Assembly: GCA_963719515.1 (NCBI GenBank)
Contig: CAVRCJ010000019.1
Span: forward strand, 32,001 to 96,000
Reading direction: 5' to 3'
Length of the DNA stretch: 64,000 nucleotides
Origin: an uncultured cyanobacterium
Lineage (GTDB): Bacteria; Cyanobacteriota; Cyanobacteriia; CAKZMO01
Each line of letters begins with the position of its first letter. The first letter of the stretch is position 1. The position numbers and the translations under genes are program-made. The notes under the pieces were generated by a model that saw only the letters and a list, made by a program, of their open reading frames with translations, did no database searches and was not told the origin of the DNA. Positions 1 through 64,000 of the stretch are shown here, in pieces.

Positions 1-1056
1 TCTCTATCATGCTTAACGTCGCACTCAGGACATTGCCACTCTCGAACGTTCAACGGCAGCTTATCTACAACGTGACCACAGTTGCCACAGCGTTTAGAGC
101 TAGGGAACCATCGGTCTATCTTGACCAGCTCCCGCCCATACCACTCGCACTTGTAGGTAAGCTGCCTCACCAGTTCTCCCCAGCTCGCATCACTGATGGA
201 CAGAGCCAGTTTGTGGTTTTTCACCATGTTCTTCACGGCTAAGTCTTCGACGGCGATCGCTTGGTTTTCGCGCACCAGCCGGGTTGTCAGCTTGTGTGGG
301 AGGGAAGCAGGTCTTTGCGGGCATCGGCTATCTCAGCGTGGACCCTGGCCACCCTGAGCCGCGCCTTGTATCGGTTGTTCGACCCTTTTTGCTTGCGGCT
401 GAGCGCCTTTTGAGCTTTTCGTAGCTTGCGGTACTTGGCCCTGAAGCCTTTGGGGTTGGCAACCTTCTCCCCCGTACTCAGCGTGACTAGACTGGTGATG
501 CCCATGTCCAGCCCAACTTGGTTAGGAGATTTTGGCAACGGCTCAATGTCTACCTCCACCAACAGCGACACAAACCAGCGCCCTGCAGGGTTAGCTTGAC
601 CGTGATGGTCGATGGTGTAGCAGCTTTTGGAAGCTGACGAGACCATCGAATGGGCAGCGCCTCAGAGCACTTAGCCAAGTACACCTGACCCTCTCTAAAC
701 TTGAAAGCCGACTTGGTAAACTCTGCGCTACCGCCGTTACGCTTCTTTTTGAAGTTGGGATAGTTGGCCCGACCCGCAAAGAAGTTGGTGAAGGCGGTTT
801 GCAGATGCCTCAAGCCCTGCTGAAGGGGAACTGAGCTAACCTCAGCGAGAAATTCAAGGCCGTCCTCTTTTTTCCACTGGGTCAGCATCTTGGAGGTTTG
901 AGCGTAGCCTACACGCTCCTGCTTCTGGTACCAAGCCTCAGTCCTTGCCGTCAAAGCGCGGTTGTAAACGAGACGAGCACACCCCATAGTCCGGCGCAAG
1001 AGGTTTTCTTGCTCAGCAGTAGGGTAGAAGCGGTAGCGGTAGGCTTTTTGGCTCAT
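1..1056 (-). pseudogene. tnpB: TnpB RNA-guided nuclease (IS200/IS605), frameshifted, runs off the window
   Basis: N-terminal HTH KAYRYRFYPT, RuvC-I GLDMG, RuvC-II VEDL, zinc finger CGNC..CPEC and HDR at the window edge; frame breaks near 595 and 300. Confidence 0.9.
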
Positions 1057-1159
1057 GTATTACAGTTTAACGTATTCCGTGTAAGGTATGGATATATTCG
1101 CCCATGGCTCACCGCCTTGTATCCCACCGCTAGAGCGGCTGGGTTTTACGGCGACTTCT
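1..1159 (-). mobile_element. tnpB-only IS200/IS605 (IS1341-like) element, left end near 1159
   Basis: Subterminal imperfect hairpin CCCACCGCT-AG-AGCGGCTGGG (~1123-1143); TTAT just 5' of the inferred left end on the minus strand; no tnpA. Confidence 0.7.
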
Positions 1160-1377
1160 ATAAGTTAATAGCAGGGAGGAACAGCAGGGTTGCAAATTTG
1201 TGAATCTGACATAGACTTGTTGAGGTGATGCATCACCAAGGTGTCGCTGACCGCGAAAATATCTGGGTTTAAGGGGGCTTTGTAACCCAGGGTCCTTCCG
1301 CTCAGCGGCACTCTAAAGTTTTAACTCAGGGGCCAGTGGCCAACTGATTACCAGCAGGCCAGCGGTCTGACAGGACA

Positions 1378-2241
1378 TTGAGCATGACGTTTTGGCTGGG
1401 CTGCGCTGTTTGGGCCTATCGAGGCTGGTTAGGGGAGCTGTTTCCTCAGCAGGCAAAGCCCCGTGACTTTTTACACCTCTACAGCCGTAGGCTCACAGCG
1501 GTAGAGGGCAACGCTACCTTCTACGCTGTCCCCTCCGAAGCAACCCTGACTCAATGGAAACTTTCCACTCCTGAAGGCTTTAAGTTTTGCCCCAAGCTCT
1601 ATCGTGAGGTCACCCACCGAGGGCTGCTGTATCCCCAGCGAGAGCTGGCCCTAAAGGTGATCGATCGTCTGCGCCACCTAGGGGCTCGGCTCGGCCCTCT
1701 GATGATTCAGCTCCCCCCCCGCTATGGCCCCGAGCAGCTAGAAGATTTGGCCCAGTTTTTGCGCCTGCTGCCTCAGGATCTCGATGCTGCTGTTGAGGTC
1801 AGGCATGCGGGCTGGTTCGCTCCGCCCGCCGCCCAGCGTCTTAACCAGCTGCTTCAGCAGCAGCGAGTGGGGCGCATCTTACTCGACACCCGGCCCATCT
1901 ATTCTGGCCCTGATGACCCGCAGCGGCAGTCCAACCGCCGCAAGCCCCAGGTGCCTCTACAACCCACCGTGACCGCGCCGTTTGCTATCGTCCGCTATAT
2001 TGGTCACCCCGATCTGTCGCGTAACCAAGATTACATAGATCGCTGGGCGGCTCAGCTGGGGGACTGGCTGCGCCAGGGGACAGAGATTTATCTGTTTGTC
2101 CACTGCCCGCAAGAGGCGCGATCGCCCACTATCGTAAAAGCATTTCAGCAGCGGCTAGAAGCTGTGGAGGCTCCGGTGCCACCGCTGCCCTGGCTGCAAA
2201 ACCCTCTGCAGGAGCCTGACCAGCTCTCGCTATTTTCGTAA
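1378..2241 (+). CDS. DUF72 (YecE-like) protein
   Basis: GCAVWAYRGW, VEGNATFYAVP, QLPPRYG, AVEVRH motifs. Confidence 0.85.
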   Translation: MSMTFWLGCAVWAYRGWLGELFPQQAKPRDFLHLYSRRLTAVEGNATFYAVPSEATLTQWKLSTPEGFKFCPKLYREVTHRGLLYPQRELALKVIDRLRHLGARLGPLMIQLPPRYGPEQLEDLAQFLRLLPQDLDAAVEVRHAGWFAPPAAQRLNQLLQQQRVGRILLDTRPIYSGPDDPQRQSNRRKPQVPLQPTVTAPFAIVRYIGHPDLSRNQDYIDRWAAQLGDWLRQGTEIYLFVHCPQEARSPTIVKAFQQRLEAVEAPVPPLPWLQNPLQEPDQLSLFS

Positions 2242-2426
2242 ACCTGCCGTTTCTAAGATGAAACTCAACCAACAGACCTCCATAAACTTTGTGTAAAAAC
2301 TAACGGCACCATTGCTGGCGCTCAATGCGAACCAGTAGAATTTGCAAGACAGACCAGTAAAATTTGGTGTAAAGCTGGGCCCCCTCACCGATTAACTCTC
2401 CTCATTCTTTTGTTCCCTTCAACCGA

Positions 2427-4070
2427 TTGATGAATCATTCTGCACTGACCTACGAAGACTCGGCACCCGTCTCCTCAGACCCCTCACAACCCAAACGAAC
2501 GATCGCCGCTATTGATGTGGGTACCAACTCCATCCACCTGGTGGTGGTTCAAATTCAGCCCGAGCTGCCCTCATTTCATATCATTGCTCAAGAAAAAGAC
2601 ACGGTGCGGCTGGGGGATCGCGACCCTAAAACGGGGCATCTCACCCAAGAGGCCATGGAGAGAGGCTTTGCATCCCTACGGCGCTGCCGAGAACTCGCGG
2701 CCAGTATGAACGCTGAGGAAATCATTGCCGTTGCCACAAGTGCGGTGCGCGAGGCCCCCAACGGTCAAGATTTTATCCGTCAGGTGGAGAAGGAAATTGG
2801 ACTGTCCATCGACCTGATTTCAGGGGAGGAGGAAGCCCGACGAATTTATCTCGGCGTCCTATCGGGGATGGAACTAGATCAGCAGCCCCACATCGTAATT
2901 GATATCGGCGGCGGTTCGACAGAGCTGGTTTTGGGAGACGGCCGCGAGCCCCGTTTCCTCAGCAGCACCAAGGTGGGCGCGGTGCGGCTGACCCGTGAGT
3001 TTGTCAGTCACGATCCTCCGGCAGAGAGTGAGATGAACTACCTGCAGGCCTTCATTCACGGGAAGCTTGAGCGCTCTGTAGAAGAGCTTCAGCACCACAT
3101 TCAGCCGGATGAAACGGTTCAGCTGGTGGGCACTTCTGGAACCATTCAGACGCTGGCAACCATTCATGCCCACGAGGCGCTCGGCGTCGTGCCGTCCACC
3201 CTAAACGGCTATCGAATTCCCTTTTGCGACCTCAAGACCATCGTCAAGCGACTGCAAACTCTAAAAACTGGCGATCGCTGTGCCCTGCCGGGTATATCGC
3301 CCAGGCGCGCAGAAATCATCGTGGCGGGGGCGCTGGTGCTCCAAGAAGCCATGCTGCTGCTGAAGGCTGATTCTGTTGTGGTCTGCGAGCGGGCGCTACG
3401 GGAAGGAGTTGTGGTGGACTGGATGCTCACCCATAGCCTAATCGCCGATCGCCTAGAATACCAAAGCTCGATTCGGCAGCGAAGCGTCTTTAACCTAGCC
3501 CGCAAGTACCAAATCAACCTAGAACATTCGGGGCGGGTGGCCCGGTTTGCCGTCAGTCTGTTCGACCAAACTCAGCAGCTGGGTTTGCATCAGTGGGGGA
3601 ACACCGAGCGAGAGCTGCTGTGGGCCGCCGCCATGCTGCACAACTGCGGCCACTTCGTGAGCCACAGCGCCCACCACAAGCATTCATACTACCTAATTCG
3701 CCACGGCGGTCTCCTGGGCCACACCGAAGTACAAATTGAGGCGATCGCCAACCTGGCTCGGTATCACCGCAAAAGCGCCCCCAGGAAAAAGCACGAAAAC
3801 TACCGCAACTTACCGACCAAAGAGTGGCGGCAGCGCGTTGACCAGCTCAGCGCTCTACTGCGGCTGGCGATCGCGCTAGACCGCAGGCAGATCGGCGCAA
3901 TTCGGCAGATGCAGTGCGAAATTTCGCCCGATAAATCAGAGCTGGTTCTACGCCTACAGCCTTCTATTCCGAATGATTCCTGCAGCCTGGAGATGTGGAG
4001 CTTGGGCTACAAGAAAGACTGCTTCGAGATCGAATTTGACCTTAAATTAGTGCCGGTCATAGAGGGGTAA
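2427..4070 (+). CDS. ppx: Ppx/GppA exopolyphosphatase
   Basis: IDVGTNSIH, ATSAVREA, DIGGGSTE, ALREG motifs and C-terminal HD-like domain. Confidence 0.92.
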   Translation: MMNHSALTYEDSAPVSSDPSQPKRTIAAIDVGTNSIHLVVVQIQPELPSFHIIAQEKDTVRLGDRDPKTGHLTQEAMERGFASLRRCRELAASMNAEEIIAVATSAVREAPNGQDFIRQVEKEIGLSIDLISGEEEARRIYLGVLSGMELDQQPHIVIDIGGGSTELVLGDGREPRFLSSTKVGAVRLTREFVSHDPPAESEMNYLQAFIHGKLERSVEELQHHIQPDETVQLVGTSGTIQTLATIHAHEALGVVPSTLNGYRIPFCDLKTIVKRLQTLKTGDRCALPGISPRRAEIIVAGALVLQEAMLLLKADSVVVCERALREGVVVDWMLTHSLIADRLEYQSSIRQRSVFNLARKYQINLEHSGRVARFAVSLFDQTQQLGLHQWGNTERELLWAAAMLHNCGHFVSHSAHHKHSYYLIRHGGLLGHTEVQIEAIANLARYHRKSAPRKKHENYRNLPTKEWRQRVDQLSALLRLAIALDRRQIGAIRQMQCEISPDKSELVLRLQPSIPNDSCSLEMWSLGYKKDCFEIEFDLKLVPVIEG

Positions 4071-4083
4071 ACGGCTCGTTGTA

Positions 4084-4117
4084 GGCGTAGGGGCACAGCA
4101 TGCTGCGCCCCTGCGCC
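4084..4117. repeat. GTAG-type REP-like hairpin between convergent genes
   Basis: GGCGTAGGGGCACAGC-AT-GCTGCGCCCCTGCGCC imperfect palindrome. Confidence 0.6.
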
Positions 4118-4128
4118 CTTACCAATAG

Positions 4129-4983
4129 CTATTCAGGGCGACGGGCCAGCAGCACCGGGCAGGGCGCATACACCCGAATGTAGTCCGACAGCGACTGACC
4201 CAGGAGTCGGTCGAGATCGGGCAGTCCCCTGGCAATAGAGGGACGCCCCTCTGGCGATCCCATAATCAGTAGGTCAACATCCAGGTCAGACGCCAGCTCA
4301 CAGATGCGTTCCCCCGGTCGGCCCGCTGGCGCTTCGCAGCGATACTTAATGTCCATGTTGCGGGCCGCAGCGACAGCGGGCGCGAGAACTGGGTCTTCTT
4401 CTGGCGCGCTAGTTGGCGCGTCGGGTATGGCTTTCAGGTCAGGGCTGACGTGAACCAGTACTAGCTCGCCGCCGTTGATATCTCGAATCGTAGCCAGCGC
4501 TAGGTCGAGCACCTGCTGCGCGGTCGAGGAGCGATCGAGGGTGACCAGCACGCGGCGAATTTTTTTGACGTAGATATCGTCCTTAACCAGCAGCATTGGC
4601 CGAGACGCTAACTGAAATACATACTGGCTGACGGAGTTCTCTAAAATTGACTGCAGACGCTTGAGCCCTCGCGACCCCATGATGATCAGATCGGCGTCAA
4701 TTTCTTTGGCAACGCGGCAGACGATGTCTTTGGGATCGCCCTCCCGCAGCATAGCAGTGGCCTGGGACGGGTCTAGGCTCAAAGACTGCATGGTCCGCGC
4801 TAGAACCTTACCTCCTTCTTCCCATTTCGCCGTCATGCCTTCCGCCGTCACCTGAGGTGAAACGACGTGAAGAACGGTGATGGCGGCCTGCTGGAAAAAA
4901 GGGCTGTCCCGCAAAAATCTTAGCATTGCCTCTGACTGCCCAGTGCCCGAGTCAGCCAGCAAAATCCGGTCCATCTTAATCAT
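4129..4983 (-). CDS. Universal stress protein, two USP domains
   Basis: DLIIMGSRG..ENSVS and DLLIMGS..GQSLSDY..APCPVLL. Confidence 0.88.
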   Translation of the reverse strand: MIKMDRILLADSGTGQSEAMLRFLRDSPFFQQAAITVLHVVSPQVTAEGMTAKWEEGGKVLARTMQSLSLDPSQATAMLREGDPKDIVCRVAKEIDADLIIMGSRGLKRLQSILENSVSQYVFQLASRPMLLVKDDIYVKKIRRVLVTLDRSSTAQQVLDLALATIRDINGGELVLVHVSPDLKAIPDAPTSAPEEDPVLAPAVAAARNMDIKYRCEAPAGRPGERICELASDLDVDLLIMGSPEGRPSIARGLPDLDRLLGQSLSDYIRVYAPCPVLLARRPE

Positions 4984-5125
4984 GTCTGTTCTCCCCTCGA
5001 TCTTTCCCGTAGATCGCTGTCGATTTGCGTAGTCTGCTGCCGCATTCGAGCAGCAATCCACTCAACACGACTATACGTTGGACGCCTACGCTTAATCGAT
5101 TTGCGTTACGTGATGTCACACAGCG

Positions 5126-5599
5126 CTAGCGAAAGAAAACGACGCTGAAGAACAGGGCCGTAATTACACCGTAGCAGGTGGCCAAAAACGCTTGAAAGGA
5201 GACGCCGCGATATATCGTGATCATGATCACAAGAGTCAACGAGAACAGGAGCTCAACCCAGGGAACGGAGAGCAGCGCCTCGGGGTCATACAGGCTGTTG
5301 AAGGCGGCAAATAGAATTAATGCCCACAGCGTTGAGATCACATAGATGTTGAATCGAGGGATCTTGACCTCATAGGGAGACTTGAAGGCATCGGTGAAGA
5401 ACGAAATATAGGTAATTGCCAGCGGTGGAATCAGGCTCGCGAGAACGCTCTTGACTCCCGCTCCAAAGCTAAACGCGAAGGAATTGAGAATCAAGTAGAA
5501 CATGTAGCCCAGCAGTACCGCAACGCCCAGCAGCGCAATGGCGATGCTGACACCCTTGAGCAGCGGTCCGCGGCGGTTAGATTGAGACTCGTTAGCCAT
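5126..5599 (-). CDS. Hypothetical integral membrane protein
   Basis: 157-aa ORF with about 5 hydrophobic segments and an AGGAGG RBS-like sequence upstream. Confidence 0.7.
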   Translation of the reverse strand: MANESQSNRRGPLLKGVSIAIALLGVAVLLGYMFYLILNSFAFSFGAGVKSVLASLIPPLAITYISFFTDAFKSPYEVKIPRFNIYVISTLWALILFAAFNSLYDPEALLSVPWVELLFSLTLVIMITIYRGVSFQAFLATCYGVITALFFSVVFFR

Positions 5600-5870
5600 A
5601 TCCTAATGTCATACCTCCTAAATAATAGCCATTGAGCCGTTGCCCATTAAGGCTAAGCCGCGACGATGACGTGCATCGGCTGGCAGACTCCTAATGTAAT
5701 GCAAAAATTCGTCACTAAAACCTGCCGCAAATTGAGCGAGATGCTCTCTAGGATTGACGTCTAAGTATCCACGTAAAGCGTTGAGACAGCCTAGAATTTA
5801 AGCATGCCTCAAAAGAAGGCTCACCACAAGAACGTTTTGATGCATTTCACTCTGAGAATTCACGGTTGCT

Positions 5871-6260
5871 ATGTCTGACTCATTCCAGTCTGACTCATTC
5901 CAGCAGATCTCTAGCGCTTCTGCAGGCGGCGCTAGTCCTGCCCTGCGGCGGATGGGGCTGTTTGTTTATCTTGTCCCTGTGATGGGCGCTGTACCGGCGC
6001 TGTGGACCCTTTCGAAAAGTAAGGGCGATCGCCAACAGCGCTACGTCAGCCGCCTTAGCGTGACGCTGGCGTCGAGCTGGCTGCTGGGCTATACCTTATT
6101 GGGAATAGGCAATTCCGGCGGGCATACCCTGTGGCTGCTTATTCTCAGCAGCTTGCTCACCTCAGGATACTTTTTAACCAGCCTTTGGCTGATGGCGCAG
6201 CTCTGGCGGCGTAAGCAGTTGTGGCTGCCGGGGCTCAGTGCCCTTAGCCGCCGCCTCTAA
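5871..6260 (+). CDS. Hypothetical membrane protein
   Basis: 129-aa ORF with 3 hydrophobic segments; 15-bp duplication at the start (SDSFQ x2). Confidence 0.65.
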   Translation: MSDSFQSDSFQQISSASAGGASPALRRMGLFVYLVPVMGAVPALWTLSKSKGDRQQRYVSRLSVTLASSWLLGYTLLGIGNSGGHTLWLLILSSLLTSGYFLTSLWLMAQLWRRKQLWLPGLSALSRRL

Positions 6261-6407
6261 AAGGCGATCGCCCTAGATATCGGCACAGCGCACAATGAGC
6301 ATTCTGGCGGCGGGCAAAGATAATAGGATGAAGCGCCGGTTTGCTCGCCTCAATGCGTCAACCCTAGTTTTTCTCAGCGGCCCTCTATTCTATAGTCAAG
6401 AACTCCT

Positions 6408-7766
6408 GTGGCATCCATAACCCCACCTCATGCGTCAACGTCCCGTACGTCAGCCCGTCCCCTGCGCTGGCTTTTGCTAGCGCTCGGCCTGTCCGGGACG
6501 GCGATCGCCTCTGCGGCTGCCGGGGCCCTGTTCGCCGTAGGGCTGACCAGTACCCCACTTCTGCAAAGCGCGCTCAGCTCAGAGGAGGAGCAGGTATTTG
6601 GCGAGGGCGATCGCATTTCGGCCACCGACTTTCGCTTGCCCCGTCTTACCCGCCCCGTCAACATCCTCGTCTTAGGGGTAAAGGTACTGACCTCGGACTT
6701 GGAAGAGACGCCTAGGGCCGCTGATGATCTGGGGTATCACGCCCTGGTAAACGACCTTGATGGCCTGTCGGACACCATGCTGCTGCTGGGATTCGACCCA
6801 GAAGACGACAACTTGGCTATGCTCTCTCTGCCCCGAGACACCCGCACTTGGGTTGACGGTATGGGCTACACCAAACTCAACGAGGCCAACCGAGAGGGAG
6901 GGCCAGCTTTGGCGGCCTCCACCACCAGCGAGCTGCTGGGGGGCGTGAACGTCGACCGCTACGTGCGCATCAATGTGCAGGGGGTGGAAAAGCTGATCGA
7001 TGCGCTGGGGGGGGTGGAGGTCTATGTGCCCTACGACATGCAGTACCAGGACGACAGTCAGCACCTCTACATCAACCTCAAGGAGGGCCAGCAGCGGCTC
7101 AGCGGGGACCAGGCGCTGCAGTTTTTGCGCTATCGCTACGACGGCTATGGCGACATTGGCCGCATCCAAAGGCAGCAGACGCTGCTGAGGGCGCTTCAAG
7201 AGCAGGCCCTCAGCCCCATGACCCTGACCCGCGTCCCCAAACTTTTGTCGGTGGTCCGCGACAATATCGACACCAACTTGAGCCTCGAAGAACTCCTGGC
7301 TTTAGTCGGCTTTGCCGCCCGTATGGACCGCTCTGAGGTGCAGCAGCTTTTGCTGCCGGGAGACTTTAGCGAGGCCGGCTATAGCCTCAGCTACTGGCTT
7401 CCTGACGAGCGAGCCATTGACCGCATGATGGCCCAGCACTTTGATCAAGACGCCGAGCTGGCGGCGCTGCCCAGCCGGGGCGACGTCCGCATTGCCATCC
7501 AGAACAGCACGGGCGACGACTACGCCATTGACGATTTGATTATTCGCCTGGAGGAAGCGGGCTACTGGAATATTGGGGTCAACGAGTACTGGAGTGAACC
7601 CTTATCTGAAACCCGCATCATTGCCCAGCAGGGGGACACCCGGCTTGCTGACGAGCTGCAGCAGGTCTTAGCGCTGGGGGAGGTGCGCACCGAAAGCACT
7701 GGCACCCTGAACTCTGACATTACGATCGCCATCGGGCAAGATTGGGTAGAGGCAAACCCCTACTAG
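6408..7766 (+). CDS. LCP (LytR-CpsA-Psr) family protein with LytR_C domain
   Basis: N-terminal TM, SDTMLL, LSLPRDT, ALQFLRYR..GDIGRIQRQQ, C-terminal SDITIAIGQDW. Confidence 0.9.
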   Translation: MASITPPHASTSRTSARPLRWLLLALGLSGTAIASAAAGALFAVGLTSTPLLQSALSSEEEQVFGEGDRISATDFRLPRLTRPVNILVLGVKVLTSDLEETPRAADDLGYHALVNDLDGLSDTMLLLGFDPEDDNLAMLSLPRDTRTWVDGMGYTKLNEANREGGPALAASTTSELLGGVNVDRYVRINVQGVEKLIDALGGVEVYVPYDMQYQDDSQHLYINLKEGQQRLSGDQALQFLRYRYDGYGDIGRIQRQQTLLRALQEQALSPMTLTRVPKLLSVVRDNIDTNLSLEELLALVGFAARMDRSEVQQLLLPGDFSEAGYSLSYWLPDERAIDRMMAQHFDQDAELAALPSRGDVRIAIQNSTGDDYAIDDLIIRLEEAGYWNIGVNEYWSEPLSETRIIAQQGDTRLADELQQVLALGEVRTESTGTLNSDITIAIGQDWVEANPY

Positions 7767-7770
7767 CGCT

Positions 7771-10572
7771 TTAAGGCGGACGCCCCTCCCGGTTTGGACG
7801 GTTTCCCGACCAGTCGTCCACCGGAATTGTAATCTCGCTGCCGTCCCGGACGGCGCGGTAGTGGGGCGAGAGAATTTCGATGTCGGTGTGGTTGCACTCG
7901 TCCTGAATGTTCTCGTGCAGGCGAGAGTAGATGCGAGGCAGCTGCTTCACTTGGTCAGTGTAGGCGTTCAGCTCGTAGCTCACGTAATAGTCGTCTAGGC
8001 TGGTTTGCAAAATGAAGGGGGCGGGGTGGGCGCGGAGCCCTTTAGTGTTGCGGGCCGCCCGCATCAGCACCTGATGCACCTTTCGCCAGGGCACGTCGTA
8101 GCCCAAGGTTACGGTGGTGTGGACAATTAGCGGCGCGATGCGTCCGTCCTCCCTAGAGGTGCTGAAGTTCGAAATCAGGTTGCTGAGCACCGTGTGGTTT
8201 TGCAGCGTTACGACGACGTTTTTTGGGGTACGTACTTTATGTACGAATAGGTTTTGCTCCACCAGCTCTCCGGTAACGCTGCCGATTGTGACCCAGTTTT
8301 TCTCCTTCAGGTCGGTGAGAAACACCAGCACGAACCCAGCAATTACATCTCCGATGGTGGCCTGGGCGCTGAGGGAGAACGCCAGCACCGCAAAGGCGGA
8401 CACGCCTGCTAGGTAGGCCGTCCCTGCCCCCGGGAGATGGGGTGAGGCAATGACAACGGCAAAAGCTACCACCACGAGGCTCATCCCGTAAAACACCATC
8501 GTCCGGTATGCCCCCCGCTCTGGAATCAGCCGCACACCGCGCTTGATGAAGAAGATCGCTCCCCAGGCTGACCCAATCACAATCAGTAGCTCAAAGAAGT
8601 CGTCCTGCAAATACTCTGTAAGGGCATTCCAGCTGCTGATGGCGGCGATCGCGAGCGCGTTGAGAAGCGTTTGTAGCGGGAAGAAGGGCAGCAGGGCCAT
8701 GCTGCCTAGGGTTGCCATCCCCACCGCGAGGCTCACCGCCCACGCTAGGCGGCGGCGGGTCGACCTAAGGACGAGGTAGCGCGATCGCCTCCGCAGCCAC
8801 CATTGAGCAAATAGCCCGACATTGGCCAGCAGCAGCGGCACCATCAGCCTGCGGTAGAGCTGGTCCGTCCGTCGCTGCTGCCGCCACCGGAGAATTAGCC
8901 CCCCGCTCAATACAAGGAGGAGAATGGTGAGTCCGACATGTAGGGCGTAGGCGCGTTTGTATCTGCTGACGCGCTGCTGAATTTCGTAGCGGTACAGGGT
9001 GGCGAGGGCCAGGCGAGCCGCGCTATCGTCCGGCGTCGCGATCGCCTGCTCGACCTCAGCGGAGACCACCGCAGCGATCGCTTGCTCTACCTGAACCGCA
9101 AGATCGCCGCTCTGCTGGGCGGGAGAGGCCAGGGCAATGGCCTCCTTAACCTGGTTACCGATGGCCAGCGGAACCAGCTGCTCAATATCTATGGCGAAAA
9201 CCGCTGATGGCGCTAAGTCTGCGATCGCCGCCTGAATGTCCCTGTGGAGCGCCAGCGCGGCGATCGCCTCTTTCGTGGCAGCGGGAACCAGCGCGGCGAT
9301 TTCCCCGTTTATGGCGGTCGATAGCGGCATCTCGCCCACGGCCTGCCGGGTCGCTTCGGTATACGCTTCTAGGGTGGCGATCGCCTGCGCAACTCTAGGA
9401 GATGGGGCCTCGAGGCTTGCTTCGGCCTCATTCGAGAAGAAATCTAGGTCGGCGATCGCCTGGTTAACGTCTAGCCGCAGGACCGTCATCACCGTCAGGT
9501 CTTCCGCTTTGAGAAGCACATCTTCAGAGCGGTCGCTGCCCTCGGGGGCGTCTTTTGAGGCTACGGTCAGGGCCTCGGCGGAGTTGATACGACGGATGCG
9601 ATCGGTGATGATGGTGCCGCGATAGGCCGCGTTGTAGAAGTCGCCAGACTGCCGCACGGGAAATAGACGTTCCCGACTGCGGCCCACCGGTTGAGGCTGG
9701 GCTGGCTCGCCATTTTGCCTGTCTTGCTGGCCCTCTTCTGAGGTATCCGGCTCGGGCTTTACTCTTTCGCCAAGAACCGACTGACGCCATTGCCAGAGCT
9801 GATAGGGCTTCCAGTCAAAAGTAACCCATGAGGTCTGCTCGGAGACCTCGCTGACCACCTGCTGGATGCGAGCAAGTCGCGCTGCCGCCAGGACCGCCGC
9901 CGAGGACGCCCCTACTAGTTCGACATCGGCTGGCGCTACTAAAAGAATGACGCGATTGCGTCCCTGCAGCGACGGCATGTCAGAGACAATGCCCGCCACT
10001 GACTCTTCTCCCAGCGCCTCCACCCCCTCAAGCGCAGAGAAGGCCAGAACTTGCTCTAAGTCTTGCCCCTGAAGCACGCCCAGGGATTGGAGGTCGATGC
10101 GGCCTGAAATAATATCTGCAATCTGCTCTTCAACCCGAGCAACGCGCTCCCGGGGGGTATCACCTTGAAACCACGTTTCAACACAAAAGAGGGTCTGGCC
10201 GTAGCCCTCAACGCGGACGCTGTGGCTGCTCAAGATACAGCTGGGCTCTTGAGGCACGGGATCTAGCGCGGCATTTTCTGACGCGGGGTCTTTGAGCCCA
10301 GAATTGTCTAGCGCCGCGCCGCTTTGCGCCGCTTCCGCCTGCGCTGTGTCAGTCTCTGGCTCTAGCTGCTGGTCTGACGGCGCGGCGGGCTGCGACGCGG
10401 CGGGCTGCGACTGGGCAACTGCGGTTCTCGCCTCGAACCAGCTCGCTCGCCTCTGGGGTGCGTTGCTCAACCAGACGCCTAGGGCGATCGCCAGGGACAA
10501 GAAGACGAGCCCGCTTCGCCTAAGATCTGATCGCCAGATCCGCCGCCGGAATAGCCGCCGGGTCTGCCGCAC
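7771..10572 (-). CDS. MscS-family mechanosensitive channel with long N-terminal extension
   Basis: C-terminal MscS core: IGDVIAG, VTLGYDVPW, LDDYYVSYEL, EILSPHY. Confidence 0.85.
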   Translation of the reverse strand: MRQTRRLFRRRIWRSDLRRSGLVFLSLAIALGVWLSNAPQRRASWFEARTAVAQSQPAASQPAAPSDQQLEPETDTAQAEAAQSGAALDNSGLKDPASENAALDPVPQEPSCILSSHSVRVEGYGQTLFCVETWFQGDTPRERVARVEEQIADIISGRIDLQSLGVLQGQDLEQVLAFSALEGVEALGEESVAGIVSDMPSLQGRNRVILLVAPADVELVGASSAAVLAAARLARIQQVVSEVSEQTSWVTFDWKPYQLWQWRQSVLGERVKPEPDTSEEGQQDRQNGEPAQPQPVGRSRERLFPVRQSGDFYNAAYRGTIITDRIRRINSAEALTVASKDAPEGSDRSEDVLLKAEDLTVMTVLRLDVNQAIADLDFFSNEAEASLEAPSPRVAQAIATLEAYTEATRQAVGEMPLSTAINGEIAALVPAATKEAIAALALHRDIQAAIADLAPSAVFAIDIEQLVPLAIGNQVKEAIALASPAQQSGDLAVQVEQAIAAVVSAEVEQAIATPDDSAARLALATLYRYEIQQRVSRYKRAYALHVGLTILLLVLSGGLILRWRQQRRTDQLYRRLMVPLLLANVGLFAQWWLRRRSRYLVLRSTRRRLAWAVSLAVGMATLGSMALLPFFPLQTLLNALAIAAISSWNALTEYLQDDFFELLIVIGSAWGAIFFIKRGVRLIPERGAYRTMVFYGMSLVVVAFAVVIASPHLPGAGTAYLAGVSAFAVLAFSLSAQATIGDVIAGFVLVFLTDLKEKNWVTIGSVTGELVEQNLFVHKVRTPKNVVVTLQNHTVLSNLISNFSTSREDGRIAPLIVHTTVTLGYDVPWRKVHQVLMRAARNTKGLRAHPAPFILQTSLDDYYVSYELNAYTDQVKQLPRIYSRLHENIQDECNHTDIEILSPHYRAVRDGSEITIPVDDWSGNRPNREGRPP

Positions 10573-10578
10573 CGCTGC

Positions 10579-11400
10579 CTACTGCTGACCGTACAGGACC
10601 TGCTGACTCGTCGCCATTGCCTGCACGACCATCGCTGGGTCAACCCACCCCCCCTGATACTTCAGTCCCCAGTGCAGATGAGGACCGGTGGTGCGCCCCG
10701 TCATGCCCACGCGACCAATGCGATCGCCCGCCTCCACCGTCTGTCCCTCCGCGATCATCAGCCCCGCTTCCCGGTCGACGAGGTAAAGCCTGCCGTCTAC
10801 CCGCTGGGCATGGCCCCGCATATGGCAGTAGATATGGGTCCAATCTCCTGATTCAACTACCACCGAGGTACCGCAGTTGCTGTTGTCGCTGACCTCTACC
10901 ACCGTGCCAGACCACCAGCTGCGAATGTAGCTGCCCGCCGGGGAGGCAATATCTAGGCCGTAGTGAAACTCTTGGCCATAGCCCCCCGTGGCGGAAGCGC
11001 GGTAGCCGAAGGGCGAGGTGTAGGCCTGAAAATTTTCGACCGGGAACGAAGCCCCTGACCACACCAATGCCGCCAGCATTGTAGGGTCGGCTTCGGTCAT
11101 CGCTTCTTCAGCTGCTTTGCCGGAGGTAGAATCGATAGCGAGATTTTTTCGCACGGGTTCAGCAGCGGCGACGGCCTTATCCGCGCTATCTGTTCCTGGC
11201 ACCGGGGCAACCATGCGAACAGGCTGAGGCAGGCGCTGCTGAGGTTTGGGCGACTCTTTCTGCCGCTCAACCAGCTCATGATGAATATCGGCGGCAGCAA
11301 TACCAGGAAGGCTCAGCCCCACCAGCAGCAGTAGCTTAGCGGCGCGGGATAGCTGTTTTCGAGCGACTAAAGCGCGAAGCGCGTCTACCGGATGGGCCAT
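10579..11400 (-). CDS. M23 family metallopeptidase
   Basis: HYGLD (HxxxD) and TTGPHLHW (HxH). Confidence 0.9.
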   Translation of the reverse strand: MAHPVDALRALVARKQLSRAAKLLLLVGLSLPGIAAADIHHELVERQKESPKPQQRLPQPVRMVAPVPGTDSADKAVAAAEPVRKNLAIDSTSGKAAEEAMTEADPTMLAALVWSGASFPVENFQAYTSPFGYRASATGGYGQEFHYGLDIASPAGSYIRSWWSGTVVEVSDNSNCGTSVVVESGDWTHIYCHMRGHAQRVDGRLYLVDREAGLMIAEGQTVEAGDRIGRVGMTGRTTGPHLHWGLKYQGGWVDPAMVVQAMATSQQVLYGQQ

Positions 11401-11760
11401 GGGGGTGGGGCTCTATCTAAGGAGGTATCTACTCTGGGCGAATTTTAGCTAAGTTTGGCTGTGAAAAGCTAGGGGGAATGCCCAACATCTACGGATATCT
11501 TTAGATGTTCTTCACAGCGGCTCTCAGAGAGTTCACTAAACAAGCTAAAGTCTACCCTCAGACTGCCTTTACCATTTCAGTAGTAGACCAATCTTGATGC
11601 AGGTTTTGATGCAGTTAATGGCACTAACCGCAGATCTTGTCCCAAATTTCGCTGATTTTGAGAATGCTGCCTCGAAGTAAGACAACAGTTCAGCGTCAGC
11701 CCTTGCGCCCAGAGCTATCTCTGCGCTTTCCCCATAGCCATTCACTACCCTTTAGAACTT

Positions 11761-12183
11761 GTGCGCAACCGATCGTCCCGAAACCGTAAGCGCTCCCAAC
11801 GGCGCGCCATTTACTGCCCGATTCACGGTATTCATCTCGACAGCGTTAGCCAAAAGCATGGCCTCTATGCCGACCGGGCCGGTCAGCTGCAGGAGCGCGG
11901 CATTGTGCGCAAGCGGGCGCTGCTGCTGCTGGCCACTCGCACAACAATCGCCATCACCGGGGAGTGGCTGGAGGCCTTTTGGTGTGACGGCTGTCAGCGG
12001 GCAACCTGGTACCACATTCATAAAACAGGCGATCGCACCTACGAAGTATCGCCCGCGCCCCGAGAGCTATGGCAGCAGGTGGGCGGCGTCATCCACCCCG
12101 ACGGCAACCCGACGGTGGGCGAATTTACCCGGCGGCATTCTCGCCGAGGCGGACCTAGGGTGAAAGACTTTCGCGGGCTTTGA
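11761..12183 (+). CDS. Hypothetical basic protein with putative zinc ligands
   Basis: CPIH and CDGC motifs; resembles a cyanobacterial hypothetical family (from recall). Confidence 0.7.
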   Translation: MRNRSSRNRKRSQRRAIYCPIHGIHLDSVSQKHGLYADRAGQLQERGIVRKRALLLLATRTTIAITGEWLEAFWCDGCQRATWYHIHKTGDRTYEVSPAPRELWQQVGGVIHPDGNPTVGEFTRRHSRRGGPRVKDFRGL

Positions 12184-12221
12184 GCGAGGTTTGAGCCGAG
12201 CCGTAGCTTTGAACAGACGTC

Positions 12222-12743
12222 TTACGGACTGACTGCTGCGATCGCGGCCTCAAACTCCTGCCGGAGAATTGACATAATGATTAGCGACCCATATCCCGCT
12301 TCCGTCTTAAAGCACTCCCGCAGCAGCCCCTCCTCCACAAACCCTGCCGCTCTGTAGATTGTCCGAGCCCGGGCATTGAATGGCTTCACGTCTAGCCAAA
12401 GTCGGTGGGCCTGGTACTGGTCAAAGGCCAGCGCTTTGACCAGGCTAATGGCTTGCTTGCCGAAGCCCTTCCCCTTCTCAGTAATGATAATGCGCCGCAG
12501 CTGAATGCTGTGATCAGGGTCCTGTAGTCCCACCATAATCAGATAGCCTACGGACGTGGCCGCCGCTGCATTGGCTTCTACGGTGAGATGGGCGATATTG
12601 GGGTCACTGAGGGCCTGCTGGTGCCGGTGTCGAGACCAGTTCATTATGAAAGGACTGTTGTCTTGATGGCTTTCGGCAGCTAAGACGTAATCTAGGTCAA
12701 GGGCCTTGGTCCTGCGCAAGTGTAAGTCAGGTGTGGTGTTCAT
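12222..12743 (-). CDS. GNAT N-acetyltransferase (RimJ/SpeG-like)
   Basis: KGKGFG, LWLDVKPFNARARTIYRAAGFVEEG. Confidence 0.85.
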   Translation of the reverse strand: MNTTPDLHLRRTKALDLDYVLAAESHQDNSPFIMNWSRHRHQQALSDPNIAHLTVEANAAAATSVGYLIMVGLQDPDHSIQLRRIIITEKGKGFGKQAISLVKALAFDQYQAHRLWLDVKPFNARARTIYRAAGFVEEGLLRECFKTEAGYGSLIIMSILRQEFEAAIAAVSP

Positions 12744-12824
12744 GTGGGTAGGCGTGGTACAGCTAGAATGCGGTACAGCAATAGCATACGCAATAGAGGT
12801 TCACGACGCAGTAGACTTTAGAAC

Positions 12825-13508
12825 ATGCCACCCCGTCTCCATCTTTTGCCCATTGTTCCGGCCAAGCGCACCCGCGCCCAAGGCTGTCAATATTTCGTTG
12901 ACGACCAGGGCAATCGCTTGCCTAGCGTCACCTCAGTACTCAACGCCACTAAGCCCGCCGAAGACCGGCAGGCCTTAGCGCGGTGGCGGCAGCGGGTGGG
13001 GGCGGAGGCGGCCAAGCAGATTTCCGGGACCGCTAGCCGTCGCGGCACGCTGACCCACAAGCACCTAAAGCAATATCTGCTGGGGGATGAGCAGCCCTGC
13101 CCAGAGGCTGCTCGCCCCTATTGGGACAGTCTACAGCCGGTGCTGCAGGATATCGACGCGGTGAGGCTAGTGGAGAGTACCGTATTTCACTACGACCTCG
13201 GCTATGCGGGGCAGGTAGACTGCGTGGCGAGCTACCGAGGGGCGGCCTGCATCTTAGACTGGAAAACCAGCGATCGCCCCAAAGAAACTGTAGAGCGGCT
13301 GCGAGACCAGCCCCTGCAGCTCGCCGCCTACTGCGGTGCGGTGAACCATACCTATGCCGGTGAAGATATTCACCTCCGCTGCGCCATGCTGGCGGTGGCC
13401 TTACCCGATCAGCCCGCTGAGGTGTTTTGGTTTACGCCCGAGGTGCTGCAGGGCTATTGGCAGCAGTGGCAGCTGCGGCTCGAGCAATTCAAGCGACGGA
13501 GGCGCTGA
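12825..13508 (+). CDS. PD-(D/E)XK exonuclease (MGME1/phage exonuclease-like)
   Basis: LPSVTSVL, RGTLTH, YAGQVDC, ILDWKTS, QLAAY motifs. Confidence 0.85.
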   Translation: MPPRLHLLPIVPAKRTRAQGCQYFVDDQGNRLPSVTSVLNATKPAEDRQALARWRQRVGAEAAKQISGTASRRGTLTHKHLKQYLLGDEQPCPEAARPYWDSLQPVLQDIDAVRLVESTVFHYDLGYAGQVDCVASYRGAACILDWKTSDRPKETVERLRDQPLQLAAYCGAVNHTYAGEDIHLRCAMLAVALPDQPAEVFWFTPEVLQGYWQQWQLRLEQFKRRRR

Positions 13509-13639
13509 CAAGATCCTGCAAGCGACGGAGGCGCTGACAAGATCCTGCAAGCGCCGAAGGCGCTGACAAGACCCTGCAAGCGCCGAAGGCGCTGACAAGA
13601 CCCTGCAAGCGCCGAAGGCGCTGACGAGACCCTGCAAGC
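13490..13639 (+). repeat. Tandem array of five 29-bp units plus 5 bp
   Basis: Unit CAAGCG(A/C)CG(G/A)AGGCGCTGAC(A/G)AGA(T/C)CCTG starting at 13490, 13519, 13548, 13577, 13606. Confidence 0.95.
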
Positions 13640-13775
13640 CCTCGAGCGCTAAATATGCGCATACTGCAGACGTCACACCTCCAGGCCAAGCTTAGATGAG
13701 AGATATCCCCCTTTGGCAGTTGTCTAGACCTGTAGGGCCCTTTAGCCTAAATAGGCCGTCTCTCCGTCTGTTTCT

Positions 13776-15662
13776 ATGACCGACCAGCTCGACCTGTTCA
13801 CCACCGCTGACCCCTACGGCTGGATGGGCAGCGTCGCGACATTTTTGGGCACCCCGCCCGACGCTTGGCTGCGCACCCTCACCCAAAACTACGCCACCCT
13901 CTACGCTCAGCAGGCCACCCAAACCCAGCGCGACGCCTGGCTCGATAGCTATGCGGTAATGCAGTCACCTTTGAAGGCGCTGACCCAAACCCGCCCCGCT
14001 AGCGCCGACTGGACCTTGATCTTCGAATACGAGCTGCCCCGCGAGGGGGGACGCCGCCCCGATCTGGTGCTGCTGGCTGAGGGGCAGATTCTAGTGCTGG
14101 AATTTAAGCAAAAGACCGCTGCCGCCGCCAGCGATCGCGACCAGGTGACCGCCTACGCCCGCGACCTGACGGACTACCACAGCGGCTGCCGCCAGCACCC
14201 CGTTACGTCTATCCTAGTGCCGACCCGGGGGACCAGCAAGAGTGACCCCAATGCCACCCCGCGGGTCCTCTATCCCAGCGAAATCGAAGCCTACTTACAG
14301 GCGCTGCCCAAAGGGGCCTCTAAAATTGACCCCGATGCCTGGGTGCAGGCCGACTACGCCCCCCTGCCCACCGTTATTCAGGCCGCGCGGCAGATCTTTC
14401 AGCACCAGCCGCTGCCCGACATCAAGCGCGCCCACAGCGCCCGCATTCCGGAGGTGATGGACTACCTGCACCAGCTCGCGGAGCGGGCAGCGGAGAAGCA
14501 GGAGCGACACTTAGTGCTAGTGACCGGTGTACCGGGGGCGGGTAAGACACTGGTGGGGCTGCAGTTTGTGCATCAGCACCCCTCGCAAGATAGCGCAAGC
14601 GCCGTCTTTCTCTCGGGCAACGGGCCGCTAATCGAAGTGCTGCAGTACGCCCTCAAAAGCAAGGTCTTTGTGCAGGCGGTGCGCAACTTCTATATCCAGC
14701 ATCAGGTGCGCCGCCAGACGGCACCGTCGGAGCATGTAATCGTGTTTGACGAGGCGCAGCGGGCCTGGGATGCGGAGCGGATGCAGGAAAAATACGGCAT
14801 TGAGTCAGCGGCGGCGGGGGCAGTCCTGAGGATTGCCCAGCGCATCCTTGACTGGTGCATCGTGCTGGGGCTAATTGGGGAAGGGCAGGAAATTCACGTG
14901 GGGGAGGAGGAAGGCACAGAGCAGTGGAATGAGGCGATCGCGTCAGTCTCGGCTGATGAGGTTTGGCAGGTTCACTGCAGCCCCGACCAGACCCGCTACT
15001 TCACCGCCTTACCCGACGGGCAAATCCACGCCGACTCGCGCTTTAACCTCACTACGTCCCTCCGCTCCCACCGGGCCAAAGACCTGCAGACCTGGGTGGC
15101 CCACCTGCTAGACGGAGACCCGGCCGCCGCTGCCCAGCTGATGCCCCAACTGCAGACAGACGGCTTCTCCGCCTACCTCACCCGCGATCTGGGCGTGGCC
15201 AAAGCCTACTGCCGCGATCGCTACGCCCACGGGACCACCAAGCGCTACGGCCTCATGGCCTCCTCCCGGGCCCGCAACCTCTCGGACTACGGCCTGCCCA
15301 ACGACTATCTGGCCACGCGCCGGGTGAGGCCCGGCCCCTGGTACATCGACCCACCCGACTCGCCCCTGTCCTGCTGCGCGCTAGAGAGTGCCGTGACGGA
15401 GTTCGGCTGTCAGGGGCTAGAGCTGGATTTTCCCGTGGTGGGGTGGGGAGACGACCTGCGCTGGGATGGGGCAACCTGGATCACCACGACGCGGCAGAAA
15501 AACGTAGCGGACCCCAGGCGGCTGCGCCTCAACAGCTATAGAGTGCTGCTGACGCGGGGGCGGGATGGGTTCGTGGTGTTTGTGCCGCCGGAGGAGAAGA
15601 TGGACCAGACCGCGGGGGCGCTGCAGGCCGCGGGACTAGCTCCCCTAGTCCATCAGCGCTGA
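13776..15662 (+). CDS. DUF2075 (Schlafen group 3-like helicase) protein with N-terminal PD-(D/E)XK-like nuclease
   Basis: RRPDLVLL..VLEFK, Walker A GVPGAGKT, Walker B VFDEAQR, CQGLELD, NSYRVLLTRGRDG. Confidence 0.85.
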   Translation: MTDQLDLFTTADPYGWMGSVATFLGTPPDAWLRTLTQNYATLYAQQATQTQRDAWLDSYAVMQSPLKALTQTRPASADWTLIFEYELPREGGRRPDLVLLAEGQILVLEFKQKTAAAASDRDQVTAYARDLTDYHSGCRQHPVTSILVPTRGTSKSDPNATPRVLYPSEIEAYLQALPKGASKIDPDAWVQADYAPLPTVIQAARQIFQHQPLPDIKRAHSARIPEVMDYLHQLAERAAEKQERHLVLVTGVPGAGKTLVGLQFVHQHPSQDSASAVFLSGNGPLIEVLQYALKSKVFVQAVRNFYIQHQVRRQTAPSEHVIVFDEAQRAWDAERMQEKYGIESAAAGAVLRIAQRILDWCIVLGLIGEGQEIHVGEEEGTEQWNEAIASVSADEVWQVHCSPDQTRYFTALPDGQIHADSRFNLTTSLRSHRAKDLQTWVAHLLDGDPAAAAQLMPQLQTDGFSAYLTRDLGVAKAYCRDRYAHGTTKRYGLMASSRARNLSDYGLPNDYLATRRVRPGPWYIDPPDSPLSCCALESAVTEFGCQGLELDFPVVGWGDDLRWDGATWITTTRQKNVADPRRLRLNSYRVLLTRGRDGFVVFVPPEEKMDQTAGALQAAGLAPLVHQR

Positions 15663-17618
15663 CACCCTTCGGCATTGGCCCAAGGCCATTAGCGGAAAGT
15701 ACTGCTGGTACATGTGGTACTTGAGGTAAAAGTGGCAGGGGAAGCCCGTGCCCGTGAAGTAGTCCTCGCTCCAGCGCCCGTCGGACAGCTGGGTCCCCAC
15801 TAAATAGCGAACGCCCTGCTCTAGAGGCTCCTTGGCCGGACGGCCCGTCGCTTCCGCCGCCGCAATCAGCCCCAGCAGCGCCCAAGCCGTCTGCGATGCG
15901 GTGCTCTCGCCCTGGCCGCGCAGCGTTGGGTCGTCGTAGCTGCGGCAGGTCTCCCCCCAGCCGCCGTCGGGGTTCTGGCAGCCTACCAGCCAGCTGGCCC
16001 CCCGCTCGATTGCCTCTCGGTGCCGCTCCGGCCTCACTAAGGCCAGGGCCGCCAGTACGCCGCTGGTGCCGTAAATATAGTTGACCCCCCAGCGCCCAAA
16101 CCACGCCCCGTCCGGCTCCTGCTCAGCCAGCAGGTAATCGAGCGATCGCTCCAGTCGCTCCGGCGCACTGCTCGGCCCCGGCAACAGCTGCGGCAGATGC
16201 TCATAGGGCTTACCGCTGTACTCTGCCCCACCCCAACCCTTGAGATAGCCCACCATCTCCACCACCCTCGCCGTCACGTCGGCGGTGTTGGGGTCGATCA
16301 TCGCCTTTAGGTCCGCGTAGGGCAGCGCGTTCAGCCACTCCTGGTCGTTGTCGATGTCAAATGCCCCCCAGCCGCCGGGCTTGCACTGCATGGTGGCAAT
16401 CCAGTCCACCGCGCGGGCGATCGCCCCCTGCTTTAAGGATTCGTCGGGCATCGTCAGCTGGCTTAAGGCCATCACCACCGTCGCCGAGTCGTCCACATCG
16501 GGGTACCAGCGATTGACAAACTCAAAGGCCCAGGCCCCAGGGCGACCCGCCCTATTTTTCACCGCCCAGTCGCCGTAGTCAATAATTTGCCGATCCAGCA
16601 GCCACTGCCCCGCCTTTACCAGCTCGGGGTGGTCTTCTGGCAGTCCAGAATCTCGCAGGGCGCGGATGCACCAGGCGGTGTCCCATACGGGGGAGACGCA
16701 GGGCTGCACGCTGTACTGCTCCTCGGTTTCGATCACAAACCGGTCTACCGCCGCTAGGCCCCGCTTTACCATCGGGTCATCTTTGTCGTAGCCCAGGGTG
16801 CGCAGCGCCAGCAGGGAGTTGAGCATGGCGGGAATGATGCCCCCCCAGTCGCCGGTCTCTTCCTCACGCTCTAGTACCCAAGCTTCGGCGGCTTTGAGGC
16901 CGCGCTGCCGAAAGGGCACCACATTAAAATTTTCCGATAGCTTAAAGAGCTTGTCCAACACCAGAAACAGGTCGCTCCAGTCGCCGCTGCGGGGAAAGCC
17001 CAAGGGGGCATTCTCTTTGCCCTCCGAGTACAGTTCATCTAGGGTGACGGCGGGCTCAGTGACAAATACTGGCTTTTGGTCAAACACAATCAGCAGCGGC
17101 ACCGTGCTGCTCCGTGCCCAGCTAGACATTTCGTAAATGGGAAAAGACTGGGGCAGCAGCATAATCCAGGGCGGAATAGAGGGCACGCCCCGCCAGTCGT
17201 AGCAGCCTACCAGCGCTAGGTGCAGCTTGGTGAATACGCGGGTTTTGGTGATGCCGCCGTGGGCCAGAATGAAGTCTTTGGCCCTGACCATATCTGGGTC
17301 CGCCGCCGGAACTCCCAGCAGCCGCAGCGCCAGGTAAGCCTCTACCGAGTTGCTCAGGTGCCCCCCGTCGCCGTAGTACAGCTCCCAGCCGCCGTGCTCC
17401 CGCTGCTGCGATCGCAAGTAGGCCTCTACCTTGTGCAGCGATCGCCCCGCGTCCGTGCCCCAAATCTTGTGCAGCAGCACCCCTTCCGCCGTAATGCTGA
17501 CGTTGGACTCTAGCTCTGCCCACCAGTAGCCCTCGGGGTGCTGCTCTCCTAATAGGTAACGCTGGCTGGCGGCGATCGCGTCGTCTAGCCCTAAGGCGGT
17601 GCGGTTTTGGGTTTGCAT
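15645..17618 (-). CDS. shc: Squalene-hopene cyclase
   Basis: YPDVDD (DXDD), SPVWDTA, QW repeats (QNPDGGWGE), GTGFP. Confidence 0.95.
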   Translation of the reverse strand: MQTQNRTALGLDDAIAASQRYLLGEQHPEGYWWAELESNVSITAEGVLLHKIWGTDAGRSLHKVEAYLRSQQREHGGWELYYGDGGHLSNSVEAYLALRLLGVPAADPDMVRAKDFILAHGGITKTRVFTKLHLALVGCYDWRGVPSIPPWIMLLPQSFPIYEMSSWARSSTVPLLIVFDQKPVFVTEPAVTLDELYSEGKENAPLGFPRSGDWSDLFLVLDKLFKLSENFNVVPFRQRGLKAAEAWVLEREEETGDWGGIIPAMLNSLLALRTLGYDKDDPMVKRGLAAVDRFVIETEEQYSVQPCVSPVWDTAWCIRALRDSGLPEDHPELVKAGQWLLDRQIIDYGDWAVKNRAGRPGAWAFEFVNRWYPDVDDSATVVMALSQLTMPDESLKQGAIARAVDWIATMQCKPGGWGAFDIDNDQEWLNALPYADLKAMIDPNTADVTARVVEMVGYLKGWGGAEYSGKPYEHLPQLLPGPSSAPERLERSLDYLLAEQEPDGAWFGRWGVNYIYGTSGVLAALALVRPERHREAIERGASWLVGCQNPDGGWGETCRSYDDPTLRGQGESTASQTAWALLGLIAAAEATGRPAKEPLEQGVRYLVGTQLSDGRWSEDYFTGTGFPCHFYLKYHMYQQYFPLMALGQCRRVSALMD

Positions 17619-17759
17619 TGAGTCACTCCTCTTCATTGACCTAGGCTGCTGCGCTGATGCAGAGCATCTTGAAAAGCCCAAGTTATAGAGTGTAGCGGGT
17701 TTTAAGCGTGAAGACGAGCCAAGATATGGCAGGGCTAGCGGAGCACTGTACCCAGCTTT

Positions 17760-18145
17760 TCAGGATGTTGGGGCGGGCTCCGGGCGCTCTATTGTTGATG
17801 TATTGGGAAATGGCGCTGCCCGGCACCCGGTGTAGCAGTCCTCGGACAGCAGCTACCGTTCCCGACACAGGCACATCGGCTTAGTTTCCCCCGCGTTGAT
17901 GCCGGACAGAACGTATTTGGCGTCAGGAACCAGCGCGTTCACGGCAACGCGGGCACAGTCGGCGGGGGTACCGTCTAATCGATGGCAATGGGCTGACCCC
18001 AAGTGAGCTGATGACTGCAGCCCGAGTGGGCCCGGGCGGGGGCAACGGTGACCGACTCGATGATGCCGCAAAGCGTGAGCGCCTGTTTGAGAGATTGAAT
18101 ACCGGGGGCGTCAATGCCGTCGTCGTTGGTGAGGATGAAAGTCAT
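17760..18145 (-). pseudogene. surE: Degraded SurE nucleotidase
   Basis: MTFILTNDDGIDAPG, then DGTPADC, SGINAG and SGTVAAV in shifted frames with a stop and deletions. Confidence 0.8.
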
Positions 18146-18154
18146 TTTGAGTTT

Positions 18155-19120
18155 TTAGCGGGCTGGCAGTCTTCCAGGGTCGATGGTGTCGCCGAGTAAG
18201 TTTAGAATGTGCTGGGCCTCTTCGGCTCGATTTTCTTGCTGTAGCAGCGCCGCCAGCGCCAGATAGGTATCCGAAACGCTAATGAACTTCTCAATCGCAG
18301 CAAGCTGCGGAGTATCACTTCGCTATGCCTCACACACTTCGTGGCTCGGCTTCGCTCAACAGCGCCCTATCGAGCGCTGTTCTCTAGACCGCAGCAAGCT
18401 GCGGGGTATGTGACCCAGAGAACTAGATAAAAAGGCCTGCTGCTGCGCCTGGGACAGGTCACGGATGTTGCGACGAATGGCTTCGCGGACTTCAACCGAC
18501 TGCTGCAGGACGTTGATTGCCTGCTCAGTTTGATTTTGCCCCACGAGGAGGATACCGATATTACCCAGCAGCGCGCCTTCTCCCGGTAAGTCTCCGATCT
18601 CCTGGGCTATGGCCAGGGCCTGCTGGTAGGCTGCGATCGCCTGCTGGTTTTGCCCAAGGTTACGATAGGCAATGCCGAGGTTTCCCAAAGCATAACTTTC
18701 TCCTCGTCGGCTTCCTATCGCACGAAGAACGACGAGCTGCTGCGCGTACAGTTCGAGGGCTTGCTGGTGCTGGCCTAGGTTATGGTGCGTAAGGCCCAAG
18801 CTCCCCAAGACGATCGCTTGGCTAGGCCGATCTCCTAACTCTCGGTAAACCTCAAGCGCCTGCTGAAAAGACTGTAGCGCCTCTCGAAATTGGCCAGCGC
18901 CTAGTTGCTCATTGCCCTGCTGAAGGCGTTGAGCTGCCTCTGCTGGTTCGGTAGCGCTCGGCTGCACGGCAGCCTTTGATAGTGCTACCGCTGGCGTTGA
19001 CAGCAGTAGCACCCCCGTCAGTACCAAAGCCGCGCTACGTCCAGAACTCCATACATTTACTGTCGGTCGAAGGATGTTGAGCCAGATGGTGTGCCAGTGC
19101 ATTGTGACGTTCTCAACCAA
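18155..19120 (-). pseudogene. TPR protein (resembles the N-terminal part of CHAT proteins) interrupted by a 144-bp insertion
   Basis: TPR repeats; the same frame resumes after the insertion as SVSDTYLALAALLQQENRAEEAQHILNLL..*. Confidence 0.8.
18283..18426 (-). mobile_element. 144-bp non-autonomous IS200/IS605-like mini-element
   Basis: Two CGCAGC-AA-GCTGCG hairpins, TTAT before the left end, TTCA right end, no TSD; removal restores the TPR ORF. Confidence 0.75.
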
Positions 19121-19212
19121 AGTACACTCGCTCCGCTAAATTTAACCTGCTCTTATGCCGCTCTCAGGCGATCGCCATAGAGTAAGCACCAGACGTTTCC
19201 CCACAAATCCCA

Positions 19213-19782
19213 ATGCGCCGCTATCTCCTCGGACTCATTCCCGCCGCCGCTCTTGCCCTAGGCCATCCCCAAAGCCCGGTGGCCTTTACCGTTCTGCCGC
19301 CTGCTCAAGCTCAAACAAACACTCCCCAGACAGACGCCGCCCTAACGCCAATGACCGCTGAGCGGCTGGACGGCATCTTGAACGACACAGCTGACGCCGT
19401 GGAGGGCAGCGCCGGACAGCGCCAGGTCTCCGTCGATGGCCAAACTCTATTAGTGCTGGTCAACGAGGAGGTTGACCGCATGCGCATCGTCGCCCCCATC
19501 GTTCCTGCCGCCGACGTTAACCCCGGCCAAATCGGCAATATCCTGGTGGCCAACTTCCACACCACCCTAGACGCCCGCTACGCCGTCAGCGAAGGCACCG
19601 TGGTCGCCACCTTCGCCCATCCGCTCTCGACGCTGCAGGACCGCGACCTGCGATCGGCGCTGCGCCAGGTGGCGAGCCTAGTGGAGACCTTTGGCAGCAC
19701 CTACACCAGCGGGGAGCTGCTGTTTGGCCCCAACGGCGAGTCCGTTGAGAGGGATGAGATCGAAGGGGGGCTGCAGATCTAG
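19213..19782 (+). CDS. Secreted hypothetical protein, possibly YbjN/T3S chaperone-like fold
   Basis: Signal peptide; RMRIVAPI..ANFHTTLDARYA motif. Confidence 0.65.
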   Translation: MRRYLLGLIPAAALALGHPQSPVAFTVLPPAQAQTNTPQTDAALTPMTAERLDGILNDTADAVEGSAGQRQVSVDGQTLLVLVNEEVDRMRIVAPIVPAADVNPGQIGNILVANFHTTLDARYAVSEGTVVATFAHPLSTLQDRDLRSALRQVASLVETFGSTYTSGELLFGPNGESVERDEIEGGLQI

Positions 19783-19792
19783 CTCAACGGCG

Positions 19793-19958
19793 ATCGATGG
19801 CAATGGGCTGACCCCGAGTGAGCTGGTGACTGCAGCCCGAGTGGGGCCGGGTGGGGGCAACGGTGACCGAGTCGGTGATGCCGCAAAGCGTGAGCGCCTG
19901 TTTGAGAGATTGAATACCGGGGGCATCAATGCCGTCGTCGTGGGTGAGGATGAAGGTC
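19793..19958 (-). repeat. Second copy of the surE 5' segment (direct repeat of 17978-18143)
   Basis: 166 bp with about 9 mismatches by eye. Confidence 0.9.
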
Positions 19959-20335
19959 TTTAATACCCCCGATATCCACAAAGCGTTGTACTCAGCAACT
20001 TGCTCAATGCAGTAATTTCACTCTTTGAGCAACTCTTTCGGGCAGCTGAGCGTCGGTTAAATTCGCGTACTCTAACGATGTTTTTCGTAAATCAGCGTTG
20101 GTAAATTTTGCGCCCGTTATCTCTACATGCTCTAGGGACGCTTCTAACAGCGTTGCGCCAGTCAAATCTGCATCTGTCAATGTCGCCCCATCTAAATTGG
20201 CTTGAGATAGGTTTACGCCGCGCAGCGTTGCGCCCTGTAGATTTACCCCTTGAAGGTATCAAACGGAAGTGTCTCCATACTCTGTCAATCGACAGACTTG
20301 GGCGCTCACTCTTTTGGCCCGCCGTGGGTATCGAA

Positions 20336-21997
20336 CTACTGACTTACAAAAACCTGCGCCTCATATCCTCCAATATCGATCGCAAGCTCCTCCCCCGCTT
20401 CAACGTCGTATCCCCGGGTCCATTCGCGCCAGCCTGAAGCTGCCGGCATTGGGGACACCCGGTAGCCCTCCAAAAACCGATCGGAGAAGTTGGCGACAAC
20501 GACAACCCGTGACCCCTCGCCGTTCCACCGGCCGTAGGCTATAACCTTCGACTCTAAATCTTCGTGAAAAAAGTCGATGTTAGCCGTGTAGAGGGCGTGG
20601 GTTGTTTTGCGGAGGTTGATGAGGCCGCTGCAGTAGTCTAGCAGGCTATGGTTGGCGTCATTCTCAAGCAGCGACCAGCCTATCTTATTGTCCCCGCCCT
20701 CTAAGGACTGATAAGCGCCAAACTCCTCTCCCATCAGGACGAGTGGTATGCCAACGGCGGTCATCAGCAGCGCAAAGCCCAGCTTGATCCGATCAAACGC
20801 GGCCTCATCGAAGATGTCGCGATCGCCTAGCTCCACCATTAGCCGCTTCTGGTCATGGTTGGTTAGGTAGTTGACTACGTTGGTTGGCCCCATAAATCCC
20901 TGCCGCTTGGCGTCCAGGGCGTCTTTGAGCTGATCGATATCAAAGCGATCGCCGCAGATGTGGGCCTTGACGGTGTGGTAGAAACTCTCGTGCCAGCAGC
21001 CATCCATGGGACCGTCGGCGTTGGTGATCTCCGTGGTCTCGGGGATGTGCTCGGCGACGTTGTAGAAAGGCTTCACCGGGGTCGCGGTTTCGGCCTCCTG
21101 CACAATCCAATGCATGAAATCGTAGTTGCCCAACTGGCGAGCGGCGTCGTAGCGAATGCCGTCGATGTGGTATTGATCAACCCAATAGCGTACCACATCC
21201 CCCAGGAATTTGCGGGCGGGGTAAGTTTCGAGCTTTTCGTCGTAGTGCGCTAGGTTAAACTCGGGGCCCCAGCTGTTGTCGGGGTCTCGGGGAGAGTGGT
21301 GGTACCAATAATCGTGATCGATTTGGGTGAGCGGGCCGGACGACTCAGAGTGATTAAAGATGGCGTCCATAATGACGCGAATACCGCGAGCGTGGCATTC
21401 GTCAATCAGCCGCTTGAGGTTTGCCGAGGTGCCGTAGCTCGACTCACAGGCGAAGAAGTGCCGTGGATTATACCCCCGGCTCTCCTGGCCTGGAAACTCC
21501 ATGAAGGGCATAAACTCGATGGCGTTGATCCCCAGGTTGACCAGGTAGTCTAGCTTTTCGATAACCCGCTCACAGTCGCTGCCCGACTGAGAATCACCGC
21601 CGGCAAAGTCCCCGATGTGCATTTCGTAGATCACCAGGGCGTCGTCCGGCGGTAGCGACTGGTCGTCGTGCTGCCAGACGTAGGTGTCCGTAATGCGATC
21701 GCCATCTTTGATTACCAACACCCCGTTTTGGGAATCGTCGTCGACAATGGCGGTCGCATAGGGATCGGTCACGCTGACCCATTCGTCAGGCTCTAGAAAC
21801 CAAGAGCGCGATCGCACTCGAAATTTGTATTCGTATTGCCCATCTTTCAGCTCAACCTGCCCATGAAAATGACCGGTATCGTCTTTCTCCATGGGGATGC
21901 CCTCCCAGTCAGAAAAGCATCCTGCCAAGGAGACTGCTTCGTTGTAGGGCGCAAACAGTTTAAAGGTTATAGGACTGGACAAGGGTACTCTCTCCAA
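20336..21997 (-). CDS. GH13 alpha-amylase-family enzyme with N-terminal CBM48
   Basis: CBM48 start, IYEMHIGDF, DAIFNH, GIRYDA, YLTNHD. Confidence 0.88.
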   Translation of the reverse strand: MERVPLSSPITFKLFAPYNEAVSLAGCFSDWEGIPMEKDDTGHFHGQVELKDGQYEYKFRVRSRSWFLEPDEWVSVTDPYATAIVDDDSQNGVLVIKDGDRITDTYVWQHDDQSLPPDDALVIYEMHIGDFAGGDSQSGSDCERVIEKLDYLVNLGINAIEFMPFMEFPGQESRGYNPRHFFACESSYGTSANLKRLIDECHARGIRVIMDAIFNHSESSGPLTQIDHDYWYHHSPRDPDNSWGPEFNLAHYDEKLETYPARKFLGDVVRYWVDQYHIDGIRYDAARQLGNYDFMHWIVQEAETATPVKPFYNVAEHIPETTEITNADGPMDGCWHESFYHTVKAHICGDRFDIDQLKDALDAKRQGFMGPTNVVNYLTNHDQKRLMVELGDRDIFDEAAFDRIKLGFALLMTAVGIPLVLMGEEFGAYQSLEGGDNKIGWSLLENDANHSLLDYCSGLINLRKTTHALYTANIDFFHEDLESKVIAYGRWNGEGSRVVVVANFSDRFLEGYRVSPMPAASGWREWTRGYDVEAGEELAIDIGGYEAQVFVSQ

Positions 21998-22357
21998 GGC
22001 GGTGTTCGTTAGCTGTTGCGAAGATAATTTAATCTTTCGTTAGCAAACTTCTTTCGCTTGGTAAACCTTCAGTTAGCCTAGGCGGTTTGCTGCTCGTCTC
22101 CCGCCTTTCTAATCAGTAGAAAGGCCCCACCAATAGCTAAAAATAGAACACCCCACCACAGCGAGTTGCCCGGCAGTATTTTTAATAAGAGGGTCGTAAT
22201 GCCTGAGGTGATCAAAGACCAGCCGGCAGTTGTCCGGTACTTTATCATTTTTATTATCCAAAGCGCTTCATCTAACTAACCGTAGATTAAGCTATAGCGG
22301 CTAATTTCTAATCTATCAACGGAGATAAGCGTCAGTACTATTCTCAATCCAAAAACC

Positions 22358-23626
22358 TCAATCAAAAATAGTGATATCAATTAGCGGATCAACCTCAAAA
22401 TCAGCGGCCGTCAGCCGGTCGCGAATCGATTTAGACAGCTGAGCCTGGAGCGCTTCGTCTGACAAATTACCCGTCCCCTGACGCTGGACAGCAACTTCCA
22501 CGAGTAAAGGCGTTTGGCTAGAGACATCGACGCTGGGAAAGCGCACCGACGTTTCGATCAGCTTGACGGCCTCAGCCTGTCGAACGACCTCTTGCACTTC
22601 GGCGTCGGCGCGCTGCGCCCGGCTAGAGCGCTGCAGGAAGGGCGAGCTGCTAAACTGCCAGGTCAACAGGCCAGCCATGAGCAGCGCCGATGCCAGCAGC
22701 ACGATTGGCAGCACCCCCCGCCTGCCGCGGCTGTACTTTGCTTTCTTGGCCGACAAACCGCGCCACCGAAAAACTGCGGCGGCTGAGAGGTTAATGCCTG
22801 CCAGCTGAAGCAACAGCAGAAACAGCCCGCTTTGAATCAGCTCTGGCTGCCACAGGGCGATCGCCATTCCGGTAAGGCCAGTAGGTGGAGCGAGGGACGC
22901 AGCCACGAGGACGCCGACAGCAGCTCCAGAAACCAGGCTGCTGCGTCGTGACTGAATTAGAAAAATTGCCCCTGCCGCCCCTGCGGCTAGCGGCAAGAGT
23001 ACAGTGATGCTCGAAATCTGGCCCGTATCGACCATCAGTTGGGTAATGACCCGCTGCTGCAGCGCAACGCTCAGCAGCGCCGACGTAGCGATGCAAACGG
23101 CCAAGGCGGAGAAATAGCGCAGCAAGCTTCGCCAGAGCAAAGCGACATCCCCTCGGGCTGTGGCGATGGCCAGGTTCATGGCGGGTCCGGCGAAGGGGGC
23201 GATCAGCATCGAGGCCGTCAGCAAGAAGCTGCTGTTGGTGTACAGCCCGACCCAAACCACAACGCCGGCGATCGCGGCATAGCTCAAAAATCCCCACCAT
23301 GAGCCCACGCTCTGCAGGCCCGCCAAAAAGATTTCAATGGGGCTGCGCTGTTCGACATCGATGACCTGCTGCGGTGCCTCCGACGCCGGCGGGTGGAGGG
23401 CAACAACGCCATCAGGAATCCAGTTGATATGGATGTTTGAAATAGGGTCTAAGCTCTTTAGCAGGGCCTCGACCCGGCTATTGGAAACGTGGGCGACGAC
23501 GAGCTCTACAGGAGCACTTTGGCTGGTTGCCTCTACCCGTAATATATTGGTTCCATCGTGAGACTCAGCGAGCTGAACGACTTTTTCACCCTCGCCTTTA
23601 GGAACCTGAATCCAAAGCTGTCGCAT
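22358..23626 (-). CDS. DUF389/TIGR00341 membrane protein
   Basis: ASMLIAPFAGP, GVLVAASLAPP motifs, multiple TMs. Confidence 0.8.
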   Translation of the reverse strand: MRQLWIQVPKGEGEKVVQLAESHDGTNILRVEATSQSAPVELVVAHVSNSRVEALLKSLDPISNIHINWIPDGVVALHPPASEAPQQVIDVEQRSPIEIFLAGLQSVGSWWGFLSYAAIAGVVVWVGLYTNSSFLLTASMLIAPFAGPAMNLAIATARGDVALLWRSLLRYFSALAVCIATSALLSVALQQRVITQLMVDTGQISSITVLLPLAAGAAGAIFLIQSRRSSLVSGAAVGVLVAASLAPPTGLTGMAIALWQPELIQSGLFLLLLQLAGINLSAAAVFRWRGLSAKKAKYSRGRRGVLPIVLLASALLMAGLLTWQFSSSPFLQRSSRAQRADAEVQEVVRQAEAVKLIETSVRFPSVDVSSQTPLLVEVAVQRQGTGNLSDEALQAQLSKSIRDRLTAADFEVDPLIDITIFD

Positions 23627-23947
23627 AGCAAAATCTTAGTTTTGAGGGGGAGAAATTCCTAGATCGAACTAAGTTTAGTATTGATGTTATTAGCTGGCGC
23701 AGTAGCGCGCTATTTTTAGCTTTTAAAATTTTAGCTTTTAAATATCTTTTTGTATTTTCATCAGAGTACTTCTAAGGAAAAGATAAATTATCTGTCTAAA
23801 GAAGCAGTTATTTCATAGCGTCATGCGGCACAAATTCGCGCACTGTGACCGAAAACGCTCTGAAATATCTCTGCAGGAAGACCAAGCCAAACGAAATATC
23901 TGCCATGGTAGCGGTGCCAGTATTCCTATCGCGACGTGAGAGCAGCT

Positions 23948-25437
23948 ATGTTTGGTCCAAACGGTGTCATGATGCAGTACTTCCACTGGTACCTACCGCC
24001 GGATGGAAGTCTATGGAGACAGCTCTCTAAGCAAGCTCAGGGCCTAGCGGAAATCGGCATCACGGCGGTTTGGCTCCCGCCCGCCACCAAAGGCACTAGC
24101 GGTGGCTACGACGTCGGCTACGGGCTCTATGACCTCTACGACTTAGGAGAGTTCGACCAGAAGGGCAGCGTTCGCACCAAATACGGCACCAAAGACGAGC
24201 TGATTGCAGCCGTTAAAACCGCCAAAGCTATCGACATCCAGGTCTACTCCGACGTGGTGCTCAATCACATGATGGGCGCTGATCAAATGGAAGAGCCTAA
24301 AGCGACGCCCTACGACCCCAATACTGGCGCAGAGCCCATTGGCGACAGTCGCACCGTCAAGGTGTGGACGCACTTCATGTTTCCGGGGCGCGGCGGCAAA
24401 TACTCAGAAATGGAATGGCACTGGTGCAATTTTGACGCCGTCGATTACAACGCCTACGACGAAGACTACAAAGCGATCTATGTGTTTGAAGGCAAAGGCT
24501 TTGACGCCAACGTTGCCTCAGATGAAGGGATCTACGACTACCTGATGGGCTGCGACATCGATATGGGCGCAGAAGACGTTCGCGGGGCGCTCAACGACTG
24601 GGGCGTCTGGTTCGTCAACACCACCGACGTGGACGGATTTCGCTTCGACGCCGTCAAGCACGTCCGGGCCGACTTTCTCCCCCCTGGCTTGAGCACTGTC
24701 GGCAGGAAACCGGGAAAGACCTATTTGTGGTGGGGGAGTACTGGTCTGAAGACGTGGAGGCCCTGCATCACTTTATCGCCTCTATCGGTGAAGATGTACA
24801 CCTGTTCGACGCGCCGCTGCACTACAACTTTCACCGGGCCAGCAACAGCGGCAATAGCTACGACCTGCGACAGATCTTCGACAACACCCTGGTGCAGCAC
24901 CAGCCCACCCTGGCGGTCACCCTGGTAGAAAACCACGACTCCCAACCGCTGCAAACCCTCGCCTCGGTGGTTGAGCCCTGGTTTAAGCCCTTAGCCTACG
25001 CGCTGATTTTGCTGCGCCGCGAGGGCTACCCCTGCATCTTTTACGCCGATTACTACGGCGCTCACTACAAAGATCAGGGGAACGACGGCGGCGAGTATGA
25101 GATCTGGCTCGACAGTCACCAGTGGATGATCGACAAGTTTTTGTATGCCCGCCGCACCTACGCTTACGGCGATCAGTACGACTACTTTGACCACCCCAAT
25201 ACAATCGGCTGGACCCGCCTAGGTGATGAAGCGCATTCGGGCGGGATGGCGGTTGTATTGACGAACGGGGATGCTGGGCGTAAGTGGATGGAAGTCGGGC
25301 AGGCCAATCGCACCTACGTCGATGTCACGGAACATATTGGCGAGCCTGTGACCACCAACGAGCACGGCTGGGGAGAATTTCGCTGCCCGGCGGGGTCGGT
25401 TTCGGTTTGGGTGCCGCAGCCCTTCTCCCCTAGCTAA
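23948..25437 (+). CDS. amyA: Alpha-amylase (GH13), one frameshift near 24680
   Basis: MQYFHWY, DVVLNH, GFRFDAVKH, then VGEYW and ENHD in the next frame; break at a C run. Confidence 0.85.
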
Positions 25438-25452
25438 GGCTTAGAACGAGGC

Positions 25453-28344
25453 TCAAAACGCTCCATCCAGCGCCGCCACGCATCGCTCGCACAGCAGCGG
25501 ATGGGCCTCAAACTGCCCCACTTGCGTCGAGTGGTTCCAGCAGCGATCGCACTTCTCCCCGTCGGCGTCCGCTACCCCCAGGCTCACCGCGCTGCCGCCG
25601 ATGGTGGCCTGCTCCTGGTATTTCGCCTGCGCCAGACCTTCGGGCAAGTCCAGCAGCGTCACCTGGGACGTAATAAACAGGTAGCGCAGCTCGTCTACGC
25701 CATCGCCCGCCAGGCTGTCGGGGTTTAGGGCCGCCAGCCGCTGCCGCAGGTCGGCATCCTCTACGCTCAGCAGCACCTTCGCCGCCAAAGACGAGCCGAT
25801 CGCCTTGTCGGTGCGGGCCTGCTCGAGCACCTTGTTGGCCGCCTGGCGCAGCTCCCGCAGCTCCGACCAGCGCTCGGTGAGGTCGGGGCGCTTCCACTGG
25901 TCTTCCATCTGCACCCAGCCCGCCTGAAACACAGACTCACAGGGCGTCTCGTAGGGCATCTGCTGCCAGATATCCTCCGCCATATGGCAAAGTACGGGGG
26001 CGATCGCCCGCGCCAGGTTTTCGATGGCTACGGTCAGCACGGTTTGGCAGCTGCGGCGGCGCTTAGCGTCAGCGGCGCTGATGTAGAGCCGGTCCTTTGC
26101 CATGTCCAGATAGAAGTTGGACAGGTCCACCACGCAGAAGTTTTGCACCGCCTGGAAAAAGCGGAAAAACTGATAGGTGTCGAAGGCGTTGGTGACGTCG
26201 GCGAATACCTCCGTCATCCGGTGCAGCATGTACTGGTCGAGCTCCGGCAGCTCGGCGTAGGGCACGGCGTCCGTCTGCGGATTGAAGTCGTGCAGGTTGC
26301 CCAGCAGGAAGCGGGCCGTGTTGCGGATTTTGCGGTAGATGTCGGAGAGCTGCCTGAGTATCGACTTACCCAAGGGCATATCGGAGGAGTAGTCCACCGA
26401 GGACACCCACAGCCGCAGCACATCCGCCCCGTAGGCCGGATTTTGCTTTTTGTCCTTGCCGCCCTCAATGATTACCGCCGGGTCCACCACGTTGCCCACC
26501 GACTTGCTCATCTTGCGCCCCTGCTCGTCCAGGGTGAAGCCGTGGGTGAGCACGGTTTTATAGGGGGCGCAGCCGTTGGTGGCCACGCTGGTGAGCAGGC
26601 TGGACTGGAACCAGCCCCGGTGCTGGTCGGAGCCCTCCAGGTAGAGGTCTACGGGGTACTGCAGCGCCTCTCGCTGCTGGGCCACCGCCGCCCAAGAGGA
26701 GCCCGAGTCGAACCACACGTCCATGGTGTCGGTGCCCTTGCGGTAGCTGCGGCCGTTGCTGCGGTAGGGTTCGGGCAAGAGATCGGCTACGGGCATCTCC
26801 CACCAGGCGTCGGAGCCATGCTCGGCAAAAATGGCCTGCACGTGGGCGATGGTCTCCTGGGTCATCAGCGGCTCCCCCGTCTCTTCGTCGTAGAACACAG
26901 GGATGGGGACGCCCCAGCTGCGCTGCCGGGAGATGCACCAGTCGGAGCGCTCGGACACCATGGCGGTGATCCGGTTCTCCCCTTGGGCCGGCACCCAGTT
27001 CACCTCGGCGATCGCCTTCATGGCCTCATCTCGGAAGCCCTCCACCGAGGCAAACCACTGCTCCGTGGCCCGATATATCGTTGGCTTTTTGGTGCGCCAG
27101 TCGTAGGGATAGCGGTGCTGATACTGATGCTCTTTGAGCAGAACCTTGGCCTCTACGAGGGCTTCAATCACCGCTTCGTTGGCGTTCTTGAGCACGTTCA
27201 GCCCTTCAAACGGACCCGCCTCTTTCGTAAAGTTACCCGCCTCGTCCACCGGGCAGAGCACCGGCAACCCGTAGCGCTGCCCCACGCGAAAGTCATCTTC
27301 GCCGTGGCCCGGTGCGGTATGCACCAGACCCGTGCCCGACTCAGTGGTCACATAGTCCCCGCCGATGACGATGGGGCTCTCCCGGTCAAACAGCGGGTGC
27401 TGGTAGGTGGAATGCTCCAGCGCCTCGCCTTTTACCTCAGCCTTGATCGTCAGGCTAACGCCCAAGGTCTCGCTCAGCGACTCCACGAGGTCCTTGGCCA
27501 CCAGCAAATATTTGAACGGCGTCGGGTTGCCCTCCCCTGCCTCCACCACCACATAGGTCAGCTCCGGATTCACCGCCACCGCCAGGTTGGCCGGAATTGT
27601 CCAAGGGGTCGTGGTCCAGATGGCGACGCCGGTGCTGCCCAGGTACGGCCCCAGGGCCGCCTCCGCCTCTGCGGCCACCTTGCGCAGCGCAAAGGCCACG
27701 TAGATGCTGCGGGACACATGGCCCTCGGGATACTCTAGCTCCGCTTCCGCCAGCGCCGTGCGCGAGCTGGGGCTCCAGTGGACCGACTTCAGCCCCCGGT
27801 AGATGTGGCCCTTGAGCACCATCTCCCCAAACACACCAATCTGCGCCGCCTCATACTCCGGCAGCAGGGTCAAGTAGGGGTGGTCCCAGTCTCCCCAAAC
27901 GCCATAGCGCTTAAAGCTCTCCCGCTGCTGGTCCACCTGCTCTAGCGCCCACTGCTTGGCCCGTTTGCGCAGCTGAATCGGCGTCAGGTCTCGCCGCTCC
28001 GCAGACTTCATCGCCTGCAGCACCTTGAGCTCAATGGGCAGTCCGTGGCAGTCCCAGCCGGGAACGTAGGAAGCTTTGCGGCCCCTCAGCAGCTGGTACT
28101 TATTGATGATGTCCTTGAGGGTTTTGTTGAGGGCGTGGCCGATGTGCAGCGCGCCGTTGGCGTAGGGCGGCCCGTCGTGTAGGGTGAAAGGCTCGCCGGG
28201 GTTTGCTTTAGACAGCGTCTCGTAAATCTGGTGCTCAGCCCAAAACGCCTGCAGCTCCGGCTCCCGCTTGATGGCGTTTGCCCGCATGTCGAACGAGGTC
28301 TGGGGAAGGTTGACGGTGTCTTTGTAGGTTCCTGCTTTGGTCAC
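25453..28344 (-). CDS. ileS: Isoleucine--tRNA ligase
   Basis: HIGH, KMSKS, WTTTPWT, C-terminal zinc finger; GTG start inferred. Confidence 0.97.
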   Translation of the reverse strand: MTKAGTYKDTVNLPQTSFDMRANAIKREPELQAFWAEHQIYETLSKANPGEPFTLHDGPPYANGALHIGHALNKTLKDIINKYQLLRGRKASYVPGWDCHGLPIELKVLQAMKSAERRDLTPIQLRKRAKQWALEQVDQQRESFKRYGVWGDWDHPYLTLLPEYEAAQIGVFGEMVLKGHIYRGLKSVHWSPSSRTALAEAELEYPEGHVSRSIYVAFALRKVAAEAEAALGPYLGSTGVAIWTTTPWTIPANLAVAVNPELTYVVVEAGEGNPTPFKYLLVAKDLVESLSETLGVSLTIKAEVKGEALEHSTYQHPLFDRESPIVIGGDYVTTESGTGLVHTAPGHGEDDFRVGQRYGLPVLCPVDEAGNFTKEAGPFEGLNVLKNANEAVIEALVEAKVLLKEHQYQHRYPYDWRTKKPTIYRATEQWFASVEGFRDEAMKAIAEVNWVPAQGENRITAMVSERSDWCISRQRSWGVPIPVFYDEETGEPLMTQETIAHVQAIFAEHGSDAWWEMPVADLLPEPYRSNGRSYRKGTDTMDVWFDSGSSWAAVAQQREALQYPVDLYLEGSDQHRGWFQSSLLTSVATNGCAPYKTVLTHGFTLDEQGRKMSKSVGNVVDPAVIIEGGKDKKQNPAYGADVLRLWVSSVDYSSDMPLGKSILRQLSDIYRKIRNTARFLLGNLHDFNPQTDAVPYAELPELDQYMLHRMTEVFADVTNAFDTYQFFRFFQAVQNFCVVDLSNFYLDMAKDRLYISAADAKRRRSCQTVLTVAIENLARAIAPVLCHMAEDIWQQMPYETPCESVFQAGWVQMEDQWKRPDLTERWSELRELRQAANKVLEQARTDKAIGSSLAAKVLLSVEDADLRQRLAALNPDSLAGDGVDELRYLFITSQVTLLDLPEGLAQAKYQEQATIGGSAVSLGVADADGEKCDRCWNHSTQVGQFEAHPLLCERCVAALDGAF

Positions 28345-28660
28345 GGCTAAATTCAGTGTTAAGGCTGGCGGCGGTTGTCTAGAATCAAGGCAAGCGGTGG
28401 GAGTCAGGGCGAGAAGCCAGATTATGATCTGGCCTGACCTTGACTCCAAAGGCCGGGGGCGGTCCGTAAACTGGAGATAGGGTTGGGTCTTTCGACTGTG
28501 ACCGTCCCTTTATGTAAAGCTCTATCCTACTTCGTATACCTGCTTAGAGGGTAAACCTCTCGTTAAGTTGATCCGCAGATTGCGAATTCCGGCAGCGTCA
28601 GGGCTGTATTACATAGCGTGGCATCGCACAGCGCGGCGTAATAGACACTTCAGCCCAACA

Positions 28661-30286
28661 ATGGACACAACAGCAGGCAGGCAGATTAGGGGTCAGAGAC
28701 TGACGTTGAACAGGGCAAAATTGTCGCCTCTAAGCGACAGCCCGTGGGGGCGCGGATCGCAAGGAGCCTCGGACGGTCCGGCGCTGCCTCTACGGTGCTC
28801 AAACCGCCAGGAGCCAAGCGGCCACAGCACGAATTTTCCATAGGGCGGCGATCGCCTGCGCTGCGCCCGGCCCTTCAGCCCTCCAGCCGTTCGGCTCCGG
28901 GTTCGGCTTCAGGGCCAATATTTGGCCTAGCGTCTTCGCCACCTGCGCTGAGGCGAGGGCAGCGGCGGCGGGGTAGCCTCACAGCCTCCGACGACGCCAA
29001 TGCCCAGCGGCTGGGAAGCTTTGCTGACGACTACGCGATCGCCAATGCCCCCACAGGGTTCCCAGGTCATTTTGCGGCTGAAGTCGCGCCAGTTTGATAC
29101 CTACCTACAGGTGCTGGATGGCCGGAGCGGCGAGCTGCTGTTTTCCAACGACGACACCGAGCGCGGCACCGACTCTCGTCTCGTCTTTACGGCGCAGCGC
29201 GGCATCGAGTACGTCGTGCGCGCCACCAGCTACGGCATTGAGGAGACGGGACGCTACAGCCTCACCATGAGACAGGTGCGCCCCACCATTCGAAATTTCA
29301 GCTTTACCTACGGCTATGGTCTCGTCGACGCCGCTGCGGCGATCGCCCGCGTGAGGGGCAGCGCGATCCGTCGCTTCGCCTCGGCGAGTTCAGGCCACCA
29401 GCGCCATCAGCGAGGCCTGGAATCTGAACGCCGTCGGCAGCCGCCAGGCCTGGAATCAGGGCTTTCGCGGACAGCGGCAGGTGGTCGCCGTCATCGATAC
29501 GGGCGTCGATCTAGACCACCCTGATCTGCAGGGCAACCTATGGCGAAACCAGGACGAAGTCCCGGGAAACGGGCTTGACGATGACGGCAATGGCTTTGTC
29601 GATGACCACCAGGGGTGGGACTTTGTCCGCAATCGACGCTCGCCCCCAGGACGGAGACGGCCACGGCACCCACGTGGCTGGCATCATCGCGGCTAAGGAC
29701 AACGGCTTGGGCACTACGGGGGTTGCCCCCAGGGCCAAGATTATGCCGATTCGAGTGTTGGGCCGCAACGGCACCGACGATCGCACGCTCGCCGCAGGGT
29801 ATTCGCTACGCGGTCCAAAATGGCGCTGATGTGGTCAACCTCAGCCTAGGCGGGCTGCCGGGAAGAGGGCCCTCGACGGTGCTGAAGCGATCGCTTCGGT
29901 TGGCTAAGCGCCGGGGCGTTTCCGTCGTGGTTGCTGCCGGCAACGAGCGAGATGAACTTGGAGCAACCCAGCCGGGAGAACCGGCGTTTTGGGCTGCGAC
30001 CCACCGCCTGGGCATCGCGGTGGGGGCAATCGATCGAGACTATCGCATCGCGAGCTTCTCCAACCCCACGGGAAACCGGCGTTCCAACTGGTTTGTGGTC
30101 GCGCCGGGGGTGACCATTCCGTCAACCTTTCCCGGCAATCAAACCGGGCTGCTGAGCGGCACCTCCATGGCCACCCCCCACGTCGCGGGGGCGATCGCCC
30201 TGCTCAAAAGCGCTAACCCGAGGCTGAGTCCGGTCCAAGTTGCGACGGCTTTGACCCGCACTGCAGCTCCCGTCTCTGGGGCGTAG
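28661..30286 (+). pseudogene. S8 subtilisin-like protease with PPC-like domain, multiply frameshifted
   Basis: VAVIDTG, DGHGTHVAG and GTSMATPHVAG lie in different frames. Confidence 0.8.
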
Positions 30287-30395
30287 GGCTTTGACGCTTA
30301 CGGCCCTAATCGCTTATCTTGAGGGCTCAGTCTTAAGGGCTGGCCCCTGTGAAAAGAGGGGGCGGCAGGGGCACCGCAAGGAGAACCAATCGGCT

Positions 30396-30857
30396 ATGAA
30401 CAGCACCGAAAATATTACCATTCGGGTCGTCACCTACCGCGAGGCGATCGCCGACATCCAGGCCATCCGACGTCAGGTGTTTCAGCAAGAGCAGGGGGTC
30501 AGCGCTGAGCTAGAGTTTGACGGACTCGATGACGCCGCCACCCATCTGCTCGCCTGCGACCGAACCCAGGCCGTTGGCACAGCGCGGCTGCGCCCCTTGG
30601 ATAACCGCAAGGCTAAGGTAGAGCGGGTGGCGGTGTTGGCCTCCCACCGGGGCCGGGGAATTGGGCGACAGCTGATGGTGGCGGCGATCGCCCAAGTGAG
30701 ATCTCAAGGCATGACCACGATCAAGATCAACGCCCAGCTCCAGGTCAAGGCTTTTTACGAGCGGCTGGGGTTTGTGGCCCAAGGGGCGGTCTTTGAGGAG
30801 GCGGGAATTCCCCATGTGGCCATGACGTTGGCGGCGGCACCGCTGCAGTTAAGTTAG
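30396..30857 (+). CDS. GNAT acetyltransferase (YjcF/ElaA-like)
   Basis: RRQVFQQEQGV, RGRGIG, FEEAGIPH. Confidence 0.88.
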   Translation: MNSTENITIRVVTYREAIADIQAIRRQVFQQEQGVSAELEFDGLDDAATHLLACDRTQAVGTARLRPLDNRKAKVERVAVLASHRGRGIGRQLMVAAIAQVRSQGMTTIKINAQLQVKAFYERLGFVAQGAVFEEAGIPHVAMTLAAAPLQLS

Positions 30858-30899
30858 GGGGGGCGGCTTTGGGGCTATCAGCGCCGGGGCCAGCTGAGA

Positions 30900-31505
30900 T
30901 CAACTCGGAAGGTTCAGCTCCTGCCTGACATCCTGGAGCGATCGCTCCCACAGTTCCTCAAACCGGTACCCCAGCAAAAACTTTGCCCGCTTGCCCAGCT
31001 GATGACCAAGCCGCCGATTTTCAGCAATTTGTCTCGTTTGCTGCGGGGCGAGCATGGGGTAGAGCAGGCTGGCGATCCAAAGGCCCAAATGCTGAAAGCG
31101 GCTGTAATCTTGGGCGACCGCGAACGCCAGAACTCCCATCTCGCCCGCATAGCTCGTATCAAACCCCAGCAGAACGTGGAAAATGTCGTGGGTGACGGCA
31201 TACCTGAGGGCAAACACGTTTTGCTGAGCCAAAGCCTCCCGTTCAGCGCTGACGGTAAAGGGCTGTAGGGCGTTGTGGCGCATGTGGTGGGCGTAGGCAT
31301 AGCCGAATGAATCTTTCGGCAGCGCGAGCAAATTATCTAGGTCAATGGGCGGATGGTACCCCGCGACCGACTGCAGCTGTGCCATCACCTGGGGGTTGGC
31401 CCGCGCTCCCACTGCATCCGCCTTGAGAATCGCCAAATCGCCTAGATTGGGGTTGTCTTGTGCGGCTTCCTGAAAGGCGCTCAAGAGCTGTCTAATTTTC
31501 ACCAT
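30900..31505 (-). CDS. Coq4-family protein
   Basis: HDIFHVLLGFDTSYAGE matches the Coq4 HDxxH-x11-E motif; LPKDSFG. Confidence 0.8.
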   Translation of the reverse strand: MVKIRQLLSAFQEAAQDNPNLGDLAILKADAVGARANPQVMAQLQSVAGYHPPIDLDNLLALPKDSFGYAYAHHMRHNALQPFTVSAEREALAQQNVFALRYAVTHDIFHVLLGFDTSYAGEMGVLAFAVAQDYSRFQHLGLWIASLLYPMLAPQQTRQIAENRRLGHQLGKRAKFLLGYRFEELWERSLQDVRQELNLPS

Positions 31506-31556
31506 AGTCCCACCTGATTGAGAGACGGCACGTGCTTTGGCTGCGCTGGTTCCGCC

Positions 31557-32969
31557 CTATCGTAGCCTAGACTTCACCTTGATTTTCATTGAGGCCGGAG
31601 GCGCTAGCGTCAGGCCCCGTCGGGCCGGAGTCAGGGGGCGGGGGTGAGGGAGCATCAGCTCAAAATCCTGCAGCAGGGTCGCTACGCCCAGCTTGAGCTC
31701 CATCATGGCCAATGCAGAGCCAATGCAGCGCCGATGGCCGCCGCCAAAAGGAAGGTACTCGTGGGGGGCGTACTGGCGCTCTAAAAACCGCTCGGGTCGA
31801 AACTGCTTGGGTTCGGGATAGACGTCCGGGTTCTGATGAATGATGTAGGTTGCCGGCATCAGAGCGGTGCCGGCAGCGAAGGAATAGCCCGCCATCGTCA
31901 TGGGCTGGCGCAGCACCCGCACAAAGGTGGTGGGGGTGATGGGATAGATCCGCAGAGCTTCCTGGCAAACCGCCGTTAGGTAAGGCAGCTTGGCGATCGC
32001 CATCGGGTCAGGGTCGTCCAGCTCCGCCAATTCAGCCCGCAGCTTCTGCTGCACCTCGGGCAAGTAGTGAATCCAGTACAGCATCCAGACTAGGGCTGAC
32101 GCCGTCGTTTCGTGACCGGCCAGCAAAAGGGTGACTAGCTCATCGTGGAGTTCCTCATCGCTGAGGGCTTCTCCATTCTCATCTCTAGCCTGCAGCAGCA
32201 GGGTCAAGATATCATTCTTTTCGTCGGGGTTGACCCCTGACTGCAGGTATTGGCGGCGATCGCGAATTTCGGCGTAGAGCAGCTGTCTAATCCGCTCCCG
32301 CCGACGGACAAACTGCCCCCAAGGACTCTGGGCCCCCCAGTCTTTTTGCAGCCACGGGAAAAAGAGGAAGCTGGCGCTGATGGGCGCTGAAAAAGAATCG
32401 AGCATATCGCTCATGGACTGCTGAAGCTGGGTCAGCCGGTCCCCGTCATTGAGGCCAAAAATGGCTCTGAGAATGATGCCCAGGGTGAGCTTTTGCATAG
32501 GGCGGCGAGCCACAATCGACTGGCCCGGTGCCCAATCGGCGCTGACCTGACGGGTCACGTCGCAAATGAGCTGGGCATAGGCCCGCAGGCGATCGCCGTG
32601 GAAGGGGGGCATCAGCAGCTTGCGCTGGCGCTGGTGGTCCGCCTCGTCGAGGAGCAAAATGGAATGCTCGCCCACCAGCGTTTTCATGATCCCGTTGTTT
32701 TGCCCGGTGATCGCCGTTGTGGCGTCGAGCATAAAAATTTCCCGCACCACCTCGGGGTCCCCAACGTAGACCAGTGGCGGACTGCTGTCGCCCCCAATTT
32801 GAAACGTCGGCCCGTAGCGCCGGACGTTGTCGTCTAGGTATCCGGTCGGCTGCACAACCAGGCGGAGAATCCGCAGGAAGCGCTTTAGTCCTTTCGCCTT
32901 GGGGCCGTCAAGTTCTCGGGGCTCGGAAGGATGGGCTTGGGCAGTCGTGTCTACAAGCTTTGTCGTCAT
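31557..32969 (-). CDS. Cytochrome P450 (CYP110-like)
   Basis: AGHETT, EALR, PERF, FGGGHRRCIG. Confidence 0.93.
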   Translation of the reverse strand: MTTKLVDTTAQAHPSEPRELDGPKAKGLKRFLRILRLVVQPTGYLDDNVRRYGPTFQIGGDSSPPLVYVGDPEVVREIFMLDATTAITGQNNGIMKTLVGEHSILLLDEADHQRQRKLLMPPFHGDRLRAYAQLICDVTRQVSADWAPGQSIVARRPMQKLTLGIILRAIFGLNDGDRLTQLQQSMSDMLDSFSAPISASFLFFPWLQKDWGAQSPWGQFVRRRERIRQLLYAEIRDRRQYLQSGVNPDEKNDILTLLLQARDENGEALSDEELHDELVTLLLAGHETTASALVWMLYWIHYLPEVQQKLRAELAELDDPDPMAIAKLPYLTAVCQEALRIYPITPTTFVRVLRQPMTMAGYSFAAGTALMPATYIIHQNPDVYPEPKQFRPERFLERQYAPHEYLPFGGGHRRCIGSALAMMELKLGVATLLQDFELMLPHPRPLTPARRGLTLAPPASMKIKVKSRLR

Positions 32970-33021
32970 GGGTGGCAGTCTGCGGGGGGTGAACTGGGGT
33001 TAAGTGAGATCTTGATGCGGA

Positions 33022-33624
33022 TTATCGCCGCTGGACCGGAATCTGAATATCGCTGCGCTTCATGGGGTCGGGGATGTAGGGGCCGTCGTAGAAAAACCGG
33101 CGGGGTGGCCCGCTCACGACATAGTCGGGGTGAGCCGATAGCCACGCCTGGAGTTGCTGAACGCCGTCGGTGTAATGCTCGAAGCCATAGCCGCCTCTGA
33201 TACCCAGGCTGACAACGGTCATCGGCGGGATATCTTCAACTTGGATATTGGAGGCCACCTCTCGCGGGACGATGTCGGGGCTGCGGTAGAGAAAAGACAC
33301 GGCGGCTTCCCCTTCGGAAGCGGGACCGCCCTGCGCCGTGGCCGTGGGGTAGCGGGTTTCTACGGGAGCGGTCATGGAAATGTCGTTGCTGCTGATGTGG
33401 CGAAAGAGGGGAGAGAAGCCGCGAGAGGAGGCCTCCGCCAAGCTGCCCGTTACCTGAACGGTGGCGGCCCGGTAGTCTGGGTACTGCTTGATTTCGATTT
33501 CGCCGTTTGCGGTGGGCGGCGGGAAGCCGTCGGGCAGAGGCGCAGAGGCGGCGTTGTAGGCCCCAAACAAAAGCGCCCCAACCCCAATAACCCCAACAAT
33601 GAGTAAAACCTGGCTGAGTTTCAT
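33022..33624 (-). CDS. SOUL heme-binding family protein
   Basis: EIKQYP, FSPLFRHI, ISMTAPV motifs after an N-terminal TM/signal. Confidence 0.8.
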   Translation of the reverse strand: MKLSQVLLIVGVIGVGALLFGAYNAASAPLPDGFPPPTANGEIEIKQYPDYRAATVQVTGSLAEASSRGFSPLFRHISSNDISMTAPVETRYPTATAQGGPASEGEAAVSFLYRSPDIVPREVASNIQVEDIPPMTVVSLGIRGGYGFEHYTDGVQQLQAWLSAHPDYVVSGPPRRFFYDGPYIPDPMKRSDIQIPVQRR

Positions 33625-33828
33625 TTGAGAGCCCGTCGCTGAATCACTCGTTTTAGTCTAACGATCTCAGTGGGGAGACGACTGGAAGCGCGAGCTGGTG
33701 GCCGCGATCGCCGGGGGCAAGCTGCCTTAATATCAATTCCCTGAAACAATTCCCTGGAAAGTCAGCTCTAAATTCAGCGTCAGCCCAGCGCAAACTGTTA
33801 CCGAAACAATTCTCATCAACTGCCTCTG

Positions 33829-33986
33829 TTCAGGTCGCGGGCTATTGAAGAGAATAGGAAGTAATTGAGCTGCACCCTATGGGACTAGGGCGATCGCAAG
33901 TCGTGCGGCGAATCTAGTTTCCGGATGCAGCGAACTTTAGCTCGAATGATTGGTAACAAATAGCGCCTCTAAATGAGACCCATGAG
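33829..33986 (+). ncRNA. ssrS: Probable 6S RNA
   Basis: Rod-like fold: GGTC/GACC and GCTATT/AATAGC closing stems, purine-rich central bubble, GCTGCA/TGCAGC and ACTAG/CTAGT inner stems; ~160 nt; ends approximate. Confidence 0.55.
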
Positions 33987-34037
33987 TCCCTTGCATCGGT
34001 TCCATCGACGGCGACGATTGTTGTCAATCCTAGGGAT

Positions 34038-34058
34038 TTCTATAATTAAGTTATAGAA
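34038..34058. promoter_or_regulatory. Inverted repeat overlapping a TATAAT box
   Basis: TTCTATAA-TTAAG-TTATAGAA. Confidence 0.45.
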
Positions 34059-34167
34059 GCAAAGTTAAAAAAAAATGAGGTTGCCTTGGCCCGCAGCTCC
34101 ACAACATTTGATTTAAGAAAAAGCTCTGACTTGGAAAATCAGAGACGCTTCAGCAAAGGAGAACAGT

Positions 34168-34371
34168 ATGTTCTGGCTTTCTACATTGAGCAATGCCCCC
34201 CAGCTAGACGCGATCGCCGCCAATTCTCGCCCCTGGGCTATCCTAAGGCGGTTTTGGAAGTTTAGCGATCGCTACGGCGAGTACCAGTCGCGACCGCCCA
34301 GCCTGCGCCGGCAGTTCATCATAGAGATGGAGCAGGGCGAACAGAAAGATTGTGGCTCCGAGTCTTGCTAG
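34168..34371 (+). CDS. Possible small protein
   Basis: AGGAG RBS before ATG, downstream of TATAAT; no recognisable motif. Confidence 0.3.
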   Translation: MFWLSTLSNAPQLDAIAANSRPWAILRRFWKFSDRYGEYQSRPPSLRRQFIIEMEQGEQKDCGSESC

Positions 34372-34535
34372 CTAGAGCTTCTCTATATAAGACTCTTGAA
34401 CAAGGCTCGAAGCGCGACGTGGCGCTGCTAGATTTTGGGCATTCATTTCGTAAAGGCACTATGCCCCTACCCCCTGGCTTTGGACTGAGTCCAAAGCAGC
34501 AAATTTGTGCCTTAAACCGTCAGCGCCGACAGGCT

Positions 34536-36101
34536 TTACTCAGCGGGGCTAGCCGCAAGTTGGTCTTCGTAGGTCGGCATTTGGCCCGACGTTAGCCGCT
34601 GCCAGTAGTCTTTCAAATCTCCAGCCAGCTCATTCGAGAGAATGTAGCAGCCAACTAGGTTGGGAAACGCCATTCCCAGCAGCGTCAAGTCACTGAAGTC
34701 GATAATTACGCCGAGGCTGGTTAGCGTGCCTAAGAAAGTGAACACGACATAGATAGCTTTAAACAGCAGCGTAGTGCGACTGCCAAACAAATAGGTCCAG
34801 GCCTGAAGGCCGTAATAGCTCCAGGAGATGACCGTGGAAAAGGCGAATAGGCACACGGCAAGGCTCAAAACAACCGGGAACCAGCCGATTACGGAGCCGA
34901 AAGCGTTTGCGGTCATGGCGACCCCGCTTAGCTCGTCGCCGACGTCCTGGTAAACCCCCGTGATTACGATGGCGAGCGCCGTCATGTTACAGATCACGAT
35001 GGTGTCGATGAACGGCTCCAGCAAAGACACCATGCCCTCTCGGATGGGCTCCTTGGTGCGGGCCGCTGAATGGGCGATCGCGGCTGAGCCGACCCCTGCT
35101 TCATTAGAGAAAGAGCTCCGCCGAATCCCCTGAACAATGACGCCGACAATGCCGCCTGCCACGGCGGTGGGGGCGAACGCCTGACTGATAATCGTGCCGA
35201 CGGCTGCGGGGACTTCGCCGATGTTCACCACAATGATGAACAGGCAGGCCAAGATGTAGATCAAAGCCATGGCGGGCACCAGCTTCTCAGCCACGGCCCC
35301 GATGCGTTGAATGCCGCCAATGATCACAACCCCAACCAGCGTTGCGAACACGAGCCCAAACAGCCACGCCGGCAGCCCAGGAATCAGCCCGTTGATGGCG
35401 GCGAAAGCCTGGTTTGACTGAAACATATTGGCCCCGCCCAAGCTGCCGCAGATGCAGAGGATGCAAAACAAAACCGCTAGCCCCTGGCCGAGGGGACGCA
35501 TTCCCTTGGGGGACAAGCCGCGAGTTAAGTAGTACATGGGGCCGCCCAGCACGGTGCCATCGTCTAGGATGCGGCGATACTTGACTGCCAAAGAGCATTC
35601 CACAAACTTGGTGACCATGCCAAAGAAAGCGGCCAGGGTCAGCCAAACCATGGCCCCCGGCCCCCCCAGCTGAATGGCCACCGCCACGCCGGCAATGTTG
35701 CCGAGGCCCACGGTGCCGGAAACGGCGGTCGCTAAAGCCTGGAAGTGGGAGACTTCGCCCTCGTCGTCGGGGTCGTCAAACTTGCCTCGAACGATGTCAA
35801 TCGCATGTTTGAAGCCCCGCAGGTTGATGAACTGCAGCCGCAGGGTGTAGAAAATTGCGGCGACGAACAGCCACAGCACGATAAAGGGAAAGCCGTTTTC
35901 TCCGCCAATTTTGAAGAAGAGCAGGGCGGAGAGCACCTTGACGATGGGCTCAAAAATCAGGTCTATGCCCGTTGTTGTGCTGTCCTGCGCGATCGCAGGG
36001 CGGGCTATTGAGAATAGTAATAGGGCCGTTATGCCAGCCATCAGCCAGGCGCTTGTGGGCCTAAAGCCTGATGAGGATTTGGGGGGTGGAGATTTTATCA
36101 T
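34536..36101 (-). CDS. Alanine/glycine:cation symporter (AGCS family)
   Basis: GTVGLGNIAGVA, GGPGA, GGPMYYL, FSNEAGVGSA. Confidence 0.93.
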   Translation of the reverse strand: MIKSPPPKSSSGFRPTSAWLMAGITALLLFSIARPAIAQDSTTTGIDLIFEPIVKVLSALLFFKIGGENGFPFIVLWLFVAAIFYTLRLQFINLRGFKHAIDIVRGKFDDPDDEGEVSHFQALATAVSGTVGLGNIAGVAVAIQLGGPGAMVWLTLAAFFGMVTKFVECSLAVKYRRILDDGTVLGGPMYYLTRGLSPKGMRPLGQGLAVLFCILCICGSLGGANMFQSNQAFAAINGLIPGLPAWLFGLVFATLVGVVIIGGIQRIGAVAEKLVPAMALIYILACLFIIVVNIGEVPAAVGTIISQAFAPTAVAGGIVGVIVQGIRRSSFSNEAGVGSAAIAHSAARTKEPIREGMVSLLEPFIDTIVICNMTALAIVITGVYQDVGDELSGVAMTANAFGSVIGWFPVVLSLAVCLFAFSTVISWSYYGLQAWTYLFGSRTTLLFKAIYVVFTFLGTLTSLGVIIDFSDLTLLGMAFPNLVGCYILSNELAGDLKDYWQRLTSGQMPTYEDQLAASPAE

Positions 36102-36427
36102 TGGAAAGCGAATATATTTTCTTACTCAATCAAACAGTCGAATAGTGATGACTATATTTGATTGTTGTAAAGAAATACCCTTTTCTGGGTGTTGTCGCTG
36201 TTACATTCGACACGGCAGCGGTTTTTTGTGCTAGCGATCGCCGTCGCTCAGCCATGGGGCGATCGCGGGCGGCGGCATTCGGTTCAATGTGGCCACAGCG
36301 CCTCGCTCAGCCGTGTCGTATTGGACTCGGTGGCCTGGAAGCTGCCCTTCGGCATTTTCGGTGCCTGTGGCTGAGCTATCTGAGGCGCAGGGTTTTTAGG
36401 TAAGCGCTTTTCTCTGAGTGCCCTGGG

Positions 36428-36616
36428 CTTGGTGGTGCAGAAATCTCGGCCAGAGAATATTGATTCTCATAGAAAGGCTGGAAAAGCTCAGATACGTACT
36501 CTCAAACCACGCAAATACGTGGGGAATTGCCTCAATTTGCCCTGAACTGCGGAAATTGTCGTTTTCGGCGAAATCCTTTAGTACCAATGCTTTCAGGAGT
36601 TCTCTGCACCACTAAG
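36428..36616. mobile_element. 189-bp MITE with terminal inverted repeats and 10-bp TSD
   Basis: TIR CTT(G/A)GTGGTGCAGA; GTGCCCTGGG duplicated at 36418-36427 and 36617-36626. Confidence 0.85.
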
Positions 36617-36669
36617 GTGCCCTGGGTTACCTTGTAGGAGGATTTGTTTACCGCCAGAGCTAGCTTCGC

Positions 36670-39234
36670 ATGAGCCGCGATGCCCTCATTGTTGGGATTA
36701 GTCAATACGAGAATCTTGAGAATCTGGGAGCCTCAGCGCGGGATGCGGAGGCGATCGCCCAGCGCCTGCACGAGCACGGTAACTTCCGCGTCAGGCGATT
36801 GCCTGAGTACGAGGATGCAGAGGGCAATCCGAAAGTGGGAAAGCGTACTCCCGTCACGCTCAGTGACCTCAAAGCCGCCATCATTCATCTTTTTACCCCC
36901 GATGGTGACAACGTTCCAGAGGCGGCGCTGCTCTACTTTTCAGGCCATGGCCTACGGGATGACGATGGAAGCGGCTATTTGGCCGCTAGCGATGTTGACA
37001 CAGCCCAAGGGATCTTTGGCTTCTCGCTGCAGGATCTGAGGCAGCTGCTGGAAGATAGCCCCGTTAAGCAGCAGATTGTGTGGCTAGACTGTTGCCACGG
37101 CGGGACGCTGCTGGACTTTACAGCAGTAGACCCCGGAACAAAAGGCGGGCGCGATCGCTGTCTGATCACGGCGTCTCGGGAGTTTGAACCCGCATTTGTT
37201 GACCGTCGAACTGACTCCAGCGTCCTGACCGCTGCGCTATTGGAAGGACTGGACCCGACAAAGAAGCCTACTGGGTCTGTCTATGCGACGGAGTTGGTGA
37301 GCTATGTGCAGGAAAAGCTAAAAAAGGCCCCTCAGGTTCCTTTAGCCTGGACAGGCCCTGACCGCATTCTGCTGACAGAGACGGACAACCCGGTGCCGCA
37401 AACGGCGAGCCCACAAAATATCCCTCGCAGCGGAGCCGTCAAGTTTGTCGGTCGGGATGCCGTGCTGCAGGATCTCCATGCCCAGCTTCAGGGCGAGCAG
37501 CCCGTGGCGGTGACGGCGGTGGCGGGGATGGGGGGCATTGGCAAGACGGAGCTGGCGATTCGCTATGCGCTGGGCTATTGGCAGGCGCACTACCCGGCGG
37601 GGGTGTGCTGGCTGCGGTGCCGGGGAGCAGAGATGGCCTCGCAGGTGGTGAAGTTTGCCGCGGTGGAGATGGGGCTGGTGGTGCCGGACGGGCTGACGAC
37701 GGAGCAGCAGGTGCGGTGGTGCTGGCGGAACTGGCAACCGGCGGCGGGGGCGGTGCTGGTGGTGCTGGATGATGTGACCGACTACGGGGCGATCGCGGAC
37801 TATTTGCCGCCGGTAGACCTGCGGTTTCGGGTGCTGATGACGACGCGATCGCAGAACTTGGGGGCGTCGGTGCGGACGGTACCGCTAGATTTGCTTTCAC
37901 CGGAGGCGGCGCTGGAGCTGCTGACCGAGCTAGAAGGCGCGGGGCGGGTGATGGCTGACCGGGTGACGGCAGAAGAGCTGTGCGATCGCTTGGGGCATTT
38001 GCCGCTGGGGGTGGAGCTGGCGGGGCGGTATCTGCAGCAAAAGCGGGATCTGCCGCTGGAGAAAATGCTGGCGCGGCTGGAGCAGAAGGGGCTGGGGCAT
38101 CGGTCGCTAGCGGAGCGATCGCCCGATATGACGGGGAGGCTGGGGGTGGAGGCGGCGATCGCCCTGAGCTGGGAGGAGCTGCAGCGAGAGGAGACACGGC
38201 GGCTGGCCTATTTGCTGAGCCTGTTTGCCCTGGCTCCGATTCCTTGGCGGCTGGTGGCGGGGTGCTTGCCGGATGAGGACGAGGAGGAGCTGGAGGACGC
38301 GCGGGACCGGCTAGTGAATTTGAGCCTGGTGCGGCGGGTGGATGAGGGGGTGTATCAGCTGCATCAGCTCGTGCGGGAGTATGTGGGGGTTAGGCTGGAA
38401 GATTCGGCGGCGGCGGATGGCCTGAAGCGGGCCTACTGTCGGGGGATGGTGGCGGTGGCGCGGCAGGTGCCGCAGTCGCTAACGATAGAGCAGGTGGCGA
38501 CGCTGGCACCTGCTGTTCCCCACATGCAGGAAGCAACAACGTCATCACTTCTGAACTGGGTTGAAGATGACGATTTGCTTTCGTCTTTTGTGGGTGTTGC
38601 ACGGTTTTATGAGGGGCAAGGGCTATATGGGCAGGCTCTGCCGTGGTGCGACGCTTGCTTAAAGCTCTCGACCGAACGCTTGGGCGAGGAGCATCCAGAT
38701 GTTGCCAGCAGCCTCAACAACTTGGCAGAGCTCTATCGTTCTCAAGGGCGATACACAGAAGCAGAGCCACTGTATGTCCAGGCCTTAGCGCTATACCGCC
38801 GCATCTTGGGCGAGGAGCATCCAGATGTTGCCACCAGCCTCAACAACTTGGCAGTCCTTTACGATTCCCAAGGGCGCTACGCAGAAGCAGAGCCGCTGTT
38901 TGTCCAGGCCTTAGCGCTATACCGCCGTATCTTGGGCGAGGGGCATCCAGATGTTGCCACCAGCCTCAACAACTTGGCAGAACTATATCGTTCTCAAGGG
39001 CGCTACGCAGAAGCAGAACCGCTGTATATTCAAGCCATCGCGATCGCCACAAAGCGTCTCGGGCCAGAGCACCCCAATACTCGAACCTTCATCGAGAATT
39101 TTGTTGTCTTGCTAAAAAAAGCGATCGCCCACAACCAAACCGACCGATTCTCGGATCACCCTTTGACGCAGAACTTGTTGGAGCAAGCACGGACGCAGCT
39201 ACAGATAGAAGAACTTCAAAGACAAGGCTTCTAA
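36670..39234 (+). CDS. Caspase (C14)-NB-ARC/STAND-TPR protein
   Basis: YFSGHG and LDCCHGG dyad motifs, Walker A GMGGIGKT, Walker B VLDD, LGHLPLGV, 42-aa TPRs. Confidence 0.9.
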   Translation: MSRDALIVGISQYENLENLGASARDAEAIAQRLHEHGNFRVRRLPEYEDAEGNPKVGKRTPVTLSDLKAAIIHLFTPDGDNVPEAALLYFSGHGLRDDDGSGYLAASDVDTAQGIFGFSLQDLRQLLEDSPVKQQIVWLDCCHGGTLLDFTAVDPGTKGGRDRCLITASREFEPAFVDRRTDSSVLTAALLEGLDPTKKPTGSVYATELVSYVQEKLKKAPQVPLAWTGPDRILLTETDNPVPQTASPQNIPRSGAVKFVGRDAVLQDLHAQLQGEQPVAVTAVAGMGGIGKTELAIRYALGYWQAHYPAGVCWLRCRGAEMASQVVKFAAVEMGLVVPDGLTTEQQVRWCWRNWQPAAGAVLVVLDDVTDYGAIADYLPPVDLRFRVLMTTRSQNLGASVRTVPLDLLSPEAALELLTELEGAGRVMADRVTAEELCDRLGHLPLGVELAGRYLQQKRDLPLEKMLARLEQKGLGHRSLAERSPDMTGRLGVEAAIALSWEELQREETRRLAYLLSLFALAPIPWRLVAGCLPDEDEEELEDARDRLVNLSLVRRVDEGVYQLHQLVREYVGVRLEDSAAADGLKRAYCRGMVAVARQVPQSLTIEQVATLAPAVPHMQEATTSSLLNWVEDDDLLSSFVGVARFYEGQGLYGQALPWCDACLKLSTERLGEEHPDVASSLNNLAELYRSQGRYTEAEPLYVQALALYRRILGEEHPDVATSLNNLAVLYDSQGRYAEAEPLFVQALALYRRILGEGHPDVATSLNNLAELYRSQGRYAEAEPLYIQAIAIATKRLGPEHPNTRTFIENFVVLLKKAIAHNQTDRFSDHPLTQNLLEQARTQLQIEELQRQGF
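38679..39056 (+). repeat. Three near-identical 126-bp TPR-coding units
   Basis: CTTGGGCGAG(G)..CATCCAGATGTTGCC recurs at 38679, 38805, 38931. Confidence 0.9.
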
Positions 39235-39251
39235 CCCCGCCGTATCGATAC

Positions 39252-39350
39252 CTCAAAAAAAGCGATCGCCCAAAACCAAACCGATCAGCTCTCCGACCAT
39301 CCCCTAACCCAGCACCATTTAGAGCAAATCCGCAACGAAGCCGCCGATTA
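39252..39350 (+). pseudogene. Orphan paralogous C-terminal tail of the caspase-STAND-TPR gene
   Basis: LKKAIAQNQTDQLSDHPLTQHHLEQIRNEAAD* versus LKKAIAHNQTDRFSDHPLTQNLLEQAR in the gene. Confidence 0.75.
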
Positions 39351-39368
39351 GAAACAGTACTCACAGCT

Positions 39369-39452
39369 CTACTCCATTAGCTTTTTTATGACAGTTTCCA
39401 ACCCCGGTACGTCAGTCTCCACAGCATCCCAAATCCGATCCGAGTCGATGCC
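39369..39452 (-). pseudogene. C-terminal remnant of a DUF86/HepT HEPN toxin
   Basis: GIDSDRIWDAVETDVPGLETVIKKLME* directly after the MNT gene. Confidence 0.7.
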
Positions 39453-39471
39453 GCTGTGATAACACCGCCTA

Positions 39472-39765
39472 TCACAGCGGCTTTGCCTCAGACAAAACCC
39501 GCTCCCTAATCCTTGGGCTGATTCCCCGCTCGGTCAAAATGTCCACCTTCCGCCCTAGTAGATCCTGTAAATCCACCAATAGGCCACCAGGGAACCAAGG
39601 CGTAATGCGCTCTAGATCGTAATCAATTAAAAAGTCAACATCGCTCTCTAGGGTTTCCTCTTCCCGCGCCACCGACCCAAATATCCGCACATTAAACGCA
39701 CCGTGCCGCGCTGCAACCCGTAGGATCTCTTCCCTATTTTCTTGAAGCGTCTTTAATAGCGTCAT
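39472..39765 (-). CDS. Minimal nucleotidyltransferase (MntA-like antitoxin)
   Basis: IFGSVAR..SDVDFL, LLGRKVD. Confidence 0.9.
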   Translation of the reverse strand: MTLLKTLQENREEILRVAARHGAFNVRIFGSVAREEETLESDVDFLIDYDLERITPWFPGGLLVDLQDLLGRKVDILTERGISPRIRERVLSEAKPL

Positions 39766-39948
39766 CGGGCCTATTCTCCCTTGGCCTACAGGTCAACAGC
39801 AGTGGTTTATCCCAGCACCACAAGTCTATCCTTAGCTTACGCCACAGCCTATTGGGTCTATGCCCTTAGCATTTCGCGAGACCAGGATATTCCCAGGATT
39901 TTTCCAGAGCCCTGGCTTCTGATTCACCAAAAAAATCCTACACAACCC

Positions 39949-39977
39949 TTGCCCTTCATCGCCCAAAGCGCTACACT
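39949..39977 (+). promoter_or_regulatory. Sigma70-type promoter
   Basis: TTGCCC-17 bp-TACACT. Confidence 0.55.
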
Positions 39978-39983
39978 CATACG

Positions 39984-40206
39984 CTAGAAGCTGTGACCCG
40001 ATGCAGCTTGCTGACCCCAAAAATTTGGTCTAACGGCCGCGATCGCCATCGCGAGTGACGATCGCGGCCTGACCCTTGGACAGATCAGAGCTGTCTTCGA
40101 GCTGCACTCATTGTATTTCAATGGTTGCAGCCATCCCAGACACGCCCAAAACCAGGGATCGACCTGATTTTTGGGTTTTCTTACCTACTTAAACCGAGAA
40201 AACCCA
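39984..40206 (+). ncRNA. Candidate structured leader or ncRNA
   Basis: About six consecutive stems; the last (TGGGTTTTCT/AGAAAACCCA) includes the A of the ATG. Confidence 0.5.
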
Positions 40207-40490
40207 TGACATTTTTATACCCAGAGCTGCCCGCACCCACCGAGGCCGCACCCACCGTGCTGACCACCCCCGACCCCGGTCCCAGCGGCGAAGTCATCCG
40301 CCACATCCTCATCGGCTCCCCCGAGGGTGTCCGCGAAACCATCTACCGGCTGCACCTGCGCCGCTACGTGGAGCAGGCCATGTGGACCGGCCCCATTGAG
40401 ATTGGTCCCAGCGGCGTCCACATCACCCAAAGTCAGGGGCAGGTGTTGTTTTACCTAATGCGGCTGCGCTCCCTCGACGTAGTGAGCTAG
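40206..40490 (+). CDS. Small cyanobacterial hypothetical protein (94 aa)
   Basis: RHILIGSPEGVRETIYRLHLRRY..W motif resembles a cyanobacterial family (from recall). Confidence 0.7.
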   Translation: MTFLYPELPAPTEAAPTVLTTPDPGPSGEVIRHILIGSPEGVRETIYRLHLRRYVEQAMWTGPIEIGPSGVHITQSQGQVLFYLMRLRSLDVVS

Positions 40491-40501
40491 CGGCGCTCAC
40501 G

Positions 40502-40546
40502 CCCCCCTGAGCAGTCCCCCCAAAAACAGTCTCACTGCTCGGGGGG
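40502..40546 (+). terminator. Strong 3' hairpin
   Basis: CCCCCC-T-GAGCAGT ... ACTGCTC-GGGGGG; no U tract follows. Confidence 0.45.
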
Positions 40547-40573
40547 ACGCCGCAGGCGGCGGTACCCGCCAGA

Positions 40574-40666
40574 GAATCGCCCTTAGCAGTGGCGCAGGAG
40601 CGATCGCCCTCAAGGGAATCGCCCTCAAGGGAATCGCCCTTAGCAGTGGCGCAGGAGCGATCGCCC
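40574..40666. repeat. Composite repeat: two 36-bp direct repeats built on ATCGCCC cores
   Basis: GAATCGCCCTTAGCAGTGGCGCAGGAGCGATCGCCC at 40574 and 40631. Confidence 0.85.
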
Positions 40667-40713
40667 CACCAAAATGCAATATTAGTAAATGACAGCATTA
40701 CTCCCCACCCCCC

Positions 40714-41391
40714 ATGCGCCCCTTTCGCTCCGACCCCTACCTCTGGATTCACCTCGCCGGTCTCGCCGCCGTGCCCCTGTGGCTAGAGCTGTGCTTCGTC
40801 GGGTTGGCCATCGGCGAGCCGCTGCTGCCCCCGGCGGTTGAGCTAGCCGTAGTTGCCGCCGTGGGGGTGCTGCCCGTGCTGTGGATGCAGTGGCAGGCCC
40901 CCTTCTATATCTTTAGCGTGCTGGTAGCGGCGCTGCCGCCCGAACGACTCACCGGCTCGCAGCGCCAGCTGCTGCCATTCTTCAAAGGGGTAGTGCCCAA
41001 GCTGCTGTCGTTGGGCGCAGCAGTCGTCTTAGTCAGCCTGCTGTGGCAGCTCGACCGAATTGCCCCCTTGGCGATGCCCGCCGCCTTGCACTGGCCAGTG
41101 CCCCAGCAGCGCTGGTTTGGCTTAGGCGTAGCGGCGATCGCCTTTTTGCTCGCCAATCTCTTTACCCAGGTGCCCGTCAGCGTGCTGCAGGTGCTGCGGC
41201 TGCCCGAGGCCAGGGTCGCCGCCGTAGCGCCCTACCCCACAGAGGCGATCGCGCAGCAGTTTACCCTCTTGGGGTGGCGGGTCAACCGGCTGCTGCCAGC
41301 GACGACGCTTCCGCAGCCTAGCCCTACCCTGCTGCCGCCGGCCATCCCTGCAGCGGACGAGATTTCTACTTCCAAAGATGAATCGCGGTAA
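40714..41391 (+). CDS. Cyanobacterial low-complexity-tail membrane protein
   Basis: DPYLWIHLAGLA, WMQWQAPFYIFS, NLFTQVPVS. Confidence 0.8.
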   Translation: MRPFRSDPYLWIHLAGLAAVPLWLELCFVGLAIGEPLLPPAVELAVVAAVGVLPVLWMQWQAPFYIFSVLVAALPPERLTGSQRQLLPFFKGVVPKLLSLGAAVVLVSLLWQLDRIAPLAMPAALHWPVPQQRWFGLGVAAIAFLLANLFTQVPVSVLQVLRLPEARVAAVAPYPTEAIAQQFTLLGWRVNRLLPATTLPQPSPTLLPPAIPAADEISTSKDESR

Positions 41392-41578
41392 ACCGTATAG
41401 GCTATCACTGCCGAGCTAGCCGACGTAGGCTATCTTTGAGAGAGATATAAATAGTGAAAAGTCTTTACTGTTGACTTGATCTATAGAGATTTATCTATAG
41501 AGGTAGGCTAGCGGCCTCGTGGAAATCGCGACGGCTTACCCCTGCCATCTACCACAAACTGACTGTAAGAGGTTGATT

Positions 41579-41761
41579 ATGAGCATACCGTCCCTATCCC
41601 AATCTGATACTGACGTTCCCGCCTGGGCGAGCCTCAAAAAGGCGATCGCCAACAGCTCCGGATTTCAGCGATGGCAGCTTCAGAGCAATCAGAGCGACGC
41701 TACCCTCGACGACCTCGTCATGCGCTACCTGCGCGAGACTCTAGAAACCCTAGCCTATTAG
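41579..41761 (+). CDS. Small conserved cyanobacterial protein
   Basis: WASLKKAIANSSGFQRW..YLRETLETLAY. Confidence 0.75.
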   Translation: MSIPSLSQSDTDVPAWASLKKAIANSSGFQRWQLQSNQSDATLDDLVMRYLRETLETLAY

Positions 41762-41809
41762 CGCGGCCCACCAGAGCGCGGCCCACCAGAGCGCGGCCCA
41801 CTAAAGCGC
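41760..41809. repeat. 15-bp tandem repeat x3
   Basis: AGCGCGGCCCAC(C/T)A(G/A) starting within the stop codon. Confidence 0.85.
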
Positions 41810-42239
41810 AACCCAGTGACATCCTCCCGACGCTGACAGCAAGCTGTACAGCGCGGGCTTCCTCAGTGACTCCCAGCTATTGCCGGGACATATCCTGAGA
41901 TAGGTTTATACTCCGCCTGATGCCCCACGGCAGAGTTTTGAATTTTCATCTCCGCGAGGGAGGATACGCACTATGTGTCGCAGATACATTTGCAAACTGA
42001 GGAACGGGTGACTTGCAGCTTTCGCCTACGGGCCCGTCACACTCTTTGCGGGGTGTATCACCTTGCTATCTCTATCATACCAACTGCTAGCCTCAGCGCT
42101 GAGCGCACTATCCGCTGTGCATCATTTTGCGGGCGCACTTCGGCTAGCGCGACTCTCATCCCGACGCTCACCCTGACGGGTAGAGCGCGGGGCTTCCCGT
42201 CTAGTCGCTAAAGCGCAGCTTACTCCAACCACAGTAGAG

Positions 42240-42929
42240 CTACAGCACACGGTCGATCCAATCCCCTACGCGCTGCTGTAGCTCTACGAGTTCTGAAATA
42301 TCTCTGTAGGTCCGCTGAAACTCAACGATGTCGACGTACATCTCTTCAGTGGGATAGTTTTGAATAATTTCCATAGGCGTGATCTGCTCGTCATCGCTGG
42401 CAGATAGCACTAAAGCCCCCCGCAGCGCTTGGCGATCGCCTCGCCGGGAGCGGGTGTGGACTGCCTTGCTTGCCCTGTCTAGCACCACGTTGCCCGCCGG
42501 GTTATTGAGTGCACGGCTGAGCAGCACCGGGCTAACGCTGACCTCTTGGGTGAGCATGTCCCGCATGTCATTGGCGGGGTAGCCGCTGAGGCGGATGTAG
42601 GGCCGCAGGCCAGAGGCAACCTCCCCTGTTTCCGCCAGCAGCGTCAGGTCTTCAACGGCGACGGAACGCTGAAAGGCGTAATACTTCAAGACAACCGATT
42701 CGGCAGCGATCGCAGGAGCTGCAGTGCCAACCGCGACGGCGCTAAACGCCAGTCCTAGCGCGACGCCAATTTTTTGTAACGCTCGGCTGCAGGACACCGT
42801 AGCCGAAGACGCTTGTGAGAAGCCGCGTCGCGGTGTCTTTGGTTGTGACAATCTTGAGTATGGCTGCGGGTGCGATTGTGGCGAGCGCGTAGGCATCGAA
42901 GCAAAACCCCTATCTAGCGTGTGGTTCAA
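42240..42929 (-). CDS. DUF1400 domain protein
   Basis: AAESVVLKY, ALRGALVLSA, IIQNYPT; start uncertain. Confidence 0.75.
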   Translation of the reverse strand: MNHTLDRGFASMPTRSPQSHPQPYSRLSQPKTPRRGFSQASSATVSCSRALQKIGVALGLAFSAVAVGTAAPAIAAESVVLKYYAFQRSVAVEDLTLLAETGEVASGLRPYIRLSGYPANDMRDMLTQEVSVSPVLLSRALNNPAGNVVLDRASKAVHTRSRRGDRQALRGALVLSASDDEQITPMEIIQNYPTEEMYVDIVEFQRTYRDISELVELQQRVGDWIDRVL

Positions 42930-43072
42930 CTGTCATCCGATAGCTTTAATTGTGCGACAAACTGCACCATTATCGTCTCATCTCCTATCCAGTCTTCCAG
43001 CTGTCTATTGACCGATGTTAGGGGTCTATCATCCCCTATAAGCTGAATAAGCACAGTTGATGAGTAACAACA

Positions 43073-44734
43073 ATGGATATGCAACGGTGGGTTAATCGAC
43101 GGCCTCAGCAGACCCGCTGGTCTAGCGTCCCCTCTGCAGCCCGATGTCTCCTGGCGCTCCCCTTAGGGCTGACGCTAGCGATCGCAGCCGGGGGCGGCCC
43201 TGAGATGATAGCGCTGGCAGACAGTCCAGCGCCCTCTAGCGACATTGCTCAGCTCCCCGTAAGGGCGCGGGTTATCCACGTCAACCCCGCCCAGGGAACC
43301 GACGCCGAAGGCGGCGGCAGCGAGACGCAGCCCCTGCGCACAATTGGCTATGCCCTAGAACAGGCCAGCGACACGGCGGTGATTCAGCTAGCTCCGGGAA
43401 CCTACACCGCCGACACAGGTGAGACCTTTCCCCTACGGCTGAAGCCGGGCGTAATTCTGTTGGGCAGCGAATCCAACGACGGCGCAACCGTCTCGGTGAT
43501 TGGCGGCGGCACCTTTGTCACCGGCATGATGGGACGGCAAAGCGCCACCCTCATCGCCTCGGACGACAGCGAGATCCGGGGCCTGACCGTCACCAACCCC
43601 ACCACCCGAGGCACGGGCATCTGGGTAGAATCGGTCAACCCCATCGACCCGCTGATTCGCAACAACACCTTTACCGGCAACGCGCGGGACGGCGTCTTTA
43701 TTAATGGTTCTGCTGTGCCTATCATCGAGCGCAATCGCTTCGTCCGCAACTCGGATAACGGCATCTCGCTCACCCGCAGGGCAGGGGGCACCATTCGCAA
43801 CAACGAGTTTGTTGACACCGGCTTTGGCATCGTGGTGAGCGATTCTGCTAGCCCGACCATTGAGGGCAACCAGATTATCGAGAATATTGACGGGGTGGTG
43901 GTGACCACAAGAGCTACTCCCGTGCTGCGCCGAAACGTGATTCGCAGCAACACCCGCGACGGCCTAGTGGCCATTGGCAATGCTCGCCCAGACCTGGGGA
44001 CCGCTGACAGCCCTGGTGAGAACATCATCGCCAACAACGGCCGCTTTGCCATTCACAACGCTACGCGCGGCGACACGATGATGATGGCCGTCGGCAACCA
44101 GGCCAATGAGGAGGAAGTCGAGGGCAACGTAGAATTTGTGGCCCGCATGATTGGCTTCGCAGACGTCCAGGGACACTGGGCGCAGCCCTACGTTGAGGCG
44201 CTCGCGGGCCAGGAGATTATCGGCGGTTTCCCAGACGGCACCTACCGACCCAACGACCCCGTCACCCGCGCCCAGTTCGCCGCCATTCTCAACAAGGCGT
44301 TTACCGCAGCGCCCAAGCGAGGTGGGCAGGAGTTCGTCGACATCCAGCGGGACTTCTGGGGCTACAGCGCCATTCAGTCGGCCTATCAGCGCGGCTTTTT
44401 GTCGGGCTATCCGGGGCAGGTGTTCCGCCCTAGTCAAGAGATTCCTCGGGTGGAGGTGCTCGTCTCCCTCGCCAGCGGCCTAGAGCTAAACGCAGCGGCG
44501 GGCTCAGGGGCACTGAATAAGTACCAAGACGCCACCGAAATTCCCAACTGGGCCACGGGGGCGATCGCCGCCGCCACTCAGGAGAACCTGGTGGTCAACT
44601 ACCCAACGACAAACCAGCTCAACCCCAACACCCAGGCTACGCGGGCTGACGTGGCGGCCTTCGTCTACCAGGCGCTGGTGCAGGCAGGGCAGGCTGAGCC
44701 CATCGAGTCGGAGTATCTGGTGACCTTTCCGTGA
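43073..44734 (+). CDS. DUF1565 / beta-helix protein with three SLH domains
   Basis: QLAPGTY..GETFP, parallel beta-helix repeats, FADVQGHWA..VTRAQFA. Confidence 0.88.
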   Translation: MDMQRWVNRRPQQTRWSSVPSAARCLLALPLGLTLAIAAGGGPEMIALADSPAPSSDIAQLPVRARVIHVNPAQGTDAEGGGSETQPLRTIGYALEQASDTAVIQLAPGTYTADTGETFPLRLKPGVILLGSESNDGATVSVIGGGTFVTGMMGRQSATLIASDDSEIRGLTVTNPTTRGTGIWVESVNPIDPLIRNNTFTGNARDGVFINGSAVPIIERNRFVRNSDNGISLTRRAGGTIRNNEFVDTGFGIVVSDSASPTIEGNQIIENIDGVVVTTRATPVLRRNVIRSNTRDGLVAIGNARPDLGTADSPGENIIANNGRFAIHNATRGDTMMMAVGNQANEEEVEGNVEFVARMIGFADVQGHWAQPYVEALAGQEIIGGFPDGTYRPNDPVTRAQFAAILNKAFTAAPKRGGQEFVDIQRDFWGYSAIQSAYQRGFLSGYPGQVFRPSQEIPRVEVLVSLASGLELNAAAGSGALNKYQDATEIPNWATGAIAAATQENLVVNYPTTNQLNPNTQATRADVAAFVYQALVQAGQAEPIESEYLVTFP

Positions 44735-45190
44735 ATACTCCCGACGCTCATCCTACGGATAGAGCGCGGGCTTCATCGGTCGCCCGATGAGTTTCCTGCT
44801 TCGCGTTACACGCACGCTGCGCGAACACAGCCAGTTGGCTAGATATGGTTTCCCACATCCCCGCTACCTCGGCTCCACAGACAATTTGAACACCCGAAAG
44901 ACCACGGGCGTTGATGACTTGGGCAGCAGCTATATCTCTCGGCTTGACCGACCCACAGCTATGACACTGATGAACCCTATCACTCAGCGACTTTTTGACC
45001 GCAGCACCACAATCAGGGCATTCCTGAGAGGTGCGGTAGGGGTCAACCTTGCCGTAGTAGACACCACGCTTGAAGCACACCCATGGCAGCACCTGGTTGA
45101 CGAACTGCCCCAGACCAGCATCCAGGGTGTGCTTACCCAGCATCCCTTTTGCCATGATGCGGAAGTCGATGTCTTCCACAAATATCATCT
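44732..45190 (-). mobile_element. tnpB: Truncated tnpB 3' end with IS right end
   Basis: FVEDI, TSQECPDCG..CHSCG..PRDIAAA; ends in GAAGCCCGCGCT..GGGAGTATTCA. Confidence 0.8.
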
Positions 45191-45292
45191 GGGCTCTGCT
45201 GAGGAACAGCTGAGGAACAGCGGCAGGCATCCCCTTTAATCGTAGAATTGGGGGATGTCTGCTGTCTTTTGCTCGTTTCTTTCTGGAACTGC

Positions 45293-45844
45293 ATGTCGTT
45301 TTTTCTAAAGCTCGCGCGCTGGATTGACCGGCTGAGCGAAGGGTTGGGCTGGGTAACCTTGGGGTTGACCCTGATTATGGTGGCGGTGGGAGCCTACAAC
45401 GCCATCAGCCGCTACCTAGGCCGGTTCATCGGCGTCAACCTCAGCTCTAACCTCTACATTGAGGTGCAGTGGTATCTGTTCAGCTTAATTTTTTTACTAG
45501 GGGCTGCCTACGTGCTCAAGCGCGGAGAGCACGTGCGGGTCGACATTCTCTACGGTCGGCTCTCCCGCCGGGGCAAGGCCTGGATCGATCTGCTGGGGAC
45601 GCTGCTGCTGCTGCTGCCGCTGTGCGCCGTCATCGTCATCTACTCTTTGCCGTCGGTGATTAACTCTTGGAAAATCAAGGAGGGCTCCTCCGACCCCGGC
45701 GGCCTGGACCGCTACCCGCTTAAGGCGATGCTGATAGTGGCCTTTATGCTTTTGGCGCTGCAGGGCATTTCTGAAGTTATCAAGCAAGTGGCCATCCTCT
45801 CGGGTCACCCCGCTGCCCAACCTCAAGAGGAACTCCGTGGCTGA
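45293..45844 (+). CDS. dctQ: TRAP transporter small permease
   Basis: EVQWYLF, HVRVDILY, LQGISE. Confidence 0.88.
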   Translation: MSFFLKLARWIDRLSEGLGWVTLGLTLIMVAVGAYNAISRYLGRFIGVNLSSNLYIEVQWYLFSLIFLLGAAYVLKRGEHVRVDILYGRLSRRGKAWIDLLGTLLLLLPLCAVIVIYSLPSVINSWKIKEGSSDPGGLDRYPLKAMLIVAFMLLALQGISEVIKQVAILSGHPAAQPQEELRG

Positions 45845-47153
45845 TTACCTGGGCCTGATCATGTTTCTGGGGGCGCTGCTGCTGATTTTCACGGGCTACC
45901 CCGTGGCTTTCTCCTTGGGCGGCACGGGGCTGCTGTTTGCCCTTATTGGCTACCTGTCGGGTAACTTCGATCTCATCTTGTTCTCGGCTCTGCCGCAGCG
46001 CATCTTTGGCATCATGAGCAACTACGTGCTGCTCGCCATTCCCTACTTTATTTTGATGGGGACGGTGCTGCAGCAGTCTGGGCTCGCGGAAGACCTGCTG
46101 GAGACCTTCGGCATTTTGTTTGGGCGGCTGCGGGGCGGGCTGGCCATCGGCGTGATTTTGGTGGGGACGCTGCTGGCGGCGGCGACGGGGGTAGTGGGAG
46201 CCACCGTAGTCTCCATGGGCATCATCTCTTTGCCCATCATGCTGCGCTATGGCTATAACGCTTCCTTCGCTTCAGGCATTATTGCCGCCTCTGGCACCCT
46301 GGGTCAGGTGATTCCTCCCAGCGTGGTGCTCATTGTGCTGGGCGACCAGCTAGGCGTTTCGGTGGGCGACCTGTTTTTGGGGTCACTGCTGCCGGGGATA
46401 GCCCTGTCTAGCCTATACCTGCTCTACGCGGCGGCGGTTGCCCTGTTTCGGCCTAAGGCCGCTCCCGCCCTGCCCCCCGAGCAGCTCACTTTAACCAAGC
46501 CTCAGCTGGCGCTGCGGGTATTTCGCGTCATGCTGCCGCCGCTGGTTCTCATTTTGGTGGTGCTGGGCAGCATTTTTGCCGGAGTGGCCACCCCCACCGA
46601 GGCGGGTGCCATGGGCGTCGTCGGAGCCCTGGTGCTGGCGGCTCTCAACCGGCGGCTGACGAGGCGAACGCTTTTTGGGTCGCTGCGCTCTAGCGTTGAG
46701 CTGACCACCATGGTGATTGTGCTGCTGGTGGGAGCAACGGTGTTCAGCCTGGTGTTTCGCGGACTGGGGGGCGATCGCCTCGTGCAAAACCTGCTGCTCA
46801 ACCTGCCGGGCGGGGTCGTCGGCTTCTTGATTCTGGTGAACCTGCTGGTGTTCTTCCTGGGGTTCTTCCTTGACTACTTCGAGATTGTGTTCATCATCGT
46901 GCCGCTGATGGCTCCGGTGGCTGTGCAGTTTGGCTACGACTTGGTGTGGTTTGGCGTCATGCTGGGGGTCAACCTGCAGACCTCATTTTTGACGCCGCCG
47001 TTCGGGTTTTCCCTGTTTTACCTGCGGGGCGTCGCGCCGCCAGAGGTGAGCACCGTCAGCATCTATCGCGGCGTTGTGCCGTTCATCGCCATTCAGCTGG
47101 TGGCCCTCCTGCTGATTATTCGCTTTCCTCAGCTTGTTACTTGGGTGCTCTGA
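45837..47153 (+). CDS. dctM: TRAP transporter large permease
   Basis: SGTLGQVIPPS, ATPTEAGA, LTPPFG. Confidence 0.92.
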   Translation: MADYLGLIMFLGALLLIFTGYPVAFSLGGTGLLFALIGYLSGNFDLILFSALPQRIFGIMSNYVLLAIPYFILMGTVLQQSGLAEDLLETFGILFGRLRGGLAIGVILVGTLLAAATGVVGATVVSMGIISLPIMLRYGYNASFASGIIAASGTLGQVIPPSVVLIVLGDQLGVSVGDLFLGSLLPGIALSSLYLLYAAAVALFRPKAAPALPPEQLTLTKPQLALRVFRVMLPPLVLILVVLGSIFAGVATPTEAGAMGVVGALVLAALNRRLTRRTLFGSLRSSVELTTMVIVLLVGATVFSLVFRGLGGDRLVQNLLLNLPGGVVGFLILVNLLVFFLGFFLDYFEIVFIIVPLMAPVAVQFGYDLVWFGVMLGVNLQTSFLTPPFGFSLFYLRGVAPPEVSTVSIYRGVVPFIAIQLVALLLIIRFPQLVTWVL

Positions 47154-47192
47154 GGTTGGGTGTTTGAGGTCAGCTCCAAAGCGACATAGCAA

Positions 47193-47222
47193 ATAGGGGG
47201 GATGCGATCGCATCCCCCCTAT
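47193..47222. terminator. Perfect 30-bp palindrome between convergent genes
   Basis: ATAGGGGGGATGCGATCGCATCCCCCCTAT. Confidence 0.6.
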
Positions 47223-47254
47223 CTTCAATAAGCTTCGCAGTCGCGATAGACTGA

Positions 47255-47728
47255 CTAGTCGAGGTAGCCCATCATTCCAGCCGGGTCGAAAATATCATTA
47301 CGGGCGATGGGGCGATTGTTGGGGAGACTGCTGCCCTCCATGAGTTCTCCGGGGCTAGATCCAATGGGGCGGTGCTCCGGTAGGCTATCGACATCGACAA
47401 CGGCAAGATTGCTGCTGAAGACTGGGCGATGACCCGGCAGCGTGTCGGTGTGGGCCACAGACAGATGGTTGGCCTCAATGGGCCTTCCACCCATGAGGGT
47501 GTCGTAGATATCGAGATGGCTCGCACCGATGGGGCGAATGCCGGAGAACGACATCGTATCTACAATTTCGATACCATCGCTGCTGATGGGGCGACCCGCT
47601 AGCTCCCGCGATGGCTTCAGCTCAATGGCGTGCCCTTCCTCTGAGGTGACCGTTTTCTTAGACTCTTTAGGCTCTTTAGGCGCTTTAGGGACGATATCTA
47701 CCTGGTCGTTTGTGTCTTGATCTGCCAT
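47255..47728 (-). CDS. Hypothetical protein with about six RP(I/V) repeats
   Basis: ~18-aa periodicity; ends in MMGYLD. Confidence 0.75.
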   Translation of the reverse strand: MADQDTNDQVDIVPKAPKEPKESKKTVTSEEGHAIELKPSRELAGRPISSDGIEIVDTMSFSGIRPIGASHLDIYDTLMGGRPIEANHLSVAHTDTLPGHRPVFSSNLAVVDVDSLPEHRPIGSSPGELMEGSSLPNNRPIARNDIFDPAGMMGYLD

Positions 47729-48215
47729 AACCCATAACCCTCATTTGTACACTGCTTGTAAGACTAAGCTAGAGATCCCTCTAGCACTGACCTCTAGCGT
47801 CGAGGCAGTCGGGGATAACGTCTCGTCTAGTTCTGTAGCGGCTCTAGCCCAGCACTCTCTGGCCCAAAGTCGACTTGTCACGCCGAACCTATTGCACCGA
47901 ATCTAATGCCCAAAAGGCGAGCCGATTTATCGCCTACAGTCTATTGTAGAAGCAAATTGGCATATCTCAACATATGGAAAATCGCCGCTACTATAATAAT
48001 TATTTAATTTTTGCATTAAAAATACTGATTTTAGGGTAGACAGAGGGTTCCAGGGTATATATTGTCTCTCCTGACAGCAAACGTTTAACCTGTGACAGGC
48101 TCCCCTGCCTGAAACCTCTTCCGGTCTAGCGTCGCTTGTGCTAGGTCGAGTTTTCTGACACTCTGGAACTCGCTATGCTGACCGATACGCTTTCCCATCC
48201 CCCATCCCAGATTTC

Positions 48216-48983
48216 ATGAAAGAACTTTCCAGCCGCCAACTGTCTCCGGTCATCGCCACTGCCTTCAAGGTAGTGGGTATCATCATGGTCTTAGCGGCGC
48301 TCATCGACGTCGCCGTGCTGCCGATGCCATATCTGCTCGACAGCCAGGAGTGGTGGCTCGGATTTACAACCCAAGTTGTCGACCGGGGTATCATCCCTTT
48401 GCTAGGGCTCACCCTGTTTTTGGCAGGCTTTTGGATTGAGTCTCTGACGGGGCCAACCAGCCGCCTGCTGCCAAAGATGACGGTCATCCTTTCCTGCATC
48501 CTGTCTGCAATCTATCTGCTGCTAATCGTGCTCCACATCGGCAAGGTGGCTGCGGTTCAATCAGATCAGCTAGAGGCGGTCGCCGAGCGGACGGCCCAGG
48601 CCGAGCAGCAGCTTGACACTGAAATTGAGACTCAAATTGGGCAGCGACGAACGTTGATCAGCCAGCTGCTAGAAAACGAGTCGCTGCGAGGCCAAGCGGT
48701 CTCGCGAGGGCTGATTTCAGCGGACGATGCGGCGGTTCTAGATGAGTTCGAGGATGATCCAGAACAGCTCGAAACCTACCTGCAGGGGTTGGAGAGTCAG
48801 GCGGAAGCGCTGCGTAGCGATGAGCAAAGCAAGATCACTGAAGGCAGAGAGGAGCGCGTCAAGGAGATCAAAAGTGATGCTCTAAAGTCAAACCTTCGCA
48901 TTGGCGTGAGCAGTCTGCTGCTGTCTCTGGGCTATGGTGCTCTGGGCTGGACCGGACTTAAAGGGTTCCGATACAGGGACTAG
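48216..48983 (+). CDS. HpsJ-family membrane protein
   Basis: TQVVDRGIIPLLG motif, 3 TMs, coiled coil, C-terminal TM. Confidence 0.7.
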   Translation: MKELSSRQLSPVIATAFKVVGIIMVLAALIDVAVLPMPYLLDSQEWWLGFTTQVVDRGIIPLLGLTLFLAGFWIESLTGPTSRLLPKMTVILSCILSAIYLLLIVLHIGKVAAVQSDQLEAVAERTAQAEQQLDTEIETQIGQRRTLISQLLENESLRGQAVSRGLISADDAAVLDEFEDDPEQLETYLQGLESQAEALRSDEQSKITEGREERVKEIKSDALKSNLRIGVSSLLLSLGYGALGWTGLKGFRYRD

Positions 48984-49084
48984 GGCTGCAATAGTCTCTA
49001 CAATGGTGATAGACCGAATGCGCAAGGCTGCTGAGGGAACTCTGCCTTTGGACGCACCCACAAGCGAAGGAGATTGAGTGTACT

Positions 49085-49852
49085 GTGTTTCAGCAGCTCA
49101 AACAGGACTTTAAAAACGATCTGATTGCGGGACTATTGGTCATTATTCCAATAGCAACAACAATTTGGCTGACCTACACCATCGCCAGCTGGGTCATTAA
49201 CTTCCTAACCCGGATCCCCAAGCAGCTGAACCCGTTTCACGATCTCAACCCCATCTTGGTCTACCTGCTCAATCTACTGGTTGGGCTGGCAGTTCCCCTG
49301 CTGTTCATCCTGTTGATTGGCCTGATGGCCCGCAACATCGCGGGCCGGTGGTTGCTAGATGTGGGGGAGCGACTGCTGCAGGCTATCCCGCTAGCAGGCT
49401 CGGTCTACAAAACCCTAAAGCAAATCCTTGAAACGCTGCTGCGGGACTCTAACAACAAGTTCCGGCGCGTCGTCCTAGTGGAGTACCCGCGCCGGGGCAT
49501 TTGGGCGATGGCGTTTGTCACCGGTACCGTGGGCGCTGAACTCAGCCCGACGAAGAGTCCGGGCAAAATGCTGAGCGTCATCATTCCCACAACGCCGAAT
49601 CCTACCAGCGGCTGGTTCGCCATTGTGCCTGAGCAGGAAGTGATGAATCTTTCAATTTCGATTGAAGACGCATTTAAGGTTCTGATTTCGGGAGGGATTG
49701 TCGGACCAAGCGTCACGGCGACGCTCTCTGAAGGAGCTGCTGCCGCCGACAGCCGCAGCGGCAAAAAGTCCGTCCCTTTTATAGGGAACCGCTTAGAATC
49801 CTATGCTGAGGACCACGACGCTTTGTCCTCGATAGCGCCTGAGGACGATTAA
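49085..49852 (+). CDS. DUF502 protein
   Basis: VLVEYPRRG, PTTPNPTSG, ISGGIV. Confidence 0.88.
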   Translation: MFQQLKQDFKNDLIAGLLVIIPIATTIWLTYTIASWVINFLTRIPKQLNPFHDLNPILVYLLNLLVGLAVPLLFILLIGLMARNIAGRWLLDVGERLLQAIPLAGSVYKTLKQILETLLRDSNNKFRRVVLVEYPRRGIWAMAFVTGTVGAELSPTKSPGKMLSVIIPTTPNPTSGWFAIVPEQEVMNLSISIEDAFKVLISGGIVGPSVTATLSEGAAAADSRSGKKSVPFIGNRLESYAEDHDALSSIAPEDD

Positions 49853-49880
49853 GGCGGCTTTCGTCTACCTACTTAACATC

Positions 49881-50507
49881 ATGATGCAACCCCGACGGAC
49901 GGCCCGCGAGCTAGCCCTACTCAGCGTTAGCCAATCAAAATCCCTTAAGAAACTTCAGACTCAGGATTTGCAATCCCTCGTTGTCTCAGCGGTACAGGTG
50001 CTGACCACCGAAGTCCAAGAGACCCTAGAAGCCGCCACGGCGGAGCTAGAGCGAGGAAGCGATCGCCTGCTGGGCAGCGAAATCCGGACTACCGACGTCC
50101 AAAGCGCTCGGGCCATGGTCCACGATGCTATCGGGCAAGCGCAGTCTGCCATCAACCGCCTGGGAATTGCCATAGAACTCCCTGAAACGGTGCAGCTTGC
50201 CAATCAGCAGGACGTGCGGGCCTACGCCCTCGACATTTTGACTCTTCTCAAAGAGCGTCGCAGCGACCTAGACGACCGCCTCAATGAGGCCATGGTTGAC
50301 TGGCAGCTGAGCCGCCTAGCGCGCATCGACCAAGATATTCTGCGGATTGCCGCTGCCGAAATGCTGTTCCTGGAGGTCCCCCCCCGCGTGGCGATCAATG
50401 AGGCTGTGGAGCTAGCAAAGCGGTACAGTGGTGAGGATGGCTATCGGTTTATTAATGGGGTTTTGCGGCGGCTGAGCAATAGCCTAGCGCCGTCACCCTC
50501 AATTTAG
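49881..50507 (+). CDS. nusB: Transcription antitermination factor NusB
   Basis: RRTARELAL, VAINEAVELAKRY, FINGVL. Confidence 0.93.
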   Translation: MMQPRRTARELALLSVSQSKSLKKLQTQDLQSLVVSAVQVLTTEVQETLEAATAELERGSDRLLGSEIRTTDVQSARAMVHDAIGQAQSAINRLGIAIELPETVQLANQQDVRAYALDILTLLKERRSDLDDRLNEAMVDWQLSRLARIDQDILRIAAAEMLFLEVPPRVAINEAVELAKRYSGEDGYRFINGVLRRLSNSLAPSPSI

Positions 50508-50568
50508 GAAACCGGTAACTTAGGATAAAGCGCAGGTCTTGTAGAAGTGCGGGTACGGTAATTCAGCT

Positions 50569-52353
50569 ATGGCTCCTTTTAACTGGTTTAAGCGGTCCAA
50601 CGATAAACCGGCGGATCAGCCTCAGGCTGACGCCTCTAGCGCAGACTCCAGTGAACCGCAGTCGCCGAAGCCCCCAACCTCTGATGTAGCGCAACCGGCA
50701 GAAGCGGGCGGAGCGGAGGACCCTGCAGCAAGCGAGCAGCTAGACTGGGCCAAAGCCGCCTACCAGACGATTCAAAAGCGGAAGGCTGAAGAAGCGGCTA
50801 AAGCTGAAGAAGCGGCGGTCAAAGCGGCAGAGGAGCCAGCGCCCGCAGACTCCCCTACCCCAAAATTAGAGCTAGAGGCGAAACCAGAGGCAGCGGCAGA
50901 GGCGGAACCAGAACCGGAGCCGGAATCAGAAGCGGCCCCCGTTGACGAGGTAACCCCGGTCGCCGCCCTCCAGCCCGCAGCATCTTCAGCGCCAGAGCCA
51001 GAAGCGCCAGAGCCAGAAGCGCCAGAGCTAGAAGCGCCAGAGCTAGAAGCGCCAGAGCCAGCTCCCTCGCCAGTAGGCCCACCTGCAGCGACAGACGATC
51101 GACCCGCTCCGGTAGGCCAGCCTTCAGAAGCGACTCGGTCGGAAGCCGTCGAGCCTAGTTCTGAGCCCGTTGTGGAGGCGCAGCCTGCAGCAGTGCCTGC
51201 CGCTCGGCCCTTCTGGGCTCAGGCCGAGGAGGAGCGACAGCAGCGCCTAGAGCAGCTCAAAGCGACCGCCATTGAGGATATGCCAGAAGCGGCCACCGCT
51301 CCGGAGGTGGATAGGCCAGACAGCGACCGGGCAGGCTCTGGGGTAGCCTTTGACGATGACTTTGTTTGGTCGGCCAAGGTGCTTGCCGCCCAGGGCCGCC
51401 GTCCGGACGACGTTTCGGTAGAAGAGATTACCTGGCTCACGAAGCTGCGTCAGGGGTTGGGAAAAACCCGCCGTAGCCTGGTCAATCAGCTGCGGGCGGT
51501 GGTCGGTCAGGGGCCGCTCAACCAAGAAGCGGTCATGGAAATTGAGTCCCTGCTGCTGCAGGCGGACGTCGGCATTGAGGCCACCGACTACATCATCGAC
51601 GCGGTCCAAAACAAGCTGAAGCAGGAGGCGCTGCCGCCAGACGCTGCGATCGCCTATCTCAAAGAAATTTTGCGCGACATTTTGGAGAAGCCCTATAAGA
51701 GCGGCTACAACCCCACCTTCGCCCCCAAAAAGGGCGACCTCAACATTTGGCTTTTGACCGGCGTCAACGGCGCGGGTAAAACGACCACCATCGGCAAGCT
51801 GGCTCACCTCAGCCGCAAGTCAGACTACAGCTGTCTAATCGCCGCCGCCGACACCTTTAGGGCAGCGGCGGTAGAGCAGGTGAAAATTTGGGGCCAGCGC
51901 AGCGGCGTGGAGGTGATTGCCAACCCTGGCCAAAATACCGACCCTGCGGCTGTGGTGTTTGATGCGATCGCTGCCGCTCAGTCTCGCCACGCTGACGTAT
52001 TGCTAGTGGACACAGCAGGGCGACTACAAAACAAGAAAAATTTGATGGACGAGCTGAGCAAAATTCGTCGCATCATCGACAAGAAGGCCAGCAGCGCCAC
52101 CGTAGAGTCGCTGCTCGTGCTAGACGCCACCCTAGGTCAAAATGGACTACAGCAGGCTAAGGTTTTCTCGGAGGCGGCTCAGCTGAGTGGCGTTGTGCTG
52201 ACAAAGCTAGACGGTACGGCCAAGGGGGGCGTGGCTTTAGCCGTGGTGCAGCAGCTAGGGCTTCCCATTCGCTTTATCGGCGCGGGGGAGGGCATTGAAG
52301 ACCTGAGGCCGTTCTCCAGCTACGAGTTTGTAGAGGCGCTGCTGAGCGGTTAG
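50569..52353 (+). CDS. ftsY: SRP receptor FtsY
   Basis: GVNGAGKTT, DTFRAAA, DTAGR, TKLDGTAKGG; acidic N-terminus with 15-bp repeats. Confidence 0.96.
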   Translation: MAPFNWFKRSNDKPADQPQADASSADSSEPQSPKPPTSDVAQPAEAGGAEDPAASEQLDWAKAAYQTIQKRKAEEAAKAEEAAVKAAEEPAPADSPTPKLELEAKPEAAAEAEPEPEPESEAAPVDEVTPVAALQPAASSAPEPEAPEPEAPELEAPELEAPEPAPSPVGPPAATDDRPAPVGQPSEATRSEAVEPSSEPVVEAQPAAVPAARPFWAQAEEERQQRLEQLKATAIEDMPEAATAPEVDRPDSDRAGSGVAFDDDFVWSAKVLAAQGRRPDDVSVEEITWLTKLRQGLGKTRRSLVNQLRAVVGQGPLNQEAVMEIESLLLQADVGIEATDYIIDAVQNKLKQEALPPDAAIAYLKEILRDILEKPYKSGYNPTFAPKKGDLNIWLLTGVNGAGKTTTIGKLAHLSRKSDYSCLIAAADTFRAAAVEQVKIWGQRSGVEVIANPGQNTDPAAVVFDAIAAAQSRHADVLLVDTAGRLQNKKNLMDELSKIRRIIDKKASSATVESLLVLDATLGQNGLQQAKVFSEAAQLSGVVLTKLDGTAKGGVALAVVQQLGLPIRFIGAGEGIEDLRPFSSYEFVEALLSG

Positions 52354-52674
52354 AGGCGGGGGCACCGCTTTAGGCGAGCTGCCGCGATCGCGCTTGCCTG
52401 CTGACCCAGCTATTATGCCTGGGCAGAACCTGCTTTGGTAATGGGCACCGTCAGCGCCCAAACGACTAGCGGGCAAAGAATAATGTTTGCAGCGCTAATG
52501 GTGCCGATGATCAGCAGACCATCTATAAGTTCTGACGTGAAAAGAGTAGACATGATGTACAGCCTTGCATCATAGAGGTCTACCTCTCTCTTCGCGGCGA
52601 TCGCCCACCGATCCTGACTCCTGCAACATCACGTGACGTGATGACGGCAGGATGAAGCGGGCGGGCCGGTAGTC

Positions 52675-54018
52675 TTATTCGCCTGCCCCGTCGACTGGGG
52701 GAGGATCTGCTGGAGGAGCAGGCTCGGGAGCGGGTTCCACTGGCGGCGCGGGCGCTTCTGCGGCTGGGTCCGGGGCGGGCTGAGGCGCAGGCTCTGGGGC
52801 CGGTTCTGGCGCAGGCGCGGGCTGAGCCGGAGTCACTGTCTCGGGTGACTCCACGGCTTCTGGCGCGGGTTCGGGTTCGGGTTCGGGTTCAGGAGCCTCT
52901 TCCGCTGGTTCTACCAACTCCTCTGGTTGAGGCGGCACTTCGTCAATTGCTGGTCTTGTGGTTGTCAGGTAAGACCATACGGCATAGCCAATCAGTCCGC
53001 CCACAATAGCCGCCACGAGCAGCAGTATCAGGGCAAACAAAAATCGGCTCGGAGAGCGCTCAGAAGACTTGTCATTGCCGTCGCTTGCCCTCTCGTCAGC
53101 CGTGACGTCCGCAGCATCACGATCTGGCTGGCTAGCGAGCGGCTGCGCGGGCTCACTCCGGTCAAGTGCCTCAACATTCGGAACAAATCGCGGCGGGTTG
53201 GCCTGCTTTGCGGCTTGGACCTGCTCTTCCATCATCTCATCTGAGACCGACGGCAGCGAGTCAACCAAAACTTCGGGCGAAGACAGGACGGCGTTCGGCT
53301 CTATTGCCCGAGCCCCAGGCGGCACCGGCATTTCCGGCTCTTCTAGATCGCCAGAGGACTCATCATCAAAGCTTCCGAACCGCTCAGAGGCCTCTGCGAA
53401 GTCGGTAGAAGTCGGCGGTGGGCCTGAATCTATATCTGGGGTGTCTACGGTAGTCTGGCGGCCTACCTCAGCTGTAAGCTCGTTAAAGTCGGCATCGTCT
53501 CCCACAGAGCCTGGCGTCTGAATGACGTCGAACTCGTCTTCTTCAAACTGGGTCTCCGCCGATAGCGGCGGGACAACGACGGGAGCAGGTTCTGACGGCG
53601 GTGGCGTGGGGGTGGGCGGCGGCGGTGGCGCTTGGGTGGTAGGGGGTGATGGGGGCTGGGGGACGGTAGGACGGGCTGCCGCAGGCGGTGATGGGGGACG
53701 CGGTGCGGTCTCTATCTCTGGAGATTCTGCGCCATTGACGGCGATCGCCTCTTCCCAAACGAGGCTTCCGTTTTGCCGACCGCGTACGGTGACCGCCCGA
53801 ATTGAGGTGAGGTTGAGATTTTTAAGGCCATTGCTGACAAATGTCTTCAGGAGAGAGGCGCTTGTGGCATTGTCTGAATCCATCATCACGTTGAGGCGAT
53901 CGCCCTCCCGCTCAACCGATGCGGTGATGCCCTTCGACTGCAGCGAATGATTCATCAGCGCCGCGATCGCTTGGGGATCTGCGTTACGCGCTCGCTCGAT
54001 CAAAGTGGAGTTTGCCAT
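52675..54018 (-). CDS. Pro/Glu-rich single-TM hypothetical protein
   Basis: Conserved-looking N-terminus (AIAALMNHSLQSKGI), low-complexity linker, one TM. Confidence 0.7.
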   Translation of the reverse strand: MANSTLIERARNADPQAIAALMNHSLQSKGITASVEREGDRLNVMMDSDNATSASLLKTFVSNGLKNLNLTSIRAVTVRGRQNGSLVWEEAIAVNGAESPEIETAPRPPSPPAAARPTVPQPPSPPTTQAPPPPPTPTPPPSEPAPVVVPPLSAETQFEEDEFDVIQTPGSVGDDADFNELTAEVGRQTTVDTPDIDSGPPPTSTDFAEASERFGSFDDESSGDLEEPEMPVPPGARAIEPNAVLSSPEVLVDSLPSVSDEMMEEQVQAAKQANPPRFVPNVEALDRSEPAQPLASQPDRDAADVTADERASDGNDKSSERSPSRFLFALILLLVAAIVGGLIGYAVWSYLTTTRPAIDEVPPQPEELVEPAEEAPEPEPEPEPAPEAVESPETVTPAQPAPAPEPAPEPAPQPAPDPAAEAPAPPVEPAPEPAPPADPPPVDGAGE

Positions 54019-54521
54019 GCTAAAAACACCAAGCTACTGGAGACGTTTTACAAGACCGCTTAGCCGCTGCCCAATACCGTTGTGGTCGGCAGCAACTTAA
54101 GTATTATCACCGTAGGGTTAACAATACGCCAATCTTACTTGAAGAATCGCGATATTTTTGGTCCGGCGGTTCAGCTTCAACACTCCGGACAGTTTTTGAT
54201 GGCTAACGGTGGAATGCGGGTTTCAGGCCTCTTCCACGGCAGCTTGGCCAACGAGAAATCGAGGGTTTCAGCGCTTGTCCAGAAAAGTGTCCGGACTATT
54301 GTCAGCTTAGAACATTGAGTTATCGCTGCCTCTGTTTTGACCCTGTGGCCATGGGGAGAGGGGCCACAGACCTTTTCCAGACAGGGAGGCGACCTTTCGC
54401 GCAGGCTCGATTTATTTGCGGCAGTCGCTTGACCTGATTTCGCCCTGTGGCTGCGTCATCTTTTGCTCTACAATCGTTTGCAGCGACCGGATTTCTGCGG
54501 ACCTCGACGAGTGTTTAGCCC

Positions 54522-56112
54522 ATGAGTATTGGATACGTTGCCTTAGTTCTACATGCCCACCTACCATTTGTGCGCCACCCAGAGAGCGACTTTGTTTTGG
54601 AGGAGGAGTGGCTGTTTGAGGCGATTACCGAGACCTACGTCCCCCTACTGCTGGCATTCGAGGGGCTAAAGCGGGACGGCGTCGACTTTAAGATGACGAT
54701 GAGCATGACGCCGCCTTTGTTGTCGATGCTGCAAGACCCGCTGCTGCAGGATCGCTACGACGAGCACCTGGCAAAGCTAGAGGAGCTGGCGGAGCTGGAA
54801 ATCGACCGCAACTCCCAAAACGGCCACGTCCGCTATTTGGCGGAGCACTACGCCACCGAGTTTAACCAGGTACGCAACACCTGGGAGCATTACGATCGCA
54901 ACTTAGTTAAGGCATTCAAACAGTTTCAGGACAGCAACAACCTCGACATCATCACCTGCGGCGCTACCCACGGCTACTTCCCGCTAATGAAGATGTACCC
55001 CGAGGCGGTGTGGGCGCAGATCAAAGTCGCCTGCGAACATTACGAGGAGGCCTTTGGGCAGTCACCCCGAGGTATCTGGCTGCCAGAGTGCGCCTACTAC
55101 GAAGGGGTGGAGCGCATGGTGGCCGACGCAGGGCTGCGCTACTTCCTCACCGATGGTCACGGCATTCTTTACGCTCGTCCGCGTCCTCGCTTTGGCACCT
55201 ATGCGCCAATCTTCACTGAATCTGGGGTAGCTGCTTTTGGGCGTGACCACGAATCCTCTCAGCAGGTGTGGTCGTCGGAGGTCGGCTATCCGGGGGCGGC
55301 GGAGTACCGAGAGTTTTACCGCGATTTGGGATGGGACGCAGATTACGAATACATCAAGCCCTACGTGATGCCCAATGGTCAGCGCAAGAATGTAGGCATC
55401 AAGTATCACAAGATTACGGGTAAGGGGCTGGGGCTAAGCGACAAAGATTGGTACGACCCTTATTGGGCGCGGGAGAAGGCCGCAGAGCACGCCGGCAACT
55501 TCATGTACAACCGGAAGAGGCAGGTGGGGCATCTGCAAAACGTTATGCAGCGTCCGCCTATTGTGGTGTCCCCCTATGACGCGGAGCTGTTTGGTCACTG
55601 GTGGTACGAAGGCCCTTGGTTCTTGGATTACTTCTTCCGCAAGTCCTGGTTCGACCAAGACACCTTCGCCATGACGCACCTGTCAGACTACCTGCAGAGC
55701 AATCCGACCCAGCAGGTGGCCTGTCCTTCTCAGTCGAGCTGGGGCTACAAGGGCTTTCACGAATATTGGCTCAACGAAACGAACGCCTGGATTTACCCTC
55801 ATCTGCACAAGGGCGCTGAGCGAATGATCGAGCTGGCGAAAGCGAGAACCCGCCGATGAGCTGGAGTGGCGAGCATTAAACCAAGCGGCTCGGGAGCTAC
55901 TACTGGCCCAATCGTCTGACTGGGCCTTCATCATGCGTACGGGAACGATGGTGCCCTACGCAATTCGCCGGACGCGATCGCACCTAATGCGCTTCAACAA
56001 GATCCGAGACGACCTGATGGAAGGCAAGGTGGATTCGGGCTGGCTGCAAAAGGTTGAAGTGATCGACAACATTTTTCCGAATATTAACTACCGGGCATAT
56101 CGACCGCTATAG
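54522..56112 (+). CDS. GH57 family (DUF1957) branching-enzyme-like protein, one frameshift near 55840
   Basis: HAHLPFV, WLPECAY, DAELFGHWW; continues as ELEWRALNQAARELLLAQSSDWAF in the shifted frame. Confidence 0.9.
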
Positions 56113-56159
56113 ACAGGGCATGCCCACATCACAATCGGCTGAGAACATCAGATGTCTGG

Positions 56160-56314
56160 GCTCCGAAAAGTATGCCGACTATCAGCAGATGACCCGGACT
56201 CAAACAGTAGACAATTTGCTGCAGGGGCAAGTGCTGCGGGAGCTATCGGTGGCGCTGCTGAAGGCGTACCTAGACCGCTCCCGCAGCGTCAGGCTGCTGG
56301 GGTTGACGGTCTAA
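56160..56314 (+). pseudogene. dinB: Remnant of DNA polymerase IV little-finger domain
   Basis: KYADYQQMTRTQT..VRLLGLTV. Confidence 0.6.
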
Positions 56315-56435
56315 ACCGGGCTGGGGGAGAGGCCGCTTAAGGCTACCGTCAGCTCTGTCTGAAGCCGTCCTGATCAAGGGTGGCGATCGCCTTTTTCGGG
56401 GTTACCCAGCGGCAGCTGAACCAACGCAATAAGGT

Positions 56436-57140
56436 TTAAAACTGGCTGGTGCGCAATAGCTCAGCGTGGGCCGTCGCGACCTCTTTCATCATCTGGTACT
56501 CTTCCTTGATCTGCTTGTGCTTGTAGTCAATGATAATTCCGTTGTCCGTCACCAAAGTGGGGTCATACGAAGCGACCTGCCTACCGATTAAAATTTCTCG
56601 AATCGAGCGGACGTACTCGAGCTGCAGCTCTTCGGCCTTATTCGCTAAGCTTTCAACCTGGAATAATGCTTTTTCGTAAACGCTTTTGTGCCCAGCGTAA
56701 ACTTCTGACGTTTCGACTAAGTTAAGCAGCTTTTGAAGCTCGTGCCACTGCTGTCTTAGCGCTAGAATCTCTGGCTCAATCAATTGGACATGGTCACGCA
56801 CTAAGGCAGTCAGCTCCTGGGCGACTGCTACGTCTATTTTCTCTTGATGACTGGCATCCCTGAGGTCTGGAATCTGAACAGCGCGAATGTCGTGCCAGGA
56901 GTACAAATACTCAACTTTGCTGTAGCGCGTTAGCCTTGGAAAGATGACCTGAACCCTGTAGTCTCTATCGGCGCTGAAGAAGAAGCCGATGGTGCCTAGG
57001 GGCAGGCCGGGATAGCGCTCTTCAGCTCCGTTTACCTTGATCACAGGGCTGCGTTTGATGCGCTTTATTTTTTGATAGGGATAAAGAACGAAATAATAGA
57101 TCCCGCCCAAAGCGATGAGGACGAAGAGGGTTGCAATCAT
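56436..57140 (-). CDS. Membrane-anchored coiled-coil hypothetical protein
   Basis: 234-aa ORF with N-terminal TM, lower GC. Confidence 0.65.
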   Translation of the reverse strand: MIATLFVLIALGGIYYFVLYPYQKIKRIKRSPVIKVNGAEERYPGLPLGTIGFFFSADRDYRVQVIFPRLTRYSKVEYLYSWHDIRAVQIPDLRDASHQEKIDVAVAQELTALVRDHVQLIEPEILALRQQWHELQKLLNLVETSEVYAGHKSVYEKALFQVESLANKAEELQLEYVRSIREILIGRQVASYDPTLVTDNGIIIDYKHKQIKEEYQMMKEVATAHAELLRTSQF

Positions 57141-57324
57141 TGATTCAGTGGCAATCTGAGTTTGGAACTGCAGAGGCTTGAGTTAGGTGACCCTGAGGAG
57201 GTGATTGCAAAGATTGTCAAAGCGGTCGCTACGCCCCAGATCTTATCCTCTATTTCTAGGAAAAGCCAACCGCAGTGCGCAGGTCGACTAGTTGCGCGGC
57301 GATGGCTGCCGCCGTAATTTTACG

Positions 57325-58443
57325 CTATCGTTGCCAAATGTTGTAAGGACGAGACTGGCTCAGTCTGCCCGTATGGTCTCTCTTCTGCGCGAACGCGGTT
57401 TCTATTTCATAGGGGCGAACAAGATCGAAGCAGCCTTCTGTCTGGTTCCAGATAAACATCTCAGTATCATTAGTCGCCCGCCAGTGCTTATCCTCAGGAG
57501 GATGGCCAAACCGGAAGTGAAGAGTAACCAAATGCGTTACCGGACAGATTTGCGATCTGATGGCCGTGACGACTGTGATCAAGACAATATCCCCTGCGAA
57601 AACGTCTGAGACAGGCCCATCGTGCGCGATAACTTCTCAAGTCTTCGAAGGGAATTAGTCCTCGCATTTATCGGGAGACACTTGCCAGTGTGTCATTTCG
57701 CCCTCAATGATCTTGATCGCGTCTAGAGCGTGACCATGATGGTGCATCCAAACCTCTTGTCCCGACTTCCAGCTGATTACATATACTGTCAAAGACCAGG
57801 TTTGGAAAATGAGCTGTCGCCTGTAACTGTTGTCGTCAAACTCAACGTAGCGCCTAATAAAGTCTTGAGTCAGCTCTGTATCCTTAACCAAGCTGTAAAG
57901 GAAATTTATATCTACTTTTTGTGGATGAACTGCCTCTACGTTCCTGATCAAGCAACTCAACATAAAATTGTTGATAATCCCCTCGCAATCAATAATTTTG
58001 TCGCCTCTCGCTCGGCATTTTTCTACGATGCGATCAACCTGACGAATCCAATAGGAGGTTTGGGGAGACGAGTAGCCCATCAGCTTTTTGCTGAGCAGTG
58101 CGTTGTACAGCCGACGAGTTGAGCAGTATTGCCTAATCTCCCTGATGTCGTTGGAGTTTAAGCTTGTTCCGCTGCATCTAGAATCATAGTCAAATTCACT
58201 AGGATAATCAGACTCGCTACCGGTTTTTTTTAGTAGGTAAGCTAACAGCTCCTCGAAAGCGAGAATTATCGACGCTTTTACGAGTGAGACAAAGTACAAG
58301 AGAGCCTTGATCAATCTTACTAGTTTCGAAGCACCTCTCCGCCGCAGCTCGTAATCGCTTTCCCAAAGGTCGCCTAGAGACTCATCTCTAATAGAATCGA
58401 AAATTAGATATTTTGCCGCGTTCTCTATCAGTTCTGCAAACAT
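57325..58443 (-). pseudogene. Cysteine-dioxygenase-like cupin, disrupted
   Basis: YRRQLI..WKSGQ..MHHHG..IIEGEM, then H-Q-I-A-N and VTLH in other frames with stops. Confidence 0.6.
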
Positions 58444-58759
58444 AACACCTTCACCTATGACGCAATATAGAGGAATTAAAGACAGAGCGCTACACAATAC
58501 GAAAATTCAGACCACAGCGAAGCTCTTATATGCCTATCTCTTTGAACTAGCCTTTCTTAGTTAAAAAGAAGGTTGCGGAATTTTGCTTTGGCTTTTTATC
58601 TGGATTCTGATTTTTTCGATCTCGATGAGGGTTTCTTCCCCTCTGATCGTGACCGCAGGAACAGCGATTGCGCCCATTTCTGATCGCCAAATTCTCGCAG
58701 ACTTTTCTGTTCTGAATGAGCCCTTTGTCCTTCAGTCGCGGGAGTTAGCAGGACACCGA

Positions 58760-59200
58760 CGCCCACCAATAAATTTTTGAGCTGCCAGATGGTGCCAATG
58801 CCCAGCACGTGGCCCATCTCGTGAACAATGACGTTCAATAAGCCGCCCTCAGCCTCCAAGCGAGCCAAATCGCCAATGTCAAACTCCATGACGCCGATTA
58901 TCGGCAGCAGCGAGCCGCTGCGCAACCTTGTCGGCCCGGCCCGACCCAGCACACCGTTTTGGCCATCAATGGGAAGTCCTCGGCTTCGCATCAGAATGTC
59001 ATCTACCGTATCCCCATCGACAACTGCAGTGGGTAAGTCGCCGGAAGAAGCACACCTTCTGACCATCGAGCAGATATTCGCGCATTGTAGAACCGCAAAC
59101 GCAACGGCCCGACGTTGAGGAGCGCGCGGATGAATGCCGATGACTGAGCGGAGGTGAGGCGGCGCTGATTGGCCAGAGGCACCAAGCTCAAGGCGTGCCG
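58760..59200 (-). pseudogene. Zinc metalloprotease (leishmanolysin-like) fragment
   Basis: GVLGRAGP..GVMEFD..HEMGHVLGIGT. Confidence 0.65.
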
Positions 59201-59214
59201 AACGACGAAGAGAT

Positions 59215-60020
59215 CCGGCAAAGGTCTACGGAGATGGGCTTGGTCTTAAGCGGGTGCAGACGTCCAATTCCACAGAAGGTTATTGCCGAGACCGAGAATA
59301 TTTTCAAACAGGTCGATCAGGTGAATCACGCAGCAGATAAGGACCGAACGAGTCTGCGCAAATCGATCGATGCCAAAACTGCGGTGAAGGCAGGCGAGTA
59401 CGACCGGCGGGAAAAACACGGGTGGTGACCCATGCCAAAGACCATGACTGTCAGCCTGATGCTCAGCTAACGCCCGTTGGTATTCTATTGCCCGACGAGC
59501 AAGAGCTATCGTGTACTTCGTCGCCTCTCGGGTGACAGCAGATTGCATCGTTGACCTGCTAGAGCAGTGGTGGCACGGAGTGAAAGGCCGTTTCGCTCAC
59601 ATCGAGCGGTTAGTGATTAATGCCGACAACGGGCCGGAGAATCATTCTCGGCGCACCCAGTTCATGCATCGGCTGGTGAAGTTTGCAGTGCGAACAAATC
59701 AATGAGGTGACGTACTATCCGCCGTGACACGCTGAAGTAACCCGTAGGCTGACTTTGTTGGTAGAGCAGCGCTGAGCGAGGAGCTGATGTTTGTAGGGGG
59801 CAAACGGTGCGAAAGTTTGCTCCGACTGTTTCGTTTCAAGGGTAAACACTTGCTGGTCAGCCTAGGACTTAATGCACCTAGCGAGTCAGGCATAAGTTGG
59901 CTAGGCAGCGAGTAAACGGAGTTGAAAAGGGTATCACGCCCTCACCGGGTTGGAAAAGTGACTCGTTGAGATTCGCGTCTATGCTGATTTAATGGACTCC
60001 TATCTTATGAGGAGGACCTA
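59215..60020 (+). mobile_element. Degraded ISAzo13-family transposase
   Basis: SIDAKTAVK and LVINADNGPENHSRRTQF across broken frames. Confidence 0.75.
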
Positions 60021-60153
60021 ATGGTCTGTATATCCGGTTTTCGATATCGATGGCCGCTATCGGTGGCTGTATTTTCAGCTCTGCTCACGGCCGATACTCT
60101 GAGCTGTATGAGCAATAGCTCGCCCCCATAGGACTCATAATGGAGAATGACTC

Positions 60154-60461
60154 ATGTTGACTGAACATACCCCCCTGTTTCGCTATACCTGTCGATTTAT
60201 TAAGTACTTCTTTTTGTTTGGCATGGCCTGGCTACAGCTGGTCTAATCGCCAGCGTCTTCGGCGCGTCAAGCGAGGTACTGTACTTGCTCGGTGTCATCA
60301 AGCTGCTGCTACTGCGCGTTGCGATTGGCACGGCGATCGCCCTCGGCTGTGCCATCATCTTCGAATCGACCCGTAGTGCTCAAGGCGGGCCGCTGTTGGC
60401 AGTGGCGATCGCCCACAACCCGGCCACGAAGACTCTTATTGCCGCCGCCTGCACAGGTTGA
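60154..60461 (+). pseudogene. Possible frameshifted small membrane protein
   Basis: MLTEHTPLFRY..FFLFG followed by a hydrophobic continuation in another frame. Confidence 0.3.
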
Positions 60462-60582
60462 CGGCGAGACGCTGGGCAGCCGCAGCACAGCATCCGTTAC
60501 AGGCTGCTCGCGGTTCTCGTTCAAGTCGTCAGCGGTTTTAGACTAAACTAATGACATCGCAATTTTCCAAGAGACGTCATCC

Positions 60583-60807
60583 ATGGACTTTGTACAGAAC
60601 AACCTCCTCGTCTTACTGATGTACGCTGGCCTCGGCGGTGCCTACCTGTTAGTGCTGCCCCTCGCCACGATGTTCTACCTCAAGGCCCGCTGGTACGACG
60701 CGAGCTCGCCCGAGCGCGTGCTCATGTACTTCTGCGTCTTTTTCTTCTTTCCCGGCCTGCTGGTCTTAAGCCCGTTTATCAACTTCCGTCCTCAAAAGCA
60801 AACCTAA
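60583..60807 (+). CDS. ndhL: NDH-1 subunit L
   Basis: [36 protein letters not shown]. Confidence 0.9.
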
Positions 60808-60816
60808 CTAAACCCC

Positions 60817-61179
60817 ATGCGACGGATAGACGTAATTGGAATTGGCGTAGGCGTCTTCCTCACCGGGGGCGCTATCTACATTTTGCTGCGGCTGGGCGGC
60901 ATCGATAGTGCCCAAGCCGGGATTTGGAGCCAGGTCATTTTCCTGGGCGGTCTTTTGGGATGGATTGTCACCTACGTCACTCGGGCTACCGGAGGCAACA
61001 TGACTATCCATCAGCAGATGAGGGATTACGAAGATGCCGTCTTGCAAAAACGGCTGGAGGAGCTGACCCCGGAAGAGTTTGCCAAGCTGCAGGCTGAGCT
61101 AGAGGCAGAAGTGGCCTCTGAAATGGCTTCCGAGACTGATTCGGAGGCTGACTCGGAGACGGTGTCTGAGGTGGAGTAG
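60817..61179 (+). CDS. DUF3007 protein
   Basis: MRRIDVIGI..AGIWSQ..YEDAVLQKRLEEL, adjacent to ndhL. Confidence 0.85.
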   Translation: MRRIDVIGIGVGVFLTGGAIYILLRLGGIDSAQAGIWSQVIFLGGLLGWIVTYVTRATGGNMTIHQQMRDYEDAVLQKRLEELTPEEFAKLQAELEAEVASEMASETDSEADSETVSEVE

Positions 61180-61335
61180 CGCTAGTAGCGGCACGGCTGA
61201 CAGTGGCGGAAAAACTGGTGGAAGTCTTAGCCCCATTAAGGAGAGCTTGTTCCTGAAGAACTCCCCGGAATGGTAGAGCGTTTATCGCTATAATGACTTG
61301 TCGATATTTCACCGGCAGGCGACTTAGGAGCGATA

Positions 61336-63126
61336 ATGCGAACCCACTACTGCGGGCATCTTCGGGCAGAACAGATTGACGAAACCGTCACCCTTTACGG
61401 GTGGGTCGATCGTCGCCGTGACCACGGGGGTGTAATTTTTGTGGACCTGCGCGATCGCACCGGCATTGCCCAGATTGTCAGCGATCCCGAGCGGACTCCC
61501 GCGTCTTATCCTATTGCCAACGACCTGCGCAACGAGTACGTGGTCAAGGTCACGGGCCGCGCCTCCCGCAGGCCCCCCGAGTCCCTAAACCCCAAGCTGC
61601 CCACGGGCGAGGTGGAGATCTACGCCGACAGTATTGAAGTGCTGAGCGAAGTCCGTAAACCTTTGCCATTCCAAGTCTCCGTGGCAGAAACCGAGACGGT
61701 GCGCGAAGAGCTGCGCCTCAGGTATCGCTACTTAGATTTGCGGCGGGAGCGCATGACCCGTAATTTGATGCTGCGCCACGAGGTGGTCAAGGCCATGCGC
61801 CGCTTTCTCGAAGACCAAGAGGGCTTTGTGGAAGTCGAAACGCCGATACTGACTCGCTCTACCCCTGAAGGTGCCAGAGACTACCTAGTCCCCAGCCGCG
61901 CTAACCCCAGCCAGTGGTTCGCCCTGCCCCAGTCTCCTCAGCTGTTTAAGCAGATGCTGATGGTATCGGGGCTAGACCGCTACTACCAAATCGCTCGCTG
62001 CTTCCGCGACGAAGACCTGCGGGCCGATCGCCAGCCGGAGTTTACCCAGCTGGATATGGAGATGAGCTTTTTGTCTGAGGAGGAGATCCTAGACCTCAAT
62101 GAGCGGCTGGTGTGCCATATCTTTAAGGCCGTCAAAGGTATTGACGTGCTCCGCCCCTTCCCTCGCCTCACCTACGCCGAGGCCATGGACCGCTACGGCA
62201 GCGATAAGCCCGATACCCGCTACGGATTGGAGCTGGTGGATGTGTCCGATGTTGTGGCGGACTGCGGCTTCAAGGTGTTCTCCGGAGCGGTGAAGTCCGG
62301 CGGGGCGGTGAAAATTTTGCCCATTCCTGGTGGCAACGACGTCATCTCCAACGTGCGGATTAAGCCTGGCGGTGACCTGTTTAGCGAGGCGGCCACGGCA
62401 GGGGCCAAGGGGCTAGCCTTCATTCGCGTACGCGAGAACGGCATCGATACTATTGGCGCAATTAAGGACAACCTTAGCGACGAGCAAAAGCAAGAGATAC
62501 TCGAGCGTACTAACGCCAAGCCGGGTCACCTGCTGCTGTTTGCCGCTGCCGACACCCCCACAGCCAATAAAACTCTAGACCGGCTGCGGCAGGTGGTAGC
62601 AAAGGAAATGAATTTAATTCCAGCGGACGCCATCAACCTGCTGTGGGTCACCGAGTTTCCCATGTTTGAGTGGAACGCGGACCAAAAGCGCTACGAGGCC
62701 CTGCACCATCCCTTCACGGCTCCTTACCCTGAAGACAAGGGCGACCTCACCACTGCCCGCGCCCAAGCTTACGACATTGTACTCAACGGCTTTGAGGTGG
62801 GTGGCGGCAGCCTCAGAATCTACCAGCCCGACGTGCAGGCTCAGGTGTTCGAGATTATTGGCATGTCGAAGGAAGACGCCCACAACAAGTTTGGCTTTTT
62901 GCTGGAGGCCTTCGAATACGGTACCCCGCCCCACGGCGGCATTGCCTACGGCCTGGACCGACTGGTGATGCTGCTGGCCGGAGAAGAGTCGATTCGCGAT
63001 GCGATCGCCTTTCCGAAGACGCAGCAGGCCCGCTGTCTACTTACCGATGCGCCGTCGGGTGTGGACGAGGTCCAGCTGAAGGAGCTGCAGGTGACTTCCA
63101 CCTTCAAGCACAAGCAAAAATCGTAG
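61336..63126 (+). CDS. aspS: Aspartate--tRNA ligase
   Basis: [45 protein letters not shown]. Confidence 0.97.
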
Positions 63127-63150
63127 GGTGCGTCATCCGACGCGCCCTAC
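63123..63150. repeat. GTAG-type REP-like hairpin
   Basis: GTAGGGTGCGTC-ATCC-GACGCGCCCTAC. Confidence 0.6.
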
Positions 63151-63188
63151 TGTAAACGCCTGACGACGCAATTCCACTGGAACAGACC

Positions 63189-64000
63189 GTGACCCAAGCC
63201 ACCACCGACTCGAAACTTGAATTTCTTAGCTTTGCCCGCGAGCTGGCGACCCAGGCTGAGGCGGTGATCATGCCTCACTTTAGAAGCCATGTCGTCAGCT
63301 ACAAGGCGGACGGGTCAGAGGTGACGATCGCTGACCAGCAGGGCGAAGCGATGATGCGGCAGCTCATTAGCGATCGCTACCCCCACCACGGCATTTTGGG
63401 AGAAGAGTACGGCGAGTCTGGAGCGGGCGCTGAGCATCGCTGGCTGCTAGATCCCATTGACGGTACGGCGTGGTTTACGCTGGGGATGCCGCTGTTTGGA
63501 ACCCTGATCGCGCTCCTAGAAGGCAATGAACCGATCTTAGGCGTCATCCACTGGCCGGGCTTGAAGGAAACGGTATACGCCGCTAAAGGCCACGGCTGTT
63601 GGTTTCAAAGTCCCGGCAGCGAGCCGATGCGCATCCGGGTGAGCGCCCCCCCCGCGCTGCCTGAGGCGATCGCTTCAGCGACGGGTGTCCATAGCTCTGA
63701 CATTCAGTGCGGCCCCGAAGAGACCCCCTACCGGCTCACTCAGCTCATCCACCGGGTCCGTAAGTTCCGCTTTTGCTCAGACTGCAACCAGCATGCCTTA
63801 GTGTGCCGCGGCAAGCTGCACGCGGCGGTAGATACGCTCATGAACCCTTGGGATATTGCGGCGCTGGTGCCCTGTGTGGAAGAGGCAGGGGGCAAGGTCA
63901 CCAACCTGGCAGGCGATCGCCACAATATTGTGTTTGGAGGCAGCCTGCTGTCAACCTGCGGGGAGCCGCTACACCGGACGGTGCTTGAAGTTCTTCGGCC
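63189..64000 (+). CDS. Inositol monophosphatase / HisN family protein, runs off the window
   Basis: Translated by hand: VTIADQ, GILGEE, WLLDPIDGT, NPWDIAA. Confidence 0.85.
   Translation, partial: MTQATTDSKLEFLSFARELATQAEAVIMPHFRSHVVSYKADGSEVTIADQQGEAMMRQLISDRYPHHGILGEEYGESGAGAEHRWLLDPIDGTAWFTLGMPLFGTLIALLEGNEPILGVIHWPGLKETVYAAKGHGCWFQSPGSEPMRIRVSAPPALPEAIASATGVHSSDIQCGPEETPYRLTQLIHRVRKFRFCSDCNQHALVCRGKLHAAVDTLMNPWDIAALVPCVEEAGGKVTNLAGDRHNIVFGGSLLSTCGEPLHRTVLEVLR

Follow-up and report, generated by a model that had tools for sequence, protein, structure and literature searches.

The unit described here lies at positions 39949-40553 of the window, the 64,000-nt stretch of DNA from an uncultured cyanobacterium that was analysed. 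A promoter-like site is followed by a structured leader, the open reading frame (ORF) of a small protein and, at this locus, a GC-rich hairpin. Two further features are predicted on the opposite strand. The features, with the basis of each assignment, are as follows:

39949-39977, + strand: sense promoter-like site TTGCCC-17-TACACT (sequence, copy-wide pattern, logo)
39988-40009, + strand: H0, the 5' hairpin at the predicted transcript start, AAGCTG/CAGCTT (fold; all three subfamily alignments)
40016-40030, + strand: 5' strand of the outer stems P1/P2, the predicted anti-sequester strand (pairs with 40161-40175; 83% and 86% of cells paired)
40035-40069, no strand assigned: hairpin A, 14 bp, with a copy-specific 7-nt loop at 40049-40055 (11 of 13 pairs changed on both sides)
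40079-40095, no strand assigned: hairpin B, GACAG-ATCAGAG-CTGTC, with a variable 7-nt loop at 40084-40090 (99.5% of cells paired; 3 of 5 pairs changed on both sides)
40101-40131, + strand: hairpin C, GCTGCA..CATTG/CAATG..TGCAGC (5 of 6 pairs changed on both sides)
40133-40159, + strand: hairpin D, ATCCC/GGGAT (0 of its 3 counted pairs changed on both sides)
40161-40175, + strand: 3' strand of P2/P1, with GGG in common with the start-sequestering hairpin (fold, repeat scan)
40172-40206, + strand: hairpin over the ribosome-binding region and the first base of the ATG (10 of 10 pairs, 40172-40181/40197-40206)
40206-40490, + strand: ORF of a 94-aa soluble protein with a variable Pro-rich N-terminus and a conserved 60-aa beta-alpha-beta core (translation, alignment, model)
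40500-40549, + strand: GC-rich 3' hairpin with no U-tract, particular to the window locus (repeat scan; not called as a terminator)
40110-40115, - strand: predicted antisense -10 box TACAAT in the loop of hairpin C (conserved hexamer; no conserved -35)
39985-40103, - strand: predicted cis-antisense RNA of 85-120 nt, starting at 40103 with its 3' end at about 40016 to 39985 (from the -10, the +1 and strand-specific wobble)

The promoter-like site consists of TTGCCC (39949-39954), a 17-nt spacer and TACACT (39972-39977), as a first-pass annotation of the same letters had proposed, and it scores 8 of 12, which is under the threshold of the consensus scanner. The stems which that annotation placed at 39988-40009, 40035-40069, 40101-40131 and 40133-40159 were all found there by reading the sequence and by repeat scan, and its perfect 10-bp stem over the translation start and its 94-aa ORF were also recovered. 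The multi-hairpin leader of about 220 nt that it described is indeed strongly folded: the minimum free energy (MFE) of 39975-40230 is -90.7 kcal/mol (z = -6.8), and none of 200 shuffles was as good. Hairpin B had been overlooked. The multibranch closure AGATCAG/CTGATTT offered in that reading is not the structure of the family, since AGATCAG sits inside hairpin B and the strand on the CTGATTT side pairs with 40016-40030. The CCAAA/TTTGG stem is only an alternative pairing, and none of 24 copies has a two-sided change in it. The GC-rich hairpin after the stop codon exists at 40500-40549 but belongs outside the conserved unit, because similarity between copies starts near the -35 box and stops at the stop codon; the 3' flanks are unrelated and often hairpin-rich. 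Just 3' of this hairpin, the stretch 40565-40666 contains direct repeats of 45 nt (two) and 19 nt (three), which include GCGATCGC.

An MntA-like nucleotidyltransferase gene (39472-39765, - strand) adjoins the unit. A short frame 3' of this gene (39250-39470, - strand) reads like the C-terminal end of a HepT/DUF86 toxin, so that the MntA partner looks truncated. An 854-aa caspase (Peptidase_C14)-NB-ARC-TPR protein, NLR-like, is encoded at 36670-39234 (+ strand) and also adjoins the unit, and its C-terminal tail is repeated at 39240-39350.

The unit is one of about 70 copies (at least sixty) dispersed over this genome (G000). An iterated profile search of the six-frame translation gave 79 matches, some of which are pieces of split genes, on 18 of the 21 contigs, at least 2.1 kb apart and among housekeeping genes. 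Seven of the 79 matches had no anchor motif, which left 72 anchored copies. By hand count, TTG-17/18-TANNNT occurs 244-271 nt 5' of the chosen ATG in 53 of these 72. For the copy-wide counts, 60 of the 72 were taken, the unparsable copy L080 was left out and the window copy was added, giving 60 parsed copies; the energy runs left out copies without a called start (n = 55 and n = 52).

The leaders form three subfamilies with one layout, which comprises H0, P1/P2, hairpins A, B, C and D and the start hairpin. In 37 leaders of subfamilies 1 and 2, 89% of the cells pair and 21 of 38 pairs are changed on both sides. The covariation score of these leaders is 0.384, computed on a structure taken from the window copy with pairs below 60% omitted; it was reached by none of 500 shuffles, and slid versions of the structure scored 0.05-0.13. 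The search for covarying structure upstream of the homologues, suggested by the first-pass annotation as a check, thus came out positive. In the start hairpin, 3 of 5 pairs have changes on both sides in 2-8 sequences. When P2 is open, hairpin D gains a GCC/GGC extension in the folds of many copies, and the overlap between the 3' strand of P1/P2 and the start hairpin is larger in subfamilies 2 and 3.

Hairpin A came out misaligned when all three subfamilies were aligned together; the RNA model therefore rests on the 37 sequences of subfamilies 1 and 2, and it gives poor scores to subfamily 3. In this genome the covariance model gave 49 full-length matches, of which 47 lie within 450 nt of a family ORF, and one additional match split by an insertion. 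In the split leader (C1:181118-182044), an IS-like insert of about 800 bp sits just past hairpin B; the ORF is thereby cut off from its sense promoter, and the predicted antisense promoter is lost. In the copy at C3:730432 and in L004, the 5' half of the leader is swapped for a similar foreign stretch which ends just 5' of hairpin C and is possibly a small element targeting the leader. High-scoring leaders are kept beside broken ORFs at C10:638021, C7:55319, C3:759554 and C11:453799. The leaderless copies with an intact ORF that were examined by eye had lost the sense promoter too, or carried a repressor gene instead.

The whole 64,000-nt window gave no Rfam match at the gathering threshold. 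Within 39850-40750 the best E-value was 0.19, with no match to C4, and ten loci from other subfamilies and genomes gave no match at E 0.05; no riboswitch family of Rfam was matched by the leader in the window or in these ten loci. The comparison with Rfam, also proposed earlier as a check, therefore found no known family. A MITE or insertion sequence was considered and rejected, given unrelated flanks, no terminal repeats seen and no transposase match in the unit. The attC-like boxes around hairpin A were rejected as well, as the window copy holds by eye one RYYYAAC match with no matching GTT, and this is unconserved. GTACTA was seen at or near the -35 box of L025, L027, L029, L035, L048 and L060, with no second half seen; we take it to resemble half of the cyanobacterial LexA box.

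The protein is a real, conserved product under purifying selection, since in 15 independent pairs of copies the divergence at codon positions 1-2 is 0.065 versus 0.257 at position 3. In the 60-residue core a G and a W are invariant, and a Y, an L and an H are nearly so. The best 19-residue hydropathy is 0.47, which indicates a soluble protein with no hydrophobic helix, and values above 1.6 were found in only 2 of 150 representatives. The protein is thus not a small hydrophobic membrane peptide, the hallmark of classical type I toxins (Hok, Ibs, Ldr, AapA, MsoT1), and it shows no likeness to a known toxin; Ibs toxins, for example, are short hydrophobic peptides. The core is modelled as beta-alpha-beta, with pLDDT 85 for a short homologue (P0152) and 77 for the core of the window protein alone. 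A 163-aa homologue (P0033) has two tandem core domains, which hints that the single-domain form acts as a dimer.

Pfam, NCBIfam, PHROGs and PADLOC gave no family beyond single weak matches, the PDB gave no sequence match to the protein, and the Atlas gave unnamed cyanobacterial clusters only, with no named cluster for the core. None of 49 family members matched SymE in Pfam, no match to AapA was found in Pfam or NCBIfam, and the leader matched no IsoA model in Rfam. Foldseek and VIA-align returned background matches only (MinE, PII/CutA, S10, ACT-like). The best fold match among 48,161 chains had Z 4.2 (rmsd 4.2, 65 residues aligned) and none reached Z 5, and matches at this background level show neither a new fold nor a known one. 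The earlier suggestion that the protein belongs to an uncharacterised multicopy cyanobacterial family agrees with the profile searches. Together with the covariation, the copy number and the missing Rfam match, the proposal of an undescribed module of structured RNA and small protein has held up: the unit is a genuine module of RNA and protein, present in many copies and not yet catalogued.

In the phylum, the protein profile matches 24 of 201 genomes, G000 included, and the protein family comprises 773 clusters at 50% identity. The RNA model matches 5 of 151 genomes in a strict scan in which 19 candidates were scored per genome, and also 4 of 5 chosen genomes; six cyanobacterial families are represented in total. 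In the genome G017, each of 11 leader matches lies 5' of a family ORF or an ORF remnant. In the congener G202 the genes 3' of the unit are syntenic and the unit is absent from the 1.5 kb upstream of them; two further relatives likewise have no unit upstream of the syntenic genes.

Many homologues have no leader, and 13 of 47 sources gave a plus-oriented leader match. The leaderless homologues L087, L091, L092, L100, L103 and L104 adjoin regulator genes of the XRE/HTH_3 or RHH type, and inspection revealed one such copy inside G000 itself (C5:122716). The protein ORF is found either behind the leader or beside a repressor gene. Leaderless ORFs divergent from an XRE/HTH_3 gene were seen in L084-L088, L091, L097, L103, L104 and G000:C5:122716. 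Repeated, operator-like palindromes lie between the leaderless homologue and the XRE/HTH_3 gene, and a Uma2 gene often follows the homologue; this arrangement suggests a minimal repressor-switch cassette. A third upstream type was seen in L098, L099 and L102, where the same protein follows a short leader with a hairpin formed from two GCGATCGC sites.

The leader carries signals on its minus strand. At 17-23 nt past loop B, all 60 copies have a minus-strand NANNNT and 48 of 60 have TANNNT, compared with 26% and 5% in windows of the same width (7 positions) elsewhere; the hexamer was picked by pattern, and the set of positions in which it was sought had been chosen once the alignment had been viewed. 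The commonest hexamers in the 60 copies are TAAAAT (17) and TACAAT (14), while 12 of 60 have no T at -12. An A stands at the predicted antisense +1 in 43 of 60 copies. In the window copy the predicted box is at 40110-40115 and the +1 at 40103. Outside G000, the box is at offset 19 in all 11 copies of G017, and it also occurs at the same offset in copies from G158, G080 and G002. A conserved antisense -35 was not found in the 60 copies, and no clear terminator was found 3' of the antisense hairpins.

The mismatches in hairpins A and B point to the same strand. On the sense strand of the 60 copies, A and B hold 78 A.C against 13 G.U, whereas hairpins C, D and the start hairpin hold 42 A.C against 64 G.U. 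An A.C on one strand is a G.U on the other, so the mismatches of A and B pair only on the minus strand. A.C exceeds G.U in 47 of 60 copies and the reverse is seen in 1; the bias is present in all three subfamilies and, outside G000, in G017, G158, G005, G119, G156, G080 and G002. As the copies are kin, these wobble counts and the loop counts given below overstate independence, and the p-value of A.C versus G.U overstates the case. The minus strand gives the better fold of hairpins A and B in 56 of 60 copies from G000 and in 25 of 25 foreign copies, and base composition alone accounts for -4.1 of the -10.1 kcal/mol advantage. The predicted antisense RNA folds at z = -5.4; in the window copy its MFE structure is a rod and not two hairpins. 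Since hairpins A and B, the two most variable ones, look built for the minus strand, they are more plausibly the footprint of an antisense RNA than parts of a riboregulator or RNP acting on the sense strand.

Loops A and B differ from copy to copy. Loop A is distinct in all 60 copies, loop B has 54 distinct sequences in 60, and the pairs of loops A and B are distinct in 60 of 60. In 54 pairs of copies that average 91% identity elsewhere, the two loops are only 43% and 51% identical, and even copies which are 97-99% identical elsewhere still differ in loops A and B. In 15 independent pairs the divergence is 0.51 for loop A and 0.46 for loop B, compared with 0.26 for third codon positions, 0.27 for the start-hairpin loop and 0.15 for loop D. 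The H0 loop (0.35) and the promoter spacer (0.32) likewise outpace third codon positions. In G017, 10 of 11 loop-A sequences are distinct; the copies L118 and L121 of that genome are the sole pair seen with both loops identical, and they probably represent a recent duplication. Two stem-loops with paralogue-specific loops in the 5' UTR, a feature of aapA/IsoA-type loci, are thus present in the unit.

The effect of an antisense RNA on translation was estimated by folding. Opening the start region (-16 to +10 round the ATG) costs a mean of 7.8 kcal/mol in the full leader and 11.3 kcal/mol when the antisense-covered 5' part is held unpaired; the start becomes harder to open by more than 1 kcal/mol in 43 of 55 copies and easier in 2. 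When only the 5' strand of P1/P2 is shuffled, the cost is 10.7 kcal/mol (35 of 52 copies), which indicates that the blocking effect is mostly specific. The shift is only 0.9 kcal/mol in the window copy, and in either state most of the start region is paired (mean unpaired probability 0.34 versus 0.30). Of 55 copies, 17 have at least 5 U in the 8 nt after hairpin D, and in some of these termination may contribute to control; one weak terminator-like site was found at 40152-40174, against 0.7 expected.

From these observations we propose a cis-antisense switch with copy-specific loops, a model which we regard as quite probable. The sense promoter would give a transcript with the folded 220-nt leader and the small soluble protein, and an internal promoter within the leader would give an antisense RNA of 85-120 nt starting at 40103. 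This RNA would meet hairpins A and B of its own leader by loop-loop pairing, the pairing would spread over the 5' strand of P1/P2, and the outer stem would open. The freed 3' strand of P1/P2 would then allow the hairpin to close over the start codon, which would turn the protein off, and in about a third of copies a terminator would perhaps form too. Without the antisense RNA, P1/P2 would form and translation would be easier. The two variable loops would recognise their own copy alone, so that each copy would be controlled independently.

What the protein does is suggested by its surroundings. In 21 of 40 copies, the two nearest called genes on one side or the other include one of the toxin-antitoxin (TA), restriction, STAND/TIR or transposase classes, compared with 3 to 5 of 19 random regions (p = 0.01 to 0.09); the control is small, unmatched for operon boundaries and run at a stricter E-value (limits 1e-5 and 1e-8), and the classes were assigned by hand (PIN, HEPN/BrnA, DUF433, Fic, Uma2, DUF559, restriction-modification, XisHI, TIR/STAND/Roc, transposase). 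The side opposite the defence or mobile neighbour often carries a housekeeping gene. The hotspot setting described earlier is thus borne out as a tendency to adjoin defence or mobile genes. A protein that harms the cell, a step with less support than the antisense pairing, would explain both the dedicated brake and the build-up beside TA, restriction and mobile genes. A copy silenced by the RNA of its paralogues cannot be addictive, so selection would favour new loops. Granted the switch, this context makes a toxic output slightly favoured. Taken jointly, an antisense-controlled module of the type I toxin-antitoxin kind, with the protein as candidate toxin, is the explanation that we favour over each single rival, and it comes close to an even proposition without quite reaching it.

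The same antisense switch could instead control a non-toxic establishment or mobility factor, a burst of which on cell entry would help incoming DNA (an integron or island) to become established, to recombine or to get past defence. Selection would then favour new loops that evade silencing by resident copies, as in incompatibility or immunity groups. The RNA evidence fits this reading as it fits a toxin. All 4 intI matches of at least 80 bits in G017 and G158 directly adjoin a copy of the unit (in G158 on C13, C66 and C34). The intI of G017 (520818-521756, in the region C1:520818-522317) ends 98 bp from the ORF, and the orientation of intI to the copy is tail-to-tail in G017 and head-to-tail in G158. 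In G000 a 5' intI fragment, the sole one found there, lies 460 bp upstream of a copy (C18:28368-29101). G005 and G119 have no intI above the cut-off of 80 bits. The leaderless homologues divergent from XRE repressors favour the establishment factor as well, as this layout is typical of phage and ICE switches. However, most copies, the window copy included, have no integrase nearby. The copies also have no conserved ends or shared cargo, plasmids gave only 2 weak matches in 72,556 records, and no PHROG family was found. We consider an establishment factor rather unlikely, but it is the main rival to a toxin.

A sense-strand sensor (a riboswitch, a protein-binding leader or an autoregulatory site) would make the hexamer in loop C an RNA motif and would leave the loops to drift unconstrained. 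The multibranch fold closed by P1/P2 and competing with the start hairpin resembles translational ON switches, and some bases of the single-stranded linkers are invariant. However, an A.C where a G.U could stand makes the sense fold of hairpins A and B less stable, the loops diverge about twice as much as third codon positions, which neutrality does not explain, the hexamer varies like a -10 box with a purine 7 nt further on, and no Rfam riboswitch was matched. Such a sensor is improbable. Among the four roles offered by the first-pass annotation, the type I TA-like unit fits best, and a riboregulator or RNP acting on the sense strand fits less well, as A and B are built for the minus strand; its interpretation as a whole is partly supported.

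If the minus-strand RNA were the main product, as a decoy or a type III-like protein partner, the protein would bind or process it. The tuning of hairpins A and B for the minus strand agrees with this, and the beta-alpha-beta core resembles half of the RNA-binding ferredoxin-like folds, at background Z only. But many homologues lack the leader, no repeat array is present, and a protein-binding RNA needs no variation in its loops, which makes this reading very improbable.

A C4/CI-type RNA cut from the leader, with loops that pair elsewhere in the same unit or guide it to targets in the flanks, recalls the antisense RNAs of phages P1 and P4, whose loops are complementary to target sites in the same operon, and the cloverleaf-like leader with two variable 6-7-nt loops 5' of a small gene, like the XRE-adjoining homologues, would suit it; but complements of, or identical matches to, loops A and B in the copy's own promoter, leader, ORF and 3' flank showed no excess over other copies (58 copies, about 9 of them with a mis-parsed loop; 20 tests, largest z 2.2), complementarity between loops A and B showed no excess in the same run, and C4 is not matched in Rfam, so that this reading, the least probable of all, is largely refuted for targets within about 250 nt. 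Loops with no complement in their own unit are what a cis antisense partner predicts, and not what a C4-type RNA predicts.

A broader form of the antisense switch takes the 60 or more copies as mutually orthogonal switches, with two-loop barcodes under diversifying selection, which gate a soluble protein of a new family, either an establishment or integron helper or a new soluble type I toxin. Within this reading, the RNA and protein brakes would be interchangeable, since other lineages have this protein linked to XRE repressors. We put it forward tentatively, as an unlikely case rather than a probable one. If the antisense-controlled module is itself what it seems, it makes directly testable how paralogous antisense pairs are insulated and whether positive selection acts on loop specificity. 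Building sets of orthogonal RNA regulators is described as a central difficulty in cyanobacterial engineering (PMC3753616), and the family would then offer dozens of natural ones.

No description of the family was found in the texts of the mainly open-access papers covered, which deal with multicopy leaders of cyanobacteria, with antisense RNAs and type I systems, and with integrons. By sequence the unit is a member of none of the families concerned, and the likeness appears to be one of anatomy. In aapA/IsoA of H. pylori, each of six chromosomal loci encodes an antisense RNA to the 5' UTR, whose specificity is set by two kissing loops (PMC5416894). The unit resembles them in its dispersed copies, in a predicted antisense RNA opposite the 5' UTR, in two putative specificity loops and in a ribosome-binding site within alternative structures (PMC5416894). 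In contrast, AapA is a 30-aa peptide from six loci, whereas the unit encodes a non-homologous soluble protein of 94 aa in 60 or more copies (PMC5416894). IsoA covers the translation initiation region, while the predicted RNA of the unit ends about 100 nt upstream and would refold the leader; aapA also has pairing of its 5' and 3' ends and 3' processing, whereas the similarity of the unit ends at the stop codon (PMC5416894).

The plasmid systems pIP501 RNAIII and pT181 are similar in the convergent promoters within the leader, in an antisense RNA of similar size far upstream of the ORF and in leader refolding, each of these being predicted for the unit; RNAIII has 136 nt, a convergent promoter within the repR leader and two loop pairs (PMC4981023). 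The output of pIP501 (PMC4981023), and likewise of pT181, is however a plasmid replication initiator with one copy per replicon, and that of the unit is a 94-aa orphan encoded on 18 of 21 contigs. Attenuation in pIP501 is transcriptional (PMC4981023), as it is in pT181, whereas only 17 of 55 copies of the unit have a U-tract after hairpin D. The ibs/Sib loci of E. coli are likewise paralogous cis-antisense pairs insulated by two variable recognition domains, but there are five copies of them, and the Sib RNAs target the ORF and the initiation region (PMC2943612).

The single candidate cyanobacterial type I system found in the literature covered is msoT1/msoA1 of Microcystis aeruginosa (PMC12390103). 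MsoA1 is similarly a small cis antisense RNA with two hairpins, but it binds the 3' end, and its partner MsoT1 is a membrane protein of 63 aa, in contrast to the soluble protein and the predicted antisense RNA on the 5' leader of the unit (PMC12390103). The screen behind it was limited to ORFs that have a membrane helix and do not exceed 90 aa, and it could not have detected the family of the unit (PMC12390103). That a type I toxin opposed by a 5' UTR antisense RNA can be soluble rather than membrane-bound is shown by symE/SymR, although the SymE fold is AbrB/MazE-like, whereas the unit protein is predicted as beta-alpha-beta and has no SymE match in Pfam (PMC3920263, PMC5367252). A total of 26 type I loci, with all families counted, is quoted for a single E. 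coli strain (PMC3920263). If the proposed control is true, the unit represents a large antisense-controlled family of cyanobacteria with a soluble protein, and its copy number of 60 or more is well above those 26.
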